Assembly (NCBI GenBank): GCA_016787045.1
Contig: JAEUVA010000008.1
Span: forward strand, 113,743-177,742
Direction of reading: 5' to 3'
DNA length: 64,000 nt
Source: Chitinophagales bacterium
GTDB taxonomy: Bacteria > Bacteroidota > Bacteroidia > Chitinophagales > LD1
Under the pieces are notes generated by a model. It was not told the origin of the DNA. It saw only the letters and a program-made list of their open reading frames with translations, and did not search any database. Within the stretch, counting starts at the first letter, position 1; every line of letters begins with the position of its first letter. The position numbers and the translations under genes were made by a program. This document shows, piece after piece, positions 1 to 64,000 of the stretch.

Positions 1-5
1 TAAAC

Positions 6-245
6 ATGAAAACTATAACCATAAGATGCTCCAGTGATGAAGATGCTAATTTGTTAAAGCAAATACTGGAGACAACAGATTTTGAAAGTGTGGTTGAGGT
101 AGAAGAGGAAACAGCTGATGAGGTACTCAGCGAAATTGATTTGAGAATGTTAAATGAGCGTGTTGCCGAATATCACAAAAATCCTTCAACAGGTAAAAGT
201 ATAGAGCAGGTTTCTGTTCTATTGAAAAACAAGTATGGCCTCTAA
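6..245 (+). CDS. putative antitoxin (addiction-module-component-like small acidic protein) paired with the downstream RelE/ParE toxin
   Basis: 79-aa ORF with ATG at 6. The C-terminal LSEIDLRMLNERVAEYHKNPSTGKSIEQV resembles the putative addiction module component family. It overlaps the toxin ORF by 11 nt. Confidence 0.55.
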   Translation: MKTITIRCSSDEDANLLKQILETTDFESVVEVEEETADEVLSEIDLRMLNERVAEYHKNPSTGKSIEQVSVLLKNKYGL

Positions 246-531
246 GGTAATTGTATTAGATGCTGCATTAACAGAACTTGAGGAAGTAGCTGATTGGTAT
301 GCTGAAATAAACACCTCTTTAGCAACTGATTTTGTTGAAGAATTTACCAATAATGTAAAGGCCATTCAGAACAAGCCACTTAATTACCCTACCTTAAACG
401 AGGGTTTCAGAAAATGTTCTCTTAAAAGATTTCCTTATAAAATAATCTTCAAAATAGTAGCAAATAACATACTTGTGGTTGCCATAGCGCACCATAAGCG
501 AAAACCAAACTATTGGAAAAACAGAAAATAA
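235..531 (+). CDS. type II toxin-antitoxin system RelE/ParE family toxin
   Basis: 98 aa. Pattern ...FRKCSLKRFPYKIIFKIVANNILVVAIAHHKRKPNYW is typical of the ParE/RelE plasmid-stabilisation fold. Small ORF pair with overlapping stop and start. Confidence 0.8.
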   Translation: MASKVIVLDAALTELEEVADWYAEINTSLATDFVEEFTNNVKAIQNKPLNYPTLNEGFRKCSLKRFPYKIIFKIVANNILVVAIAHHKRKPNYWKNRK

Positions 532-565
532 AAAAGCCGCTACAAAGGGCAGCGGCTTTTGTGTT
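531..565. terminator. bidirectional Rho-independent terminator between the convergent ParE-like and SOD genes
   Basis: Stem gccgct (536-541) pairs with agcggc (551-556), 9-nt loop. A-run upstream and TTTTGTGTTTT downstream. Confidence 0.6.
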
Positions 566-582
566 TTCTGTTATATTATAAA

Positions 583-1203
583 CTACTTGGCTGCAGCAAA
601 TCGCTTGGCCACTTCTTGCCAGTTAATGACATTGAAGAAAGCTGCTAAGTAATCGGGTCTGCGGTTTTGGTAATTGAGGTAGTACGCATGTTCCCACACA
701 TCTACGCCCAAGATAGGTTTACCGGCACAACCTCTTGCGCCTTCTACATCCATCAATGGATTATCTTGGTTGGCGGTAGAACAAACTTCTAAACCCTTTG
801 GAGTTACACACAGCCAAGCCCATCCGGAACCAAAGCGGGTAGCCCCTGCCTTGCTGAAGTCTTCTTTAAACTTATCAAATGAGCCAAAAGTACCGTTAAT
901 AGCATCAGCCAATGCACCAGATGGTGAGCCGGTGCTTTCGCTGTGCGGTGCCATAATTTCCCAAAACATAGAGTGGTTCCAGTGGCCGCCACCATTGTTG
1001 CGCACAGCAGGTGACAGTTTAGATACGTTTGCTAAAATTTCTTCCAATGATTTGTTTTCCCACTCGGTGCCCTGTATAGCGGCATTGAGGTTGTTCACGT
1101 AAGCAGCATGATGCTTGCCATGGTGAATTTCCATGGTACGTGCGTCAATATGCGGTTCCAGAGCGTTAAAGGCATACGGTAATGCCGGTAGTGTAAATGC
1201 CAT
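583..1203 (-). CDS. Fe/Mn-family superoxide dismutase
   Basis: 206 aa. [28 protein letters not shown] and [18 protein letters not shown] signatures. Metal specificity not assignable by eye. Confidence 0.95.
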
Positions 1204-1271
1204 AGGATGTGTTTGTTTATGTGATAAAATGTTTTGAAATGCAATAATAACGTTGTTAGGTAAACAGAAGT

Positions 1272-2261
1272 TTACTCCATCATGAACGGATAATCTGATT
1301 GTGCATAAATATCTTCAAACAAAGCCGAATCCTCGGGGTATGGCGACTCTTCGGCAAACTTTACACAATCGTCAATCTCTTTATCAATACGCTCAGTAAT
1401 AGCGTCAATTTCTGCTTGAGTAGCATACTTCTTTTTCAAAATGGTTTCCAGCGTAGTTTCTATCGGGTCCATGCGCTTGTACTCCTCTACTTCCTCTTTG
1501 CTGCGGTATTTTTGCGGGTCGCTCATGCTGTGGCCCTTGTAGCGATAGGTGCGAATTTCCAAGAAGGTAGGCCCCTCTCCTTTTCGGGCGCGGTCAGCAG
1601 CACGCGATACAGCATCGTGCACGGTTTCACATTTCATACCATCTACACTTTCAGAAGGCATTTCGTAGGCCTCGCCCAGTGTAGCGATGCGGGTTACATT
1701 TGAGCTACGTTCTACTGAGGTACCCATAGCATAACCATTGTTTTCGCACACAAAAATTACGGGCAATTTCCACATCATGGCCATGTTGAACGTTTCGTGC
1801 AAAATGCCCTGACGTGCCGCACCATCGCCAAAGTAGCAGATGGTTACATTGTCTTTATTCTGATACCAGTCAGCAAAGGCAATACCGGCACCCAATCCGA
1901 TTTGAGCGCCTACTATACCATGACCGCCAAAAAAACTGTGCTCTTTAGAAAAGAAGTGCATACTGCCACCTTTTCCCTTGGTACAGCCGGTTACTTTGCC
2001 AAATAATTCGGCCATGGCTGCATTACAAGATATGCCTTTGGCAATAGCCAGCCCGTGGTCGCGGTAGGCCGTTATCATGCGGTCATCTGCACGCAGTGCG
2101 CTCATGGTACCGGCAGCAACTGCTTCCTGCCCGATGTAGAGATGGCAGAAGCCACGAATTTTTTGCTGACCGTATAACATTCCCGCACGCTCTTCAAACT
2201 TGCGGAGCCGCACCATCAATTCGTACCAATATAAGTAAGTGTCTTTAGTTACCTTTGCCAT
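1272..2261 (-). CDS. pdhA: pyruvate dehydrogenase (acetyl-transferring) E1 component, alpha subunit
   Basis: 329 aa. TPP-binding GDGAARQG...NN motif and [11 protein letters not shown] phosphorylation-loop-like motif, typical of E1 alpha. Confidence 0.9.
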
Positions 2262-2288
2262 ACATTTTAAAATCAGGCGGCCAAAATA

Positions 2289-3359
2289 GTGTTTCTGTCA
2301 AAACTCGCTTTGCTTCATTTCAAAAACCATGAACAGCGGACTGTTTCTTTCCACAAAAAGATAAACTGCTTTATTGGTAATAATGGTGCAGGCAAAACCA
2401 ATTTGCTGGATGCGATTTACTATTTGTGCCTTACCAAGAGCTATTTCAGCGCTACCGATGTACAAAACATATTTTTTGGTAAAGATTTTTTTCGGTTAGA
2501 AGGAAACCTCACTACGCCACAAGGCGCTTTTCATGTGGTGTACAAACTATTAGGAGGCAAAAAAAAAGAACTCTTGGTGAATGATGTATCAGTGCCAAAG
2601 CTGAGTGCACACATTGGCCATTTTCCGGCTGTAATGATTGCCCCGGACGATAACCAGTTGGTGCTGGGCAGCAGCGAGGAGCGCAGAAAGTTTATTGACG
2701 CTACTATCTCACAGGTAAATATTCAGTACTTAGAATGGCTGATGGCCTACAACAAATATTTGGCGCAGCGCAATGCGGCTCTAAAAGAGTTTGCAGAGAA
2801 GAAGCGGACGGATAAAGTTTTGCTTGAATCATACAATGCTCAACTAAGTATTCTGGGGTCAAAAATTTATGAAGCGCGCCAAACGGTGATAGAGCAACTA
2901 CAACCAATTTTTAACTACTTCTACTCCGAACTATCATTGGAGCGGGAGAAAGTAAGTTTTGGGTATTTGAGCCAACTCAGCGAAAAGCCGTTGGATATTT
3001 TATTGGAAGAAAACCTGCAAAAGGACTTGATACTACAACGCACGGAATGTGGCATTCACCGCGATGATTTGGATTTTTTTATTGGCACTAATAAACTGAA
3101 ACGTTTTGGCTCTCAGGGGCAGCAAAAGAGTTTTATTATTTCATTGAAACTTGCCCAGCATCAGTTTATCAGTAAAGCCAAGGGCTTTCATCCGCTACTG
3201 CTGATAGATGATATTTTTGATAAGTTAGACAACGACCGAAGCCGGCAGTTGCTCAATATTGTTTGCTCCGAAAACTTTGGGCAGGTGTTTATTACCGATA
3301 CCGATGAGCAGCATATTTTGAGTGAGTTAGGCAATGAGGCGGAGATATTCTCTATGTAG
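2289..3359 (+). CDS. recF: DNA replication/repair protein RecF
   Basis: 356 aa. Walker A GNNGAGKTNLLDAIYYL, signature SQGQQKS and Walker B LLLIDDIFDKLD. GTG start per ORF track. Confidence 0.9.
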   Translation: MFLSKLALLHFKNHEQRTVSFHKKINCFIGNNGAGKTNLLDAIYYLCLTKSYFSATDVQNIFFGKDFFRLEGNLTTPQGAFHVVYKLLGGKKKELLVNDVSVPKLSAHIGHFPAVMIAPDDNQLVLGSSEERRKFIDATISQVNIQYLEWLMAYNKYLAQRNAALKEFAEKKRTDKVLLESYNAQLSILGSKIYEARQTVIEQLQPIFNYFYSELSLEREKVSFGYLSQLSEKPLDILLEENLQKDLILQRTECGIHRDDLDFFIGTNKLKRFGSQGQQKSFIISLKLAQHQFISKAKGFHPLLLIDDIFDKLDNDRSRQLLNIVCSENFGQVFITDTDEQHILSELGNEAEIFSM

Positions 3360-3364
3360 TACAC

Positions 3365-4225
3365 TTAATACGCCTTCAAACTCAAATCAAGCGAACCTGC
3401 ACTGTGAGTGAGGGCACCCACGCTAATGTAGTCAACTCCGGTTTCGGCATAGCTGCGCACGGTGTGTAAGTTTATACCTCCACTGGCTTCGGTTTCAAAA
3501 CTGTAGTTGACTAAAGCAACTGCTTCGCGCATCAAATCTGGCGAGAAGTTATCAAACATAATGCGGGTAACTTTACCCACTTTAAGTACTTGCTCCACCT
3601 CATTCAGGTTGCGGGTTTCTACTTCCACAGGTAACTGCAATCCGGTTTTTTGTTGATAGGCCTCTACAGCCAAAATTGCTTTCTCTATACCACCACAAAA
3701 ATCAATATGATTATCCTTGAGCATAATCATATCATACAACCCTTGGCGGTGATTGTGGCCTCCGCCAATGCGCACCGCCCATTTTTCGAAATAACGGAGC
3801 GTGGGGGTTGTTTTTCGGGTGTCTAATATTTTGGCATTGGTGCCTTCAATGGCCTTAACGTATTGTGAGGTGAGTGTAGCAATACCACTCATGCGCTGCA
3901 TAAAGTTGAGCAGCACCCGCTCTGCCCGCAGCAGTGATTTAGCATCGCCATGGAGTGTAAAGGCCACATCACCAGGTTTTATGCTTACTCCATCATTCAA
4001 CAACTTTTTGAACTCCATTTTGGAGTCCACTCGCTGGCAAATCATTTCTGCCAGCTCCACTCCTGCTATAATACCTTCTGCCTTACAAAGCAAACGGGCA
4101 TTTACAGCACTATCAGCCGAAATACAAGCCAGTGCGCTATGGTCACCGGTGGGTATTTTGCCGTGGTAATCAACTATATCTTCATTAAGCGCTGCATCAA
4201 TCACTGCATTTATATCAAAAGCCAT
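3365..4225 (-). CDS. nadC: nicotinate-nucleotide diphosphorylase (carboxylating)
   Basis: QPRTase-like sequence (LDTRKTTPTLR, MLKDNH, GGI). I prefer the internal ATG at 4225 (MAFDINAVIDAALNEDI) to the ORF-track start at 4285. Confidence 0.9.
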   Translation of the reverse strand: MAFDINAVIDAALNEDIVDYHGKIPTGDHSALACISADSAVNARLLCKAEGIIAGVELAEMICQRVDSKMEFKKLLNDGVSIKPGDVAFTLHGDAKSLLRAERVLLNFMQRMSGIATLTSQYVKAIEGTNAKILDTRKTTPTLRYFEKWAVRIGGGHNHRQGLYDMIMLKDNHIDFCGGIEKAILAVEAYQQKTGLQLPVEVETRNLNEVEQVLKVGKVTRIMFDNFSPDLMREAVALVNYSFETEASGGINLHTVRSYAETGVDYISVGALTHSAGSLDLSLKAY

Positions 4226-4300
4226 TTTTTTTGAATTTGGTGCAAAATAAAAAAGGCGAAACATTGCTGCTTCGCCTTTTATCAATTAGCTATCAAAACC

Positions 4301-4696
4301 TCATTGTGCTTCAATCCTGATTTCTTGTATAGAGAAAGCACCAGACACGCTTTTGGCATACACATACACTCTGTAATTTCCACCCGAAGTACTCAAATTA
4401 CCGATAAAGTATTTTGAACCCTCTGGCGATGTACCTTCGTGTGCAATGGTAAATGTGCGGGGCTGGTTACTGGTGAAAAAGTTTTTGAGCACCATTTCGG
4501 CCTGCGACTTGCTGTAAGAGTTAGAAGCATCTTTAATGGTGATTTCTACATTACTCTGAAAGTTGGCCGCTAATGCTGAAGCGTTGCCCTGCTTAATGGC
4601 ATTGCTAATTGCAGCAAAACTTTGTGCCTGAGTCCAGTGCACGGCCAAAGCCAAAACAATTGTGGCAAAGAGGGGTTTAAAAATGCTCGTTTTCAT
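4301..4696 (-). CDS. secreted DUF4783-like protein
   Basis: 131 aa with signal peptide (…AVHWTQAQ). Sequence and position next to nadC match the DUF4783 family common in Bacteroidota, recalled from memory and not searched. Confidence 0.6.
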   Translation of the reverse strand: MKTSIFKPLFATIVLALAVHWTQAQSFAAISNAIKQGNASALAANFQSNVEITIKDASNSYSKSQAEMVLKNFFTSNQPRTFTIAHEGTSPEGSKYFIGNLSTSGGNYRVYVYAKSVSGAFSIQEIRIEAQ

Positions 4697-4781
4697 TTAG
4701 CGGTTTTATTGGGGTTATTTGCTAATAGCGTGCCAAGTAATTGGAAAAACTGTTAGCTACAGCTATTATACGCAAGAGAAT

Positions 4782-4789
4782 TATTTTTG
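4782..4789 (+). promoter_or_regulatory. candidate Bacteroidota -7 promoter box (TAttTTTG) for gpmI
   Basis: Exact TAnnTTTG match 58 nt upstream of ATG 4847. No clean -33 TTG found. Also argues against the ORF-track TTG start at 4787. Confidence 0.3.
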
Positions 4790-4846
4790 ACCACTAATAT
4801 TATCACCAATATTGTGGAAGGAATAATAAAACTACCAATCAACCAA

Positions 4847-6367
4847 ATGAGCAGCACCAAAAAAGTAATGTTGATAATTTTAGATGGCTGGGGGCATGGA
4901 CCTATACCTGAGCGAAGTGCTATTGCGCAGGCCCGAACCCCGTTTATCAACTCTTTGTATAAAGATTATACGCATACCGAGCTTACCACACATAGTGAGC
5001 AAGTTGGCTTGCCCGAAGGCCAAATGGGCAATAGCGAAGTAGGCCACCTGAACATAGGTGCAGGGCGAATTGTGTACCAGGAACTGATGCGCGTTAATGT
5101 GGCCATCCGCAATGGCGAACTGGCAAAAAATGCTGCATTGCTACGCGCTTTTGAGTATTGCAAAACACAAAATAAAAACCTGCACCTAATGGGTTTGGTG
5201 AGCGATGGAGGGGTACACTCACACCTCAATCACCTCAAAGCATTGTGCGACCTGGCAAAGGACAACCAACTTAAAACCAGCCAAGTATATATACATGCCT
5301 TTACCGATGGTAGAGATTGTGACCCTAAGAGTGGAAAAGGATTTATAGCTGATTTAGAAAACCATTTGCCACATTCTTGCGGGCGTTTGGCAAGCGTGTG
5401 CGGGCGCTACTACGCCATGGATAGAGACAGCCGCTGGGAGCGCATTAAACTAGCTTATGACCTTTTGACAAAGGGTGCTGGGGAAGCATCGGAAAACCTG
5501 GTAAATGCCGTACAACAAAGCTATGATGCCGGAGTTACTGACGAGTTCATAAAGCCCATTGTTAAAGCATCTGCTTTTCAACCGATAACTGATGGGGATG
5601 CTGTTATCTGTTTTAATTTTCGGACAGACCGATGCCGCGAGATTACCAAAGCATTGACGCAACAAGAGTTTCCGGAGTTTGGAATGAAACCTCTCCAGTT
5701 ACATTACACTACCATGACGGTGTATGACCATTCGTATAAAAACGTGTACAACATTTTTGATAACGCAGACCTTAAAATGACTTTAGGCGAGGTGTTAGAA
5801 AGTAACCACAAGACTCAGGTACGCGCTGCCGAAACCGAAAAGTATCCGCACGTTACCTTCTTTTTTTCGGGCGGTAGAGAAAAGGAATTTGAGGGCGAAA
5901 AACGGCTAATGGCACCTTCGCCTAAAGTAGCCACTTATGACCTGCAACCCGAAATGAGTGCCATCCCTTTAACCGAAATGGTGCTAAATGAGTTAGCGAA
6001 TGGGCAACAAGATTTCTACTGCATCAACTTTGCCAATACCGATATGGTAGGCCATACCGGTGTGTTTAGTGCAGCGGTAAAAGCCGCTGAAACGGTAGAT
6101 GCTTGCGCAAAAAGAATTGTTGATTTGGCTTTAGAATACGGCTATGCCGTTTTGATAACTGCAGACCACGGCAATGCCGATTACATGATTAATGATGATG
6201 GCACACCCCATACCGCACATACCTTGAACCCGGTGCCCTTCTTTTTGGTAGATAAACAACTTCGCCCAACCTTACGCAGCGGTAAGTTGGGCGATATTGC
6301 TCCCACCGTTTTGAAACTGATGGGTATTCCACAACCGGACGAAATGACCGGCAGCAGTTTGTTTTAG
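4847..6367 (+). CDS. gpmI: 2,3-bisphosphoglycerate-independent phosphoglycerate mutase
   Basis: LIILDGWGHG, SDGGVHSH and ITADHGNA motifs. Start moved to ATG 4847 (MSSTKKVMLIILDGWG). Confidence 0.93.
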   Translation: MSSTKKVMLIILDGWGHGPIPERSAIAQARTPFINSLYKDYTHTELTTHSEQVGLPEGQMGNSEVGHLNIGAGRIVYQELMRVNVAIRNGELAKNAALLRAFEYCKTQNKNLHLMGLVSDGGVHSHLNHLKALCDLAKDNQLKTSQVYIHAFTDGRDCDPKSGKGFIADLENHLPHSCGRLASVCGRYYAMDRDSRWERIKLAYDLLTKGAGEASENLVNAVQQSYDAGVTDEFIKPIVKASAFQPITDGDAVICFNFRTDRCREITKALTQQEFPEFGMKPLQLHYTTMTVYDHSYKNVYNIFDNADLKMTLGEVLESNHKTQVRAAETEKYPHVTFFFSGGREKEFEGEKRLMAPSPKVATYDLQPEMSAIPLTEMVLNELANGQQDFYCINFANTDMVGHTGVFSAAVKAAETVDACAKRIVDLALEYGYAVLITADHGNADYMINDDGTPHTAHTLNPVPFFLVDKQLRPTLRSGKLGDIAPTVLKLMGIPQPDEMTGSSLF

Positions 6368-7002
6368 AGTTGTACTTTGAGCTTTTGACCTATCTTAATA
6401 TCTGTGCTTTGCAGGTTGTTGATGCGCAAGAGGTCATCAATAGTAAGGTTGTAGATTTTGGCAATGTGAAAAGCCGTTTGTTGTTTTTCAACCAAATGCA
6501 ATCCATTTTTTGAGATGTGGTAAACCACTCCGTTTGACCCAACGCTTATGTCGGGGTCAATGGCCACCGGTTGTTCTACTTTTTGCACGGGTGCTTTTAC
6601 CGGTTCCGGCTTGGGTTCGGGTTGCATTTGTGCTACTGCGGGTACCACATCTTCTACCTTCATTTTTGTATCCATCATTATTTGCTCGCGGTTAGAGGCC
6701 ACCGGAGCCGGTTTAGCCGGTTCTACTTTTACCGTTTCTATTTTTTGCTCTTGCCGCTTTTTGGCAAACTGCTCTTCGGGGGTCAGCTCGCGTACTTTAA
6801 CCACCATGCCGGGCTTTATTTCCACATCGTGGCTAAAGCCGTTTACGGCCAAAAACTCTTTGGTGGTCATGTTGTAATGTACAGGTATAGAATAGATAGT
6901 TTCGCTCCATTCTACGGTGTGTTCTAAATACTGTTGGGCATATGTACGGCCCCAGCTTAACACCATGAGCAATACCAAATAGGGTAATGAATTCAACTTC
7001 AT
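6364..7002 (-). CDS. LysM peptidoglycan-binding domain protein (two LysM domains, P/E/K-rich linker)
   Basis: Signal peptide MKLNSLPYLVLLMVLSWGRTYAQ. LysM-like segments YLEHTVEWSETIYSI...VKV and HLVEKQQTAFHIAKIYNLTIDDLLRINNL...KLKV. Stop overlaps the gpmI stop by 4 nt (convergent). Confidence 0.8.
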   Translation of the reverse strand: MKLNSLPYLVLLMVLSWGRTYAQQYLEHTVEWSETIYSIPVHYNMTTKEFLAVNGFSHDVEIKPGMVVKVRELTPEEQFAKKRQEQKIETVKVEPAKPAPVASNREQIMMDTKMKVEDVVPAVAQMQPEPKPEPVKAPVQKVEQPVAIDPDISVGSNGVVYHISKNGLHLVEKQQTAFHIAKIYNLTIDDLLRINNLQSTDIKIGQKLKVQL

Positions 7003-7118
7003 GATACTCGGTTTTACTGAATAATAAATACACTGCGGGTTCCGCTCGCAGTTACATGCCTTAAACGGCAAGGCCCTAAAAAGGTTACAAAAGGGAACTT
7101 TGCAAGAGCAATAGCAAG

Positions 7119-8054
7119 CTATTTGACAAAGTCAATCATCATTAAAAGCCCGTCTATGCGGTTAAAAATCCAAACCAACAGGGCTACAAATGGAATGGCG
7201 AAGAAGTAAGCATCAAAGCGGTCTAAAAAGCCACCATGGCCGGGCATAATGCTGCCGCTGTCTTTAATAGCTAAGCTGCGCTTGAGTAAGGATTCTACCA
7301 AATCGCCAAAGGTGGCGGCTATACAAATTACAAAAGCAAGTACCATCCACTGAAACTGACCTAAAGAATGCGCCACACCTAAGCTGGTGTATATGGTATT
7401 GATAAAATAAGAGGCGCCCACCGTAAAAATTAAGCCCCCCAAAAGCCCTTCTATTGTTTTTTTGGGTGAAATACGCTCAAACAGTTTGTGTTTGCCCAAT
7501 ACGCTGCCAAAGGCGTAGCAGGCAGAGTCGTGCAGCCATATTAAACCGAGTATGGTTACCAAAAAAACGGGGCCTTTTTGCCGGTCAAAGTAAAGTTGGT
7601 TAGTGAGCATAAGCGGTACCAGCACCCACATGAGCACCAGTACGCTCCACCCTAAATTGCCAAATGGGTTGGTGGCTTTGGTAAACAGTTCGCGGGCAAA
7701 AAGCAAGAAAACCACACCGGGCAAAAGCACGGTAAATGCCAATGTGCCATCGCGCTGCATCAGTAGTACATCCAGCAATGCGGAAAAGGGTTTGGATGGA
7801 TCAGGCAATCCGGCAGCGGGTGGGCGGCTGAGTTGAAAAGACAACAGAAACGTAATATGGGCTAACAAAACGGTGAGGGTTGCCCTGTGCTCTCCTCCCC
7901 TTTTTTGTGTGGTAATTCTAAAAAACTCTACCAGCGAGCCGGTGAGGATAATGCTCATGAGCATACCATACGAAAACGGATGATACAGGATGCTGCCAAT
8001 CATGACCACAGCAAATACTAAACCGGAAGCAGAGCGCACGAAAAGGGTTTTCAT
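7119..8054 (-). CDS. cdsA: phosphatidate cytidylyltransferase
   Basis: 311-aa polytopic membrane protein with the C-terminal CdsA signature SLLKRSLAIKDSGSIMPGHGGFLDRFD. Confidence 0.85.
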   Translation of the reverse strand: MKTLFVRSASGLVFAVVMIGSILYHPFSYGMLMSIILTGSLVEFFRITTQKRGGEHRATLTVLLAHITFLLSFQLSRPPAAGLPDPSKPFSALLDVLLMQRDGTLAFTVLLPGVVFLLFARELFTKATNPFGNLGWSVLVLMWVLVPLMLTNQLYFDRQKGPVFLVTILGLIWLHDSACYAFGSVLGKHKLFERISPKKTIEGLLGGLIFTVGASYFINTIYTSLGVAHSLGQFQWMVLAFVICIAATFGDLVESLLKRSLAIKDSGSIMPGHGGFLDRFDAYFFAIPFVALLVWIFNRIDGLLMMIDFVK

Positions 8055-8066
8055 AACAAGTAGGGG

Positions 8067-9008
8067 TTATTGTTCTTCAAAAATGGGTTCGTCTTCGTCA
8101 AAAACAGGATAACGGAAACTGATATTCGCTTTGTTATTATGCAACAAACGCAGTATTGCAGCAAACAGCACTACACTTATCGCCACACTCCATAAAGGTA
8201 CCGAATCATTGGCTATATCGCTGCTTAAAACTCCTATAGCAAACAAATACTTTAGTATAACAGCCAGCGCATTGTTTACAAAATGAGCCGCTATGGGTAC
8301 CCATAAACTGCCGCTTACATAAAACAAATAGCCCAAATAAGCGCCCATTAGCCAAATGGCTACAAAATTGGTAAACTGCAAGTGCCCGAGGGCAAAAATA
8401 AACCCCGATATGGCCAATGTTGCGGGCAACGAAACCCTGCTTCGCAGCAAGTTACCGGCAATGGCTCCTCTAAAAAACATTTCTTCGCCAAGTGCCGGTA
8501 TTACCGCCATTACCACTATCATAAGCAGCAAGCGTGGTATGGAGGTAAAATCCATCAACTTTTTCATGATGGCTTCTTCGGTTTGCTGCACGCTTTTGAG
8601 CGATTGTAAACTTTCGGGCAGGGGTATTTTATCGCAAACTTCTACTAAAAAAGAGATGATAGGTTGAGCCACTATAATACCCGCTACACCTAAGAGTAAG
8701 AGTTGGATGGCGGGTTTTTGGTCCAGGTGTAAATGCTCGGCTGCATTGCCGGCTTCTAATTGGCTAAAGGCCATAGCGGTAACCGCAAAAGCCCCCAGTG
8801 AACCCACCGCCTGCAATACAATAAAGGCATTTACCTCGGTGGGTGTTTCTATCACTCCTTTCAACACGTTTTCGGTGGCTTCTGCAAAACCCAGTGTGTT
8901 GAGCACCATGATGACCATTATGGGAAACATGGAGTAGGCCGTGATAAACAAGAGCAGCAGCAGGGTGATGCGTAGCGAAAGCGGGTAATTTCTAAACGGT
9001 GGGCGCAT
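8067..9008 (-). CDS. CPBP family intramembrane glutamic endopeptidase (CAAX protease-like)
   Basis: Polytopic. EEMFFRG motif plus FALGH and HFVNN motifs. Start chosen at ATG 9008 (MRPPFRNY). Confidence 0.8.
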   Translation of the reverse strand: MRPPFRNYPLSLRITLLLLLFITAYSMFPIMVIMVLNTLGFAEATENVLKGVIETPTEVNAFIVLQAVGSLGAFAVTAMAFSQLEAGNAAEHLHLDQKPAIQLLLLGVAGIIVAQPIISFLVEVCDKIPLPESLQSLKSVQQTEEAIMKKLMDFTSIPRLLLMIVVMAVIPALGEEMFFRGAIAGNLLRSRVSLPATLAISGFIFALGHLQFTNFVAIWLMGAYLGYLFYVSGSLWVPIAAHFVNNALAVILKYLFAIGVLSSDIANDSVPLWSVAISVVLFAAILRLLHNNKANISFRYPVFDEDEPIFEEQ

Positions 9009-9138
9009 GAGTTTCAAACGTGCACGAAAAATATGACATGCACAAACGCTGTTCAAACAAAGTTATACAGCCGGCTTTCTTTTAGGGTGAAGTGTAGCGT
9101 TACTGCCTGTACTGCTACTTTTTGGCTGCTCTATAACA

Positions 9139-9458
9139 GGGTGAGGCAACCCCTACTTACAGGCAAAAAATCTACACCTCGGTACGGCACCCCAAGTTTT
9201 CGGGTACCACTTACAGAACTCTGCGAGCGCAACCCAAGTTTTTGGGTACCGCTTCCACAACTCTGCGAGCGCAACCCAAGTTTTTGGGTACCGCTTCCAC
9301 AACTCTGCGAGCGCAACCCATGTTTTTGGGTACCGTTTACTATGCTTAGGGAGCGCAACCCATGTTTTTAGCGGTCGCCCAACCGCGTTACACGACCTAT
9401 TTATGCTCCGCAAACGGGGTCAGGCGACCCCTGCTTACAGGCAAAAAATCTACCCCTC
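9139..9458. repeat. 42-bp-period intergenic minisatellite (about 7 units, homogenised in the centre, decayed at the edges)
   Basis: 9233-9274 and 9275-9316 are identical (cccaagtttttgggtaccgcttccacaactctgcgagcgcaa). 9191-9232 has 4 mismatches and 9317-9358 about 11. The outer 42-mers 9139-9180 and 9417-9458 match each other 38/42. Confidence 0.85.
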
Positions 9459-9546
9459 ATCATCCTGCGCAGCAGAAAAGACATTCCTTCTACTTAGGAT
9501 TTTGGGGTAACTTATTGATAACAGAATTTAGATAAACCGCGTGCGC

Positions 9547-10467
9547 TTAGTTAACGTAGCGCGGGCTTTTAATAAACACCGGTTTAGGTTTAGGTAACTC
9601 AAAGCGGTAGATGAGTTGTACCTCGTGGCTGCCGGTTTGGTGTTTGCGCAGTTCGCCCAAACCAAAATCGTATGCATAGCTGGCCGTTAGCGATTTGGTG
9701 ATGTGTGCCCCCAACAGCAGCCCCACAGCATCTGTACTTCTGTATATGGCTCCTACAATAAATCGCTTGCGAATGGTAAAGTTGATATTGGCCTCTACCT
9801 GCGCAGCAAAATCGATAGAGCGAACAAAAAGGGCTGGTGTAATGGCTAATTTTTCGTTTACCACCCAGTTGTATTTGGCGTAAGCAAAGTAGTGGCGCGG
9901 CACTCTAAATGGGGTGGCTTTACCTAAGCCCTGATCTAAATTGCTCACCGAAAAACCAATGGTGGTGTTGTAGCCGCTAAACTCTAACCCGGCCGCCAAA
10001 AAGGCCTTAAAGCGGTTGTTGTTTGTTAGTATGGCGCTTTGGTCCACACTGTAAGGCAAGGTTTGGTAAATGAGTTCGGTACCTTTTACAAAACTATTGA
10101 GCATGCCAATGCTTAACCCTACAGAGAGGCGCGCGCGGTCATTCAACCGCTGCGAGTAAGCGTACGAAGCACGTACAGAGGTAAACCGCTGCTTGCCCAG
10201 CATATCGTTAGTAATCACCAAACCCACCCCGCCATAAGCTTTGGGTATGTAGCCGTAGGCATTCAATAAAAATGTGCCGGGCGCCTCTCTAAAACCCACC
10301 CATTGCTGGCGGTACAGTGCCCCAAGGTAAATGTCTTTGGCATTGCCACTTACAGCCGGGTTAAACACATGGCTGTGGTAAGCAAAGTGGGCAATTACCG
10401 GCTCGTTTTGCGCTTTGGCAAGCAGGGCAGTGGCAATAAGTGTAAATAGGATGTATATCTTTTTCAT
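9547..10467 (-). CDS. PorP/SprF family type IX secretion system membrane protein
   Basis: 306 aa with signal peptide. N-terminal ...HSHVFNPAVSGN...LYRQQWVGFREAP... is typical of PorP/SprF. Last gene of the adhesin operon. Confidence 0.85.
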   Translation of the reverse strand: MKKIYILFTLIATALLAKAQNEPVIAHFAYHSHVFNPAVSGNAKDIYLGALYRQQWVGFREAPGTFLLNAYGYIPKAYGGVGLVITNDMLGKQRFTSVRASYAYSQRLNDRARLSVGLSIGMLNSFVKGTELIYQTLPYSVDQSAILTNNNRFKAFLAAGLEFSGYNTTIGFSVSNLDQGLGKATPFRVPRHYFAYAKYNWVVNEKLAITPALFVRSIDFAAQVEANINFTIRKRFIVGAIYRSTDAVGLLLGAHITKSLTASYAYDFGLGELRKHQTGSHEVQLIYRFELPKPKPVFIKSPRYVN

Positions 10468-10496
10468 AACAGGGGGTGTTATTGTTATTTGCTGAT

Positions 10497-12386
10497 TTAT
10501 TTTTGAATTACCTGAAAGGCCGTTCTGCGGTTTTGCTGATGCTCCTCTTCGGTTTTTGCCCCTTTTACCACGGGCTGCATAAAGCCAAACCCTTTGTAGC
10601 TCAGGTGCCCTTCGCTAATACCTTTGCTCACTAAGTATTCTACCACACTTTTTGCCCGGTTTTCAGACAGCGTTTGGTTGTACTCTGCTTTTCCGCGCTC
10701 ATCGGTATGCGAATTGATTTGTACAAAAGCATCGGGCGTATCTTCCAAAATTTTGACCAGTTTATCTAAACTCGGTTTTGATTCTTCGCGCAGTACATAG
10801 CTGTCTAAATCATAGTAAATATTATCTATCCTGATTTCTTCTTTAGGGATGCGTTTAATCGCAAAATCGTAATTGTGGCCCGTGGCTTTAGAAAACTCTT
10901 TGCTAAACTTTTCTCCTTGTGTACTTAGCTTGCGCGAATCGCCAAAATAGCCGGGGGCCATGGCGTTTATCTTGTAGTTTTTATCCTTATCTACCTCAAA
11001 AATGTACTCGCCATTGGCATTGGTGGTGGTAGAGTCTATGCTTCCGTCAGCGGCTGTAATAAGGATAGTTGCACCGGCCAAAGGCAAACCTGTTTCTTGG
11101 TCAGTAATGCGTCCTTTTACGGTTAAAATTATGGGGGTTAAATAGAAAGAATAAATATCATCGCCCCCCAGCCCACCGGTGCGGTTGCTGGTGTAGTAGC
11201 CACTTTTACCATCGGCATTCATGGCCAAATAAAAATCGTCTGCACTGCTGTTAAACGGCTGCTTCAGGTTCACGGGTTTGCTCCAGCCATCGGCACCTTG
11301 CGCGGCATAAAAAATGTCTAAACCGCCAAAGCCCGTATGCCCCTCGCTGGCAAAAAACAATACCGAATCGCGCAGGGTAGGAAACATCTCATCAAACTCG
11401 GTATTGATTCCGCTTCCGGCATTTACGGGGTCGCTCCAGGTATCACCGCTTTTGCGCATGTACCAAATATCGGAGCCGCCTTGTCCGCCATCTGTTTTAG
11501 CTACAAAATACAACTTGCTGCCATCGGCACTTATGGCGGGGTGCTGCATATCGTACTTCTGCTGAAAGCCAAGGGCAATGGGTTTGGGCACACCAAATGT
11601 ATTGGTGGCATCATCGTAAGCGGCTTCATAAATCTTACAAAAACTGTCTTTGCTTTTTTTGTCGTTGCAACGGGTGTAGTACACCGTTTTTGTTTTTTCG
11701 CACCAACTCAAAACCCCTTCGTTGGCTTCCGGCAAACTAATGGCTGCTACCTTCTTGGGCTTGCTCCATGTTTTATCTTCTTTAAAATAAGCGGTTATGT
11801 AAAAGTTAGAGTAACCCTGCGCATCAAAGCTGTAAACCTGTTCGCTCTTGTCTTCTAAGCGCGATGAAGTAAACAGGGTGAGCAACCTCAAAGTAGTGGC
11901 CGCATAATCGTTGTACGGGCTATTAAGCGACTGCTCGTTTTTAATAGTATAAACCGAAGAGTCTTTTACTGCCGCCAATGCAAACTTACAGTTGTTGAGC
12001 AGGCGGATACCGTCTTTATCACCGGGCTGAGTGCTCAAAAAACTTTCCATCTTTTGCTGTGCTTGTTCGTACTTGCCTTGCTTCATGTAAATATTGGCCT
12101 GGTGGTACAAATAGTTGGCATTTGCATAGCCATCGGCTTTAGCTTGGTTGTACCAGGTAATGGCATCTTCATACTTGCCGGTATAGCGGTAACACTCGGC
12201 CACATTAAACTTTATTTGTGCTAAGTCGGCTTTCTTATCGGGCTTAATCAACACTTTTTGATACAGCGATAAGGCAAGCGTGTACTCACGGTTGTTGAAT
12301 GCTTCGGTGGCTTGCTCTAAATAGCTTTGTGCGTAAATTGCTACTGCACAAAACATAACTAATAGGGTGATAATGCTCTTTCTCAT
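10497..12386 (-). CDS. OmpA family protein (TPR + TolB-like beta-propeller repeats + CarboxypepD_reg-like + OmpA_C)
   Basis: 629 aa. N-terminal TPR-like helices; repeated DG..LYF.S....GG.DI[WY] propeller motifs; C-terminal INSHTDERGKAEYNQTLSENRAKSVVEYL...NRRT OmpA peptidoglycan-binding domain. Confidence 0.85.
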   Translation of the reverse strand: MRKSIITLLVMFCAVAIYAQSYLEQATEAFNNREYTLALSLYQKVLIKPDKKADLAQIKFNVAECYRYTGKYEDAITWYNQAKADGYANANYLYHQANIYMKQGKYEQAQQKMESFLSTQPGDKDGIRLLNNCKFALAAVKDSSVYTIKNEQSLNSPYNDYAATTLRLLTLFTSSRLEDKSEQVYSFDAQGYSNFYITAYFKEDKTWSKPKKVAAISLPEANEGVLSWCEKTKTVYYTRCNDKKSKDSFCKIYEAAYDDATNTFGVPKPIALGFQQKYDMQHPAISADGSKLYFVAKTDGGQGGSDIWYMRKSGDTWSDPVNAGSGINTEFDEMFPTLRDSVLFFASEGHTGFGGLDIFYAAQGADGWSKPVNLKQPFNSSADDFYLAMNADGKSGYYTSNRTGGLGGDDIYSFYLTPIILTVKGRITDQETGLPLAGATILITAADGSIDSTTTNANGEYIFEVDKDKNYKINAMAPGYFGDSRKLSTQGEKFSKEFSKATGHNYDFAIKRIPKEEIRIDNIYYDLDSYVLREESKPSLDKLVKILEDTPDAFVQINSHTDERGKAEYNQTLSENRAKSVVEYLVSKGISEGHLSYKGFGFMQPVVKGAKTEEEHQQNRRTAFQVIQK

Positions 12387-12410
12387 GGTATCTGGTTTCT
12401 GCGCGGGTGA

Positions 12411-15400
12411 TTAATCTTCAATGAGCAATACGTTGCCTTTAATGGTGGTCAGGCGGTCAGTAATATCCGGCAACTGCACCACGTAATAGTACGTTCCGGG
12501 CGAAACCTTTTGCCCATTGTAACGTCCATCCCATCCGTCAAAACCGCGGTATAATTCTTGCCCCCAACGGTTGAGGATAACTAAGTCATATCCTTTCAAA
12601 AACACATCGTTTACACCATCGGCATTGGGGGTAAATGCATTGGGAAAATCAACCACTTTTACGTAGCCAATACTCTTGTGGCTTACACAGCCAAACTGTG
12701 TGGCAATTACCCACACCGAGTCGCCATCGTTAAAACTGCTGCTGGCAAAGGTGTTTTGAACCCCATTTTGTGCCACATTTCCATTCCAAAAAAACTGATA
12801 GCTGGCAAACGTATCGGGCAGGGCTGTAAAAATCAACACCTCGTTTTGAAAGATAATATTGCCCGGATGGTCGCTGGTTAAAGTAACCACGGGCTGTGGG
12901 CGCACAATAACGGTAACCGGTATTCGCCCCTGCAAGTTGGCGCAACCTCCTGCAGAAATGGCTTCTGCAAAAATGGTAGTAGTTTGTGTTAATGTATCTG
13001 TAGTGTAAGTACTTCCACTGCCAAGTAATGTACCACCGGTAGCAGCACTCCACCAGTTTACAATAGTACCGGCAGGGGTTACGTTGGCAGTAAGGGTGGT
13101 AAACTCGCTGTAGCACAAGGTATCTTTGCCGGCACTAATTCCCAGTACCGTAGGTACATCTACTACCACTTGTAATGTGGCCCCTGTACTGCTGCCACAT
13201 TCGTTGGTAGCTACCACATTTACAGTATAAGTACCAGCCGCTCCACCCCAGTTAATGCTCACCGAATTAGTACCCTGTCCGGCAGTAATTACACCTCCCC
13301 CACTCACTGTCCAGGTATAACCATTAGCATCTGCACTACTGTTTACCGAATAAATTGCTACGGTATTACCGCAAGCAGATGGGTTGCCCGTAATTGTAGC
13401 CGGTGTAACAGGCACATTCTTCACCACTACAAATACTGTAGCACTTACGTTACCACATGCATTAGTTGCCGTAAGCTGATACGTACCGGTGGCACTCGGT
13501 TGCGCATTAGTAATACTTACGCTCTGTTGGTTAGATTGAAAACCACCCGGCCCGGTCCAACTCCATAAAGTAACATTTGTACCGGTACCGGATAAGTTAA
13601 TTGTACCTCCCACACAAATAGTATCATTAGGCAGTGCATTAGCACTCAGGTTTTGGATAAAGGTATCTATCTGCACCGTTACACTGGCCGATTGATTGCC
13701 ACAAGCATTGAAAGCAGTAACCGTATATGTGCCCGCATGGGCTTGTGTAGCTGGCGATAGCACCGGATTTTGAAGATTTGAATTAAATCCTGCCGGGCCA
13801 CTCCAACTCCATTGGTTTACTCCGGTACCGGCTGCGCTCAGCGTCAAACTGCTTCCGCTGCATAGTACACCATTGTTTGTAGCAGATGCCGTTATGTTTT
13901 GCAAAGGTGAATTAACTAACACCTGTAAACTGCCGCTGGCGGTGTTACAGGCATTGCTGCCTATTACATTGTAGGTACCGCTGGGATTAGCAGAAATATT
14001 ATTGATAGTAACCGTGGCTTGAGTAGATGAAAAACCTCCCGGGCCGTTCCACTGCCAGTTGTTTACATTTTGCCCGCTGGCACTTAATACAACAGTACTT
14101 CCTGCACACACCGTATCATCAGGCGTAGCATTTACATTGATAGAAGATATGGCAGTATCCACTTGTACACTCACAGAGCCGGTTTGTTGGCCACAGGCAT
14201 TAGTACCCGTTACCGTATAAACACCCGAGTTAGCAGTATATGCCGGATTGATTATAGGGTTTTGTTGATTAGAAGTAAAACCATTAGGGCCACTCCATGC
14301 CCATTGATTTACACCGGTTCCTGTTGCAGACAAAGTAATGCTTGACCCTGCACAAACATTTCCGCCCGAACTTGCAGTTGCAGAAATGCTCTGCAGCGTA
14401 TTGTTTACTACCACTTGTAAGTTGGCGGTTTGGTTGCCACAAGCATTACCCGCAGTTACCGTATAGGTGCCACTATTGGCCACAGTTGCCGAGGTAATTA
14501 CCAGATTTTGCTGGGTAGAAGTAAAACCTGCCGGCCCATTCCAGCTCCAGTTGTTTACAGAAGATCCGGAGGCATTAAGTGTAATGTTTCCTCCTGCACA
14601 AATCGTATCATTCGGGTTAGCATTTACCGTTAAGTTTTGAATGGGAATATCTACATCCACATTTACGGTAGCCGTGGCAGAACCACAGGTGTTGGTGGCA
14701 GTAAGCGTGTATAATCCACTATCTGCCAAATTAACATTAGCAATACCCGGGTTTTGGAAAGCCGAGGTAAAGCCATTAGGCCCCGCCCACGAAAAAGAAG
14801 ATGCCCCGTTGGCATTTCCTGTAAGTAACAATGAGCTGTTCGCACAAATATTAGTAAAGTTAGCCGCAGCGGTAACATTGGTGGGTGCGGTGGCTAAGTT
14901 AACCAGCACACTACTTTGCGATGAGCCGCAAGAGTTAATAGCCGTAAGTGTGTAATTACCCGCATTGGCGGGCTGGAAATTATTGAGCGTATTATTAAGC
15001 TGAGATGAAGAATAACTATTAGGCCCACTCCAGGTATATGACGTTGCACCAGTTGCACTGCCGCTCAGCGTAAGCGTACCACCTGCACACACCGGGCTTG
15101 GATTGGCAGAGGCATTTACCGAAATAGGTGCAGCGTTTACGGTTACATTTACCGTTGCGTTTGTTCCCCCACAAGCATTAGAAGCGGTAAGGGTGTATGT
15201 ACCGGAAGCCACCAACTGCGCATTGCTCACAGAGGCATTTTGAGTTGAAGCACTAAAACCATTGGGCCCGTTCCACAACCAGGCAGTAGCACCGGTGGCA
15301 TTGCCGGTAAGGTTAATGGTATTGCCTACACAAGCCGGGTTTGGGTTAGCAGAAGCCGTTACACTTTGCGGTACATTGTTTACTGTAACTACCACACTTG

Positions 15401-17492
15401 CTGAGCCGCTACCGCAACTGCTGCTGGCCGTTAGGTTGTAAGTACCCGCTGCCGCAGCGGTGAGGTTAGTTATCTGCGGGCTTTGTGAGGTAGATGAAAA
15501 TCCATTAGGTCCCGTCCAACTCCAGCTATTTACTCCATTACCACTACCAGTAAGTGTAAGTGTACCACCTACACAAGCGGGGTTGGGGTTAGCCGTTGCT
15601 GCCACATTGCTCACCCCGGCTACCACGTTTACCTGAAGGGTTCTGTTTACCGTACCACAAGCATTGGCAACTGCAACAGATACCGTATATGGGCCACCGG
15701 CTGTAATCCAGTTAATAGTTGCCGTTGGCGTATTTTGTCCACCCGAAATTGTTCCACCACCACTTACACTCCAAGTGTAAGTAGTAGCTCCGGTGGCAGT
15801 TACAGAATAATTAGCATTGCCTAAACATGGAGCATTACTACCCGTTACGCTTCCTACACCTGTAGGAGGCTGAGTAACAGTTAATGTAATATTTGCTCTT
15901 GCGCTAACGCAACCGGGGTTAGTATTATCTTCTGCTTCAACATAATAAGTAGTAGTAGCGGATGGCGATACATTTAGCGGTGCATTGCCTATTGAAGTAC
16001 CTCCCGTTGCTTGGGTATATACTTTGTAAGTAACACCGGTTCCACCGGATGCGTTTAAAGTAACTTGTGTAGCGGGGCATACGTTGTTATTGCTTAATGA
16101 TAATGATGGCACAGGAGGTGGTGTACATGCCACATTTAAACAAACAACGGTAGTACCGGGCGTAATACTAACAGAATTAAGGGTAACAGTGCTGGCTGCA
16201 CCGGTGGTTACTACTGTAGAAGTAAATGAATTAAAGGTAGGTGCATAATTACTTCTGCTAAACGTAGGTGAATTAGGCGAACAAGTAGTACCGTTTTGCA
16301 ATCCATCTTTATCTGTTTTTACCACTCCATAATCATAGCTGGTAGAAGTTTGAGTGGCGGCAATGGAGTTCATGATATAGCCGGTATCGCTTACCTGTAT
16401 GCCTACCGGCAAAATGGAAACAAACCCGGAGTTGTACGTACGGCTAAACATTACAGCACCGGTAGATGAATTGGTTTTCATTACAAAAGCACTGTAATCC
16501 AAAAAGGGCGGTGTAAACGTGATACCTATACGCGTACCAAAAATGGTATTATGCCCATCTATAGTCTTTACTAAACTTGAACCAAGGGCAGAAAAACCGC
16601 TGGTAGTATATAAACTGTTTGTACCGGTTATAGTTGGGCCGGTATTTGGGGTATTAACGTTTAAAATGAATGCCCTGCCATTATCATCACCACTAAGCAT
16701 TACCGAGTTGGCTCCTGTGTTCAATATAGCGTATGCCCCCTCGCTATTACTGTTTCCCCAGCGGTGAGACCATTGCAAAGTACCGCTGGTATTGGTTTTT
16801 AAGATAACGGCATCGCTTTGCCCATCACCTCCTACAATAGTTGCACTTCCTACAAACACATACCCATCACTCACTTCTGCTACATCATTCAAATTATCAT
16901 CATCATCAAATGTGGTGGTGTAAAAAAATACCCGCATCCATTGTAGCGCTCCATTGCCATCTATTTTCATGGCAAACATTTTAGAAGAATCTTGACGGGC
17001 AATTGCGCCTGCGCCATCCGGATCTACCCTTTTTACACTGCCTGCAACTACATACCCACCATCCGAAGTCGGGAGAATACGGTTGCCGTACTCTAAACTT
17101 CCTGTAGATGCGGATACTCGGTACCGGTTAGCCCAAACCACATTTCCGGTGGCATCTACACGGGCTACCAAACAACCACTTCCGGTAGAACCGGTTACCA
17201 CATAGCCGCCCCCGGTAATTCGCTTTACATCGGTAAATTGAGTACTGATACCACTGGCAGAGTATGCTCTTGCCCATTGTACGGTACCATTTTGCGAAAT
17301 CTGAATCATGTTGCCCTGAGTACCTAAACTGGCATTGGTACCGGACATTACATAGCTGCCGGTGGTGCTTTGCGCTAGCCCTCCGGGCAAGTCAAAAATG
17401 GCTACGTCATATTGTATTCTGAATGTAGTTTGCTGGGCTGATAGCAATGAAATTACAAACAGCGCTGCTGCGAGGGTAAACAGATGTTTCAT
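12411..17492 (-). CDS. giant cell-surface adhesin-like protein with a T9SS type B (gliding motility-associated) C-terminal sorting domain
   Basis: 1693 aa from ATG 17492 (MKHLFTLAAALFVISLLSAQ signal). N-terminal beta-propeller-like repeats (GGYVVTGS / DGGYVVAGS / W..R), then Ig/PKD-like repeats. C-terminal FPNAFTPNADGVNDVF...GTYYYVV motif is characteristic of the type B CTD. Confidence 0.9.
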   Translation of the reverse strand: MKHLFTLAAALFVISLLSAQQTTFRIQYDVAIFDLPGGLAQSTTGSYVMSGTNASLGTQGNMIQISQNGTVQWARAYSASGISTQFTDVKRITGGGYVVTGSTGSGCLVARVDATGNVVWANRYRVSASTGSLEYGNRILPTSDGGYVVAGSVKRVDPDGAGAIARQDSSKMFAMKIDGNGALQWMRVFFYTTTFDDDDNLNDVAEVSDGYVFVGSATIVGGDGQSDAVILKTNTSGTLQWSHRWGNSNSEGAYAILNTGANSVMLSGDDNGRAFILNVNTPNTGPTITGTNSLYTTSGFSALGSSLVKTIDGHNTIFGTRIGITFTPPFLDYSAFVMKTNSSTGAVMFSRTYNSGFVSILPVGIQVSDTGYIMNSIAATQTSTSYDYGVVKTDKDGLQNGTTCSPNSPTFSRSNYAPTFNSFTSTVVTTGAASTVTLNSVSITPGTTVVCLNVACTPPPVPSLSLSNNNVCPATQVTLNASGGTGVTYKVYTQATGGTSIGNAPLNVSPSATTTYYVEAEDNTNPGCVSARANITLTVTQPPTGVGSVTGSNAPCLGNANYSVTATGATTYTWSVSGGGTISGGQNTPTATINWITAGGPYTVSVAVANACGTVNRTLQVNVVAGVSNVAATANPNPACVGGTLTLTGSGNGVNSWSWTGPNGFSSTSQSPQITNLTAAAAGTYNLTASSSCGSGSASVVVTVNNVPQSVTASANPNPACVGNTINLTGNATGATAWLWNGPNGFSASTQNASVSNAQLVASGTYTLTASNACGGTNATVNVTVNAAPISVNASANPSPVCAGGTLTLSGSATGATSYTWSGPNSYSSSQLNNTLNNFQPANAGNYTLTAINSCGSSQSSVLVNLATAPTNVTAAANFTNICANSSLLLTGNANGASSFSWAGPNGFTSAFQNPGIANVNLADSGLYTLTATNTCGSATATVNVDVDIPIQNLTVNANPNDTICAGGNITLNASGSSVNNWSWNGPAGFTSTQQNLVITSATVANSGTYTVTAGNACGNQTANLQVVVNNTLQSISATASSGGNVCAGSSITLSATGTGVNQWAWSGPNGFTSNQQNPIINPAYTANSGVYTVTGTNACGQQTGSVSVQVDTAISSINVNATPDDTVCAGSTVVLSASGQNVNNWQWNGPGGFSSTQATVTINNISANPSGTYNVIGSNACNTASGSLQVLVNSPLQNITASATNNGVLCSGSSLTLSAAGTGVNQWSWSGPAGFNSNLQNPVLSPATQAHAGTYTVTAFNACGNQSASVTVQIDTFIQNLSANALPNDTICVGGTINLSGTGTNVTLWSWTGPGGFQSNQQSVSITNAQPSATGTYQLTATNACGNVSATVFVVVKNVPVTPATITGNPSACGNTVAIYSVNSSADANGYTWTVSGGGVITAGQGTNSVSINWGGAAGTYTVNVVATNECGSSTGATLQVVVDVPTVLGISAGKDTLCYSEFTTLTANVTPAGTIVNWWSAATGGTLLGSGSTYTTDTLTQTTTIFAEAISAGGCANLQGRIPVTVIVRPQPVVTLTSDHPGNIIFQNEVLIFTALPDTFASYQFFWNGNVAQNGVQNTFASSSFNDGDSVWVIATQFGCVSHKSIGYVKVVDFPNAFTPNADGVNDVFLKGYDLVILNRWGQELYRGFDGWDGRYNGQKVSPGTYYYVVQLPDITDRLTTIKGNVLLIED
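13415..15632 (-). repeat. intragenic tandem array: nine ~81-aa (~243-bp) Ig-like repeats inside the adhesin gene
   Basis: The motif W.W.GP.GF.S...N......A.SG.YT.TA.N.CG recurs 9 times. Units 5-9 alternate between two subtypes (A-B-A-B-A). Confidence 0.8.
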
Positions 17493-17564
17493 GCAGGGGT
17501 TAGTGTGTTGGGTAAATATATACAAGCTTACTGTTTTCTGAAATAAAGTAAAGGACTTGTACTC

Positions 17565-17597
17565 AAAAAAAAACCCGCCATTTCAGGCGGGTTTCTC
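17565..17597 (-). terminator. Rho-independent terminator (minus strand) between the small-ORF unit and the adhesin gene
   Basis: Stem cccgcc (17574-17579) pairs with ggcggg (17586-17591), loop atttca. On the minus strand it is followed by T9 (17565-17573). Confidence 0.7.
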
Positions 17598-17617
17598 AGG
17601 GGGTTAATAATTTGATT

Positions 17618-17683
17618 CTAGTTTTTGCTGGCTGAACCAACAGACTGATCTACGGTTGTAGGTTTGATGATTATTGCTGGCAT
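17618..17683 (-). CDS. hypothetical 21-aa micro-ORF (MPAIIIKPTTVDQSVGSASKN)
   Basis: ATG...TAG read by hand from the minus strand. Lies between the 68-aa ORF and the terminator. No homology recognisable, so coding status is uncertain. Confidence 0.2.
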   Translation of the reverse strand: MPAIIIKPTTVDQSVGSASKN

Positions 17684-17725
17684 AATATTTTGATTTACTT
17701 ATTAACAAATTGGGATAAATGCAAA

Positions 17726-17932
17726 CTATTTTGTTGGTGGCTCAACTTCCTCAACTATTACATAAACAGCTGGTACTTCTGCTGGACGAGTGGTTTCATC
17801 CTCAACAAATCTTTTGACGTTCTGAGCGTTGGTGTATTCAACAAATGTGCGGGTTTCAACTCTCACAATGTCTCTGTCAACATTAGTAGCGTTTAGGCCA
17901 AATGCAGCAAAAAGGGTAATAACGTACTCCAT
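17726..17932 (-). CDS. hypothetical small protein (68 aa), hydrophobic N-terminus and acidic C-terminus
   Basis: ATG at 17932 preceded by an A-rich tract (cccaaaaaatctact). MEYVITLFAAFGLNA... could be a signal or anchor. A terminator lies downstream. No recognisable family. Confidence 0.35.
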   Translation of the reverse strand: MEYVITLFAAFGLNATNVDRDIVRVETRTFVEYTNAQNVKRFVEDETTRPAEVPAVYVIVEEVEPPTK

Positions 17933-18239
17933 AGTAGATTTTTTGGGTTTTGTTTTAAAATGTACTACGAGGTTAAGGGTCACTGCCAGCTTGTAACTCC
18001 GCAAACAACCGACACAAAATCAACGATTTACCCTAAAAAAATGTGTGTAATTATTTATTTGCTAAAAAGTTGCTGGAATAAATCTTTTTAGTAGTGTTGC
18101 GTTTTTTTTGTTTAAAACGTACGTACACTCAATGTGGAGAACCGCAAAATGTACTGCGTGTCAATAAGATAGAATGCACAGCATTTGTGTATAAGTACGT
18201 AAAATCGTGCCGAATTGGTTCAGTTTCGCAAGAAAATGA

Positions 18240-19007
18240 TTAACTAAACGCAGCTAAAGCGTTGTCTGTAGTTATTCGCTCTATCTCAGCAGTATCTAAT
18301 TCCAATTTAAGCGATAGGTGGTCACAAATATTTCTAATATATGAAGATTCATTACGCTTACCCCTAAATGGCATTGGCGAGAGATATGGTGCATCTGTCT
18401 CTAATACTACTCTACTGAGTCCTGTTTTTTGGAGTATTTCTATCAGGTTAGAATTTTTATACGTAGCCACTCCACCTATTCCTAAGTAAAATCCCAAATC
18501 CATAATTTGCTTGGCTTGCTCATAAGTGCCGCTAAAGCAATGAAAAATGCCTGTTAATTTCCCTACATAGGGCATTACCGTATTTATACACTCTTGAGTA
18601 GAATTTCTGCTATGGATAACAATAGGTAGTTTGCGTTCAGTAGCCCAATTGATTTGAACATCAAATGCCGCTAACTGTTGTTCTTTGTAGGTTACATCCC
18701 AGTAAAAGTCCAACCCAATTTCTCCAACGGCACAATAAGAACCATTGTTTAGATAAGCATAGGCCGTATCTAACTCTGCCAGATAGTGTTCGTTAATACT
18801 GCATGGGTGCACCCCCATCATGGCCTGTAACTCTACCTCCTGTAGGCCGGATTTTAGCAACAACCGGTGCATTCGCTCATGGCTTTGGGTGTCTATTGCA
18901 GGCAAATAGACTCTCTTAACTCCATTGGCTGCACATCTTTGTAGCACCTCTTCAATATCTTTTTCAAATTCTTTGTGGTAAAGGTGAGCGTGAGTATCAA
19001 TTAACAT
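18240..19007 (-). CDS. TatD family hydrolase (metal-dependent DNase-like)
   Basis: 255 aa. MLIDTHAHLY..., GEIGLDFYW and ETDAPYL motifs. Confidence 0.9.
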   Translation of the reverse strand: MLIDTHAHLYHKEFEKDIEEVLQRCAANGVKRVYLPAIDTQSHERMHRLLLKSGLQEVELQAMMGVHPCSINEHYLAELDTAYAYLNNGSYCAVGEIGLDFYWDVTYKEQQLAAFDVQINWATERKLPIVIHSRNSTQECINTVMPYVGKLTGIFHCFSGTYEQAKQIMDLGFYLGIGGVATYKNSNLIEILQKTGLSRVVLETDAPYLSPMPFRGKRNESSYIRNICDHLSLKLELDTAEIERITTDNALAAFS

Positions 19008-19648
19008 ATAGCGGCAAACTTATACCCTTTATCTGAAAAATGACGCAGTAAAAGAGGCAATACATACTTTACTTTAGCTGCTGCTTTAATGCTATCGTGC
19101 ATCACAACCACCGAGCCACTACGGGTATTATTTAAAATATTTTCCAACACCTCTTCCTTATCTACATTTAAATCAAAATCAAAACTGAGCACATCCCACA
19201 TTACAACACTGTACTTTTCTTTAAGGTACCCATATTGTGTAGGATAAAGTTTGCCGTAGGGTGGCCGAAAAATTTTTTTCCCCTTATAGGTTGTGGCGTA
19301 AGCATCTAATTGCCGATTGCACAATTCTATGTTTTCATAATACTGCTTATTATCTGCTTTCCACCCGTTGAGATGATTAAATGTGTGGTTGCCTACAGCA
19401 TGTCCTTCGTCACTTAACCGCTGAAAAAGCGCCAAGTTGTTCTTTACATTTTCACCGATGCAAAAAAAAGTGGCCTTGGCATTGTGTTGCTTTAAAACAT
19501 CTAACACAAAATCGGTTACCCCCGGCTGCGGCCCATCATCAAAAGTGAGGAAAATAGTTTGTTCTTTAACGGGTATACTCCAAATGCAATCTGAATACAA
19601 CTTACGGAAAAGCATTGGTGTTTTAACTGTGGCTAACGCATCAAGCAT
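19001..19648 (-). CDS. polysaccharide deacetylase family protein (NodB homology domain)
   Basis: 215 aa. FLTFDDGP...TFFCIG...GNHTFNH motifs. 7-nt overlap with tatD. Confidence 0.85.
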   Translation of the reverse strand: MLDALATVKTPMLFRKLYSDCIWSIPVKEQTIFLTFDDGPQPGVTDFVLDVLKQHNAKATFFCIGENVKNNLALFQRLSDEGHAVGNHTFNHLNGWKADNKQYYENIELCNRQLDAYATTYKGKKIFRPPYGKLYPTQYGYLKEKYSVVMWDVLSFDFDLNVDKEEVLENILNNTRSGSVVVMHDSIKAAAKVKYVLPLLLRHFSDKGYKFAAIC

Positions 19649-19698
19649 GAATGATAATTTTGTGCATTTGTGTAATGTTGTGTATAATTTTTTGAATC

Positions 19699-20034
19699 AT
19701 GATGAAGAGCATTCGCGAATATGAAAATTTGCACATCGTATTTTGGTTAATAAAAGATACCTGCTGGGTCTCTGACTTTAAAACTGCCGGCATGATTATG
19801 GTCATCCCTACTGTGCTGATGGCATTTTACATCGCCTGGAAATCGAGGTTTGAGCAAGCAGATTTATTTCATAATCTGGCGGTGTGCTGCTGGATACTCG
19901 CCAACTGTGTATGGATGGTGGGCGAATTTTTTTATGATGACGGTACAAGATTGTATGCAAAAATATTTTTTATATCCGGCTTACTACTTATTGCCTTATA
20001 TTATTTAGTGGTTAAAAAGAAAAAGCTGACTTAA
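19699..20034 (+). CDS. hypothetical small membrane protein (about 3 TM helices)
   Basis: 111-aa ORF with hydrophobic segments and a lysine-rich tail. No family recognised. Confidence 0.5.
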   Translation: MMKSIREYENLHIVFWLIKDTCWVSDFKTAGMIMVIPTVLMAFYIAWKSRFEQADLFHNLAVCCWILANCVWMVGEFFYDDGTRLYAKIFFISGLLLIALYYLVVKKKKLT

Positions 20035-20041
20035 GTTAAGT

Positions 20042-20686
20042 TTAAAAACCCACCACTTCACGCCAACTCTTGCGTATTAGCTCAGTACTCCATTTCAAAA
20101 TAACCACTGCTGCCGCTAAGGCAAAAATCGGGTCCAGTACTTTTAGGTTAAAATATTGTGCCGCTACTAATGCGATTAAAGCTAAACTACTAATTAGCAT
20201 ATCGCTGACCACATGCAGATAAGCAGCATGCATATTCACATCGCGTTTCTCTTCCTCGCGGTGCAAAAAATAAGCACTCAGCGCATTTACAAACAATCCG
20301 AATACAGCCACTAACACGGCCTCTATGGTTACTTCAATTTCCGGTTCTCTAAAATGTTTAATGGCCTCGTAAACCATAAACACAGTGATAACCAACATAA
20401 TTACTGCACTGGCAAAGCCACTGAGTGCAATAATGCGCGATTGTTTTTCAGGAGTAACCAACTCCCGCTTTTTAGCAATGTAAACATATGCTACCCACGC
20501 CAAAGCCAATACCAATACATGCGACAGCATGTGCCATCCATCCATCATCAATGATCGGGAATTGATAAGGTAGCCGAAATACAACTCCAAGACCATAGCC
20601 ACCAACGAAATGATGACTACAATTCGTGTGCTGCGTTCGTTGGCGTGTAAGTGATAATGGGAGTGATCGTGTGAGTGAACGTGCAT
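20042..20686 (-). CDS. cation diffusion facilitator family transporter (membrane domain only, His-rich N-terminus)
   Basis: 214 aa. MHVHSHDHSHYHLH, then six TM segments. TM2 DGWHMLSH and TM5 HVVSD metal-site motifs. Ends right after TM6. Confidence 0.85.
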   Translation of the reverse strand: MHVHSHDHSHYHLHANERSTRIVVIISLVAMVLELYFGYLINSRSLMMDGWHMLSHVLVLALAWVAYVYIAKKRELVTPEKQSRIIALSGFASAVIMLVITVFMVYEAIKHFREPEIEVTIEAVLVAVFGLFVNALSAYFLHREEEKRDVNMHAAYLHVVSDMLISSLALIALVAAQYFNLKVLDPIFALAAAVVILKWSTELIRKSWREVVGF

Positions 20687-21084
20687 TATTGATATACCTT
20701 CACAAAACTAACCTGCTCGCTGGGAGTACCGTCAAAATCTTTTGCTTGAAAATGCAAGGTTATAGCACCAAATGCCTGAGCAAAAGTGAGTGAGGTATCT
20801 AATTTAAAAGTTTCTACACCTTGTGTTGTAAAGAGTGATGTAAACAACAGCGTATCAATATTTCCTTTCAGTTTGGCGTGTACATTAAGCGATACTGTCT
20901 GCAAGCCATCTATATCATAAAACTCTGTTTTAACTGCTAATTTCTTGTTCACTTTTACAGAGTCGTTGAATATGGGCTTCACTACAGTAATCTTGGGGCC
21001 GTAGCTATATTCCTTCTCGCACGAATAAATCGCAAATAGTGTTGAAATTGCTAAAAATGCAATCAAAAATTTCATCAATTTCAT
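20686..21084 (-). CDS. hypothetical lipoprotein (possibly DUF4625-like, Ig-like fold), translationally coupled to the CDF transporter
   Basis: Lipobox LFAIYSC. Start chosen at ATG 21084 (MKLMKF...). Its TAA stop shares one nt with the CDF ATG (TAATG). Confidence 0.6.
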   Translation of the reverse strand: MKLMKFLIAFLAISTLFAIYSCEKEYSYGPKITVVKPIFNDSVKVNKKLAVKTEFYDIDGLQTVSLNVHAKLKGNIDTLLFTSLFTTQGVETFKLDTSLTFAQAFGAITLHFQAKDFDGTPSEQVSFVKVYQ

Positions 21085-21141
21085 GTTCTGAATTTTTGCG
21101 CAATATAGCAACTGTAACGATACTTAAAAACAATCCATTTC

Positions 21142-21552
21142 ATGGCTACACACCAAATTTCACTTCACTGGCAAAACAACGAACTATTTCACATCAATCA
21201 AAACGGAAGAACTTTACCTATTGATGGTGCGGAGGAAAGCATTTCGCAAGGGTTTCGCCCTAAAGCGCTTATCCTATCTGCATTAGCGGGCTGCACAGCC
21301 ATAGATGTAGTAGAAATATTAAACAAAATGAGGGTAACCTTTTCGAAATTCAGCATACAAGTAGAGGCCGATATTACAGATGAGCACCCAAAAGTATATC
21401 ACACAGTCCGCTTGATTTACAAGATTGAACTACCTGAAATTGACCGCTCTAAAATGGAGAAGGCAGTTAGTTTATCGCAAGAAAAATACTGTGGTGTAAG
21501 TGCCATGGTGCGCAAGTTTGCAGCACTGGAAGTTAAAATTGATTATCTATAG
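21142..21552 (+). CDS. OsmC family protein
   Basis: 136 aa. Two conserved Cys contexts (LAGCTAIDV, EKYCGVS) typical of OsmC/Ohr-like proteins. Confidence 0.85.
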   Translation: MATHQISLHWQNNELFHINQNGRTLPIDGAEESISQGFRPKALILSALAGCTAIDVVEILNKMRVTFSKFSIQVEADITDEHPKVYHTVRLIYKIELPEIDRSKMEKAVSLSQEKYCGVSAMVRKFAALEVKIDYL

Positions 21553-21558
21553 TTTTGA

Positions 21559-22293
21559 TTAAGCTCTGTTGCTTTGCCTTAAAGCACCTTTAGCTATCAG
21601 GTACTGAGCTGTAATGTACAGCACCATAATAAATACCCCAGCTGTTGGAAACGGGTATAGAAATTTATTGATGGCAATGATGGAGTCGGAAAACATAAAC
21701 AACAATGCCCCTGCAAAAACTAATGCAAAACTGCTCTCGTTAACTCGGCCATACCTATTGATGGCAAAAACTACCATTACAGCTATGGCAGTAGAATACA
21801 CCAACACCGGAATCAAAAAATCTTTGGTCAGCGGATTGCTTGTAATGCTTGGAACTAACAATATAAGAAGCACTATCATATAGATTACTAACGGTATAGT
21901 GACCCAAAATTTTTGTGGCAAAAGAGCAGGTTTGCTTTCAGAGATTTTGGAGAAAGCTATAGTGTACAAAACATGCGTAACCAAAAAGCCAACCAAGCCC
22001 ACTAAAAAGTAGTTAGGGTTCTTGGTTATTCCCATCAGCAAGGTATCTGTTTCAGAGGCCGGTACAAACATCAACGCCACATCGCCCACCCAACTAAACG
22101 CAAAAGCGGCTACCATCAACTTATGAAAGGCATTCAAAGCGCCCGCGCCTTTTAGATAGTAGGCAATCAGTACTATCATTAGCAATGGCTTAGTAAAAAA
22201 ACGTAGCGTTGAGTTTTGAGTAATCTCTGCATAAACTTCCGCTACACCAATTACAGCGTATAGCACTGTTAATAGATTCATCATACTAAGCAA
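21559..22293 (-). CDS. YhhN family lysoplasmalogenase-like membrane protein
   Basis: 244 aa, about 8 TM. FSWVGDVALMF and FMFSDSIIAINKF motifs of the YhhN family. Start among M1/M4/M5 is uncertain. Confidence 0.8.
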   Translation of the reverse strand: MLSMMNLLTVLYAVIGVAEVYAEITQNSTLRFFTKPLLMIVLIAYYLKGAGALNAFHKLMVAAFAFSWVGDVALMFVPASETDTLLMGITKNPNYFLVGLVGFLVTHVLYTIAFSKISESKPALLPQKFWVTIPLVIYMIVLLILLVPSITSNPLTKDFLIPVLVYSTAIAVMVVFAINRYGRVNESSFALVFAGALLFMFSDSIIAINKFLYPFPTAGVFIMVLYITAQYLIAKGALRQSNRA

Positions 22294-22601
22294 TTTATTG
22301 TTTTATGCTTTTTGAAAGCGCGATGAAAAATAGAAACTCTGCGTGAATAACTGACAAAATATGCGCAAACTGACAAAACGTTATGACAGAAATACTTGTA
22401 ACACTTTCTGCTTTAATTTGCTAAAAAATAACAGGATACATTCACAAAAAACGCTAAAACCCTCTACCATCAAGGGTTTTAGCCACAATCACATGACAAT
22501 AAAGAGATGATAACTTCATATTGGCAAAGCATACTTGCAAAAAATTGGCATTGTATATGACAAAGCCGAACCATTATTAACCAAACCAAATTTTTTCAAA
22601 C

Positions 22602-23024
22602 ATGGCAACAAACAACTTTCAAGACAACCTGAAAAAGTATTTCTACTCAGGCGTTGGACTAGCTGCAACCACTGCAGAGGTAGTTCAAAAATCAGTAAAC
22701 GAATTGGTACGCAAAGGTAAAGTAAGCGAAACCGATGGTAAAAAAATTATTAGCGAAGCAGTTAAAAAAGTAGAGTCACAGCGCCCTGCTTTAGAAGCCA
22801 AGTACAACGAAGCAGTACACAAGTTTGTGAAACTAAGCAGCTCAGAAGTAGGCAAACTGCAAAAGCGTATTGAGCAGTTAGAAAAACAACTGACTATTAA
22901 AAAGCAAGGTACTGCCGCCCCTAAAGCTGCAGCAAAACCAGTTGCTAAAAAAAAAGCTAAGAAAAAAGTAGTAGCTAAGAAAGCTGCTCCGGCTGTAAAT
23001 GCTGAGCAAGCTCCTTCGGTCTAA
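22602..23024 (+). CDS. phasin-like protein with a lysine/alanine-rich (histone H1-like) C-terminal tail
   Basis: 140 aa. N-terminal YFYSGVGLAATTAEVVQKSVNELVRKGK resembles PHA granule-associated (PhaF/phasin) proteins. Tail is AAPKAAAKPVAKKKAKKKVVAKKAAP. Confidence 0.6.
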   Translation: MATNNFQDNLKKYFYSGVGLAATTAEVVQKSVNELVRKGKVSETDGKKIISEAVKKVESQRPALEAKYNEAVHKFVKLSSSEVGKLQKRIEQLEKQLTIKKQGTAAPKAAAKPVAKKKAKKKVVAKKAAPAVNAEQAPSV

Positions 23025-23043
23025 CATTTTTAGTTCCTGTTTG

Positions 23044-23085
23044 AAAAACCCTGTTCCGGCTTTAGTCGGAATGGGGTTTTTCAGT
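23044..23085 (+). terminator. Rho-independent terminator after the phasin-like gene
   Basis: aaaaaccc...ttccg(gctttagt)cggaa...ggggttttt compound hairpin followed by a T-run. Confidence 0.55.
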
Positions 23086-23193
23086 TTTGGAGTGCGTGAG
23101 ATGGCAAACTGACAGGTGCAAATTTTGGCTTTTTACAAAATTTCTATATTGCCGTTGGCATTTTAACCAAACCCTTAAAAATAACCCCTGCGT

Positions 23194-26100
23194 ATGCAAT
23201 TGAAACATCTACTCGCCACCACTTTGCTACTTCTTTGCGCTACAGTTTTTGCACAAGACAAAATTCGTATCAGCGGAAACGTGCAAGATGAAAACAAACA
23301 GCCCTTTGCCGGTGTAACGGTGCTAGTGAAAGGCACAAACTTAGGTACAACTACCGATGCTTCGGGCAATTATACTTTAGAGGTGCCCAAAGATGCAAAG
23401 ACCTTAGTTTTTAGTATTACCGGCTATGATAGCAAGGAGTTTAGCATAAACTCAAATCAGGGCAATTATGTACAGAATGTTGACTTTGCAGAGTCGGGAG
23501 TTGGGTTAAACCAGGTAGTTATTTCTGCCTCCAAGAAAAAAGAAAAGATTTTAGATGCTCCTGCATCTGTATCAGTAATTGGTGCCGAAAAACTAGAGCG
23601 AAATGTAGTTACAACACCGGTAGAGCAGCTTAAAACCACACCGGGCGTAGATGTAATGCGTACCGGTTTAGTGAGTAGCAACGTAGTGGTGCGCGGGTTC
23701 AACAATATTTTTTCGGGCTCTGTGCTCAATGTGGTAGATAACCGTATTGGGTCTGTGCCATCGTTGCGTGTAAATGCTTACCAACTAGTGCCTACCAGCA
23801 ATTTAGATTATGATAAAATAGAGGTAGTACGTGGCCCGGCCTCTGCATTATATGGCCCCAACGCATCAAGCGGTGTAATTCATATCATGACCAAATCTCC
23901 ATTAGACCAAAAGAAAAAGTTTGAAACCACCGTAGCCATGACCAGCGGCTTTACTGTACTGGACAAATCTGCACAGCAAGCAAAAATTGGGCGCTATGGA
24001 AATGAATTTTTCACCGGCAACCCTAACCCTGACTCCGTGGTGGGGTTAGCTAAACGCAAATTAGTATCAGGCAATATTATCAATCCGGAAATACGCCACA
24101 GCGGTAAACTGTTTGATGGTAAGTTTGGCTACAAAATATCGGGCAGTTATTTTCAGGGAGTAGATTACCCCAACTACGATAGCCGCGAACCGTACGATGG
24201 AGATAGCTTGCTGTTTGGCTCTGCTTTAGATGGCAAAGTTTTTATACCCGATACCCTTGGCTACCAAACAGATGCTAACGGAAAAATTATTGACTCTACT
24301 TTACAGTTAGACATCAAGCGATTTCAAAAAGACTTTCGCATACGCAAGTTTACAGCCGATGCTCGCTTTGACATTAAACCCATTAATGATATTACCATCA
24401 CCATTAATGGTGGTTTGGCCGGTGCTAGAAACATAGAGTTAACAGGGCTTGGTGCTGCTGCAGCAGGCGGCCCCAGCGGTGCTTGGATATACTGGTATTT
24501 ACAAACCCGCTTTACTTGGAAAAACCTGTATGTTCAGTATTTTATCAATAGTAGTAATGCCGGAAATACATTTCTTATTCCGCAACTCAGCCAGTCATCT
24601 CGCAATGATTACAACTCCTCAATGCCACCTTCTGCTTACAAAGTGCAGCGGCTCATAGACCGTTCAAAATTACACGTGTTGCAAGCACAACACTCTATCA
24701 ATCCGATTGAAAAATTAGGATTAATTTATGGAATTGATCTTTTAATGACACGCCCCGATACCAAGGGAACAATTAACGGCCGTTTTGAAGAAAGAGATAA
24801 TGTAACTCAGGCAGGTGGCTATTTGCAAGCCGACTACGAGCCACTCAAATGGTTGAAAGTAGTGGGTGCATTCCGTGTTGATTACAACAGCATTATAGGA
24901 CCAAAAGGTACTTCGTTTAGCCCCAGAGCAGCTTTGGTATTTAAACCGGCAATTGGCCACAATTTGCGCATTACCTACAACCGAGCATTTGATGCTCCAA
25001 ACACACTTAATCAGTTTCTAGATTTATCAAACGGACTAATACCAAACGGCATAAACGTACGCGGCATTGGCAACCCTTACGGCTGGACCTACAATTTTGG
25101 CACACAAGGCGGAGAACAGGTAGTACAGTTTAAAACCGCACCTTGGAACTCTCAACAAGGGCAATGGAAAAACTTTGGCGATAAAACCATTAACGCCCCT
25201 ATGTTTGATTCTCTTATGCAATACGTAACCAATACGTTCAGCAATGCATTAGGAGGCAACATTGTATTGGCAAACAGTTTGGTCAATCTGATTTTTGATG
25301 GGATAAAGGGGGCTGGCGGCACGGTGAACAACGCAGAGCAAATTTCTATTGACTATGCCAACTTTGCACAAACTAAAGATCTGGCAAGCAGCATACAAAA
25401 CGTCAAAAATTTTGAAAACTTAAAGAAAATAAACAACAGTACCACACAAACCTTAGAGTTAGGATATAAGGGGTTACTGTTCAATAAACTCTCACTACAA
25501 GCTGATTTATTTTGGACCCGTACCAGCAATTACGTAAGTGCACTCCGCTCTGCATCTGGCGCAGTAGTTTTAGACAACAAAAGCTACTTAGGCGCCTTTG
25601 ATACCACCGGTATTTTGTATCAAAATCTTTATGAAAAAAATGGCGATTTGAATAGTTTATTGGTTAGTGTTTTAGATGGAAATCCTTCCTTACAAAACCC
25701 AAGCATTGTGCCATCGGTACAGGGAAGTGTTTGGGATGAACTAAACGTACTTACCTACCAGTTTCCAATGGGTACCATTACCCCCAATGATTCGTCTTTA
25801 GTAAATTCCGACTACATCCTCACGTACAAAAATCTTGGTCGCTTAGATGTTTTTGGTATTGACTTTGGCTTTCAGTACAACGCAGTAGAGGACGATGAAC
25901 ACCTCCTTCAGGCGGGCGGCTCTTTATCATGGGTTAACAAAGACCAGTTGAAATTATCTTCAGGCGAAAACGTACCGCTAAATGCACCCAAACTAAAAAC
26001 CTCAGTAATGCTAGATTACACGCATAAAAAAGTGGGTATCAGCGCGGGCACTACTTTCCGGTACCAGATGGGTTATGAAGCCAATTCATCGGTGTATTTT

Positions 26101-26277
26101 GGATATGTAAAACCCGCTTATTTGTTAGATGCACGAATCAGCTATCGCCCCAAGTTTTATGAGGGTTTGCTACTCTCCATTAACGTTAATAACGTGGCAA
26201 ACTACCAGTGGCAAAGTTTCCCGGGAACTCCCAAAATGGGCACCCAATTTTTTGCCAGAGCACAGGTTACATTTTAG
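23194..26277 (+). CDS. TonB-dependent receptor with N-terminal carboxypeptidase-regulatory-like domain
   Basis: 1027 aa with signal peptide. ISGNVQDENKQPFAGVTVLVKGT (CarboxypepD_reg), plug region (IEVVRGPASALYGPNASSGVIHI), and C-terminal barrel ending ...FFARAQVTF. Confidence 0.9.
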   Translation: MQLKHLLATTLLLLCATVFAQDKIRISGNVQDENKQPFAGVTVLVKGTNLGTTTDASGNYTLEVPKDAKTLVFSITGYDSKEFSINSNQGNYVQNVDFAESGVGLNQVVISASKKKEKILDAPASVSVIGAEKLERNVVTTPVEQLKTTPGVDVMRTGLVSSNVVVRGFNNIFSGSVLNVVDNRIGSVPSLRVNAYQLVPTSNLDYDKIEVVRGPASALYGPNASSGVIHIMTKSPLDQKKKFETTVAMTSGFTVLDKSAQQAKIGRYGNEFFTGNPNPDSVVGLAKRKLVSGNIINPEIRHSGKLFDGKFGYKISGSYFQGVDYPNYDSREPYDGDSLLFGSALDGKVFIPDTLGYQTDANGKIIDSTLQLDIKRFQKDFRIRKFTADARFDIKPINDITITINGGLAGARNIELTGLGAAAAGGPSGAWIYWYLQTRFTWKNLYVQYFINSSNAGNTFLIPQLSQSSRNDYNSSMPPSAYKVQRLIDRSKLHVLQAQHSINPIEKLGLIYGIDLLMTRPDTKGTINGRFEERDNVTQAGGYLQADYEPLKWLKVVGAFRVDYNSIIGPKGTSFSPRAALVFKPAIGHNLRITYNRAFDAPNTLNQFLDLSNGLIPNGINVRGIGNPYGWTYNFGTQGGEQVVQFKTAPWNSQQGQWKNFGDKTINAPMFDSLMQYVTNTFSNALGGNIVLANSLVNLIFDGIKGAGGTVNNAEQISIDYANFAQTKDLASSIQNVKNFENLKKINNSTTQTLELGYKGLLFNKLSLQADLFWTRTSNYVSALRSASGAVVLDNKSYLGAFDTTGILYQNLYEKNGDLNSLLVSVLDGNPSLQNPSIVPSVQGSVWDELNVLTYQFPMGTITPNDSSLVNSDYILTYKNLGRLDVFGIDFGFQYNAVEDDEHLLQAGGSLSWVNKDQLKLSSGENVPLNAPKLKTSVMLDYTHKKVGISAGTTFRYQMGYEANSSVYFGYVKPAYLLDARISYRPKFYEGLLLSINVNNVANYQWQSFPGTPKMGTQFFARAQVTF

Positions 26278-26430
26278 AATTTAGTTAGAGACAGGACAAT
26301 TCGTTTTACTCCGCAACTCGCAAATGTTGGCATTTGACTTTGGTTATGCGCAACCAAAATTGCCATTTACTTGTCTGCAATACATTGTTTGCTATTTTAG
26401 AGCATAATACCATAGTTAACCCCTATTTGG

Positions 26431-29400
26431 ATGAAAAAAATTTTACTCGCTGCTTGTATTTTGATAGTAGCAATTGTTGCAAAATCGCAATGCGTTACCA
26501 ACGTAAATTTTAACCCGTGGATTAAAGTGGGGAACCCCGGAAATGGGAATTGGGTTGTACAAGGGGGGGGGACAAGTGTTCACCAAACTGTTAATGGCGA
26601 CCCTACATTTTTTGTCACTCCATTTGATATGATGAATGTACACATCAGCGGTACATTTCGCAGCACTGATACAGATGATGATTTTATGGGCTTTGTATTT
26701 AGCTTTTTGAACCCAATGGGAGCTACAGATACTTTTGATTGTTGGCTGTACGATTGGAAGCAAGATAATCAAGGTGGTGCGTCTAAAGGAATGTCGCTGA
26801 ACAGATGCTTAGGAGTATTGCCACCATCAACCTACACACCACAGTTTTGGAACCATCAGAATAACGCTGCCTTTACCTGCGTACAAAACAACTTTGGCTC
26901 AGCCGGATGGGGGTGGATGACCAATCATGACTTTGACCTCTACCTGAGTTACAGCAATGCCACTATTTATATTGACGGCAATTTAATTTTTGACCAAAAT
27001 GATTGTTTCAAACCCGGGCGTTTTGGCTTCTATAACCTTTCACAAAGAGATTGTTATTACAGCAATTTCCAATACGAACTTTTTATTGATTTTGAATATA
27101 GCCCAAGGGCGTGTTTGGGTCAATCTAGCCCGTTTAACTTTGTACCCGCGTGCGTTACAAATTTTTTGCCGCAGTATCAATCCATGACCTGGAATTTTGG
27201 TGATGGATCGCCTCCGGTTACTGTAAATAACCCCACACTTGCCACTGTAAACACACAACACACCTATACTACCCCGGGTAATTACACAGTTACGTTAAGC
27301 GTAGTTGACTATAATGGATGTACAGCCACGGCATCTCACGCGGTGCAAGTAGCTGCGCCTATTACACTTGCCCCTACATACAATCAACCGCCATGCAATG
27401 GTGGCACTAACGGCAGCATAACCGTAGCCCCATCTGGTGGCTTTGGCAATTATTCTTATCTATGGAATGGCGGCCCCCTAATTGGCCCTACTTTGGTGGG
27501 TGTTGGCGCTGGTACTTATGTGGTTTCTGTTACAGACGGTACTTGCAATACTACCGCACAATACACACTCAATCAGCCACCACCACTAACAGCAACCACT
27601 TCACACATTGACGCGCCATGTGCCGGTAATGGGTCAGCTACAATAGCCATTACCGGAGGAACACCGCCTTACAACAACGTAACTTGGGCAGGTTTTCCGG
27701 GCTATACTGTTTCGCTTCCTGCGGGTACTTGGATAGCTAATTTCAATGATGCTAACGGATGCTCAGCACTGCTTCAATACACCGAAACAATTACTCAACT
27801 TCCTTGCGGAATTACATCTAGTGTTACCAAAACAAATGTTACCTGTTTTGGGGTCAACAATGGAACAGCCACGCTTACCGTTACCGGTGTAACCGGTACG
27901 GCAAACATCACATGGAGCAATGGGCAAACCGGTGCTACCGCTACCAACCTTGCACCGGGTACATACACGTATAACTTTTCGGATGCTAACCCCGGTCACG
28001 CATTTTCGGGAACAGTTACTATTACCGGGCCAACAGCAGGTATGGTGGTAACATTAAGCACCATCGGTATAACATGTGCGGGAGCAAATAATGGACAAGC
28101 CATTGCCTCAGTCAGTTCCGGAGGTACACCACCATATACGTATGCGTGGAGCGGAGGAGGACCTAACAACCCTGTCAAAACTGGTCTGGCACCTGGCCCC
28201 GTTACAGTTACCGTTACTGACAATAACGGCTGTATAGGCACCGCCACAGGTACAGTATCGGCTATACCATCTTTAACGGCCACACTTACGGCAGTAATGG
28301 ACAGCTGCTATCACAGCGGTAAAGGGAGTGTAACTGCAACTGTTACCGGTGGAAGTCAACCTTATACTTATGCTTGGAATAACTTCACTACTCAAGCCAT
28401 CAACGCTAATGTAATAGGAGGTACTTATACAGTAACCGTAACAGATAACAACGGTTGCTCAACTACTGGCACAGCAACGGTGAACACCCCTACAGTTTTG
28501 GGTTACACATACACCCGTCAAGATGTTTTGTGCCATGGTCAAAGTACCGGGTCGCTTAATTTTAATGTAACGGGTGGTACCGCACCCTACAATTTTGTTT
28601 GGACACCTGCAACTGTATCTGGTAGTAATCCCACGGGACTTGACACAGGTATTTACAATGCCACAATTACAGATGCATATGGGTGTGTCCGCTTTTTTGA
28701 AGATACTATTTACCAGCCCGCTGCGCCACTTAATGCTACTACTTCTCACACTGATGTTACATGCCCCGGAGCAAGCAATGGAACTATAACCATTACTGTG
28801 AGTGGTGGTACTGACCCTTACACAATTTTGGGCAATAATATTCCCACTGCGGGCACTATTGTTATTCCTAACCTTCCGGCAAATACATATGCGGGTAACC
28901 TGGTTGACTCTAACGGATGTACCGTGGCTTTGAGCGAAACTATTACTGAACCTGCAGCACAAAGTTTATCGCTCACTTCAACAAATGTTACTTGCAATGG
29001 CTACAATGATGGTACTGCAACTGCCAATTTTGTAAATGCAACTGGCACTGTACAATACAACTGGGCCCCCGGAGGTATCCTACCGGCTAATCGCACGGGT
29101 TTATCTGCAGCTACTTATTCAGTAACCGGAACTGATGCAAATGGTTGTACTGTAACCGGCAGTACTACTATTACAGAACCCACAGCCATTTCAGTGCAAC
29201 AGGCAATTGTTCCGGTAAGTTGTTTTGGAGGAAATGATGGTAGCATTACCCTTACTTCATCGGGTGGTGCTGGTACTCCTTTTGGATATACATGGAATCC
29301 AAATGTGAGCAGTAGTAACTCTGCCACTTCATTAACAGCAAACACGTACAGCATTACTGTAACCGATGCCGCTAACTGTTCTGTTCTTTCTACCGCTACA

Positions 29401-31104
29401 GTTACAGAACCTCTTCAGCTAAGTGTAACTTCCGCAGCACAAGATGTGCAATGTTTTGGCGGTACTGATGGTAGTATTACATTAACAGTTAGTGGTGGCA
29501 CCACTAACTACAATTATACTTGGAGCCCTAATGTAAGCACATCTAACTCTGCTTCTTCGCTGAATGCAGGTCAATATGACTATACGGTAACTGATGCAAA
29601 TAATTGTACCGTAATAGGCAGCAATACGCTCACTACCCCAGCCAGTGCAGTAGCCGTTGCTCCTACACAAACAGACCTTACTTGCTATCAGGTTCCAACA
29701 GGCACTGCAATGGTAAATGCTTCGGGTGGAACAGGAGCATTCAGTTACGTTTGGAGCCCTAACGTAAGCACTACTGATAACGCAAGTTCTTTATTAGCCG
29801 GCATCTATAATGTTACCGCTAGTGATGCTAATAATTGCAGCATTACTACATCATTTACAATTACAGAACCCACACAATTAACACTCACAGAATCGCACAC
29901 AAATAACCTTTGCTTTGGCGATGCTAATGGTACAATTGATGTTACAGCCAATGGCGGTACAGGCACCTACAACTACCAGTGGACTCCTAATGTAAGTACT
30001 GGTACTTCTGCTAGTTTACTTTCTGCAAACACCTATAGCATATCTGTGCAAGATGCCAACAATTGCGTGGCCAGTGTATCTGTGGTGATTACCTCTCCCG
30101 CACAGATTAACCTGAATGCTACTGCCACAAATGCCATCTGCTTTGGAGAATCTAATGGAACCATTACCGCGAATGCAGCAGGTGGCACTACACCTTATAG
30201 CTACGGTGCAAGCCCTGATGGGGTTAACTTCCAGACTTCACTTACCGGACAATTCAACAATCTTGCTGCAGGAAATTATACTGTTGTAGTTGCCGATGCT
30301 AACCTTTGCTCAGCAACTACTAATGTAGTAATTTCAGAACCTACAGTATTGGCAGCCAATTCGCTAACAACAGACGTTAGTTGTTTTGGATACACAGATG
30401 GCACAATCAATACTTCTGCCAACGGTGGTACTCCTTCTTATACTTACTCTATATCAGGAGGTTCATCTAATAACACTGGTACATTCACTTCACTAAGCCC
30501 GGGCAACTATACCGTACTGATTACCGATGCCAACGGTTGTACAACAAGCAATACTGCAATAGTTAATGAGCCACTGCAAGTGTTGCTTAGCGTTACGCCA
30601 GATTCTATCGTTACCGATATTGGCAATTCTATACAGATTAACACAACTACCAATCAACCCGGCACAGTAACATACAACTGGCAACCACCTACAGGTTTAA
30701 GTTGCTATGATTGTGCATCACCTGTATTCAGTTCAAACTATTCCACTGTTTATACCGTTACAATTACAAACTCCAACGGATGTAGCAATAGTGCGCAGAT
30801 TACAGCGGTTGTAGTACCAAATTACACGGTGTTTATTCCAAACAGTTTTACCCCCAATGCAGATGGAGCCAACGATGTATGGCAAATTTTTGGAAACATA
30901 CCGGGGCTAAAGCAAATGAATGTGATGGTGTTTAATCGGATAGGTGAGAAAGTATTTGAAAGCAACGATATCAACTTTGGATGGGACGGAAACTACAAAG
31001 GAGCACCCTCACCAAACGGAGTTTATACTTACGTGGCCAGTTTTGTTTGGCTAAATAACCACAGCGATAGTAACTACAAAGGAAGTGTTACCTTAATCAG
31101 ATAG
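26431..31104 (+). CDS. T9SS type B sorting-domain protein: thrombospondin-C-like lectin domain + PKD + 14 SprB repeats + gliding-motility C-terminal domain
   Basis: 1557 aa with signal peptide. Residues about 21-216 carry NWVV..G....HQTVNGDP...SGTF....DDDFMGFVF...W...GRFGFYNLSQRDCYYSNFQYE. PKD-like WNFGDGS...YTTPGNYTVTL. Fourteen C.G...G.I.....GG..PY.Y.W repeats. C-terminal FIPNSFTPNADGANDVW...GVYTYV. Confidence 0.9.
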   Translation: MKKILLAACILIVAIVAKSQCVTNVNFNPWIKVGNPGNGNWVVQGGGTSVHQTVNGDPTFFVTPFDMMNVHISGTFRSTDTDDDFMGFVFSFLNPMGATDTFDCWLYDWKQDNQGGASKGMSLNRCLGVLPPSTYTPQFWNHQNNAAFTCVQNNFGSAGWGWMTNHDFDLYLSYSNATIYIDGNLIFDQNDCFKPGRFGFYNLSQRDCYYSNFQYELFIDFEYSPRACLGQSSPFNFVPACVTNFLPQYQSMTWNFGDGSPPVTVNNPTLATVNTQHTYTTPGNYTVTLSVVDYNGCTATASHAVQVAAPITLAPTYNQPPCNGGTNGSITVAPSGGFGNYSYLWNGGPLIGPTLVGVGAGTYVVSVTDGTCNTTAQYTLNQPPPLTATTSHIDAPCAGNGSATIAITGGTPPYNNVTWAGFPGYTVSLPAGTWIANFNDANGCSALLQYTETITQLPCGITSSVTKTNVTCFGVNNGTATLTVTGVTGTANITWSNGQTGATATNLAPGTYTYNFSDANPGHAFSGTVTITGPTAGMVVTLSTIGITCAGANNGQAIASVSSGGTPPYTYAWSGGGPNNPVKTGLAPGPVTVTVTDNNGCIGTATGTVSAIPSLTATLTAVMDSCYHSGKGSVTATVTGGSQPYTYAWNNFTTQAINANVIGGTYTVTVTDNNGCSTTGTATVNTPTVLGYTYTRQDVLCHGQSTGSLNFNVTGGTAPYNFVWTPATVSGSNPTGLDTGIYNATITDAYGCVRFFEDTIYQPAAPLNATTSHTDVTCPGASNGTITITVSGGTDPYTILGNNIPTAGTIVIPNLPANTYAGNLVDSNGCTVALSETITEPAAQSLSLTSTNVTCNGYNDGTATANFVNATGTVQYNWAPGGILPANRTGLSAATYSVTGTDANGCTVTGSTTITEPTAISVQQAIVPVSCFGGNDGSITLTSSGGAGTPFGYTWNPNVSSSNSATSLTANTYSITVTDAANCSVLSTATVTEPLQLSVTSAAQDVQCFGGTDGSITLTVSGGTTNYNYTWSPNVSTSNSASSLNAGQYDYTVTDANNCTVIGSNTLTTPASAVAVAPTQTDLTCYQVPTGTAMVNASGGTGAFSYVWSPNVSTTDNASSLLAGIYNVTASDANNCSITTSFTITEPTQLTLTESHTNNLCFGDANGTIDVTANGGTGTYNYQWTPNVSTGTSASLLSANTYSISVQDANNCVASVSVVITSPAQINLNATATNAICFGESNGTITANAAGGTTPYSYGASPDGVNFQTSLTGQFNNLAAGNYTVVVADANLCSATTNVVISEPTVLAANSLTTDVSCFGYTDGTINTSANGGTPSYTYSISGGSSNNTGTFTSLSPGNYTVLITDANGCTTSNTAIVNEPLQVLLSVTPDSIVTDIGNSIQINTTTNQPGTVTYNWQPPTGLSCYDCASPVFSSNYSTVYTVTITNSNGCSNSAQITAVVVPNYTVFIPNSFTPNADGANDVWQIFGNIPGLKQMNVMVFNRIGEKVFESNDINFGWDGNYKGAPSPNGVYTYVASFVWLNNHSDSNYKGSVTLIR

Positions 31105-31124
31105 CAATTTCAGATTATATTTTG

Positions 31125-32465
31125 CTAAACAACTTCAAGTTTTCTGAACTTAAAGTACATCAGCGATAAGCTAAACATGGCTATCCAGTATAACCATTCG
31201 GCTGTCCAAACCCACCAGATGTTTGCCCATGGTTGGTTGAGTATGAACATAAAGTAGGTGATGTAAAGAATCACAACGATTACTTCAATTCCAAGCGCGA
31301 CAAAAATATCGCCTACGCTGATCACTCCATTAAATATGATGTTGCTAAAACTCATCAACAAAAAAACCAAAAAGATAACCGGCAGAGCAGATTTTGCCAT
31401 TGGTAGAATATCGGCACTATCAAACTGATTGATAAAAATACCTATGCAAAAATCAGGAAGTAGAAATATAACAAAACAAGAAAAAAGTGCAAAACCAAAA
31501 CTCACTAAACTAATTCTGCGAATGGCTAGTTTTACCCCGGCTATGTCTTTTTGCCCCATTAAGTTACTCACCAATGTGTTGGCAGTGGAACCTAAACTCC
31601 ATGTGGGTATCGTAAAAAACAAGATAAGTTGGCGGTAGATGGTAGAAACCGCTAATGGGTCTGGCCCTAGTACAACTTCTATTTTAGCAAAAAACAACAA
31701 CCATCCACCTACCGCAAAAAGTGCCTGTAACATTAATGGCACAGAAACGCGCAACATTTGAAATTGTAACTTCCAATCAAACTTCAAGAACTTAAAAAGC
31801 GAAAAATCATTTCTTCTGTTTTTGATAAATGTACCTGCAAAAAGTACGGCTACAGCTACAGTTTCAGATATAGAAGTAGCCATACCAGAACCACCAATAC
31901 CTATTTCCGGCAAACCAAGTTTACCGTAAACCAAACCGTAGTTAAGTGTAATGTTAAGTACTGTCATAATAGCAACAGAAGTGGCTAATATTTCTGTTTT
32001 GCCAATACCACTGTAAAACGCAATAAAAATGAAGGTGATAAAACTGGGCACCAAGCCCCAAATACGGTAATTCAGAAACTCTTCGCACTTGGCTATAATT
32101 TCGGGGGTGTGGAGCATGTAGCTAAGTATTTCATTCGAAAAAACTCTGATAAACACAAAAAGCATCAGTGAAACCAAGGTGAGAGATATGAGGGTATTAT
32201 CAAATATATTACCTACTTGTTTTCGATTTAGTTCACCCATACTGCGGGCTATGAGTATTTGAGTGCCACGGGTAAAACTAAAGCCCATCATAAAAAGCAC
32301 AGAATAAAACACACTGGCAAAACCTATGGCATCTAACTCAACTTTACCAAGATTACCCACAAACACAGTATCAAAAAGTCCATTACAAGTCCACGCAAGG
32401 TTGCCAAGTATCAGTGGTAAACTGATGCGAAAAATCTCTTTGTATGATGCGTTTAACTGTGCCAT
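31125..32465 (-). CDS. MATE family efflux transporter
   Basis: 446 aa, 12 predicted TM, N-terminal ...YKEIFRISLPLILGNLAW... typical of MATE/NorM-like proteins. Confidence 0.9.
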   Translation of the reverse strand: MAQLNASYKEIFRISLPLILGNLAWTCNGLFDTVFVGNLGKVELDAIGFASVFYSVLFMMGFSFTRGTQILIARSMGELNRKQVGNIFDNTLISLTLVSLMLFVFIRVFSNEILSYMLHTPEIIAKCEEFLNYRIWGLVPSFITFIFIAFYSGIGKTEILATSVAIMTVLNITLNYGLVYGKLGLPEIGIGGSGMATSISETVAVAVLFAGTFIKNRRNDFSLFKFLKFDWKLQFQMLRVSVPLMLQALFAVGGWLLFFAKIEVVLGPDPLAVSTIYRQLILFFTIPTWSLGSTANTLVSNLMGQKDIAGVKLAIRRISLVSFGFALFSCFVIFLLPDFCIGIFINQFDSADILPMAKSALPVIFLVFLLMSFSNIIFNGVISVGDIFVALGIEVIVVILYITYFMFILNQPWANIWWVWTAEWLYWIAMFSLSLMYFKFRKLEVV

Positions 32466-32482
32466 TAACTAATAAAAAATAA

Positions 32483-32917
32483 TCAAATTACTGCCATTGT
32501 TGATGAACCCTTTGCCACTGTTATCTCCTCGCCTGCTTCGTTGATGTAATACAACTCGCCTTCGCAAAAATGAAACCGCTTGCCGGGTTTATCTACCCAA
32601 CCCCTTGCATAAAATTTTTGAGCAATGCCCGGGTTGTAGTAGGATACGCGCGCATCTACTGTAAAAACCTGTTGCCCATCATTCACTAACGAATAGGCAG
32701 CAAAACCTTCTACCATATCTAGTATAGCAGCAGTTATACCGCCATGCAACCATCCGTTTTGCTGTTCGTGTATTTTAGCAAAATCCAAAAAACCTGCTGT
32801 ATAGCCGGGCTGTATTTCATTAATTACAAAGCCCAGCGAGCGCATAAACTCGTTGAGTGAAATCTTGTATTCTGTGTATTCTTTATACTTCGGATTTCTC
32901 GGCTCGTACATTTTCAT
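32483..32917 (-). CDS. PaaI family (hotdog-fold) thioesterase
   Basis: NGWLHGGITAAILDMVEG motif. Start moved to ATG 32917 (MKMYEPRNPKY); the longer ORF-track start would overlap the divergent gene. Confidence 0.8.
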   Translation of the reverse strand: MKMYEPRNPKYKEYTEYKISLNEFMRSLGFVINEIQPGYTAGFLDFAKIHEQQNGWLHGGITAAILDMVEGFAAYSLVNDGQQVFTVDARVSYYNPGIAQKFYARGWVDKPGKRFHFCEGELYYINEAGEEITVAKGSSTMAVI

Positions 32918-32978
32918 GTTGCCAAACATAAACCAACAGCACCAAAACACAACCCATATCAAAGATTATATTCGCGGC

Positions 32979-33800
32979 ATGACGGGTGCACAACTCAAAA
33001 ACTCTTTTACTTCTGTGGGCGAAGTAGATGCTTCTGTTCTGCCATCTACACTTACTTTGCATATCACTGCAAATTTTCAGCAGTTGGCATACTTTATACT
33101 TTCTAACGTACACCGCCAAGTTATTTTTTTCGGAAAATATGCCTTACACCATATCAAAACAGAAGTGGATTTGTGTGAGACTATACGTAGCATCAAACAG
33201 AAAGATGAGTTGCTAAATCTCAAATTCGGCAGTGTAGTTTTTGCATCGGATAATAATTACGAACTGGTGCCCGATGAGTTTTTGTTTTTAACCAATCCAT
33301 TGAATTCAGATATCGAATCATTATCCACGTTACAACTTTCGGTGGTAAGTCGCAAAAGTGAATTGCTCCAGAAAACTGCGTTTGAGTTGTTTAGTAACTG
33401 CCATTGGAAACACATGAACATTTCACTGCTAAAAAAGTTGGTAGCGTATATGGATGACACCACCGACAAACTATTTGTACAAGTGGGTAACGATTACTTA
33501 GATGTGCTGTGTTTTGATGAACAAAAACAAATTCAGTTGATGAACCGTTTTAGTTTTCAAGCAGCTAACGATTTCATCTACTACTTGCTTTTGTGTGCCA
33601 ATGACTTAAAGATTGACCGGAATAAAACTGAGTTAGTGTTAATAGGCGAAGTGGACATACAATCAAAAATATACGACTTGTGTTACCGATACTTCCTTAA
33701 TATTTCTTTCATTCAAAAACCGGAAAACATTCATTTTTCAAAGGCGTTTGATTTGTTTCCAAAACATCTGCACTACGCGCTTTACAATTTTGCTTTATGA
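32979..33800 (+). CDS. DUF3822-like hypothetical protein
   Basis: Sits immediately upstream of and overlapping (ATGA) rsmD, the usual context of DUF3822 in Bacteroidota (from memory). Start chosen at ATG 32979. Confidence 0.6.
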   Translation: MTGAQLKNSFTSVGEVDASVLPSTLTLHITANFQQLAYFILSNVHRQVIFFGKYALHHIKTEVDLCETIRSIKQKDELLNLKFGSVVFASDNNYELVPDEFLFLTNPLNSDIESLSTLQLSVVSRKSELLQKTAFELFSNCHWKHMNISLLKKLVAYMDDTTDKLFVQVGNDYLDVLCFDEQKQIQLMNRFSFQAANDFIYYLLLCANDLKIDRNKTELVLIGEVDIQSKIYDLCYRYFLNISFIQKPENIHFSKAFDLFPKHLHYALYNFAL

Positions 33801-34339
33801 GAATTATTGGAGGAAAACTAAAAGGGCTGCGCTTTGAACCACCTAAAAATATTCCCACTCGCCCTACTACTGACTTTGCTAAAGAGGGCTTGTTCAACAC
33901 TTTAAACAACTCTTACAACTTTGAAAACATAAAGGTACTAGACCTTTTTGGTGGCACGGGCAGTATCTCCTATGAGTTTGCATCAAGAGGATGTAACGAT
34001 ATAACCACAGTAGAAATATTTGCACGTTGTGCTACATTTATCAAACAAACAGCTGTACAACAAAAGCTAACAGGAATCAAGGTACTGCAAATGGATGTGT
34101 TTGATTTCATAAAAACATCTCCCGAAAAATTTGATGTAATTTTTGCCGGACCGCCTTACCCGTTGCCTAACCTCAACACTATACCAGACCTGATATTTGA
34201 AAACAACTTAGTAGATGGCGAAGGGTGGTTTATATTAGAACACAACCCCAACCATAACTTTGAACAGCACCCGCATTTTTACAAAAGCAAAAATTACGGC
34301 ACTACTATATTCTCTATTTTCACAAACGCATCGCGGTAG
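33797..34339 (+). CDS. rsmD: 16S rRNA (guanine(966)-N(2))-methyltransferase RsmD
   Basis: 180 aa. MRIIGGKLKGLRF..P....RPTTD..KE.LFN and DLFGGTG...FAGPPY motifs. Confidence 0.85.
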   Translation: MRIIGGKLKGLRFEPPKNIPTRPTTDFAKEGLFNTLNNSYNFENIKVLDLFGGTGSISYEFASRGCNDITTVEIFARCATFIKQTAVQQKLTGIKVLQMDVFDFIKTSPEKFDVIFAGPPYPLPNLNTIPDLIFENNLVDGEGWFILEHNPNHNFEQHPHFYKSKNYGTTIFSIFTNASR

Positions 34340-34342
34340 TTG

Positions 34343-36730
34343 TTACCACTTTAGCACCTTTGTATAAGCAAGAATTTGACCGGCCTGTAGTAATTGTACA
34401 TAGTACACGCCATTGCTGAAATGAGAAGGCATTTCAAATACCTGATGCGTAGAGGTTACTTGCTGTTCAAACATTTTTTGGCCATAGGTATTTGACAGCA
34501 AAACCGTGGCGTTAACCGGTGCATCTTTAACATTCAACACCCAGTTAGTTTGAAAAGGGTTAGGTATGGTTGCTAAAGTTGGCTTTAGCATCAAGTCATT
34601 TTCTAACCCGATAATGGTATCTGTATCAGCAGTATCTGTTACTGTAAAAACATCTAAACCTGCCTCTACTAAGTGACCCGGATTATTATCCATCGCAATA
34701 AACTCTATGCGCATGTTTTGAGTAGGCGTAATAAAATCTTTTACCCTTATCTTTGAGAAAGTCCATTGGCTCATAGCAGAAGCAGCCGTTTTTTTATCAA
34801 TGGTAACCGTATCAATTCCGTTACTAAGCCGAACTACTAAAGAGTCGTTTGGGGCTGTACCTTGTCCGCCACCATTGTAAAACCAACTATAGTAACTAAT
34901 GCTTGGGTTAGTATATGCCTGCAAATTGAAAAGTGGGGAACGTAAAATAGTGTTGCCATCATCCACATCATCCTCACCGGCCTGGCCTCCACCGTTACCG
35001 GTTACAAAACACTTTACACCAAAATCGCTACTAATATCTACCCCCGGATTAGATGGTGTTCCCTGCAAATCGGTACCAACCGGCTTACCACGCTCCCAAC
35101 TACCTTTGCTTGCAGTGCTACTCACTGTCCAACCATAATCCATCACAAAATCATCATAGTATCCATTTGCAATGGTAAAGGTTATGGTGTCTGAAATAGC
35201 CGTAATACTTCTTGAAACTTTAGCCGTAATCTTTCCCCATCTTCCGGCATAAAACGTGTAACTACCCTGCACAAAATCACAAAATTTATGTTCGGCATTA
35301 AGGTCTGTAGCAAACTCATCTACATCGTTACCTGCACTATCTGTTACCAATACTTTTACAAACGGCAACGGCAAGCCAAATGTATCTAACGTACGTACCA
35401 CCAAATTGGTGGTGGCAACTGGTATGAGTTTAGTGTTAATAGTAGTAAGCTGACCGTTTATGAGTTGTACACCGTTAACAACCTTAGTAGCATAACCCTG
35501 CTTAGAAAACCGAATGGTGTAGGTACCGGTATCTGGTGTACCAAAACTGTATTTGCCCAAAAAATTGGTATAGTCTATTGTGGTGTCTTCTACAATTTCA
35601 ACCAACACGTTATTCAAAAGTGTATTACAAACAGAGTCGCGAACGGTTCCCTCTAAATAGCAGGCACGCTTGTAAGTGGGTTTTACTATCCAAAGGCCGG
35701 TTTCTATGTCTGAAATAATAATGTTACCCGAAGGAAGATAAGGCCACACTCCCCAGGCACCATTAAATCCATCGCCACTAAAGTTGGGCGAGGAATCAAA
35801 GCTGCCCACTTCTACTAAATTGTTTTTGCGTGTAACATCATGTATTGTAATGCCATACGTGTAGTAAGAGGTAACGCAGTAATCGTTTAAATAATAGGTA
35901 TTGTGAATGATGGTATTGCTGCCGGGTTCTATTTGTGTGCGATCAGTCTCAGTAACATTACTCAAATCAGAAATATCATAGCATGTTAGATAAGAGGCCG
36001 GTTTTTCATCTGTTGTAAATATGTATTTACCATCATCGCTCAGCCAGCAGTTATGCGAAAAATTTTGTGGCGTGTTCCACTGCGCCAACACCTTTGAAGT
36101 ACTATTGGTTTGTGCTTTGTTGGCTACATCAATAGCAATTACAAAACCATCATTAATGCAAGCAGCCCAAAGAGTATCGTTGCGGGCAAAGCAATCGTGC
36201 ACGTAAAAATTTTCATACTTACCCAACAATGGAGGATTCCAACCATTGGCAGCGCAATCTAAAAAGAGCAGTCCTTTGTTAGTTCCGTTTACATAAGCCA
36301 CACCCTTTTCATCAATAAAAATGGTGTGGCTCTTGGTCATACCATCCGGATTAATTTGATGACTCTTTATGCTATCGGGCAAATGGCGTAAATCTACTAC
36401 TACCAAGCCGCTGGTTTCTTCGGTGGTTACATACGCAAACCCGTTGTACTCCCGCACTTCGCGCCAAAAACCTCCCTGACCGGTAGCACCGGGCACTGTA
36501 AATTTCTGGACCGGTGAAGCTGGGTTAGAAACATCTACTATAGACAACCCCTGCGATGTACCTACCAGCGCATATTCATTGCCAGCACTATCTACATAGC
36601 CCGTGAGGTTGCTGCATGATACATTGCCGGGATATTGCAAGTGGCCGAGAAGTTGAATGTTTTTTTGAGCAGATAGCTGATGACAATTAATAAGTGTTGC
36701 TACAGCAATTACAAGAGATATGTTTTTCAT
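34343..36730 (-). CDS. T9SS type A sorting-domain protein with LVIVD/choice-of-anchor-B-like beta-propeller, CarboxypepD_reg-like and MAM-like regions
   Basis: 795 aa with signal peptide. LSIVDVSNPASP / LVVVDLRHLP repeats. EGTVRDSVCNTLLNNVLVEIV region. C-terminal IPNPFQTNWVLNV...NGVYYVQLL...KVLKW is Por_Secre_tail-like. Confidence 0.8.
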   Translation of the reverse strand: MKNISLVIAVATLINCHQLSAQKNIQLLGHLQYPGNVSCSNLTGYVDSAGNEYALVGTSQGLSIVDVSNPASPVQKFTVPGATGQGGFWREVREYNGFAYVTTEETSGLVVVDLRHLPDSIKSHQINPDGMTKSHTIFIDEKGVAYVNGTNKGLLFLDCAANGWNPPLLGKYENFYVHDCFARNDTLWAACINDGFVIAIDVANKAQTNSTSKVLAQWNTPQNFSHNCWLSDDGKYIFTTDEKPASYLTCYDISDLSNVTETDRTQIEPGSNTIIHNTYYLNDYCVTSYYTYGITIHDVTRKNNLVEVGSFDSSPNFSGDGFNGAWGVWPYLPSGNIIISDIETGLWIVKPTYKRACYLEGTVRDSVCNTLLNNVLVEIVEDTTIDYTNFLGKYSFGTPDTGTYTIRFSKQGYATKVVNGVQLINGQLTTINTKLIPVATTNLVVRTLDTFGLPLPFVKVLVTDSAGNDVDEFATDLNAEHKFCDFVQGSYTFYAGRWGKITAKVSRSITAISDTITFTIANGYYDDFVMDYGWTVSSTASKGSWERGKPVGTDLQGTPSNPGVDISSDFGVKCFVTGNGGGQAGEDDVDDGNTILRSPLFNLQAYTNPSISYYSWFYNGGGQGTAPNDSLVVRLSNGIDTVTIDKKTAASAMSQWTFSKIRVKDFITPTQNMRIEFIAMDNNPGHLVEAGLDVFTVTDTADTDTIIGLENDLMLKPTLATIPNPFQTNWVLNVKDAPVNATVLLSNTYGQKMFEQQVTSTHQVFEMPSHFSNGVYYVQLLQAGQILAYTKVLKW

Positions 36731-36871
36731 ATTGTGCTAAAACAAGTATTCGTTGAATTGGTTGATGAGTGAGCGAAAGTAGAAATACAAACCACATTCA
36801 TACTGTCAGAATTAACCCTGATGTTGTATAGCATTTGTATTATTATTGATGACAATTCGTGAGATAAAGAA

Positions 36872-37915
36872 ATGAATACAACCAAAACTGTGGGAGTGGT
36901 AGGTGCCGGAAGTTTTGGCACCGCTATAGCAAATCTCTTAGCCGAAAATCAACGGGTACTTTTGTACGAACGTAAACCTGAAGTGGTAGAAGAATGGAAA
37001 CGAACGCGACAGGCAAAAGGATATGCACTACACATTAACATTGAACCCACCAACAGCAAAGAGCAATTGGCCAATGAATGTTATCTGATTTTTCCGGTGA
37101 TTCCATCACAGCATTTTAAGGACATGATTATTGAATTTTCGCCCTACCTGCGCCCTGATCACCTGATGATACATGCTAGTAAGGGATTGCACTGCGATTT
37201 TGATCTTAACACTGCTCGTGCCGAAGATATTCGGTTGAAAGACATCAAAACCATGAGTGAGTTAATTCTAGAGCAAACCGGAATAGTACGGGTTGGCTCT
37301 TTAGCGGGGCCAAATCTTGCGGCAGAAATTCAAGATAAGCAACCAGCAGCCACAGTAATTGCCAGCCGGTTTGACGAAGTGATTCGTGAAGGGCAAGAAG
37401 CACTGCGCAGTGATAGGTTTCAGGTGTATGGCAGCCGCGATTTGTTGGGAATAGAGTTAACCGGAGTTTTGAAAAACTATGTAGCACTGGCAGCCGGTGC
37501 TTTAAGTGGTTTGGGGTACGGAGAAAACGCCCGCGCAATGCTTATCACCCGAGGGATGGCCGAAATGATTTATATCGGCAAATCGCTTGGTGCAGATAAA
37601 AAGGCATTTTTAGGAATGGCCGGCATTGGCGATTTGATAGCTACCTGCTCATCGCCAAAATCGCGAAACTTTACAGTAGGTTACCGTATTGCTAAAGGCG
37701 AAAAATTAGAAGACATATTAGCCAGCTTAGGCGAAGTGGCCGAAGGTGTACGCACCGTAAAAATTGGTAAACTGATTGTGGAGCATACCGGTGCCAATGC
37801 CCCTATATTGCAAACTATTTACAAAGTATTGTTTGATGGCATGAGTATGGAAACTGCTATAAAACTACTCATGCGCTCATACGTAAGTGCTGATGCAGAA
37901 TATTTAGATTTGTAA
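36872..37915 (+). CDS. gpsA: NAD(P)H-dependent glycerol-3-phosphate dehydrogenase
   Basis: 347 aa. N-terminal VGVVGAGSFGTAIA Rossmann motif, GPNLAAEI, and C-terminal GpsA-like region. Confidence 0.85.
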   Translation: MNTTKTVGVVGAGSFGTAIANLLAENQRVLLYERKPEVVEEWKRTRQAKGYALHINIEPTNSKEQLANECYLIFPVIPSQHFKDMIIEFSPYLRPDHLMIHASKGLHCDFDLNTARAEDIRLKDIKTMSELILEQTGIVRVGSLAGPNLAAEIQDKQPAATVIASRFDEVIREGQEALRSDRFQVYGSRDLLGIELTGVLKNYVALAAGALSGLGYGENARAMLITRGMAEMIYIGKSLGADKKAFLGMAGIGDLIATCSSPKSRNFTVGYRIAKGEKLEDILASLGEVAEGVRTVKIGKLIVEHTGANAPILQTIYKVLFDGMSMETAIKLLMRSYVSADAEYLDL

Positions 37916-37960
37916 AAACCCATTCTGTGCTTATGCATTCGGAATGTTTAAGCAACATGC

Positions 37961-37989
37961 AAAAAAAACGGCTCGCGTTGGCAAGCCGT
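37961..37989 (-). terminator. Rho-independent terminator (copy 1) after tRNA-like element A
   Basis: Minus strand: CGGCTTGC-CAAC-GCGAGCCG stem-loop followed by T8. Identical to copy 2. Confidence 0.6.
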
Positions 37990-37992
37990 ATG

Positions 37993-38065
37993 TGCACCCG
38001 AAGGGAGTCGAACCCCTAACCTTCCCGACCAAAGTCGGGATGCTCAACCCAGCTAAGTTAAAGGC
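37993..38065 (-). pseudogene. tRNA-like element A: diverged 5' part + 18-nt anticodon-less hairpin + T arm/3' acceptor identical to tRNA-Arg
   Basis: The 3' 30 nt plus terminator are identical to the tRNA-Arg gene (62/62 over 37961-38022 vs 38066-38127). The acceptor strands do not pair properly. The anticodon arm is replaced by TCCCGAC-TTTG-GTCGGGA. Confidence 0.5.
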
Positions 38066-38094
38066 AAAAAAAACGGCTCGCGTTGGCAAGCCGT
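38066..38094 (-). terminator. Rho-independent terminator (copy 2) after tRNA-Arg
   Basis: Minus strand: 8-bp stem, CAAC tetraloop, then T8, immediately 3' of the tRNA. Confidence 0.7.
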
Positions 38095-38097
38095 ATG

Positions 38098-38171
38098 TGC
38101 ACCCGAAGGGAGTCGAACCCCTAACCTCTTGATCCGTAGTCAAGTGCTCTATCCAGTTAAGCTACGGGTGC
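38098..38171 (-). tRNA. tRNA-Arg (anticodon ACG)
   Basis: Hand-folded 74-nt cloverleaf: GCACCCG/CGGGTGC acceptor, GCTT-AACTGGATA-GAGC D arm, CTTGA-CTACGGA-TCAAG anticodon arm, AGGGG-TTCGACT-CCCTT T arm. CCA not encoded. Confidence 0.9.
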
Positions 38172-38191
38172 TTATACCTTTTTATCCGTCC

Positions 38192-38246
38192 CCCCTAACC
38201 TTCCCGACCCAAGTCGGGATGCTCTATCCAGTTAAGCTACGGGTGC
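38192..38246 (-). pseudogene. tRNA-like fragment C: exact 5' 27 nt of tRNA-Arg + 18-nt anticodon-less hairpin + start of variable/T region, then truncated
   Basis: 38220-38246 is identical to 38145-38171. Hairpin TCCCGAC-TTGG-GTCGGGA at 38202-38219. No T arm or 3' acceptor follows. Confidence 0.5.
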
Positions 38247-38328
38247 TTTTAAAAAGGAGCGCAAATATAGTTTTTAGTATCAAATTTGAAACCACTTCCC
38301 TTAATTTTTCATTTTTAGATTCGGGCGA

Positions 38329-40578
38329 ATGAAAGCATGGTTAACGATATGTAGTTTGTGGTTCACTGTTTTTAGTTATTCCCAAACAGATTTTACAATT
38401 TCAGGCAGGGTGGTCAACTCTATTGGCGAGCCATTAGAATCTGCTACTGTGCAGTTACTTAAACAAAAGCAGGGTGTACTAACCGATAGCTCCGGAAAGT
38501 TTTACTTCAACAACCTAATAGCAGGTAAATACATGATACGAGTAAGCTATGTGGGCTACGAAAACTACCAGACTGAGATAAATGTAGGGTTAGGACAAAG
38601 CTTGTTTATCTCTGTTTCACTACTGCCCTTAGATGCCCACCTAAACGAATTGGTAATAACCGGCTCGCAAAGAGAAGTGCGAAAAACCGAAAGCATCACC
38701 AATATAGACGTGTACACCACTAAACATTTTCAACGAAACCCCTATACTAATTTGCACGAATCGCTCAACATGATTCCGGGTTTGTTTGCTGATATAGATA
38801 ATGGAGTTTCCAATACATCAGACGTACAAATTAACGGCTTAGAAGGCAACTACACGATGTTTCTGATAGATGGTGTGCCGGCATTTGGTGCTTTGGCTGG
38901 TTATTATGCGCTTAACTCCATACCTATGGAAATGATAGATAAAATAGAGGTACTCAAAGGGTCAGCATCGGCAATGTATGGTTCAGAAGCCATTGCAGGT
39001 GTTATTAATATTAAAACAAAAAAAACCGCAACTGCTCCCAAACTAAGTGTAAACAGTATGCTCACCTCTATGTTAGAAACCAATACCGACATCACTGGAA
39101 GTTTCAGAGCCGGCAAGGCACATGCTTTGGTTAGCGCCAGCGGTAATTTTTTTAACTGGAAATGGGATTTGGATAAAGATAATTTTATGGATATGCCGCT
39201 GCTGAACCGTGCTAACTTCTACACTAAATTCGCTATCCCACATTCCAACAACCTTACAACCAATGTGTATGGGCGATATTTGTTTGAAAGCAGATATGGT
39301 GGAGAAATGCAATACAAACTTAACCGCAGAGGCAGTAGCGAAGTATATGGTGAAGCGCTAACTACTCATCAATGGCAAGTGGGAATAAACTCCCAACTTC
39401 CGCTTAAAATCCCCACTACATTAATGGCCGACCTTAGCCGCCATTGCCAGAGTGCAGACTTTGGAAATAAAAATTACCGGGGCGCACAAATGACTGTGTT
39501 TGCACAACTGCTTCAAAACAATACAGTGGATAAAACCAACAACTTGACCTATGGTGTTGCATACCGTATGTATCACTATACCGACAACTCACCACTATCT
39601 AACGATTCACTAAATCCCGTTCCTGCCTTATCACATATTGGCAGTTTATATTTTGAAGATGAAATGAATTTGCACCCGCAACATAAGTTAGTACTAGGAA
39701 GCCGATTTGAATACGGCAACATCAGTAAGTTTGTAGTATCACCACGAGTTAACTATAAATACAATACCAAAAACGGTAATAACATTCTGAGACTTGGAGC
39801 TGGTACCGGTTACCGAGCACCCAACTTACTTAACGAGGGCTTTGGCGCTCTCAATGGTTCGCGCAGTATTAGCATTGAAGAAAAACTACAACCCGAGAGT
39901 ACTATTAGCGCCAATGCCAATTACACCAGAATACAGAAACTTAAAAGCGCCATACTTACCATTGATGCCAATGTATTTTACACACGGTTTTTTAATATTA
40001 TAGAACCAGATTACAATGATGACCCTACATTAATTGTTTACGAAAACAACAAACTCGGAGCTACTGCTTGGGGATTCAACTTATACACTGAATTGAATTT
40101 TAGTTTTCCCCTAAAACTTGGAGTTGGGTTGAGCTATAACAATGTATTTGAAGTAGAGTTAGAAGATGACGGAGAAAAAGAATTGGAACAAGTACTGCAT
40201 GTGCCTCCATTCATGGCTAACTACTATTTGAGCTATACCTTCCCCGGCCCTCAGTTATCAATTGATTTCACTGGTAATATTGTTAGCCCTATGTTACTAT
40301 CGGTAGTTCCGGATGATTATCGCGATGAACGCTCCCCATGGTACACCATTCAAAACATACAGCTCACCAAAAAATTCAAAAGTGGGTTTGAACTTTATTT
40401 TGGGTTAAAAAATTTCTTCAACTTTATACAAAAAGATCCCATACTCAGGCCCTTTGACCCGTTCAACAATAATGTTGGAATTGATAATCCGAACAACTAT
40501 CGGTTTGATACTACTTATGGATTCACCTCTACACAAGGCATAAAAGCTTTTGCTGGATTTCGCTTCACCCTCCGCTAA
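38329..40578 (+). CDS. TonB-dependent receptor with N-terminal carboxypeptidase-regulatory-like domain
   Basis: 749 aa with signal peptide. ISGRVVNSIGEPLESATVQLL (CarboxypepD_reg), plug (IEVLKGSASAMYGSEAIAGVINI), beta-barrel remainder. Confidence 0.88.
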   Translation: MKAWLTICSLWFTVFSYSQTDFTISGRVVNSIGEPLESATVQLLKQKQGVLTDSSGKFYFNNLIAGKYMIRVSYVGYENYQTEINVGLGQSLFISVSLLPLDAHLNELVITGSQREVRKTESITNIDVYTTKHFQRNPYTNLHESLNMIPGLFADIDNGVSNTSDVQINGLEGNYTMFLIDGVPAFGALAGYYALNSIPMEMIDKIEVLKGSASAMYGSEAIAGVINIKTKKTATAPKLSVNSMLTSMLETNTDITGSFRAGKAHALVSASGNFFNWKWDLDKDNFMDMPLLNRANFYTKFAIPHSNNLTTNVYGRYLFESRYGGEMQYKLNRRGSSEVYGEALTTHQWQVGINSQLPLKIPTTLMADLSRHCQSADFGNKNYRGAQMTVFAQLLQNNTVDKTNNLTYGVAYRMYHYTDNSPLSNDSLNPVPALSHIGSLYFEDEMNLHPQHKLVLGSRFEYGNISKFVVSPRVNYKYNTKNGNNILRLGAGTGYRAPNLLNEGFGALNGSRSISIEEKLQPESTISANANYTRIQKLKSAILTIDANVFYTRFFNIIEPDYNDDPTLIVYENNKLGATAWGFNLYTELNFSFPLKLGVGLSYNNVFEVELEDDGEKELEQVLHVPPFMANYYLSYTFPGPQLSIDFTGNIVSPMLLSVVPDDYRDERSPWYTIQNIQLTKKFKSGFELYFGLKNFFNFIQKDPILRPFDPFNNNVGIDNPNNYRFDTTYGFTSTQGIKAFAGFRFTLR

Positions 40579-40643
40579 AATACGCATTTGCGCTACTTTC
40601 ATACATTTACACCGCACAGCACAACAGTGTTTTGTACCTTAAT

Positions 40644-41963
40644 ATGAGTTTCACCGTAGCTATTGTAGGAAGGCCAAACGTAGGCAAATCCACCCTTTTT
40701 AACCGTTTGATTGGCGAAAAAAAATCTATCACCGATGACCTTAGCGGTGTAACCCGAGACCGTATTTATGGCGAATGCGATTGGGGGAAACACAAGTTTA
40801 ATGTTATTGATACCGGTGGCTTTGTGCCCGATAGCTCCGATGTTTTTGAAAAACATATTCGCGAACAGGTGCTTATAGCCATGGAAGAAGCATCGCTGCT
40901 CTTGTTTGTAGTTGATGCCACTACCGGCATCACTGCTTTAGATGACGACTTTGCAAACCTGTTGCGCAAGTCACAGAAAAACGTTTTTCTGGTGGTGAAC
41001 AAGGTGGATAATTTTGACCGCAAAAATGAAGCAGCAGAGTTTTACAGTTTAGGTATGGAAAATATTTTTTTCATTGCATCTATGACTGGCTCCGGTACCG
41101 GTGAATTGTTAGATGCCGTAATTGAGCGCATACCCGAAGGCACCAGTTTAGATAATGAAGAAGAAGTAACCTCAGACATTCCAAAAGTATGCATAGTAGG
41201 GCAACCCAATGTAGGCAAAAGTTCTCTAGTAAACGCCCTTTTAGATGAAGACAGAAACATTGTAACAGAAATTGCCGGAACCACACGCGACTCTACCCAC
41301 TCTCATTACAATAAATTTGGCAAGCAACTCTTGCTCATAGATACAGCGGGTATTCGCAAACGAGCGCGCGTGCATGAAAACCTGGAATTTTACTCGGTGA
41401 TACGAGCGGTGAAAGCCATTGACGAATCAGATGTAGCTTTGATAGTGATTGATGCCACCAAAGGCATTACCCATCAGGATTTAACCATATACAAAATGGC
41501 TGTGCGCAAGCACAGGGGTATTGTAATTGCGGTAAACAAATGGGATTTGGTAGAAAAAGAAACCAATACTGCCCGCGATTTTGAGGCATTAATGAAAACA
41601 AAACTGGCACCGTTTAACGATGTGCCTATTGTGTTTATTTCAGCGCACGAAAAGCAACGCATATTTCGCATTATAGAAACTATCGAAATGGTGTTTGCGA
41701 ATATGAAGCGCAAAATACCTACTGCCAAGCTGAACGAAATTATGTTGCAATTAATTGCGCAGTACAGCCCACCGGCCATGGATGGTAAATTAGTTACAAT
41801 CAAGTTTGTAACGCAGCTACCTTCCAAGCATCCGGCATTTGCATTTTTCAGCAATCACCCAAAATACATCCGCGAATCGTACCGTAACTACTTAGAAAAC
41901 AAATTGCGCGAGCACTTTGATTTTAAAGGTGTGCCTATCAATATTTTCTTCCGAGAGAAATAA
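40644..41963 (+). CDS. der: ribosome biogenesis GTPase Der (EngA)
   Basis: Two GTPase domains (GRPNVGKST, GQPNVGKSS; DTGG / DTAG; NKVD / NKWD) plus KH-like C-terminus. Start at ATG 40644. Confidence 0.93.
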   Translation: MSFTVAIVGRPNVGKSTLFNRLIGEKKSITDDLSGVTRDRIYGECDWGKHKFNVIDTGGFVPDSSDVFEKHIREQVLIAMEEASLLLFVVDATTGITALDDDFANLLRKSQKNVFLVVNKVDNFDRKNEAAEFYSLGMENIFFIASMTGSGTGELLDAVIERIPEGTSLDNEEEVTSDIPKVCIVGQPNVGKSSLVNALLDEDRNIVTEIAGTTRDSTHSHYNKFGKQLLLIDTAGIRKRARVHENLEFYSVIRAVKAIDESDVALIVIDATKGITHQDLTIYKMAVRKHRGIVIAVNKWDLVEKETNTARDFEALMKTKLAPFNDVPIVFISAHEKQRIFRIIETIEMVFANMKRKIPTAKLNEIMLQLIAQYSPPAMDGKLVTIKFVTQLPSKHPAFAFFSNHPKYIRESYRNYLENKLREHFDFKGVPINIFFREK

Positions 41964-42093
41964 TAAACTGTACCCAATGCTATACAGTGTTGATAACCAA
42001 CCCTCTTATTTTTAAGAAATATTTGGAAATACGAAAAAGCAAATTTTTATTTGCGCCCGTCAATTTATTAACCAAACCAAAAACCAAAACAAA

Positions 42094-42288
42094 ATGAAAA
42101 AAGTATTTTTCGCTTTGACTGCACTTACAGTGCTCGCTCTTGCTTCTTGCAACAACAAACCGGCTGAACCAGCTGTAGAAGAGAATGCTGCTCCTGCAAC
42201 TGAACAAGTAGAAGCTACTGCTCCAGCTACTGAAACTGCTCCAGCAACTGGCGACTCTACTGCCGCTGCTGCTCCTGCTGCTCAATAG
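42094..42288 (+). CDS. small lipoprotein with low-complexity A/P/T/E-rich tail
   Basis: 64 aa. Lipobox LALASC, followed by a strong terminator. Preferred over the antisense low-complexity ORF 41980-42285. Confidence 0.5.
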   Translation: MKKVFFALTALTVLALASCNNKPAEPAVEENAAPATEQVEATAPATETAPATGDSTAAAAPAAQ

Positions 42289-42309
42289 TTAAGGCAATAA
42301 GGAACTAAC

Positions 42310-42339
42310 AAAAAGCCACCTCAATTGAGGTGGCTTTTG
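42310..42339. terminator. bidirectional Rho-independent terminator between convergent genes
   Basis: agccacctc (42314-42322) / aatt / gaggtggct (42327-42335), flanked by AAAA and TTTT. Confidence 0.7.
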
Positions 42340-42352
42340 CTTTATATATGCT

Positions 42353-45300
42353 CTAGAAGGTTCTACCTATAGCAACCACCCATCTAAAATCAATATGTTT
42401 TTGGCTGGCGTAAGGAGAATGCGATACAAAGAACGGAACATCAAAACGTAGCGCTATAGGTTTTATGTTTTGTAGCACTCCCCACTTTTTGATAGTGAGT
42501 GTAGCGCCAATTCCGGCATCGGCCCGTACTGAACTCCATTGCTGCCTCCCGGCTGTGTTGCTGTAGGAAATAGTACCCGCATCCATAAACAGATATGTGT
42601 TGAGTGCAAAAATGTCTTTTAGCTTTTGCTTCCTTACTTTTACTATCCGATTAAAATCTAACTCAGCATTGATAGCCGCACCGCTGTTTCCTTTGTAGGC
42701 AGCTACTACAAATCCATACTTGTCTTTTTCAGCCAACAAATAACCACTGTAACCGCGCATGTTTAAGCCACCGGCAAAATGTAAATGGCCAATGTTATCA
42801 GTGTAACGATTAGCCATACTGGCCGGCACAAAACCGGCAGCACGATAGTATTTGCTATCCATCATTTCCTCTGCGTTTCCACCGGCAAAATACAATGCAC
42901 TTTCGGTGGGCACATCGTTACCAGTACCATAACGGGCAAATACCCTCGTGCGCAAATCAAATTTCCAGAAACTGGTACGCAGTACATTGGCTAGTGTAAT
43001 GTAGTTGTAGTTAAAAGAGTTTGATACCAACCCACTGCGCAAGTGTACCAAAACAAATCCGCTGAGGTTTTGCTTGCTGTAGTTGTAGGTGGCAGAAACA
43101 TTTAGCGATGCGTTAAATTTTTTATTGGAAGTCCATATAGTACTCCATTCTTCAGGATAAAGCAGATAATTTCTCCATTCCTCTTTATTGCGGGTAAATG
43201 CTTTGATATGAACATCAACGAATATGTTTTGGGGAAAATTTTTTGTTATGCCGGTTTTATACATTTCATAACCATCCAACCAGCGGCTTTGAAAATAAAA
43301 AGTACCTCGCTTAATCACCTTGTCAATGGCTGTGCTGTAGCTAAAATTGTAACTCAGATAACCGGCTTTTTTGAGCAATTCATTACTCAAATAGTATCTG
43401 CTTCTGCCTTGTAATAAATGGGAGTTTAACCAAACTGTAAGAGAGAAATTATGCTTTACATACATGTAATTTCCTTCGGCATGAATACCAAATTTAAATC
43501 CATCGTAGGCATTCCACCAAATATCGGGGCGCATGTAAATGCGGTACTTTTTCCATGAGGGAAACGGATAAATGTGCGAGTCAAAACGAATCTCTACTTG
43601 CTGCCTTTTACGGTTGTCCAATATATTAATATCGGCCAAACGCTCACTGGGGTCTATTAGTACATCCTTAATACCTGTAGGGATATTAACTTTGGCAATA
43701 TACTTGGGTTGAAGTTTATCCCAACCATACCATTTAGTCAAAGTTACCGCAGATGAGTTGTTATGAGAAGTACTTCCTTGCAATTTTCCATCATCTAATT
43801 TTCCGCTTCCGGCTTCTAACTTATTGAACCAAGTATTAGGTATGTAGTAATCATAAACCTGGCCATTGTGGGCAATCACCCTCAAATCAATGGGCATTTG
43901 CATACGCCCCTTACGCTTAATAGTTATTTCATATTCGTCTTTAAATTGCCCTTTTTTAATTCTGCCAATTTTGTAATCAATATTCTTGGTGGTTTCCATC
44001 CATTGGTCAAAAAACCAATTGAGGTCTATATGTGTAAACCGGATAATACTGTTTCTAAAATCTTCGGGGTAAGGGTGAGCAAACTTCCATTGCCAAACGT
44101 AATTTTTCATTGATGCGCTGAACAACGAATCGCCCAATACATACTGTAAATTGTAAAGCATGGTAGATGTTTTGGCATACACATGCCGGTAGCCGCCACC
44201 TTGCCCCAGCGCACCATTAAACCCATCGCTGTGGGTATTAAGCGGCTCATCATTGTAAATGATAGCATCGCTTAAATAGCTATAATAACATTTGTTGTCG
44301 CGCACGTTTGTAGGTTCAAAAAAACGCTTGTAGTACCAATGTGTTTTGGGGCCAAAATTGTAGGGTATGGTATCGCCATCTATGGCTTCTAAGCCCCAAG
44401 AAGTAAGAAATTGTGTAAACCCCTCGTCTAACATAGCGCGGTAGGTTTCGTTGTTGCCAATCATTCCATAAAACCAGTTATGGCCCACCTCATGCACCAG
44501 CAAACCGCGGTATTCCTTATCGCGACCGCCATCTAAAGTAAGCATGGGGTACTCCATACCATCTTGCGCATCGGCAACAACTATTTTAGGATACTCAAAC
44601 GCGCCAAAATCGCGACTAAACACTGTAATGATTTTTGCCAAATATTCAGCTGCATTTTGCCAGCCACTGGCATGTGGTTCTTGTACTATAGCTACACACC
44701 GCACTCCCGCGCCATTTAGCCGACCCGGATAGATAATAGTATCGTGGATGCGATAAGTAGGATCAGCTGTAAATGCAAAATCATGTACATTTTCTGCGTG
44801 ATAAACCCAGGTTTTTTTATCTCCTTTTTTGTAAGGAATAATTACTGATGGAACTGTGTCCCACTTAGTATCTTTAAAATTGCGGAGGTCTAATTTTTGC
44901 TTGAGTGTATCGGGTAGTACTTCTGCTTCATTTTGCAAAACACCGGTGGCCTCCACTATATAGTTAGAAGCAAAAGTAAGCTCTACATCAAACGTACCGA
45001 AATCGCCATAAAACTCGCGGTTAAGGTGTTGATCGGTATTCCAGCCACTTTTGCGGTCATATACACATATTTTTGGATACCACTGACAACCATTGTAGTG
45101 ATTAAATTTCCCTGCTTTATACTTTTTCATACGCCTGCGGGTACTGCCATTATCATAGAACGTGCGAAACCGGACAAACAATTTTACTGACGAGTTGGGA
45201 GGTAACGGATCATTTAAAAATACTTTTAAAATAGTGTTATCAGTTACTGTTTTAAGTGTTTTGCCATTAGCTTTTAACTCATCAATCAAAGTTCCAAGGC

Positions 45301-45667
45301 GGGCATTTTCGTTTTTACCATAGTTTGGGTGTGCATCATTGTGGTATTGCAAATCATCTAAATAAGAGCCGGGCTGAAACGCATTTTGGTACAAATGGAA
45401 ATAAACAAAGTGAAGTGTATCGGGCGAGTTATTGAAGTAAGTGAGCTCTTCATCACCGGTAATCACATCGGTGGTTTCATCCACTTGTGCTTTAATTTGA
45501 TAGTGTACATCTTGCTGCCAGTAACCTGCAAAGGGCATTTTATTTTTCCAATACAGTGGGTTTGAAGTTGAGCGAAAATTATTTTCTGGGCCGCTATCGT
45601 TGTATTTTACCTGAGCACTTACTTTCGCCAACACCATTACTAAAAAAAACATATACGTGTACTTCAT
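42353..45667 (-). CDS. M1 family metallopeptidase with large beta-barrel-like C-terminal half
   Basis: 1104 aa with signal peptide. GMEYP (GxMEN-like) and HEVGH-X18-E zinc motif (HEVGH at 44480-44494). The C-terminal ~450 aa show an alternating-hydrophobic pattern and end ...FRWVVAIGRTF. Confidence 0.85.
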   Translation of the reverse strand: MKYTYMFFLVMVLAKVSAQVKYNDSGPENNFRSTSNPLYWKNKMPFAGYWQQDVHYQIKAQVDETTDVITGDEELTYFNNSPDTLHFVYFHLYQNAFQPGSYLDDLQYHNDAHPNYGKNENARLGTLIDELKANGKTLKTVTDNTILKVFLNDPLPPNSSVKLFVRFRTFYDNGSTRRRMKKYKAGKFNHYNGCQWYPKICVYDRKSGWNTDQHLNREFYGDFGTFDVELTFASNYIVEATGVLQNEAEVLPDTLKQKLDLRNFKDTKWDTVPSVIIPYKKGDKKTWVYHAENVHDFAFTADPTYRIHDTIIYPGRLNGAGVRCVAIVQEPHASGWQNAAEYLAKIITVFSRDFGAFEYPKIVVADAQDGMEYPMLTLDGGRDKEYRGLLVHEVGHNWFYGMIGNNETYRAMLDEGFTQFLTSWGLEAIDGDTIPYNFGPKTHWYYKRFFEPTNVRDNKCYYSYLSDAIIYNDEPLNTHSDGFNGALGQGGGYRHVYAKTSTMLYNLQYVLGDSLFSASMKNYVWQWKFAHPYPEDFRNSIIRFTHIDLNWFFDQWMETTKNIDYKIGRIKKGQFKDEYEITIKRKGRMQMPIDLRVIAHNGQVYDYYIPNTWFNKLEAGSGKLDDGKLQGSTSHNNSSAVTLTKWYGWDKLQPKYIAKVNIPTGIKDVLIDPSERLADINILDNRKRQQVEIRFDSHIYPFPSWKKYRIYMRPDIWWNAYDGFKFGIHAEGNYMYVKHNFSLTVWLNSHLLQGRSRYYLSNELLKKAGYLSYNFSYSTAIDKVIKRGTFYFQSRWLDGYEMYKTGITKNFPQNIFVDVHIKAFTRNKEEWRNYLLYPEEWSTIWTSNKKFNASLNVSATYNYSKQNLSGFVLVHLRSGLVSNSFNYNYITLANVLRTSFWKFDLRTRVFARYGTGNDVPTESALYFAGGNAEEMMDSKYYRAAGFVPASMANRYTDNIGHLHFAGGLNMRGYSGYLLAEKDKYGFVVAAYKGNSGAAINAELDFNRIVKVRKQKLKDIFALNTYLFMDAGTISYSNTAGRQQWSSVRADAGIGATLTIKKWGVLQNIKPIALRFDVPFFVSHSPYASQKHIDFRWVVAIGRTF

Positions 45668-45714
45668 CTGTGCAAACTTGAAAAAAGTTCTCTTTTATTT
45701 GTACTTATTGGAAT

Positions 45715-46830
45715 ATGGGCGAAAGTAACAATGAATGGCTCTATAGAATTGGCCTTACAATGATAAATGGCGTAGGGCCGGTGTTGGCCAAAAACCTATT
45801 GGCCTATTGCGGAAGTGCTGAAAAAGTTTTTACAACACCAAAATCAAAATTAGAAAAAGTACCGGGCATAGGTGCTGAGCGGGCAGCAAAAATTGCCGGT
45901 GCAGAGGCACTGCTACTTGCAGAGCAAGAATTGAAGTTTGTAGAAAAACATCAGATTCAACCTCTCTTTTTTGCAGCCACCAACTACCCTACCAGATTAT
46001 TGGATTGCACAGATGCCCCACTGCTACTGTATTACAAGGGCAATGCAAATCTAAATGCCGATAAGGTGGTAGCTATAGTTGGTACCCGTAGAGCCACCGA
46101 ATACGGCAAAGAGCAAACCAAAAGGATGATAGCGGAACTTGCAGCGCAAAATGTGCTGGTGCTCAGCGGACTTGCGTTTGGTATTGATACTGTGGCTCAT
46201 TCGGCTTCTGTAGATGCAAACTTGCCCACCGTTGGAGTTTTAGGGCATGGATTAAACACTATCTACCCCAATCAAAATAGAGCTTTGGCAAAACGTATGT
46301 TAGAAAATGGTGGTTTACTAACCGAGTACACCTCAACAGATATAATGCGCCCCGAAAATTTTGCTGATAGAAACCGGGTGGTGGCCGGCATGAGCGATTG
46401 TGTGGTGGTTATTGAATCGGCCACCGATGGTGGTGCTTTAATTACCGCCAACATTGCTCACTCCTACAATCGCGATGTTTTTGCGCTGCCGGGTAGAGTA
46501 AATGACAAGTTCAGTAAAGGTTGCCACTCACTTATACGCACCAACCGAGCGGCTTTGGTTGAAAGTGGTACCGATGTGATTGAAGCCATGAACTGGCAAA
46601 CAAATTTAGAAACCAAAACTCATAAACATCAACAGCAGAAATTAGCACTACAACTTAGCGATGAAGAAAAATTGGTACACAACGTGCTCTCCAAAAATGA
46701 TGAAACTCATATAGATGTTTTGGCCGATGAAGCAAAAATAAATAGTAGCGTTTTAGCCGCCATTTTATTAGAAATGGAAATGAATGGTTTAATCAATTCA
46801 CTCCCCGGTAAAAGATTTAAGTTAGCGTGA
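45715..46830 (+). CDS. dprA: DNA-processing protein DprA
   Basis: 371 aa. VAIVGTRRAT.YG, SGLAFGID..AH and GGALITA motifs, plus C-terminal winged-helix-like region. Confidence 0.9.
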   Translation: MGESNNEWLYRIGLTMINGVGPVLAKNLLAYCGSAEKVFTTPKSKLEKVPGIGAERAAKIAGAEALLLAEQELKFVEKHQIQPLFFAATNYPTRLLDCTDAPLLLYYKGNANLNADKVVAIVGTRRATEYGKEQTKRMIAELAAQNVLVLSGLAFGIDTVAHSASVDANLPTVGVLGHGLNTIYPNQNRALAKRMLENGGLLTEYTSTDIMRPENFADRNRVVAGMSDCVVVIESATDGGALITANIAHSYNRDVFALPGRVNDKFSKGCHSLIRTNRAALVESGTDVIEAMNWQTNLETKTHKHQQQKLALQLSDEEKLVHNVLSKNDETHIDVLADEAKINSSVLAAILLEMEMNGLINSLPGKRFKLA

Positions 46831-46832
46831 GT

Positions 46833-48065
46833 ATGGCAGCAAAATCAATTCTACTTACAAATATTTCTAAGTTGTGTGGTATTAGAAATGCAGATGTAAA
46901 ATATGTGGCAGGCCAAGCTATGAGTGTGTTGCCGCAGATTGAAAGTGCATTTCTGCTTATAGAAGATGGGCATATTGCCTCTTTTGGAGAAATGGCCAAT
47001 ACCCCCGAAAGAGCAGATGAGGTAATTGACGCTACCGATAAATTTGTATTACCGGCCTGGTGCGATTCGCATACGCACTTAGTGTTTGCCGGCAGCCGCG
47101 AAAATGAGTTTGCCGACCGAATAAAAGGGCTCACCTACCAAGAAATAGCTGCACGCGGAGGAGGCATTCTCAACTCAGCAAAAAAGCTGAATGAAACCCC
47201 CGAAGAAAAACTGTTGGAAGATGCGCTGATGCGACTAGAAGAAATACAACAATACGGCACCGGTGCGGTAGAGATTAAAAGCGGCTATGGTCTTACTTAT
47301 GAAGGTGAGTTGAAAATGCTAAGAGTAATAAAGCGATTGAAAGAAATCTCTTCGCTCACCATCAAAGCCACTTTTTTGGGTGCGCATGCTTACCCATTAG
47401 CGTATCAAAGCAATCACCAGGAATATTTGAATTTGCTTATTCAAAAAATGCTACCTCAAATAGCCGATGAAGGTTTAGCTGATTTTATAGATGTCTTTTG
47501 CGAACACAACTATTTTAGTGTGGCCGAGATGGAGCAAGTTTTAGAAGCCGGAGCAAAGTATGGGTTGCCGGGAAAAGTACACGTCAACCAGTTTAATGTG
47601 TTGGGTGGTGTAGCAGCAGCAATAAAACACAATTGCAAAAGTGTTGACCATCTTGAACTAATCAATGATGAAGATATTGCAGCACTACACAGCAGCCATA
47701 CAATGCCAGTAGCATTACCCGGGTGCAGCATGTTTATTAAAATACCCTACACTCCTGCTCGCAAACTAATTGATGCCGGTCTGCCGGTTGCATTAGCTAC
47801 TGACTACAACCCCGGCTCTGCTCCAAGCGGCAATATGAATCTGGTTAACTCATTGGCCTGTATCAACATGAACATGAGCCCGGAAGAAGTCATCAACAGT
47901 TCTACCATTAACGGAGCGTATGCTATGGCTGTAGAGGAACCTCTAGGCACAATCACCATCGGCAAAAAAGCAAATTTGATAATCACCAAACCAATCAACA
48001 GCATTGCAGCTATGCCGTACTATTTTGGCAGCAATCCAGTGGATAGAGCGCTATTGTTTAAGTAA
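46833..48065 (+). CDS. hutI: imidazolonepropionase
   Basis: Amidohydrolase motifs (DSHTHLVFAG, ...GGGI...; VHVNQF; ATDYNPGS). ATG 46833 preferred over GTG 46827, which overlaps the dprA stop. Confidence 0.88.
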   Translation: MAAKSILLTNISKLCGIRNADVKYVAGQAMSVLPQIESAFLLIEDGHIASFGEMANTPERADEVIDATDKFVLPAWCDSHTHLVFAGSRENEFADRIKGLTYQEIAARGGGILNSAKKLNETPEEKLLEDALMRLEEIQQYGTGAVEIKSGYGLTYEGELKMLRVIKRLKEISSLTIKATFLGAHAYPLAYQSNHQEYLNLLIQKMLPQIADEGLADFIDVFCEHNYFSVAEMEQVLEAGAKYGLPGKVHVNQFNVLGGVAAAIKHNCKSVDHLELINDEDIAALHSSHTMPVALPGCSMFIKIPYTPARKLIDAGLPVALATDYNPGSAPSGNMNLVNSLACINMNMSPEEVINSSTINGAYAMAVEEPLGTITIGKKANLIITKPINSIAAMPYYFGSNPVDRALLFK

Positions 48066-48139
48066 TGTGAAAGCATGTTAATCCGCCAAACTAAACATCT
48101 TAAACAGGCATTTGTTACGTATGTAATCAAAACAAAATT

Positions 48140-48631
48140 ATGCGCCTCGCTATAATACTTACGTTTACATTTATTCAGTTGGCTGCTTGTGGCCAATCCA
48201 AATCAAAACATAAACCCAGCAATATGAGTAATGATGATTCTACCAAAATAGTAAAAACAGATGCCGAATGGAAATCGCAGCTATCTGCCGAACAATACCG
48301 TGTGCTCAGAGAAAAGGGAACTGAGCGACCATTTACCGGACAGTTTTACCTGCACAAAGAAAGAGGGGTATATGTATGTGCGGCATGCGGGAACGAACTT
48401 TTTACATCTGATATGAAATTTGATTCGCACTGCGGTTGGCCCAGCTTTGACAAAGAAATAGCCGGAGGAAAAATCAAGACAGAGTTAGACACCACTCATG
48501 GTATGATACGCACAGAAATCATGTGCGGAAAATGTGGCTCTCACCTAGGTCATTTATTTGATGATGGTCCCACTGAAACTGGCATGAGATATTGCGTTAA
48601 CTCCGTTTCGTTAGATTTTAAGAAACAATAA
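48140..48631 (+). CDS. msrB: peptide-methionine (R)-S-oxide reductase MsrB (exported/lipoprotein form)
   Basis: 163 aa. N-terminal signal with LAAC lipobox. CxxC pairs (CAACGNELF, CGKCGSHLGHLF) and GWPSF motif. Confidence 0.9.
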   Translation: MRLAIILTFTFIQLAACGQSKSKHKPSNMSNDDSTKIVKTDAEWKSQLSAEQYRVLREKGTERPFTGQFYLHKERGVYVCAACGNELFTSDMKFDSHCGWPSFDKEIAGGKIKTELDTTHGMIRTEIMCGKCGSHLGHLFDDGPTETGMRYCVNSVSLDFKKQ

Positions 48632-48728
48632 AGTGTTGCCTTTTGCACACAATGCACATTTCCCCGAAGGTTAGCAGAGCGCTAAGTACAGTTTAGTATA
48701 TACCTTTATGAGGTAAAATCTGTTATGT

Positions 48729-49124
48729 ATGTACCGTATATTTAGCTTATGGCTATTGCTAAGTGGGCTTAGCTTTTCTGCTCAGGCACAATACAGTTTA
48801 ATCTTTTGCGAAGATGTAACTGCCGAAGGTAAACCCACCGTTATCTCCAACTCATTTATGGTTGATGATGATGGTGGAGTACTCAAGTTTTTACTTAAGA
48901 CGGATGAAAAAATAAACACAGACAACATTGACTTTCGCATATTCTATGTAAGTGATTCGGGTAAAGAAGAAGAAATATCGCGCATGCCGCAAAAAGTAGA
49001 TGCCAACTGGAATTTTGCATGGAAAGAAGTGGTGTTTTTTGACCCCGGCAACTACAAGATAAAGGTGTACACCGGCAAAGGCACATACCTCACCTCAGCC
49101 AACCTAAACATTAAAGGCAAGTAG
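48729..49124 (+). CDS. hypothetical secreted protein
   Basis: 131 aa with signal peptide (…LSFSAQAQ). No family recognised. Confidence 0.5.
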   Translation: MYRIFSLWLLLSGLSFSAQAQYSLIFCEDVTAEGKPTVISNSFMVDDDGGVLKFLLKTDEKINTDNIDFRIFYVSDSGKEEEISRMPQKVDANWNFAWKEVVFFDPGNYKIKVYTGKGTYLTSANLNIKGK

Positions 49125-49164
49125 TTTTATACCGGTATTTTTTTCTAATCGTCAGCAACACCAA

Positions 49165-49195
49165 TTGCCAAACGCAAAAAAAATGTGTAGGTTTG
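49165..49195 (+). promoter_or_regulatory. candidate Bacteroidota promoter (TTG -33 / TAggTTTG -7) abutting the guaB start codon
   Basis: TTG at 49165-49167, a 20-nt spacer, and an exact TAnnTTTG at 49188-49195. The ATG is at 49199. Confidence 0.3.
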
Positions 49196-49198
49196 CAC

Positions 49199-50680
49199 AT
49201 GGCAAGCAAAAATACTACCGGCAGCAAATTCGCTTTTGAGGGCATTACATTTGATGATGTACTTTTAGTTCCCTCCTACTCTGAGGTACTTCCCCGCGAA
49301 GTCAGCATCAAAACCAACTTCACCCGAAACATCCAAATCAACGTACCGCTGGTATCTTCAGCTATGGATACCGTTACCGAAAGTGCTTTGGCCATTGCTA
49401 TAGCCCGCGAAGGTGGTATTGGCATCATTCACAAAAACATGAGTATTGACAAACAAGCCGAGATGGTACGCAAAGTAAAGCGAGCCGATTCGGGTTTGAT
49501 TTTGGATCCTGTTACTTTAGATGAAACCGCCACAGTTGGGCAGGCGCATCGGTTAATGAACGAATTTAGAATAGGGGGTATTCCGATAGTGAACAAGGAG
49601 AAAAAGTTAGTGGGCATACTCACCAACCGCGACCTTCGGTTTGAAAAAGACATGAAAAAGAAGGTGAGCCAGGTAATGACGCACGAAGAGTTGATAACAG
49701 CACCTAAAGGAACCGATCTTAAAAGCGCTGAAAAAACATTAGAAAAATATAAGATAGAAAAACTACCTGTAGTAGATAAAAATGGTACGTTGGTAGGGCT
49801 GATTACTTACAAAGATATTCTCAAAGTAAGAGACAATCCAAACTCATCGAAAGATACACACGGCAGGTTGCTTAGCGGAGCGGCTGTGGGTGTTACTGCC
49901 GATATAATGGATCGCATAGCTGCATTAGTTAGCGTGGGTGTAGATGTAGTGTGTATAGATACCGCGCATGGTCACTCGCGCGGAGTACTCAATGCGGTAA
50001 AAAAAGCAAAACAAACATTTAAAAATCTGGATATAGTAGGTGGAAATATTGCTACCAAAGAAGGTGCGCAAGCATTGATAGATGCCGGTGTGGACGGTGT
50101 GAAAGTAGGTGTAGGCCCCGGCTCTATTTGTACTACCCGCATAGTGGCCGGTGTAGGTGTACCTCAACTTACTGCCATCTATGAAGCCAGTCAGGCGGGT
50201 AAACGCAAAGGCGTACCGGTAGTGGCCGATGGAGGTATCCGGTTTACCGGTGATATAGTAAAAGCCATAGCTGCCGGTGCTGATACTGTAATGGCAGGCA
50301 GTATTTTTGCCGGTACTGACGAAAGCCCAGGTGAAACTATTATTTATGAAGGCCGAAAGTTTAAAAGTTACCGAGGTATGGGTAGTGTAGAAGCCATGCA
50401 AGAAGGCAGCAAAGATCGCTACTTTCAGGATGTGGAAGATGATATTAAGAAATTAGTACCCGAAGGAATTGTAGGTCGTGTGCCATTCAAAGGCAGTGTG
50501 CAAGAGGTAATGTACCAATATATTGGCGGATTGCGTGCAGGAATGGGTTATTGCGGAGCAAAAAACATCAAACAATTGCAACAAGCCAAGTTTGTGCGCA
50601 TTACCAGCGCAGGAGTGGCAGAATCGCATCCGCATGATGTTACCATTACCAAAGAAGCGCCTAACTACAGTAGAAAGTAG
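49199..50680 (+). CDS. guaB: IMP dehydrogenase
   Basis: [17 protein letters not shown] pair, [11 protein letters not shown] catalytic loop and GGIRFTGD motifs. Start at ATG 49199. Confidence 0.95.
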
Positions 50681-50758
50681 CCAAGATTACCCCGAGCTTT
50701 TTCTTCAGCGAATCTCACTTTTCGCTAACTCAACTTTGCCATTATCTTCGCGCCCCTA

Positions 50759-52549
50759 ATGAAAAACATACGCAATTTCTGCATTATAGCACACATTGAC
50801 CACGGCAAAAGCACCCTTGCCGACCGCCTTATAGAAACCACCAAAACCGTAAACGAGCGCAAGATGATGGATACCGTGTTAGACAACATGGATCTGGAGC
50901 GTGAGCGCGGTATTACTATTAAAAGCCATGCTATACAAATGGACTTTGTGCGTGGTGGCGAAAAATATGTACTCAACCTGATAGATACCCCCGGCCACGT
51001 AGATTTTAGTTACGAAGTTTCTCGCTCATTGGCTGCCTGCGAAGGCGCACTACTACTGGTAGATGCCAGCCAGGGCATACAGGCGCAAACCATTTCTAAC
51101 CTTTACTTGGCTGTAGAACAAGGTTTAACCATCATACCTATTGTAAATAAAATAGACATGCCCGGAGCAAATCCGGAGTTGGTAGAGGAGCAAATGATGA
51201 ACTTAGTGGGCTGCAAGCGCGAAGAAATCATTCACGCCAGCGGACGCACCGGACTGGGAGTAGAGAAAATTTTTGATGCAATTTTAGACAGAATACCCGC
51301 TCCAAAAGGTAACCCAGATGCTCCCCTCCGCGCTTTAATTTTTGATTCTATGTTTAATTCCTTCCGTGGTGTAATTGCTTATTACCGCATTTTAGACGGA
51401 AGCATTAAAAAAGATGATAAGGTAAAATTTATAAACACCGGAGCTACTTACTTAGCAGACGAAGTGGGTATTTTGCGATTAGACCTCGAGCCGCGCCAAG
51501 AGGTGCAAACCGGTGATGTGGGCTATATTATCACCGGCATCAAAAATGCCAAAGAGATTAAAGTGGGCGATACCATTACCCAGTTTAATCGCCCATGTGA
51601 GCAAGCCATTCAAGGTTTTGAAGATGTAAAACCAATGGTGTTTGCCGGCATTTACCCCATGGATAATGACGACTATGCCGACCTGCGCGATTCGCTGGAG
51701 AAACTACAACTCAATGATGCCTCCTTAGTTTTTGAACCGGAAACATCAATTGCGTTAGGATTTGGTTTTCGTTGCGGATTTTTGGGGCTACTACACCTAG
51801 AAATTGTACAAGAGCGCTTAGAGAGAGAGTACGACATGACCATTTTGACCACGGTACCACAGGTAAGTTATGATGCTTACTTAACAAATGGCACTAAAAT
51901 AGTCATCAATAACCCGGCTGATATGCCCGACATACAAAGTATCAACCGAATTGAGGAACCATACATCAAAGCACAAGTAATTACTAAGCCCGAATACATT
52001 GGCAGCATCATGACCTTATGTATGGATAAGCGGGGTATTCTCATTAACCAAAATTACCTGACAGAAGACCGTGTAGAATTGCATTTTGAAATGCCATTAG
52101 CCGAAATTGTTTTTGATTTTTACGACCGCCTTAAATCTATTTCACGCGGATATGCATCGTTTGACTACCACCCTATTGGCTATCGTGCCGGTGATTTAGT
52201 AAAACTGGATATTCTACTCAATGCCGAGCAGGTAGATGCTTTTAGCTCTATGATACACCGCACTAAGGCCGAAGATTTTGGCCGCAAAATGTGCGAAAAA
52301 CTTAAAGAGATTATCCCCCGCCAAATGTTTATGATTCCCATTCAAGCGGCTATTGGCTCAAAAATTATTGCCCGCGAAAACATTTCGGCCATGCGCAAAG
52401 ATGTAACCGCTAAGTGTTATGGTGGTGATATATCGCGTAAGCGTAAACTTCTTGAAAAACAAAAGAAAGGTAAAAAGAAAATGCGCCAGTTTGGCAAAGT
52501 AGAGGTGCCACAAGAAGCTTTTATTGCTGTACTGAAATTGAACGACTAG
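50759..52549 (+). CDS. lepA: translation elongation factor 4 (LepA)
   Basis: 596 aa. [33 protein letters not shown] and the LepA C-terminal domain. Confidence 0.95.
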
Positions 52550-52605
52550 TGCAAAGTTGTAAGTAACCATTCTTACACATTGCCGTTAAACAACTACTAA
52601 TACTT

Positions 52606-52893
52606 ATGGAAGTTAAATACACCAAACAAGGCAGCAAAGGCGCTTTTTACATAGAAAAAGATGGTCGCCATTTGGCAGACATGACTTTTAGCATGGCCGG
52701 TACAAGTATTATGATTATTGACCATACCGAAGTAAACGACAGTTTACGTGGCACAGGCGCAGGCAAAAAAATGGTGGAAGCAGCAGTAGAATTAGCCCGA
52801 AAAGAAAACTTCAAGATTTTACCCCTTTGCCCTTTTGCTAAAGCTGTAATGGAGAAAACTACCGAGTGGCACGATGTGCTGGAAATAAGGTAA
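52606..52893 (+). CDS. GNAT-like N-acetyltransferase (YjdJ-type small protein)
   Basis: 95 aa. ...HTEVNDSLRGTGAGKKMVEAAVELARKENFKILPLCPFA matches the short GNAT-like family. Confidence 0.7.
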   Translation: MEVKYTKQGSKGAFYIEKDGRHLADMTFSMAGTSIMIIDHTEVNDSLRGTGAGKKMVEAAVELARKENFKILPLCPFAKAVMEKTTEWHDVLEIR

Positions 52894-52986
52894 GCCGGTT
52901 GGTTTTGTGCATACTGTTCATCGCTACTATACTCGCCCTATTTACGGTTAGCTGTATGTAATAAATGTTTATTTCTTAGCCAACTA

Positions 52987-52994
52987 TACGTTTG
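52987..52994 (+). promoter_or_regulatory. candidate -7 promoter box (TAcgTTTG) upstream of atpD
   Basis: Exact TAnnTTTG match 103 nt upstream of the atpD ATG. No clean -33 TTG. Confidence 0.25.
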
Positions 52995-53078
52995 GTAATT
53001 CACCTTACCCGTTTATTTTCGCACCGCTTTTAAAGTTAGTCGTGCATTAACCCTACTTTTTAAAGCTAAATCACATAA

Positions 53079-54611
<1,533 letters not shown>

Positions 54612-54621
54612 TTCATTATTT

Positions 54622-54643
54622 CGGTTGGTGATGACACCAACCG
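54622..54643 (+). other. intercistronic hairpin between atpD and atpC
   Basis: cggttggtg (54622-54630) / atga / caccaaccg (54635-54643): a perfect 9-bp stem with no T-run. Confidence 0.4.
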
Positions 54644-54657
54644 CTAAAGATTAAGAT

Positions 54658-54900
54658 ATGATTTTAGAAATATTGACCCCCGAAAAAAAGCTCTTCAGCG
54701 GTGAAGCCACTTTGGTTCAACTGCCGGGTATAGACGGGTCGTTTGAAATACTGAGCAACCACGCACCACTCATTTCTGCCTTAGCAAAAGGCGAAGTAAA
54801 GTACAAAACATCTGAAGGAGAAAAAAAACTAACCATAGGCGGTGGTTTTGTGGAGTGTCTAAACAATAAAGTTATTGTGTGTGCCGAAGGCGCAGCATAA
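54658..54900 (+). CDS. atpC: F0F1 ATP synthase subunit epsilon (short form, beta-sandwich only)
   Basis: 80 aa. LEILTPEKKLFSGEA..VQLPG.DG.FEIL.NHAP pattern. Confidence 0.85.
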   Translation: MILEILTPEKKLFSGEATLVQLPGIDGSFEILSNHAPLISALAKGEVKYKTSEGEKKLTIGGGFVECLNNKVIVCAEGAA

Positions 54901-55014
54901 TTTTTGTTACCAACTAACTTTCAAAAAAGCCGGAGCGGGAAACTGTTTCGGTTTTTTTATGTTTTCTACCAATCACTACACATACCATTGGCAAGTGTTT
55001 TTACATTCGCACCC

Positions 55015-56853
55015 ATGTGCGGCATTGCCGGATTTATTAACCACCAACTTAACGCCAACCACCAGCAGCAACTCATTGACAGTATGCTGCAAACTATCAC
55101 GCACCGTGGGCCGGAGGCCAGTTGCTCATACATAGAAAACCAGTTGGTGCTGGGTCACAACCGCCTCAAAATTATTGACTTGAGCGATGAAGCCAACCAG
55201 CCCTTTCATTATGCTGATGTGGTCATAGTATTTAATGGCGAGGTATATAACTACATCGAACTGCGGGAAGAATTAAAGAAACACGGCTATGCTTTTCAAA
55301 CTGCAGGCGATACTGAGGTAATGTGTGCAGCTTACAAGCATTGGGGGGAAGATTGTGTAAAGCACTTTGTAGGTATGTGGGCTTTTGCCTTGTGGGACAA
55401 AACTCAACAAAAGCTCTTTTGCAGCCGCGACCGGTTTGGTATAAAGCCATTTTACTACATAACCTATGGCAAAGATTTTTACTTCGGTTCAGAGTACAAA
55501 CCACTAAAATTAGCACCTTGTTTTAATGGAGAAGTGTACATAGAGCAAGTAAACAAAGGCCTGCAAATGGGCTGGAGTGAATTTGGCATAGATACCTACT
55601 ACGAGCAAATATTGCAGTTAGAGCCGGCCACTAACATAGTGTGGCAAAACGGTAACATAACAGAGAATGTTTATTGGAAAATTGACATCCACGGTCCTCT
55701 ATCTACACTAAGTTTCGAAGAAAAGAAACATCATTTTTTTAATCTATTTGTTCGGTCTGTAGAGTTGCACTCGCGTAGTGATGTAAAGAATGGTACTTGC
55801 CTTAGTGGTGGATTAGACTCTTCGGCCATTGCATCGGTGTATTCCACGCTAATGCCCGACACACCCATCCAATCGTTTACCGTTTTTTATGAAGGCGAAG
55901 GTGGTGTAGATGAAAGGCCTTTTGTATATGAAGTGGCAAAAAAGTATGGTAATATTCAACCTCATTTCTTCTCTCCTACCACCGAGCAGGTGGGCGAGGC
56001 CTTTCACCGCATGGCTTACCATGCTGATGTACCGGTTTTTGGGTCTTCATTTATATCGCAATATTTTTTGATGCAATTAGCCAAAAGCCAAGGGGTAACA
56101 GTGGTGATTGATGGACAAGGCAGCGATGAGTATTTAGCCGGCTACCTGCACTCGTTTTACAGAATTATAGGCGGCTTGTTTAGCAGAGGAAAAATTGGAA
56201 ATGGTCTTTCGCTGCTTAATGCTCTAAGTGAACGTGAACATTTTTCACCTAAAAAGAAGCGTGATTTTTTACTGAAGAGTTTGGTATCAGTCTTTACTAA
56301 TGAGCAACAAATTTCTAATCTGGAGTACAGCAAATTGAATCCCTTGCTAACTCATGCAAAAACTAAGGGCCGCATATACTTTAACCATAATCACCCCGAT
56401 AAACTCAATGAGCTTTTATTAGTACTATTGATGGAAACCACTCTCCCAACATTACTTCATTTTGAAGATCGAAACTCTATGGCTTTCTCGTTAGAGAGTA
56501 GAGTACCTTTTTTAGACCATCGTTTGGTAGAGTTTGCTTTTACATTACAAAGAGAAGAGAAGATAAACAACCGCGCTGAAACCAAATTTATACTTCGCGA
56601 AGCGCTGAAAAACGTATTGCCAAAAGCAGTATATGAACGCAAAGACAAAAAGGGGTTTGTAACTCCTGGAGAAGTACGTTGGCTGAATGGCCCGTTAAAG
56701 CATCTACTGGAAATAGATTACAAAAAATTTGACTGGATGAAAACAGAAAAACTGAAACAACTGGTAGACAACTACAAGAAAGGAGATACATCTAATGCCA
56801 ATATGGTTTGGAAAATTGCCGCTACGCATTACTGGCTTAAGCACTTTGCTTAG
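55015..56853 (+). CDS. asnB: asparagine synthase (glutamine-hydrolysing)
   Basis: Starts MCGIAGF (N-terminal nucleophile Cys) at ATG 55015. SGGLDSS PP-loop motif. The ORF-track N-terminal extension is rejected. Confidence 0.9.
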   Translation: MCGIAGFINHQLNANHQQQLIDSMLQTITHRGPEASCSYIENQLVLGHNRLKIIDLSDEANQPFHYADVVIVFNGEVYNYIELREELKKHGYAFQTAGDTEVMCAAYKHWGEDCVKHFVGMWAFALWDKTQQKLFCSRDRFGIKPFYYITYGKDFYFGSEYKPLKLAPCFNGEVYIEQVNKGLQMGWSEFGIDTYYEQILQLEPATNIVWQNGNITENVYWKIDIHGPLSTLSFEEKKHHFFNLFVRSVELHSRSDVKNGTCLSGGLDSSAIASVYSTLMPDTPIQSFTVFYEGEGGVDERPFVYEVAKKYGNIQPHFFSPTTEQVGEAFHRMAYHADVPVFGSSFISQYFLMQLAKSQGVTVVIDGQGSDEYLAGYLHSFYRIIGGLFSRGKIGNGLSLLNALSEREHFSPKKKRDFLLKSLVSVFTNEQQISNLEYSKLNPLLTHAKTKGRIYFNHNHPDKLNELLLVLLMETTLPTLLHFEDRNSMAFSLESRVPFLDHRLVEFAFTLQREEKINNRAETKFILREALKNVLPKAVYERKDKKGFVTPGEVRWLNGPLKHLLEIDYKKFDWMKTEKLKQLVDNYKKGDTSNANMVWKIAATHYWLKHFA

Positions 56854-56865
56854 AGCAATTTAGTG

Positions 56866-57216
56866 TTAGTTGGTGGCTTTGGGTTCCGGCTGGTCTTTAC
56901 CCCACTTAGCTTTGCAGCGGGCGGCAAACTCAGTTCTAAACTCATTGCGTTCATCAGCACTCATACTTTCCCATTTAGCTTTCCAAAGTTTACGCTGGCC
57001 AAACGGACCGGTGTGTATGCGTATTCCGCCCAATAAAATTTTTGAAAGCACCACAAGACCAATGGCTTGGTAAAAATTAATCACCGGCAGGTGAAATAAC
57101 TCAGGCATGAGCCAGTTCCAAAGGTGCATAGTGATGTAACCCAGCAAAAAGAATGCTGCCGCAAAAAGTGCTATTCCACCAATTACCTTCAGTACTATAG
57201 CAGTTATCTTGTTCAT
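56866..57216 (-). CDS. hypothetical 2-TM membrane protein downstream of an ECF sigma factor (possible regulatory partner)
   Basis: 116 aa. Two hydrophobic helices, then a basic helical tail (KLWKAKWESMSADERNEFRTEFAARCKAKW). 9-nt gap from the sigma gene. Confidence 0.5.
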   Translation of the reverse strand: MNKITAIVLKVIGGIALFAAAFFLLGYITMHLWNWLMPELFHLPVINFYQAIGLVVLSKILLGGIRIHTGPFGQRKLWKAKWESMSADERNEFRTEFAARCKAKWGKDQPEPKATN

Positions 57217-57225
57217 ACTTGTGTT

Positions 57226-57786
57226 TTAGATGGCTAATTCATCATAAAATTGCTGCAACTTTCCGCGCAAATACAATACTGCATAGCGCTTGCGCGAGAG
57301 CAGTGTATTCACATTGGCACCGGTCAGTTCTTCAATTTCTTTGAAACTCTTGTCCTCAATTTCGTGTAAAATAAATACCTGACGCTGCTCTTCAGGCAAT
57401 TCTCCAAGTGCCTGCAACAAGGCCTCTTGAATGGCTTGCCGCATCATCTCCGTTTCGGGTGAATTGGAACGTGAAGGCAAAAAATCAGATATATCCAGTC
57501 TGTCTCCATCATCACCGGCACGTATGGCAAAATGTTCTTCCAGCGAATCCGGTTTTTTCTTGCGGTAGCGATCAGTGATTTTGTTGCGGGCAACCGTAAA
57601 AAGCCATGAAGCCATTTGCTCTACGGGCTTCATCATCCGGTATGTATTTACTAATTCATAAAATACATCTTGCAAAACATCTTCGGCATCTTCTTGTGTA
57701 GGTACGCGCTTGCGAATAAAATCAAGCAGTCGCCTGCGCTCGCGCACAATTACCTCACTTAAAGATTCGTTTTGAGTATCTGCCAT
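57226..57786 (-). CDS. RNA polymerase sigma factor, ECF (sigma-70 family, regions 2 and 4)
   Basis: Region 2 DAEDVLQDVFYEL...W and region 4 ...SFKEIEELTGANVNTLLSRKRYAV. Start at ATG 57786. Confidence 0.88.
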   Translation of the reverse strand: MADTQNESLSEVIVRERRRLLDFIRKRVPTQEDAEDVLQDVFYELVNTYRMMKPVEQMASWLFTVARNKITDRYRKKKPDSLEEHFAIRAGDDGDRLDISDFLPSRSNSPETEMMRQAIQEALLQALGELPEEQRQVFILHEIEDKSFKEIEELTGANVNTLLSRKRYAVLYLRGKLQQFYDELAI

Positions 57787-57994
57787 TGAAATTGCCAGGT
57801 TGACCATGAGTTACTTCTTAAGTAAGAAGTATGACGCACCGTTTTGACCAATATTTTACAAACGAACATAATCTTTGCACAAACTATTGCTCCAATTTGC
57901 CAATAAATGCAAAAATTGGGATTGTCTATTTTTTTTAAACCTGCTGTAATGCTGTTGATATTCAATACGCTCAGCAGTATATTTTCTACACAAC

Positions 57995-58624
57995 TTGCAT
58001 CCGTTGAGCAGTACAATAAAACATACCGATTTACTACCAGTGATGGAGCATTTCTACACCATTCAAGGGGAAGGATTCCATCAGGGAAAGCCAGCGTACT
58101 TTGTGCGCTTAGGGGGCTGTGATGTGGGATGCCCCTGGTGCGATGTAAAAGAGAGTTGGGATGCACAGGCACACCCTAAATGGAGTGTAGAAAAAATCAC
58201 CCAAGAGGTAACCGCAACAACTGCTCCCATTTGCGTAGTAACCGGTGGTGAACCGTTGATGCACAACCTACATTCTCTCACCAATCATTTGCAAAACAAT
58301 GGTGTACGAACACATCTGGAAACAAGTGGCTCACACCCACTATCCGGCACTTGGGATTGGATTTGTATTTCGCCAAAGCGGTACAAACTCCCGTTGGATG
58401 AATGTATAAAAGCGGCACACGAATTGAAAGTGGTAATCAGCTACCGTAACGATTTGCGGTTTGCAGAAGATTTTGCAGCACAGGTCAATGCAAGCTGCAA
58501 ACTGTATCTGCAACCGGAGTGGGACAAAAGTGACGAAATGATACCACTGATTATCAACTATGTAAAAGAGTACCCCAAGTGGCAAATAAGCTTACAGGTG
58601 CACAAGTACATGAACATACCGTAA
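57995..58624 (+). CDS. queE: 7-carboxy-7-deazaguanine synthase QueE (radical SAM)
   Basis: LPVMEHFYTIQGEG...FVRLGGCDVGCPWCD motif. The start is uncertain: TTG 57995 per ORF track, or ATG 58043. Confidence 0.85.
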   Translation: MHPLSSTIKHTDLLPVMEHFYTIQGEGFHQGKPAYFVRLGGCDVGCPWCDVKESWDAQAHPKWSVEKITQEVTATTAPICVVTGGEPLMHNLHSLTNHLQNNGVRTHLETSGSHPLSGTWDWICISPKRYKLPLDECIKAAHELKVVISYRNDLRFAEDFAAQVNASCKLYLQPEWDKSDEMIPLIINYVKEYPKWQISLQVHKYMNIP

Positions 58625-58706
58625 CCACTGGATAACAACAAGAATTTAGAATTAAAAAGCAAAACAGAACCACTTAAATACATAATTTAATTTTAATAAA
58701 TAAAGA

Positions 58707-60629
58707 ATGAAAATACAGGTTGCACTATTGTTTGTATCTGCGCTACTAGGGAGTTGCGCCACTGCTCAAATTACCACCAAAGAAACAGCCAAAGGCAAAG
58801 CAAAAGAGTACTACGACCGTGCAGATATGGACATAGCGTACCAAAAGTTTTACATGGCCGACTCTTTGTTGCAACTAGCAGTTAAAGAAAAAGACAACTT
58901 TATTGATGCCTGGCTCATGATTGGCGAGTTGCAATCGCGGGTAATGCGTAATTATGAAAAAGCGGCCAATGCATACGAAAAAGCAATCACTCTGCAATCT
59001 GATTATTCGCCCGATGCGGTATTTAACCTGGGGATGTGTTATTTGAATTTGAGCAAGTACGAAAAAGCTGAAACGCAACTCAAAAACTATCTGGCTTTTC
59101 CTAAAACATCGGGCATGTCTAAGATTAAGGCAGATAAAATGTTGGTAGATTGTGGGTTTGCAAAAGATGCCCTCAAAAATCCGGTAGATTTTAAACCTGT
59201 TAACATGGGCAGAAACATCAATACTGCCGATGACGAAAGTATGCCCTCACTTACGGCTGATGGCAAATATCTCTGTTTCACAAAGCATTTTGGTAAGGGG
59301 ATATATCAGGATGAGGATATTTACTGGAGTTTAAACACCGCATCGGGTTTTGCTCCGGCCATTGGCGTTAGTTCTATGATAAATACCGAACAATACATAG
59401 AAGGTGCTCAAAACATATCAGCCAGTGGTAAGTATTTATTTTTTACCAGTGCCGATCGCAGAGATGGTTTAGGCAGTGCCGATATTTATATGGCACGAAA
59501 AGTGGGCGATGTATGGGAACGCGCCAATAACCTTGGCTCGCCAGTTAACACTCCGGGGTACGAAACCCAGCCCTTTATTACAGCAGATGGCAAGGCGCTA
59601 TACTTTTCTTCTACCCGCAGTGATGGAGAAGGAGGCACCGATATTTATGTAAGTTACCTCAATGCAGATGGTACTTGGGGCAAGCCACAAAATTTAGGCA
59701 AAACCATCAACACCATGTTTGATGAAATGCGCCCCTTTCTTCATGCCGATGGAAAAACGCTTTATTTCTCCTCGCGCGGTCATGCAGGTATGGGAAATTT
59801 TGATTTGTATATGAGCACTCTGCAAGCCGATGGCTCATGGGGACTACCCGTAAATCTCGGTTACCCCATAAACACTGCAGGTGATGAGTTAGGGATATAC
59901 ATTACCCCCGATGGTAGTACCGGGTACTTTGCGTCTGAACGTGATGGCGGCTTTGGCCAAATGGATATCTACCGATTTGAAATGCCGGTAGGTGTACGCC
60001 CCGGCTACACCACATACATTAAAGGGAATGTATTTGATAGCGAGAGCCGTGAACCCATACAAGCCAATGTACAGGTGTATGATTTAGAAACCGGCAAGCT
60101 TTATGCTTCTATGAGTGCCGATAAAGTGAATGGCAACTTTCTTTCCACATTACCCACCGGAAAAAAATACGGCATACAGGTCATGAAAGACGGTTATCTG
60201 TTTTACTCACAACATATCTCATTAGAAAATGTAACACAGGGCGCCCCTTTTGAAGTAAATATCGGACTAAAGAAAATTCAAATAGGGGGAAAAATAATAT
60301 TGAACAATGTATTCTTTGACTCAGAGAAACATGATTTAAAAAATGAATCTATAGCAGAGTTAGATAATGTACTTAAACTACTGCAAAAGAACGTTACGCT
60401 CAAAATTGAAATTGGTGGCCACACCGACAACACCGGTACTGAAACCAAAAATAAAGAGCTATCAGAAAAAAGAGCGCAGAGCGTGTATAATTACTTGGCT
60501 GAAAAAGGAATAGAGAGTACACGGATGAGTTTTAAAGGGTATGCATCTTCTAAACCGGTAGCCGATAACAATACCGATGAGGGTAAAGCCAAAAACAGAA
60601 GAACAGAGTTGGTAGTAACCGGTATATAG
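58707..60629 (+). CDS. OmpA family lipoprotein (TPR + TolB-like beta-propeller repeats + CarboxypepD_reg-like + OmpA_C); paralogue of 10497-12386
   Basis: 640 aa. Lipobox LLGSC. DGK.LYF.S....G..DIY repeats. C-terminal IGGHTDNTGTETKNKELSEKRAQSVYNYL...NRRTE. Confidence 0.85.
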   Translation: MKIQVALLFVSALLGSCATAQITTKETAKGKAKEYYDRADMDIAYQKFYMADSLLQLAVKEKDNFIDAWLMIGELQSRVMRNYEKAANAYEKAITLQSDYSPDAVFNLGMCYLNLSKYEKAETQLKNYLAFPKTSGMSKIKADKMLVDCGFAKDALKNPVDFKPVNMGRNINTADDESMPSLTADGKYLCFTKHFGKGIYQDEDIYWSLNTASGFAPAIGVSSMINTEQYIEGAQNISASGKYLFFTSADRRDGLGSADIYMARKVGDVWERANNLGSPVNTPGYETQPFITADGKALYFSSTRSDGEGGTDIYVSYLNADGTWGKPQNLGKTINTMFDEMRPFLHADGKTLYFSSRGHAGMGNFDLYMSTLQADGSWGLPVNLGYPINTAGDELGIYITPDGSTGYFASERDGGFGQMDIYRFEMPVGVRPGYTTYIKGNVFDSESREPIQANVQVYDLETGKLYASMSADKVNGNFLSTLPTGKKYGIQVMKDGYLFYSQHISLENVTQGAPFEVNIGLKKIQIGGKIILNNVFFDSEKHDLKNESIAELDNVLKLLQKNVTLKIEIGGHTDNTGTETKNKELSEKRAQSVYNYLAEKGIESTRMSFKGYASSKPVADNNTDEGKAKNRRTELVVTGI

Positions 60630-60723
60630 AACTATCTTACTATCACACATAAACGAGCATAACAACCACTGTGCCGCTAGCAGTTGATGTATTTTCATTG
60701 CAAAGCATAAAAACAGATAACCT

Positions 60724-61737
60724 TTGAAATCAGGAAAAAGTACGTTGGTGGTTATTTACATAGCCATTGCCCTAGCTGTTGGTATTTTTGTTGGGTTCAA
60801 ACTAAATAGTTTGCTTGAATCTAAAAAACAATCAGAACCCCCAATTGCTTCCCCCAAAAACATGTTTGAAATACGTGAAAGTGGCTACCGCTACATCAGC
60901 CCACTGTGGGATTGCGACTGCGTTGCCCCTTCAGATCTGAATTCTCTAACACAACTTGACTCCACAATAAGAACTTATACTAATGCTTGCAATCAAAGTG
61001 GCAAAACGAGCAACATTGCGGTGTACTTTCGCGACATGAACAACGGCCCTTGGATTGGCATCAATGAAGATGTAGCTTACGCTCCTGCAAGTTTGCTTAA
61101 GGTACCCATTATGATTGCTGCATTTAAAATGGCAGAAAACAATCCGGCTTTTTTGGAAAAGAAAATCCACTACAATACACCAGTAGATACTACACACATT
61201 AACCTAAGCGATAGCTTGCACATAGTGCCCGGTCATTACTATACTATTCAAAATCTTATTGAGTACATGATTATTGGCTCAGATAACAACGCCAAACAGT
61301 TAGTACTCAACGAAATTGGAGATTCGTATTTTTTCAAAATTATGCAAGACTTAGGCATCAATCCCTCGTCTAATAGTGATTTTGTGTCGGTGCGCATGTA
61401 CTCCTCTTTTTTTAGAGTACTCTACAATGCCAGTTATTTGAATAAACAATACTCAGAGACAGCTTTAGAAATCCTTTCCAGAAGTTCTTTTAAAAGTGGT
61501 ATTGCCGCACATATACCTGCCGGAGTTACAGTGGCCAATAAGTTTGGTGAACGTGATTTTTACGGCTCTACAGTTAAGCAATTGCATGATTGTGGCATTA
61601 TATACCATCCGCAACATCCATACTTACTTTGTATAATGACCCGTGGAAATGATTTCGAAACGCAACGGAAAGTAATTTCTGACATATCAAAAATAATTTA
61701 CGATGGTGTGGATAGCGGCAAATTCAACTATGACTAG
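60724..61737 (+). CDS. membrane-anchored serine hydrolase, class A beta-lactamase-like
   Basis: 337 aa with N-terminal TM anchor. SLLK (SxxK), SDN and KFG (KTG-like) motifs in the correct order. TTG start per ORF track. Confidence 0.7.
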   Translation: MKSGKSTLVVIYIAIALAVGIFVGFKLNSLLESKKQSEPPIASPKNMFEIRESGYRYISPLWDCDCVAPSDLNSLTQLDSTIRTYTNACNQSGKTSNIAVYFRDMNNGPWIGINEDVAYAPASLLKVPIMIAAFKMAENNPAFLEKKIHYNTPVDTTHINLSDSLHIVPGHYYTIQNLIEYMIIGSDNNAKQLVLNEIGDSYFFKIMQDLGINPSSNSDFVSVRMYSSFFRVLYNASYLNKQYSETALEILSRSSFKSGIAAHIPAGVTVANKFGERDFYGSTVKQLHDCGIIYHPQHPYLLCIMTRGNDFETQRKVISDISKIIYDGVDSGKFNYD

Positions 61738-61746
61738 GCAATAGCA

Positions 61747-62529
61747 CTACTGTAAAATCTCCTCTTGTTCTACAGTGGGGGTATCCTGTTTTTCTAACCA
61801 AAAATTATTATATCCCTCTCCAATAGTTACAGCTACTTTCTGTTCTTGTATTAGTTCTAATATGGAAAGAAATACAAAAATGGCATGGACTCTGTTCTCC
61901 ACTCCCTGAAAAGCTTCTACAAAATTTAGTTTTGTGCTGGTTGTCATTCTATCTAAAAGCAACATTTTTTCTCCGGCTAGTGTGTAGGGTGGGTTTTCTA
62001 CCGTGTGTACAACCTTGTTCTTCTCACGAGCCACTCTATCAAGCACATTTTGAAATGCTTTGAGCAACCGAAACATAGTCAAGCTCTGCATTTCAAATTC
62101 TGTTTCAAAAAGTGCAGCAATTTCGCGGCTCTCGTTTACAGCGTTACCACGCTTATTGATGCTTTGGCGCTCCTCCTCCATTTTACGAAGTGCCTCGGTA
62201 GCTTCTTTGTACTTTTTGTATTCAATCAGTCGGGTTACTAACTCATCGCGGGGATCAATCTCTACACCGGTAATGGGGTTAATCTCTTTGCGGGGCAAAA
62301 GCATTTTTGCTTTTATGCGCATAAGTGTAGCAGCTACCAAAATAAACTCGCTGGCCACCTCCACATTGAGCCGCTCCATACTGTGGATGTAAGTCAAAAA
62401 ATCTTCTGTAATGATTGAAATGGGAATATCATAAATATCCAACTCATCGCGCTCAATAAAGAACAGCAACAAGTCAAAAGGCCCCTCAAACTGCGGGAGT
62501 TTTATCTCGTAAGTATCTTGCATATACAA
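61747..62529 (-). CDS. scpA: segregation and condensation protein A
   Basis: 260 aa. FEGPFDLLLFFIERDELDIYDIPI N-terminal signature. Confidence 0.88.
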   Translation of the reverse strand: MYMQDTYEIKLPQFEGPFDLLLFFIERDELDIYDIPISIITEDFLTYIHSMERLNVEVASEFILVAATLMRIKAKMLLPRKEINPITGVEIDPRDELVTRLIEYKKYKEATEALRKMEEERQSINKRGNAVNESREIAALFETEFEMQSLTMFRLLKAFQNVLDRVAREKNKVVHTVENPPYTLAGEKMLLLDRMTTSTKLNFVEAFQGVENRVHAIFVFLSILELIQEQKVAVTIGEGYNNFWLEKQDTPTVEQEEILQ

Positions 62530-62564
62530 GGCGCAAATTTAGCCGAACTTGTCAGAAAAGCAGT

Positions 62565-62918
62565 TTAGAGTTGTGTCTCTGTCCACTCGTTAAATAGCTC
62601 ATCCAAGAAAATATTTTCTTCTCGGGTAATCACTTTATCTGCTTTAGTGAGTTGAATGGCATACTCCAAAAATTTATTGCGCTCTTGCTCTGTGCTATCT
62701 TCATAAAAATCAGCCATACATTTTTGAAAGTGAATCATGTATTCATCTTGCTTCAAGGCACTGATAACCTCCATATCTCGGTCTAAGTTTACGTTTACCG
62801 GAATTTCATTCTCTATCCATTTTTCAATTATCCTGTCTTCTTTACCGTTAAATTTTCCATCTACAGCAGATAGTATCATCAGCATATGGTAACCGGCAAT
62901 TGGTTTATTCTTTTTCAT
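62565..62918 (-). CDS. hypothetical protein, possibly TerB-like helical domain
   Basis: 117 aa. MLMILSAVDGKFNGKEDRIIEKWI ... KADKVITREENIFLDEL resembles TerB-type repeats. A weak call. Confidence 0.45.
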   Translation of the reverse strand: MKKNKPIAGYHMLMILSAVDGKFNGKEDRIIEKWIENEIPVNVNLDRDMEVISALKQDEYMIHFQKCMADFYEDSTEQERNKFLEYAIQLTKADKVITREENIFLDELFNEWTETQL

Positions 62919-63022
62919 GTGTATTTGCTCTTAGTTTGCGAAATATAAACCAGCCCTGCATGTTTGCAACATTTTTTTCGGCACAAAACTTGACGTTTGT
63001 GGATTATACACGTACTTTGCGT

Positions 63023-63478
63023 ATGAAATTCTTAATTATGAGACTATACACCATATCTTTTATTGCCTTTTTTGTACTCACTGCTTTTGCCCAGAATAAG
63101 TACGATGGCGATATGCTCACCTCTTTTCTGGGAAAATCATCTGCCAGTGTTGAGCTTAAAGACTTGAAAGCCGGTTACAACTGCCAAATGGCTAATGAAA
63201 ATCATTACCTGAGCCGCGATGGTATTGAACTAATACTTAGCAATGGAGTTTTATATGAAATTCACTTGTATGCAACAAGTGCAGTATATGGAAATTTTAC
63301 CGGTAAACTACCTAAAAATTTGCGCTTTGGCATGTATAGCAGCGAGTTGAAAAACCTTTTAGGAAAACCCTTGGTGAGTTACAACTCCGGATACTGTGAA
63401 TACGCTGTAGGAGACTATCTGCTTTCCTGTTGGTTTGAAGCGGGCAAACTCAATCAAATGGGCATTGCTCTTAAGTAG
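63023..63478 (+). CDS. hypothetical secreted protein
   Basis: Start at ATG 63023 gives the signal peptide MKFLIMRLYTISFIAFFVLTAFAQ. No family recognised. Confidence 0.5.
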   Translation: MKFLIMRLYTISFIAFFVLTAFAQNKYDGDMLTSFLGKSSASVELKDLKAGYNCQMANENHYLSRDGIELILSNGVLYEIHLYATSAVYGNFTGKLPKNLRFGMYSSELKNLLGKPLVSYNSGYCEYAVGDYLLSCWFEAGKLNQMGIALK

Positions 63479-63495
63479 CGTGTACCCCACCAGTT

Positions 63496-64000
63496 CTATT
63501 TCTTATATTGCGCTATAACTTGTTTTGCTGTTTTGTTTACCTCATCAGCCAACAATTTTGGCTTCAGCACTTTTACAGTAGCTCCGTAGCTGAGTAGTTG
63601 CATTTTCAATTCGGTATTGATAACTACTTGCAGTTCCACTTCCAAAAAGCCGTTTTTATCTCTGATAATTTTTTGTGAATGGTGGATGGGTACAGTTTTG
63701 ATATACCGACCCTGCAATTCTGAAAACCTGAGTACAACTCTCTCGGGATTACCCTCACCTATGGTTACACCTACTACATTGCTGAAAAAATTCTTCTTGT
63801 CCAACCGTACTTCTTCAAACACCACCTCGGTTATGCGCATTTCACTAATGCGGTCTAAAGCAAAAGTGAGTATTTTTTTTTCTTGCTTATTGATTCTTCG
63901 CCCAATCACATACCAAAAATTTTTACTTTCCTTTATCAAGTACGGCTCCAACAAAGTTTGATCATTACTTTCGCTACCGTGCTTTTGATAGTTAAACTGC
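63496..64000 (-). CDS. WYL domain-containing transcriptional regulator (C-terminal part; 5' end lies beyond the window)
   Basis: LEPYLIKESKNFWYVIGR...(WYL core)...VLKPKLL. The reading frame stays open upstream to position 64000, so the gene is truncated by the window edge. Confidence 0.7.
   Translation of the reverse strand, partial: QFNYQKHGSESNDQTLLEPYLIKESKNFWYVIGRRINKQEKKILTFALDRISEMRITEVVFEEVRLDKKNFFSNVVGVTIGEGNPERVVLRFSELQGRYIKTVPIHHSQKIIRDKNGFLEVELQVVINTELKMQLLSYGATVKVLKPKLLADEVNKTAKQVIAQYKK

Follow-up and report, generated by a model that had tools for sequence, protein, structure and literature searches.

The tRNA-Arg locus and its plain alleles

The window (the whole 64-kb stretch of DNA analysed) comes from a member of the Bacteroidota, as judged from its best named GpsA homologues, which are found in Chitinophagales MAGs. 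On its minus strand lie three elements, all of which had been described in an earlier note on this DNA and were all present: an intact tRNA-Arg(ACG) gene (unit B), a tRNA-like piece upstream of it (unit C) and another one downstream (unit A), the latter two each carrying a hairpin (Table 1). Neighbouring genes encode a TonB-dependent receptor with a CarboxypepD_reg domain and a DUF3822 protein; the eight flanking ORFs tested across 31-46 kb are housekeeping genes, with no integrase or transposase among them.

Table 1. Features of the tRNA-Arg locus, in window coordinates
Feature	Position	Strand	Description
Unit C, 5′ half	38220..38246	-	Matches tRNA-Arg positions 1-27 exactly, from the 5′ acceptor strand through the D arm
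Hairpin H1, TCCCGAC-TTGG-GTCGGGA	38202..38219	-	Takes the place of the anticodon arm in C
AGGTTAGGGG	38192..38201	-	Stub (10 nt) of variable loop and T stem, where C breaks off
A-rich spacer, 20 nt	38172..38191	-	Without similarity to tRNA
Unit B, tRNA-Arg(ACG)	38098..38171	-	Intact tRNA gene
B intrinsic terminator	38066..38094	-	9-bp stem, CAAC loop, then T8
Unit A, left part	38041..38062	-	Decayed D-arm segment, without 5′ acceptor strand
Hairpin H2, TCCCGAC-TTTG-GTCGGGA	38023..38040	-	
Unit A, 3′ half	37993..38022	-	No difference from B in variable loop, T arm and 3′ acceptor strand
Second terminator copy	37961..37989	-	Identical to that of B; native downstream flank next
TATATTTG, putative -7 promoter element	38262..38269	-	16 nt upstream of C

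Unit B is presumably a working tRNA gene. ARAGORN called one tRNA-Arg(ACG) at the locus (38097-38171, minus strand), with no call for C or A, and B scored 66.5 bits with the Rfam tRNA model, in agreement with its earlier description as intact. Unit C starts as a copy of B (38220-38246 equals 38145-38171, 27/27 identical in a self-comparison of the window), and A ends as one: 37961-38022 and 38066-38127, which cover the variable loop, T arm, 3′ acceptor strand and terminator, are identical at 62 of 62 positions. The left part of A matches B at about 16 of 21 positions (family D2, 63%), and the B/A repeat overall is 74 nt long at 95% identity, with ~30 nt between the two units. Both terminators were picked up by terminator detection; their identity is easier to reconcile with duplication in situ or exchange between alleles than with a distant donor.

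H1 and H2 are both placed between GAGCA and AGGTT, exactly between tRNA positions 26 and 44, a placement shared with the more than 118 loci of the survey below. The 18-nt hairpin pattern has two sites in the 64 kb, both at the tRNA, where shuffled sequences lead one to expect 0.00. Folded as RNA, H2 reaches -12.6 kcal/mol (z = -3.25). The words TCCCGA/TCGGGA are not avoided in the window (10 observed versus 8.2 expected). Upstream of C, TATATTTG fits the Bacteroidota -7 promoter consensus, TAnnTTTG; it is conserved in the related contigs L008 and L001, and in the plain allele described below it stands directly upstream of the tRNA. The match to the published consensus suggests a promoter role for this element; a sigma-70 scan of the locus found no promoter.

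C and A are pseudo-tRNA pieces and should carry that annotation, as remnants. In C the T arm and the 3′ strand are missing, A lacks the 5′ acceptor strand, and each has a 7-bp stem with a 4-nt loop, as against the 5-bp stem and 7-nt loop of a canonical anticodon arm. The Rfam tRNA model did not detect C and gave A 17.4 bits (threshold 29), the Rfam YrlA model reached 15.6 bits at the locus against a threshold of 69, and no tmRNA was found there with Rfam; the scan with tRNA, tmRNA and Y-RNA models that the earlier note had proposed thus yielded no model that C or A passed. With sub-threshold scores, an incomplete cloverleaf and no anticodon loop, C and A were rejected as canonical tRNAs. A frameshift-suppressor tRNA with an 8-nt loop was rejected as well: position 33 is not U, ARAGORN is silent, and across loci the loops measure 3-8 nt and follow no consensus.

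Close relatives are polymorphic for the presence of this structure at the same site. The filled allele is found in the window and in contig L012, and the plain allele, with a single tRNA, in L008 (GpsA 100% identical to that of the window, two substitutions in the flanks) and in L001/L002 (GpsA 99%). B is identical to the single tRNA of L008 and L001, and the flank 3′ of the second terminator is identical to that of L008. The earlier suggestion of a recent duplication or conversion behind the identity to B is thus borne out, since a strain that is otherwise near-identical has the plain allele. The proposed comparison across relatives gave an answer for such close strains only; at ~80% GpsA identity the gene order is different, so that there is no orthologous interval at that distance. 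In the filled allele, 75 bp (C and spacer) and 105 bp (A) are added to the plain one. A single simple insertion was rejected, as no one event of that kind leads from plain to filled; two insertions, one of 75 bp and one of 105 bp, would be needed, unless a cassette with a hairpin at each end took the place of the 17-nt anticodon arm.

Hairpin units and GIY-YIG genes across Bacteroidota

We surveyed contigs representing one genome per species with the pattern GCATCCCGAC-N3-8-GTCGGGAAGG. More than 118 loci matched, compared with ~6 estimated by chance, and nearly all of them were Bacteroidota pseudo-tRNA contexts. In more than 100 Bacteroidota species the stem TCCCGAC/GTCGGGA replaces the anticodon arm of pseudo-tRNAs that lie beside real tRNAs, and the units are often arrayed in tandem, with periods of ~85-360 nt. 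The search for the hairpin elsewhere, which the earlier note had called for, was therefore positive, and the recurrence of the same stem upholds its view that the swap is not a random scar. A real tRNA on the same strand lies at most 600 nt away in 86 of 118 loci, the partners including Arg-ACG (32), Arg-TCT (28), Thr (11), Val (4) and Pro (4), with tRNA-Arg in 60 of the 86. Similarity to the neighbouring tRNA is 0.90 on the 5′ side and 0.72 on the 3′ side of upstream units, and 0.75 and 0.90, respectively, for downstream units (control, 0.62). This asymmetry, 5′ half upstream and 3′ half downstream, was seen across 113 units and is that of the window. Truncated stubs similar to the one in C follow the hairpin on its 3′ side in upstream units of other loci.

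The survey was seeded with the exact stem, so invariance of the stem is partly circular outside four unbiased loci (described below); the basal 5 bp, TCCCG/CGGGA, are kept in the loci selected by the pattern and in three of these four. Pairs 6 and 7 show compensatory double substitutions (18 compensated versus ~6 broken). All hairpins in the loci seen are embedded in tRNA-like sequence; the same 20 specified bases also turn up in non-tRNA contexts in Planctomycetota and Acidobacteriota, where they come without GIY-YIG. C and A have almost the same loop, which is unlike those of other loci. A hypermutable loop was considered and rejected, because eight orthologous upstream units, when aligned, differ in the 3′ stub as well, which indicates that the loop is simply unconstrained.

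Most units are truncated, with the 5′ acceptor strand gone or the 3′ half largely missing, and degenerate copies are common. ARAGORN recognized complete cloverleaves in L057 and L074, and labelled some units as stop-suppressor, 'Asp(atc)' or undetermined tRNAs. Unit copy number varies within one species (L020 versus L090), and other loci have units on one side only or in unequal numbers. In L122 a further hairpin copy, identical in its loop, interrupts the T loop of one unit, and related hairpins lie in T loops of L132. We also considered the hairpin arms as ends of a larger insertion; a half-site search of all loci gave point-mutated degenerate copies only. No Rfam family matched the hairpin units, phage carriage was rejected on 0 matches in a collection of viral contigs, and two junction patterns specific to the window, used to seek ORF-bearing relatives of the same tRNA type, gave 0 matches in JGI metagenomes.

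At least 24 loci have, between the real tRNA and the downstream hairpin unit, a GIY-YIG ORF (Pfam PF01541, E-values down to 4e-18) that immediately precedes the hairpin and shares its strand. The ORF product is of the bacterial Slx1/UPF0213 type, a catalytic domain of ~85 aa; the closest solved structure is 1ZG2 (BH0048; E 3.7e-6), and no specific NCBIfam model matched it. The complete order (upstream unit, tRNA, terminator, ORF, hairpin, 3′ half) is seen in L122 and L025. Approached from the protein side, all four loci fetched from GIY-YIG homologues, and for that reason unbiased for the hairpin, combined a tRNA, the ORF and a hairpin pseudo-tRNA. The 3′ end of the ORF reads into the pseudo-tRNA. 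Translation of the D arm and hairpin arm accounts for the endings ...STE* or ...HPD in at least 28 of 120 homologues, and a D-arm segment like the left part of A encodes the GIY-YIG C-terminus in ORF-bearing relatives. The nucleases that adjoin hairpins are only 38-60% identical; members of the family include P0121 from Ferruginibacter and the protein of L132, from Christiangramia sp. BOM4. ORF and hairpin unit form tandem arrays of ~10 copies in L019, three in L100 and three each in L132 and L133. Among isolates, Chitinophaga sp. CF118, Cyclobacterium xiamenense and Christiangramia sp. BOM4 have an array. A tblastn search of the 64-kb window found no GIY-YIG gene of the cassette family, and for ~80% of hairpin loci the 8 kb fetched contain none either. 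Apart from GIY-YIG, enrichment of neighbouring genes returned only syntenic housekeeping families. No filled/empty pair was found for an ORF-bearing locus.

Interpretation of the locus

The arrangement in the window matches that of the ORF-bearing GIY-YIG loci, and on this ground we read it, with a probability of about 60%, as a relic that has no ORF, or a non-autonomous copy, of a selfish cassette resident at Bacteroidota tRNA genes. The earlier statement that no mobile element is nearby was thus misleading, given the GIY-YIG gene that the matching loci hold between the tRNA and the downstream unit. A full copy would begin with one or more upstream units (tRNA 5′ half, hairpin, stub and spacer), continue with the intact tRNA, its terminator and the GIY-YIG gene of ~85 aa, the last codons of which are D-arm-like, and end with the hairpin, a tRNA 3′ half and a terminator. 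Of these parts the window would have kept C and A, as the ends with a hairpin each, and B, the intact tRNA-Arg(ACG). In the mechanism that we propose, the nuclease would make breaks at or near tRNA genes or the hairpin, and homologous repair off a cassette-bearing copy, with the tRNA halves as homology arms, would copy the cassette. Repair out of register may then give tandem arrays, and recombination between direct repeats (27 bp for C/B; 74 bp for B/A) may delete units and restore the plain allele of the sister strains. Most probably the hairpin would serve the nuclease, or its expression, as a sequence-specific site in cis, and so do more than disrupt the anticodon arm. Several points speak against the cassette reading: an anticodon arm that was the target would leave the intact internal tRNA open to cleavage, the window has no GIY-YIG gene of the family, no filled/empty pair turned up for an ORF-bearing locus, the two terminators are identical, and the 20 specified bases also occur away from tRNAs in Planctomycetota and Acidobacteriota. 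Tentatively, one may go further and regard the hairpin pseudo-tRNA and the minimal Slx1-like nuclease as an undescribed class of self-copying element, in which a structure- or sequence-specific nuclease might act on its own conserved hairpin (as cruciform, single-stranded DNA or RNA) and set off recombination, with copying into tRNA genes and amplification there, an intact replacement tRNA being kept within the cassette and ORF-less copies, such as that of the window, being mobilised in trans.

Since ~80% of hairpin loci show no GIY-YIG gene in the 8 kb fetched, the hairpin units could alternatively be primary and the nuclease genes secondary, much as homing endonuclease genes are secondary parasites of introns. 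The units would then be host elements, and the window such an element without its parasite; they might act as protein-binding or processing/stability signals in tRNA operon transcripts, or as decoys for a tRNA-Arg factor. The conserved stem with its compensatory changes at pairs 6 and 7, the exact swap of positions 27-43, which preserves tRNA-like geometry, the full cloverleaves in L057 and L074 and the strong bias towards tRNA-Arg all favour this explanation, as does the position of upstream units between the putative promoter and the tRNA, from which co-transcription would follow. We nevertheless consider it unlikely, because most units are truncated, degenerate copies are common, no Rfam family matches, and units are present or absent among near-identical strains and differ in number within a species. 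The proposal that C and A are halves of a split, anticodon-less tRNA-shaped RNA, joined in trans or by read-through, is barely conceivable, and nothing was found to support such a functional tRNA. The 5′ acceptor GCACCCG of C is complementary to the 3′ strand CGGGTGC of A and both carry the same hairpin, but C ends 10 nt into the 3′ half, the 5′ acceptor strand is missing from A, a terminator stands between the two, and the complete hairpin in each half means that the halves do not pair with each other. The outer halves in L025 are not complementary, units elsewhere are one-sided or unequal in number, and C and A are both absent from near-identical strains and pass neither a tRNA nor a Y-RNA model.

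Integrated elements are usually recognized by a partial tRNA gene next to a full one (PMC9897764), and L055 holds a 1.8-kb islet bounded by a 3′ tRNA fragment beside a hairpin unit, so one could suppose that a tyrosine-integrase island once entered the tRNA-Arg gene and was later deleted, leaving partial tRNAs. The earlier note had argued against a classical att-site duplication, and we agree that it is highly improbable: B and A are only ~30 nt apart, none of the eight ORFs tested across 31-46 kb is an integrase or transposase, a 5′-half copy such as C (27 nt) is not made by integrase recombination, both copies have a foreign hairpin for the anticodon arm, and the same structure recurs with a GIY-YIG gene and not an integrase. 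That the locus is a private, decaying local duplication or an artefact of metagenome assembly, without wider meaning, is scarcely credible and already largely refuted. The B-to-A junction is found in the window assembly only, and L009 and L011 end ~30 nt inside the B/A repeat, probably because the repeat is longer than the assembler k. However, C, the spacer and B are confirmed by the independent Logan contig L012 (SRR12425364), which makes an artefact unlikely, the identical stem occupies the same structural position in more than 100 other species, and the loops of C and A resemble each other and differ from those of other loci.

Relation to known systems and significance

The cassette, as we read the locus, may be compared with SegB of phages T4 and T6, a free-standing GIY-YIG homing endonuclease from phage tRNA clusters: in both, the gene lies among tRNA genes. 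SegB cleaves inside tRNA genes, the breaks lead to homologous-recombination-dependent tandem amplification of tRNA and segB, and without selection the arrays collapse again (PMC13096335). The arrays of ORF and pseudo-tRNA in L019, L100, L132 and L133, and the presence/absence polymorphism of the window, resemble such amplification. SegB, however, is a larger phage protein with a DNA-binding region, and its loci have no hairpin-substituted pseudo-tRNA, whereas the cassette proteins are ~85-aa Slx1/UPF0213 catalytic domains on bacterial chromosomes and the copy in the window has no nuclease gene. We know of no established function for bacterial stand-alone Slx1/UPF0213 GIY-YIG proteins. They are described as a minimal GIY-YIG domain without auxiliary domains, with a predicted role in break repair (PMC1564403); UPF0213 (BH0048, 1ZG2), like the cassette nuclease, is a stand-alone GIY-YIG domain, but the description in that paper makes no link to tRNA genes, pseudo-tRNAs or hairpins.

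Other likenesses are more partial. As in the partial tRNAs of attL/attR, the partial copy in the window adjoins the full gene on the same strand (PMC9897764), but the window has no island or integrase, includes a 5′-half copy and has a hairpin for the anticodon arm, and hairpin units form arrays. YrlA and bacterial Y RNAs are tRNA-like too and lack a functional anticodon; in YrlA the RNA ends form the Ro-binding stem, whereas in the window the hairpin is a closed one, with the ends on the acceptor side. REP/BIME elements and mitochondrial GC clusters share with the locus a short, GC-rich, perfect and recurring hairpin, of which the 64-kb window has just the two copies at the tRNA. A search of the literature found no description of a cassette that links GIY-YIG or hairpin pseudo-tRNAs to tRNA genes, and the cassette is apparently undescribed.

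For the annotation of the window, B is the only gene among the three units. If the cassette reading is true, orphan Slx1/UPF0213 proteins would gain a genetic context and a candidate substrate, a hairpin of 5-7 bp, and odd or spurious tRNA calls in Bacteroidota would be explained. Segmental amplification of tRNA genes driven by a nuclease, so far a property of phage SegB, would then extend to bacterial chromosomes.

The tRNA-Arg locus and its plain allele

The earlier note described, on the minus strand, an intact tRNA-Arg(ACG) (unit B) between an upstream (C) and a downstream (A) pseudo-tRNA piece, each with a hairpin in place of the anticodon arm; this layout, with its hairpins and tRNA copies, is present in the sequence (see table). 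In the ARAGORN and Rfam searches that the note had proposed, B was the sole tRNA call at the locus; at permissive settings unit A stayed far short of the Rfam family thresholds (tRNA, 17.4 bits; YrlA, 15.6 bits) and no tmRNA was found in the locus. Both terminators, after B and after A, were picked up by terminator prediction. The hairpin pattern is absent elsewhere in the 64 kb, where none is expected by chance. A very long ORF (1557 aa; 26431-31104, plus strand) lies upstream of the studied region.

Features of the window locus (window coordinates) and layouts of loci collected from other genomes or assemblies (L handles, own coordinates)
Locus	Feature	Position	Strand	Remarks
Window	Studied region	37961-38269	minus	sequence inspection, repeat analysis
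Window	Putative Bacteroidota-type -7 box, TATATTTG	38269-38262	minus	
Window	Unit C, 5' part	38246-38220	minus	27 nt, exact tRNA start
Window	Unit C hairpin, TCCCGAC-TTGG-GTCGGGA	38219-38202	minus	then AGGTTAGGGG
Window	Spacer between C and B		minus	20 nt
Window	Unit B, tRNA-Arg(ACG)	38171-38098	minus	ARAGORN, Rfam
Window	Terminator of B	after B	minus	9-bp stem/CAAC/T8
Window	Unit A, left	38062-38041	minus	decayed D-arm segment, preceded by GCC
Window	Unit A hairpin, TCCCGAC-TTTG-GTCGGGA	38040-38023	minus	
Window	Unit A, tRNA 3' half	38022-37993	minus	then second terminator, same sequence as B's
L127	tRNA-Arg(ACG), terminator, 83-aa ORF, hairpin, 3' half, terminator			
L025	Upstream unit, tRNA-Val, ORF, downstream unit			
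L122	Several upstream units, tRNA-Arg(ACG), ORF, downstream unit, second ORF copy			
L019	ORF and hairpin unit			~10 tandem copies
L100	ORF and hairpin unit			3 tandem copies
L053	Non-tRNA hairpin	~707-726		
L092	Non-tRNA hairpin	7886-7905		
L107	Non-tRNA hairpin	6921-6940		
L115	Non-tRNA hairpin	2008-2027		
L038	Non-tRNA hairpin	7507-7527		
L048	Non-tRNA hairpin	671-691		

Homologues of GpsA, the product of a neighbouring gene, and the adjacent genes indicate that the source is an uncultured Chitinophagales bacterium. C, spacer and B were found independently in Logan contig L012 (SRR12425364). Contig L008 (SRR30909894) has an identical GpsA and the same flanks, yet carries one plain tRNA-Arg; so does a strain whose GpsA is 99% identical, represented by two contigs. 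A three-way alignment shows the filled allele to be the plain one with two additions, 75 bp for C with its spacer and 105 bp for unit A; two substitutions lie outside them. Judged from this alignment, one simple insertion cannot interconvert the alleles; that would take either two insertions or a swap of the 17-nt anticodon arm for a hairpin-bounded segment with a complete tRNA. In reverse, recombination across the 27-bp C/B and 74-bp B/A repeats would restore the plain allele. Either allele could therefore derive from the other. Relatives with ~80% GpsA identity have no synteny at this locus.

Hairpin units across Bacteroidota

A scan for GCATCCCGAC-N3-8-GTCGGGAAGG through 596 Gb of sequence, in which a single genome stood for each species, gave at least 118 loci, against ~6 expected by our own base-counting estimate; these bear out the earlier proposal that the hairpin swap is no random scar. 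Among the matches listed, nearly all are from Bacteroidota (Chitinophagaceae, Ferruginibacter, Cyclobacterium, Algoriphagus, Saprospiraceae, Flavobacteriales, Balneolaceae), and in these the hairpin occupies the anticodon-arm place of a tRNA-like sequence; the surrounding D and T arms derive from many tRNA types and the loops vary (3-8 nt). A real tRNA lies within 600 nt on the same strand in 86 of these 118 loci (Arg(ACG) 32, Arg(TCT) 28, Thr 11, Val 4, Pro 4). In 48 of these the unit is upstream of the tRNA, in 38 downstream of it. Both kinds of unit seen in the window recur: upstream units match the neighbouring tRNA with an identity of 0.90 on the 5' side and 0.72 on the degraded 3' side, and downstream units show the reverse, 0.75 and 0.90 (control, 0.62).

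Tandem arrays are common (L019, L074, L034, L057, L073). Six loci have a hairpin on either side of a single tRNA, and in 4-5 of them the two loops match completely or almost completely; between loci, loops differ. Among the matches listed, the anticodon of the neighbouring tRNA is present in 12 loops, about twice the 6.1 ± 2.1 obtained by permutation, so at least some look like decayed anticodon loops in a replaced stem. Two Cyclobacterium xiamenense strains (L020, 2646-2835; L090, 6215-6234) differ in the number and loops of upstream units, with three (TTTTTAG, TTTTGG, TTTTGG) in one and a single unit (TGCTGG) in the other, which suggests fast turnover. ARAGORN called complete hairpin units as tRNAs of odd identity ('tRNA-Stop(tta)', 'tRNA-Asp(atc)' or undetermined) at L057 4023-4269, L074 3329-4219, L024 4226-4302, L072, L089 and L130.

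A linked GIY-YIG nuclease gene

When all ORFs in the hairpin loci were clustered, the sole non-syntenic family comprised small proteins, GIY-YIG catalytic domains by Pfam, encoded on the hairpin's strand by genes that end directly 5' of it. By tblastn, genes or pseudogenes of this kind occur in at least 24 hairpin loci, nearly all ordered as a cassette of upstream units, tRNA, ORF, hairpin and 3' half, and none occurs in the 64-kb window. The L127 ORF terminates within the D-arm segment (AGC TCA ACT GAA TAG). The homologues (n=120) are Bacteroidota 'GIY-YIG nuclease family' proteins of 80-115 aa, at least 28 of which end in ...STE* or ...HPD, the translated D arm and GAG CAT CCC GAC. Four loci fetched through diverse homologues, a sample unbiased for the hairpin, all combine the ORF with a tRNA (Val, Val, Ala, Met) and with the 3' part of a pseudo-tRNA, in which a GC hairpin occupies the region of the anticodon arm: TCCCGAT-GCA-ATCGGGA, TCCCGAT-TAC-ATCGGGA, TCCCGCAC-TTC-GTGCGGGA and, beside the most distant protein, CCGCC-TGA-GGCGG. 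In this last, tRNA-Met variant (L134 900-1500) the ORF runs through an anticodon-loop remnant, its stop TGA being the hairpin loop, and three downstream units without ORF come before the ORF-bearing one.

No specific NCBIfam model covers the nuclease; among solved structures the nearest is that of BH0048 (1ZG2), a UPF0213 protein placed in the bacterial Slx1-like branch, whose members are described as minimal GIY-YIG domains that stand alone and have no known role (PMC1564403). At L127 (740-775) and L122 (~470-510) the start codon of the nuclease ORF lies inside or just past the T stretch of the intrinsic terminator that follows the tRNA, so expression would depend on read-through; on our reading, such tight low-level expression would be expected of a homing-endonuclease gene.

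Nature of the hairpin and origin of the units

The basal five pairs, TCCCG/CGGGA, are common to the seeded loci and three of the four unbiased ones, despite 38-60% identity of the adjacent nucleases and differing host tRNA types. Pairs 6 and 7 show 18 compensated double changes, ~6 broken and 4 wobble among the matches listed. Since disabling an anticodon arm needs no particular sequence, the stem is probably a recognition element acting in cis, folded as a hairpin in RNA, ssDNA or a cruciform, a reading weakened by the circularity of a main survey seeded with the exact stem. The co-located nuclease would be the obvious candidate partner. Many units carry a second GC-rich hairpin in the T loop (L132, L122, L042, L087, L100, L013, L080, L123): TCCCGAA-GCTGG-TTCGGGA at L132 (360-390, 945-975, 1500-1530) and, in the downstream unit of L122 (~160-185), a duplicate of the hairpin found at the anticodon position, with the upstream units' loop (CTTTG). 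Copying may thus act on the hairpin by itself. Outside Bacteroidota, the 20 bases specified in the pattern (GCATCCCGAC-N6/7-GTCGGGAAGG) also occur without tRNA context; four such loci (L053, L092, L107, L115), among them one from Planctomycetota, have in common the frame CCTCACCCC...CCCTCTCC-loop-GGAGAGGGG-[hairpin]-GGGTGAGG, resembling a three-way junction, and two Acidobacteriota loci (L038, L048) share a different one (three hairpin variants within 250 nt in L048). At these non-tRNA loci neither an Rfam family nor a neighbouring GIY-YIG gene was found.

Phage SegB offers the closest worked-out parallel: this GIY-YIG endonuclease sits inside tRNA clusters and cuts within tRNA genes, its breaks leading to recombination-dependent tandem amplification of tRNA and segB, with arrays collapsing without selection (PMC13096335). 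If the cassette nuclease acted in a similar way, a copy that carries the cassette would serve as template for mending its breaks, the tRNA halves providing the homology arms; repair in register would transfer the cassette, out-of-register repair would multiply upstream and downstream units, and deletion between repeats would take out the ORF or entire units. On this view the window would be an end product with both ends kept, the ORF gone and the intact tRNA retained because it is needed. Some points fit poorly: cutting in the anticodon arm would leave the intact tRNA exposed to cleavage, most of the listed hairpin loci lack the ORF, and the identical terminators of B and A argue for in-situ or allelic events.

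That the units are a host RNA element, with the nuclease a later parasite, is unlikely given that they are truncated, degenerate and present or absent at strain level. An artefact or private scar is largely ruled out by contig L012 and the at least 118 hairpin loci, and classical att duplication by the locus anatomy, as the earlier note held; its idea that C and A form a complete split, anticodon-less tRNA found no support in the L025 layout or terminator detection. At L055 (1033-3060; Chitinophaga sp. CF118) an apparent small integrated element adjoins the cassette: tRNA-Arg(TCT), a 1.8-kb islet encoding three short ORFs (74, 96 and 174 aa), a tRNA 3'-end direct repeat with its own terminator, then a hairpin pseudo-tRNA unit.

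Searches of the full-text literature available, where absence is no proof, found no description of hairpin-substituted pseudo-tRNAs or of the tRNA-gene link of this GIY-YIG family in Bacteroidota. The locus probably belongs with selfish GIY-YIG elements of the free-standing kind that reside at tRNA genes, the window copy being a putative degenerate member without ORF. The weight of the finding rests on the family uncovered rather than on this copy, and the hairpin units are a likely origin of spurious tRNA annotations in Bacteroidota genomes.
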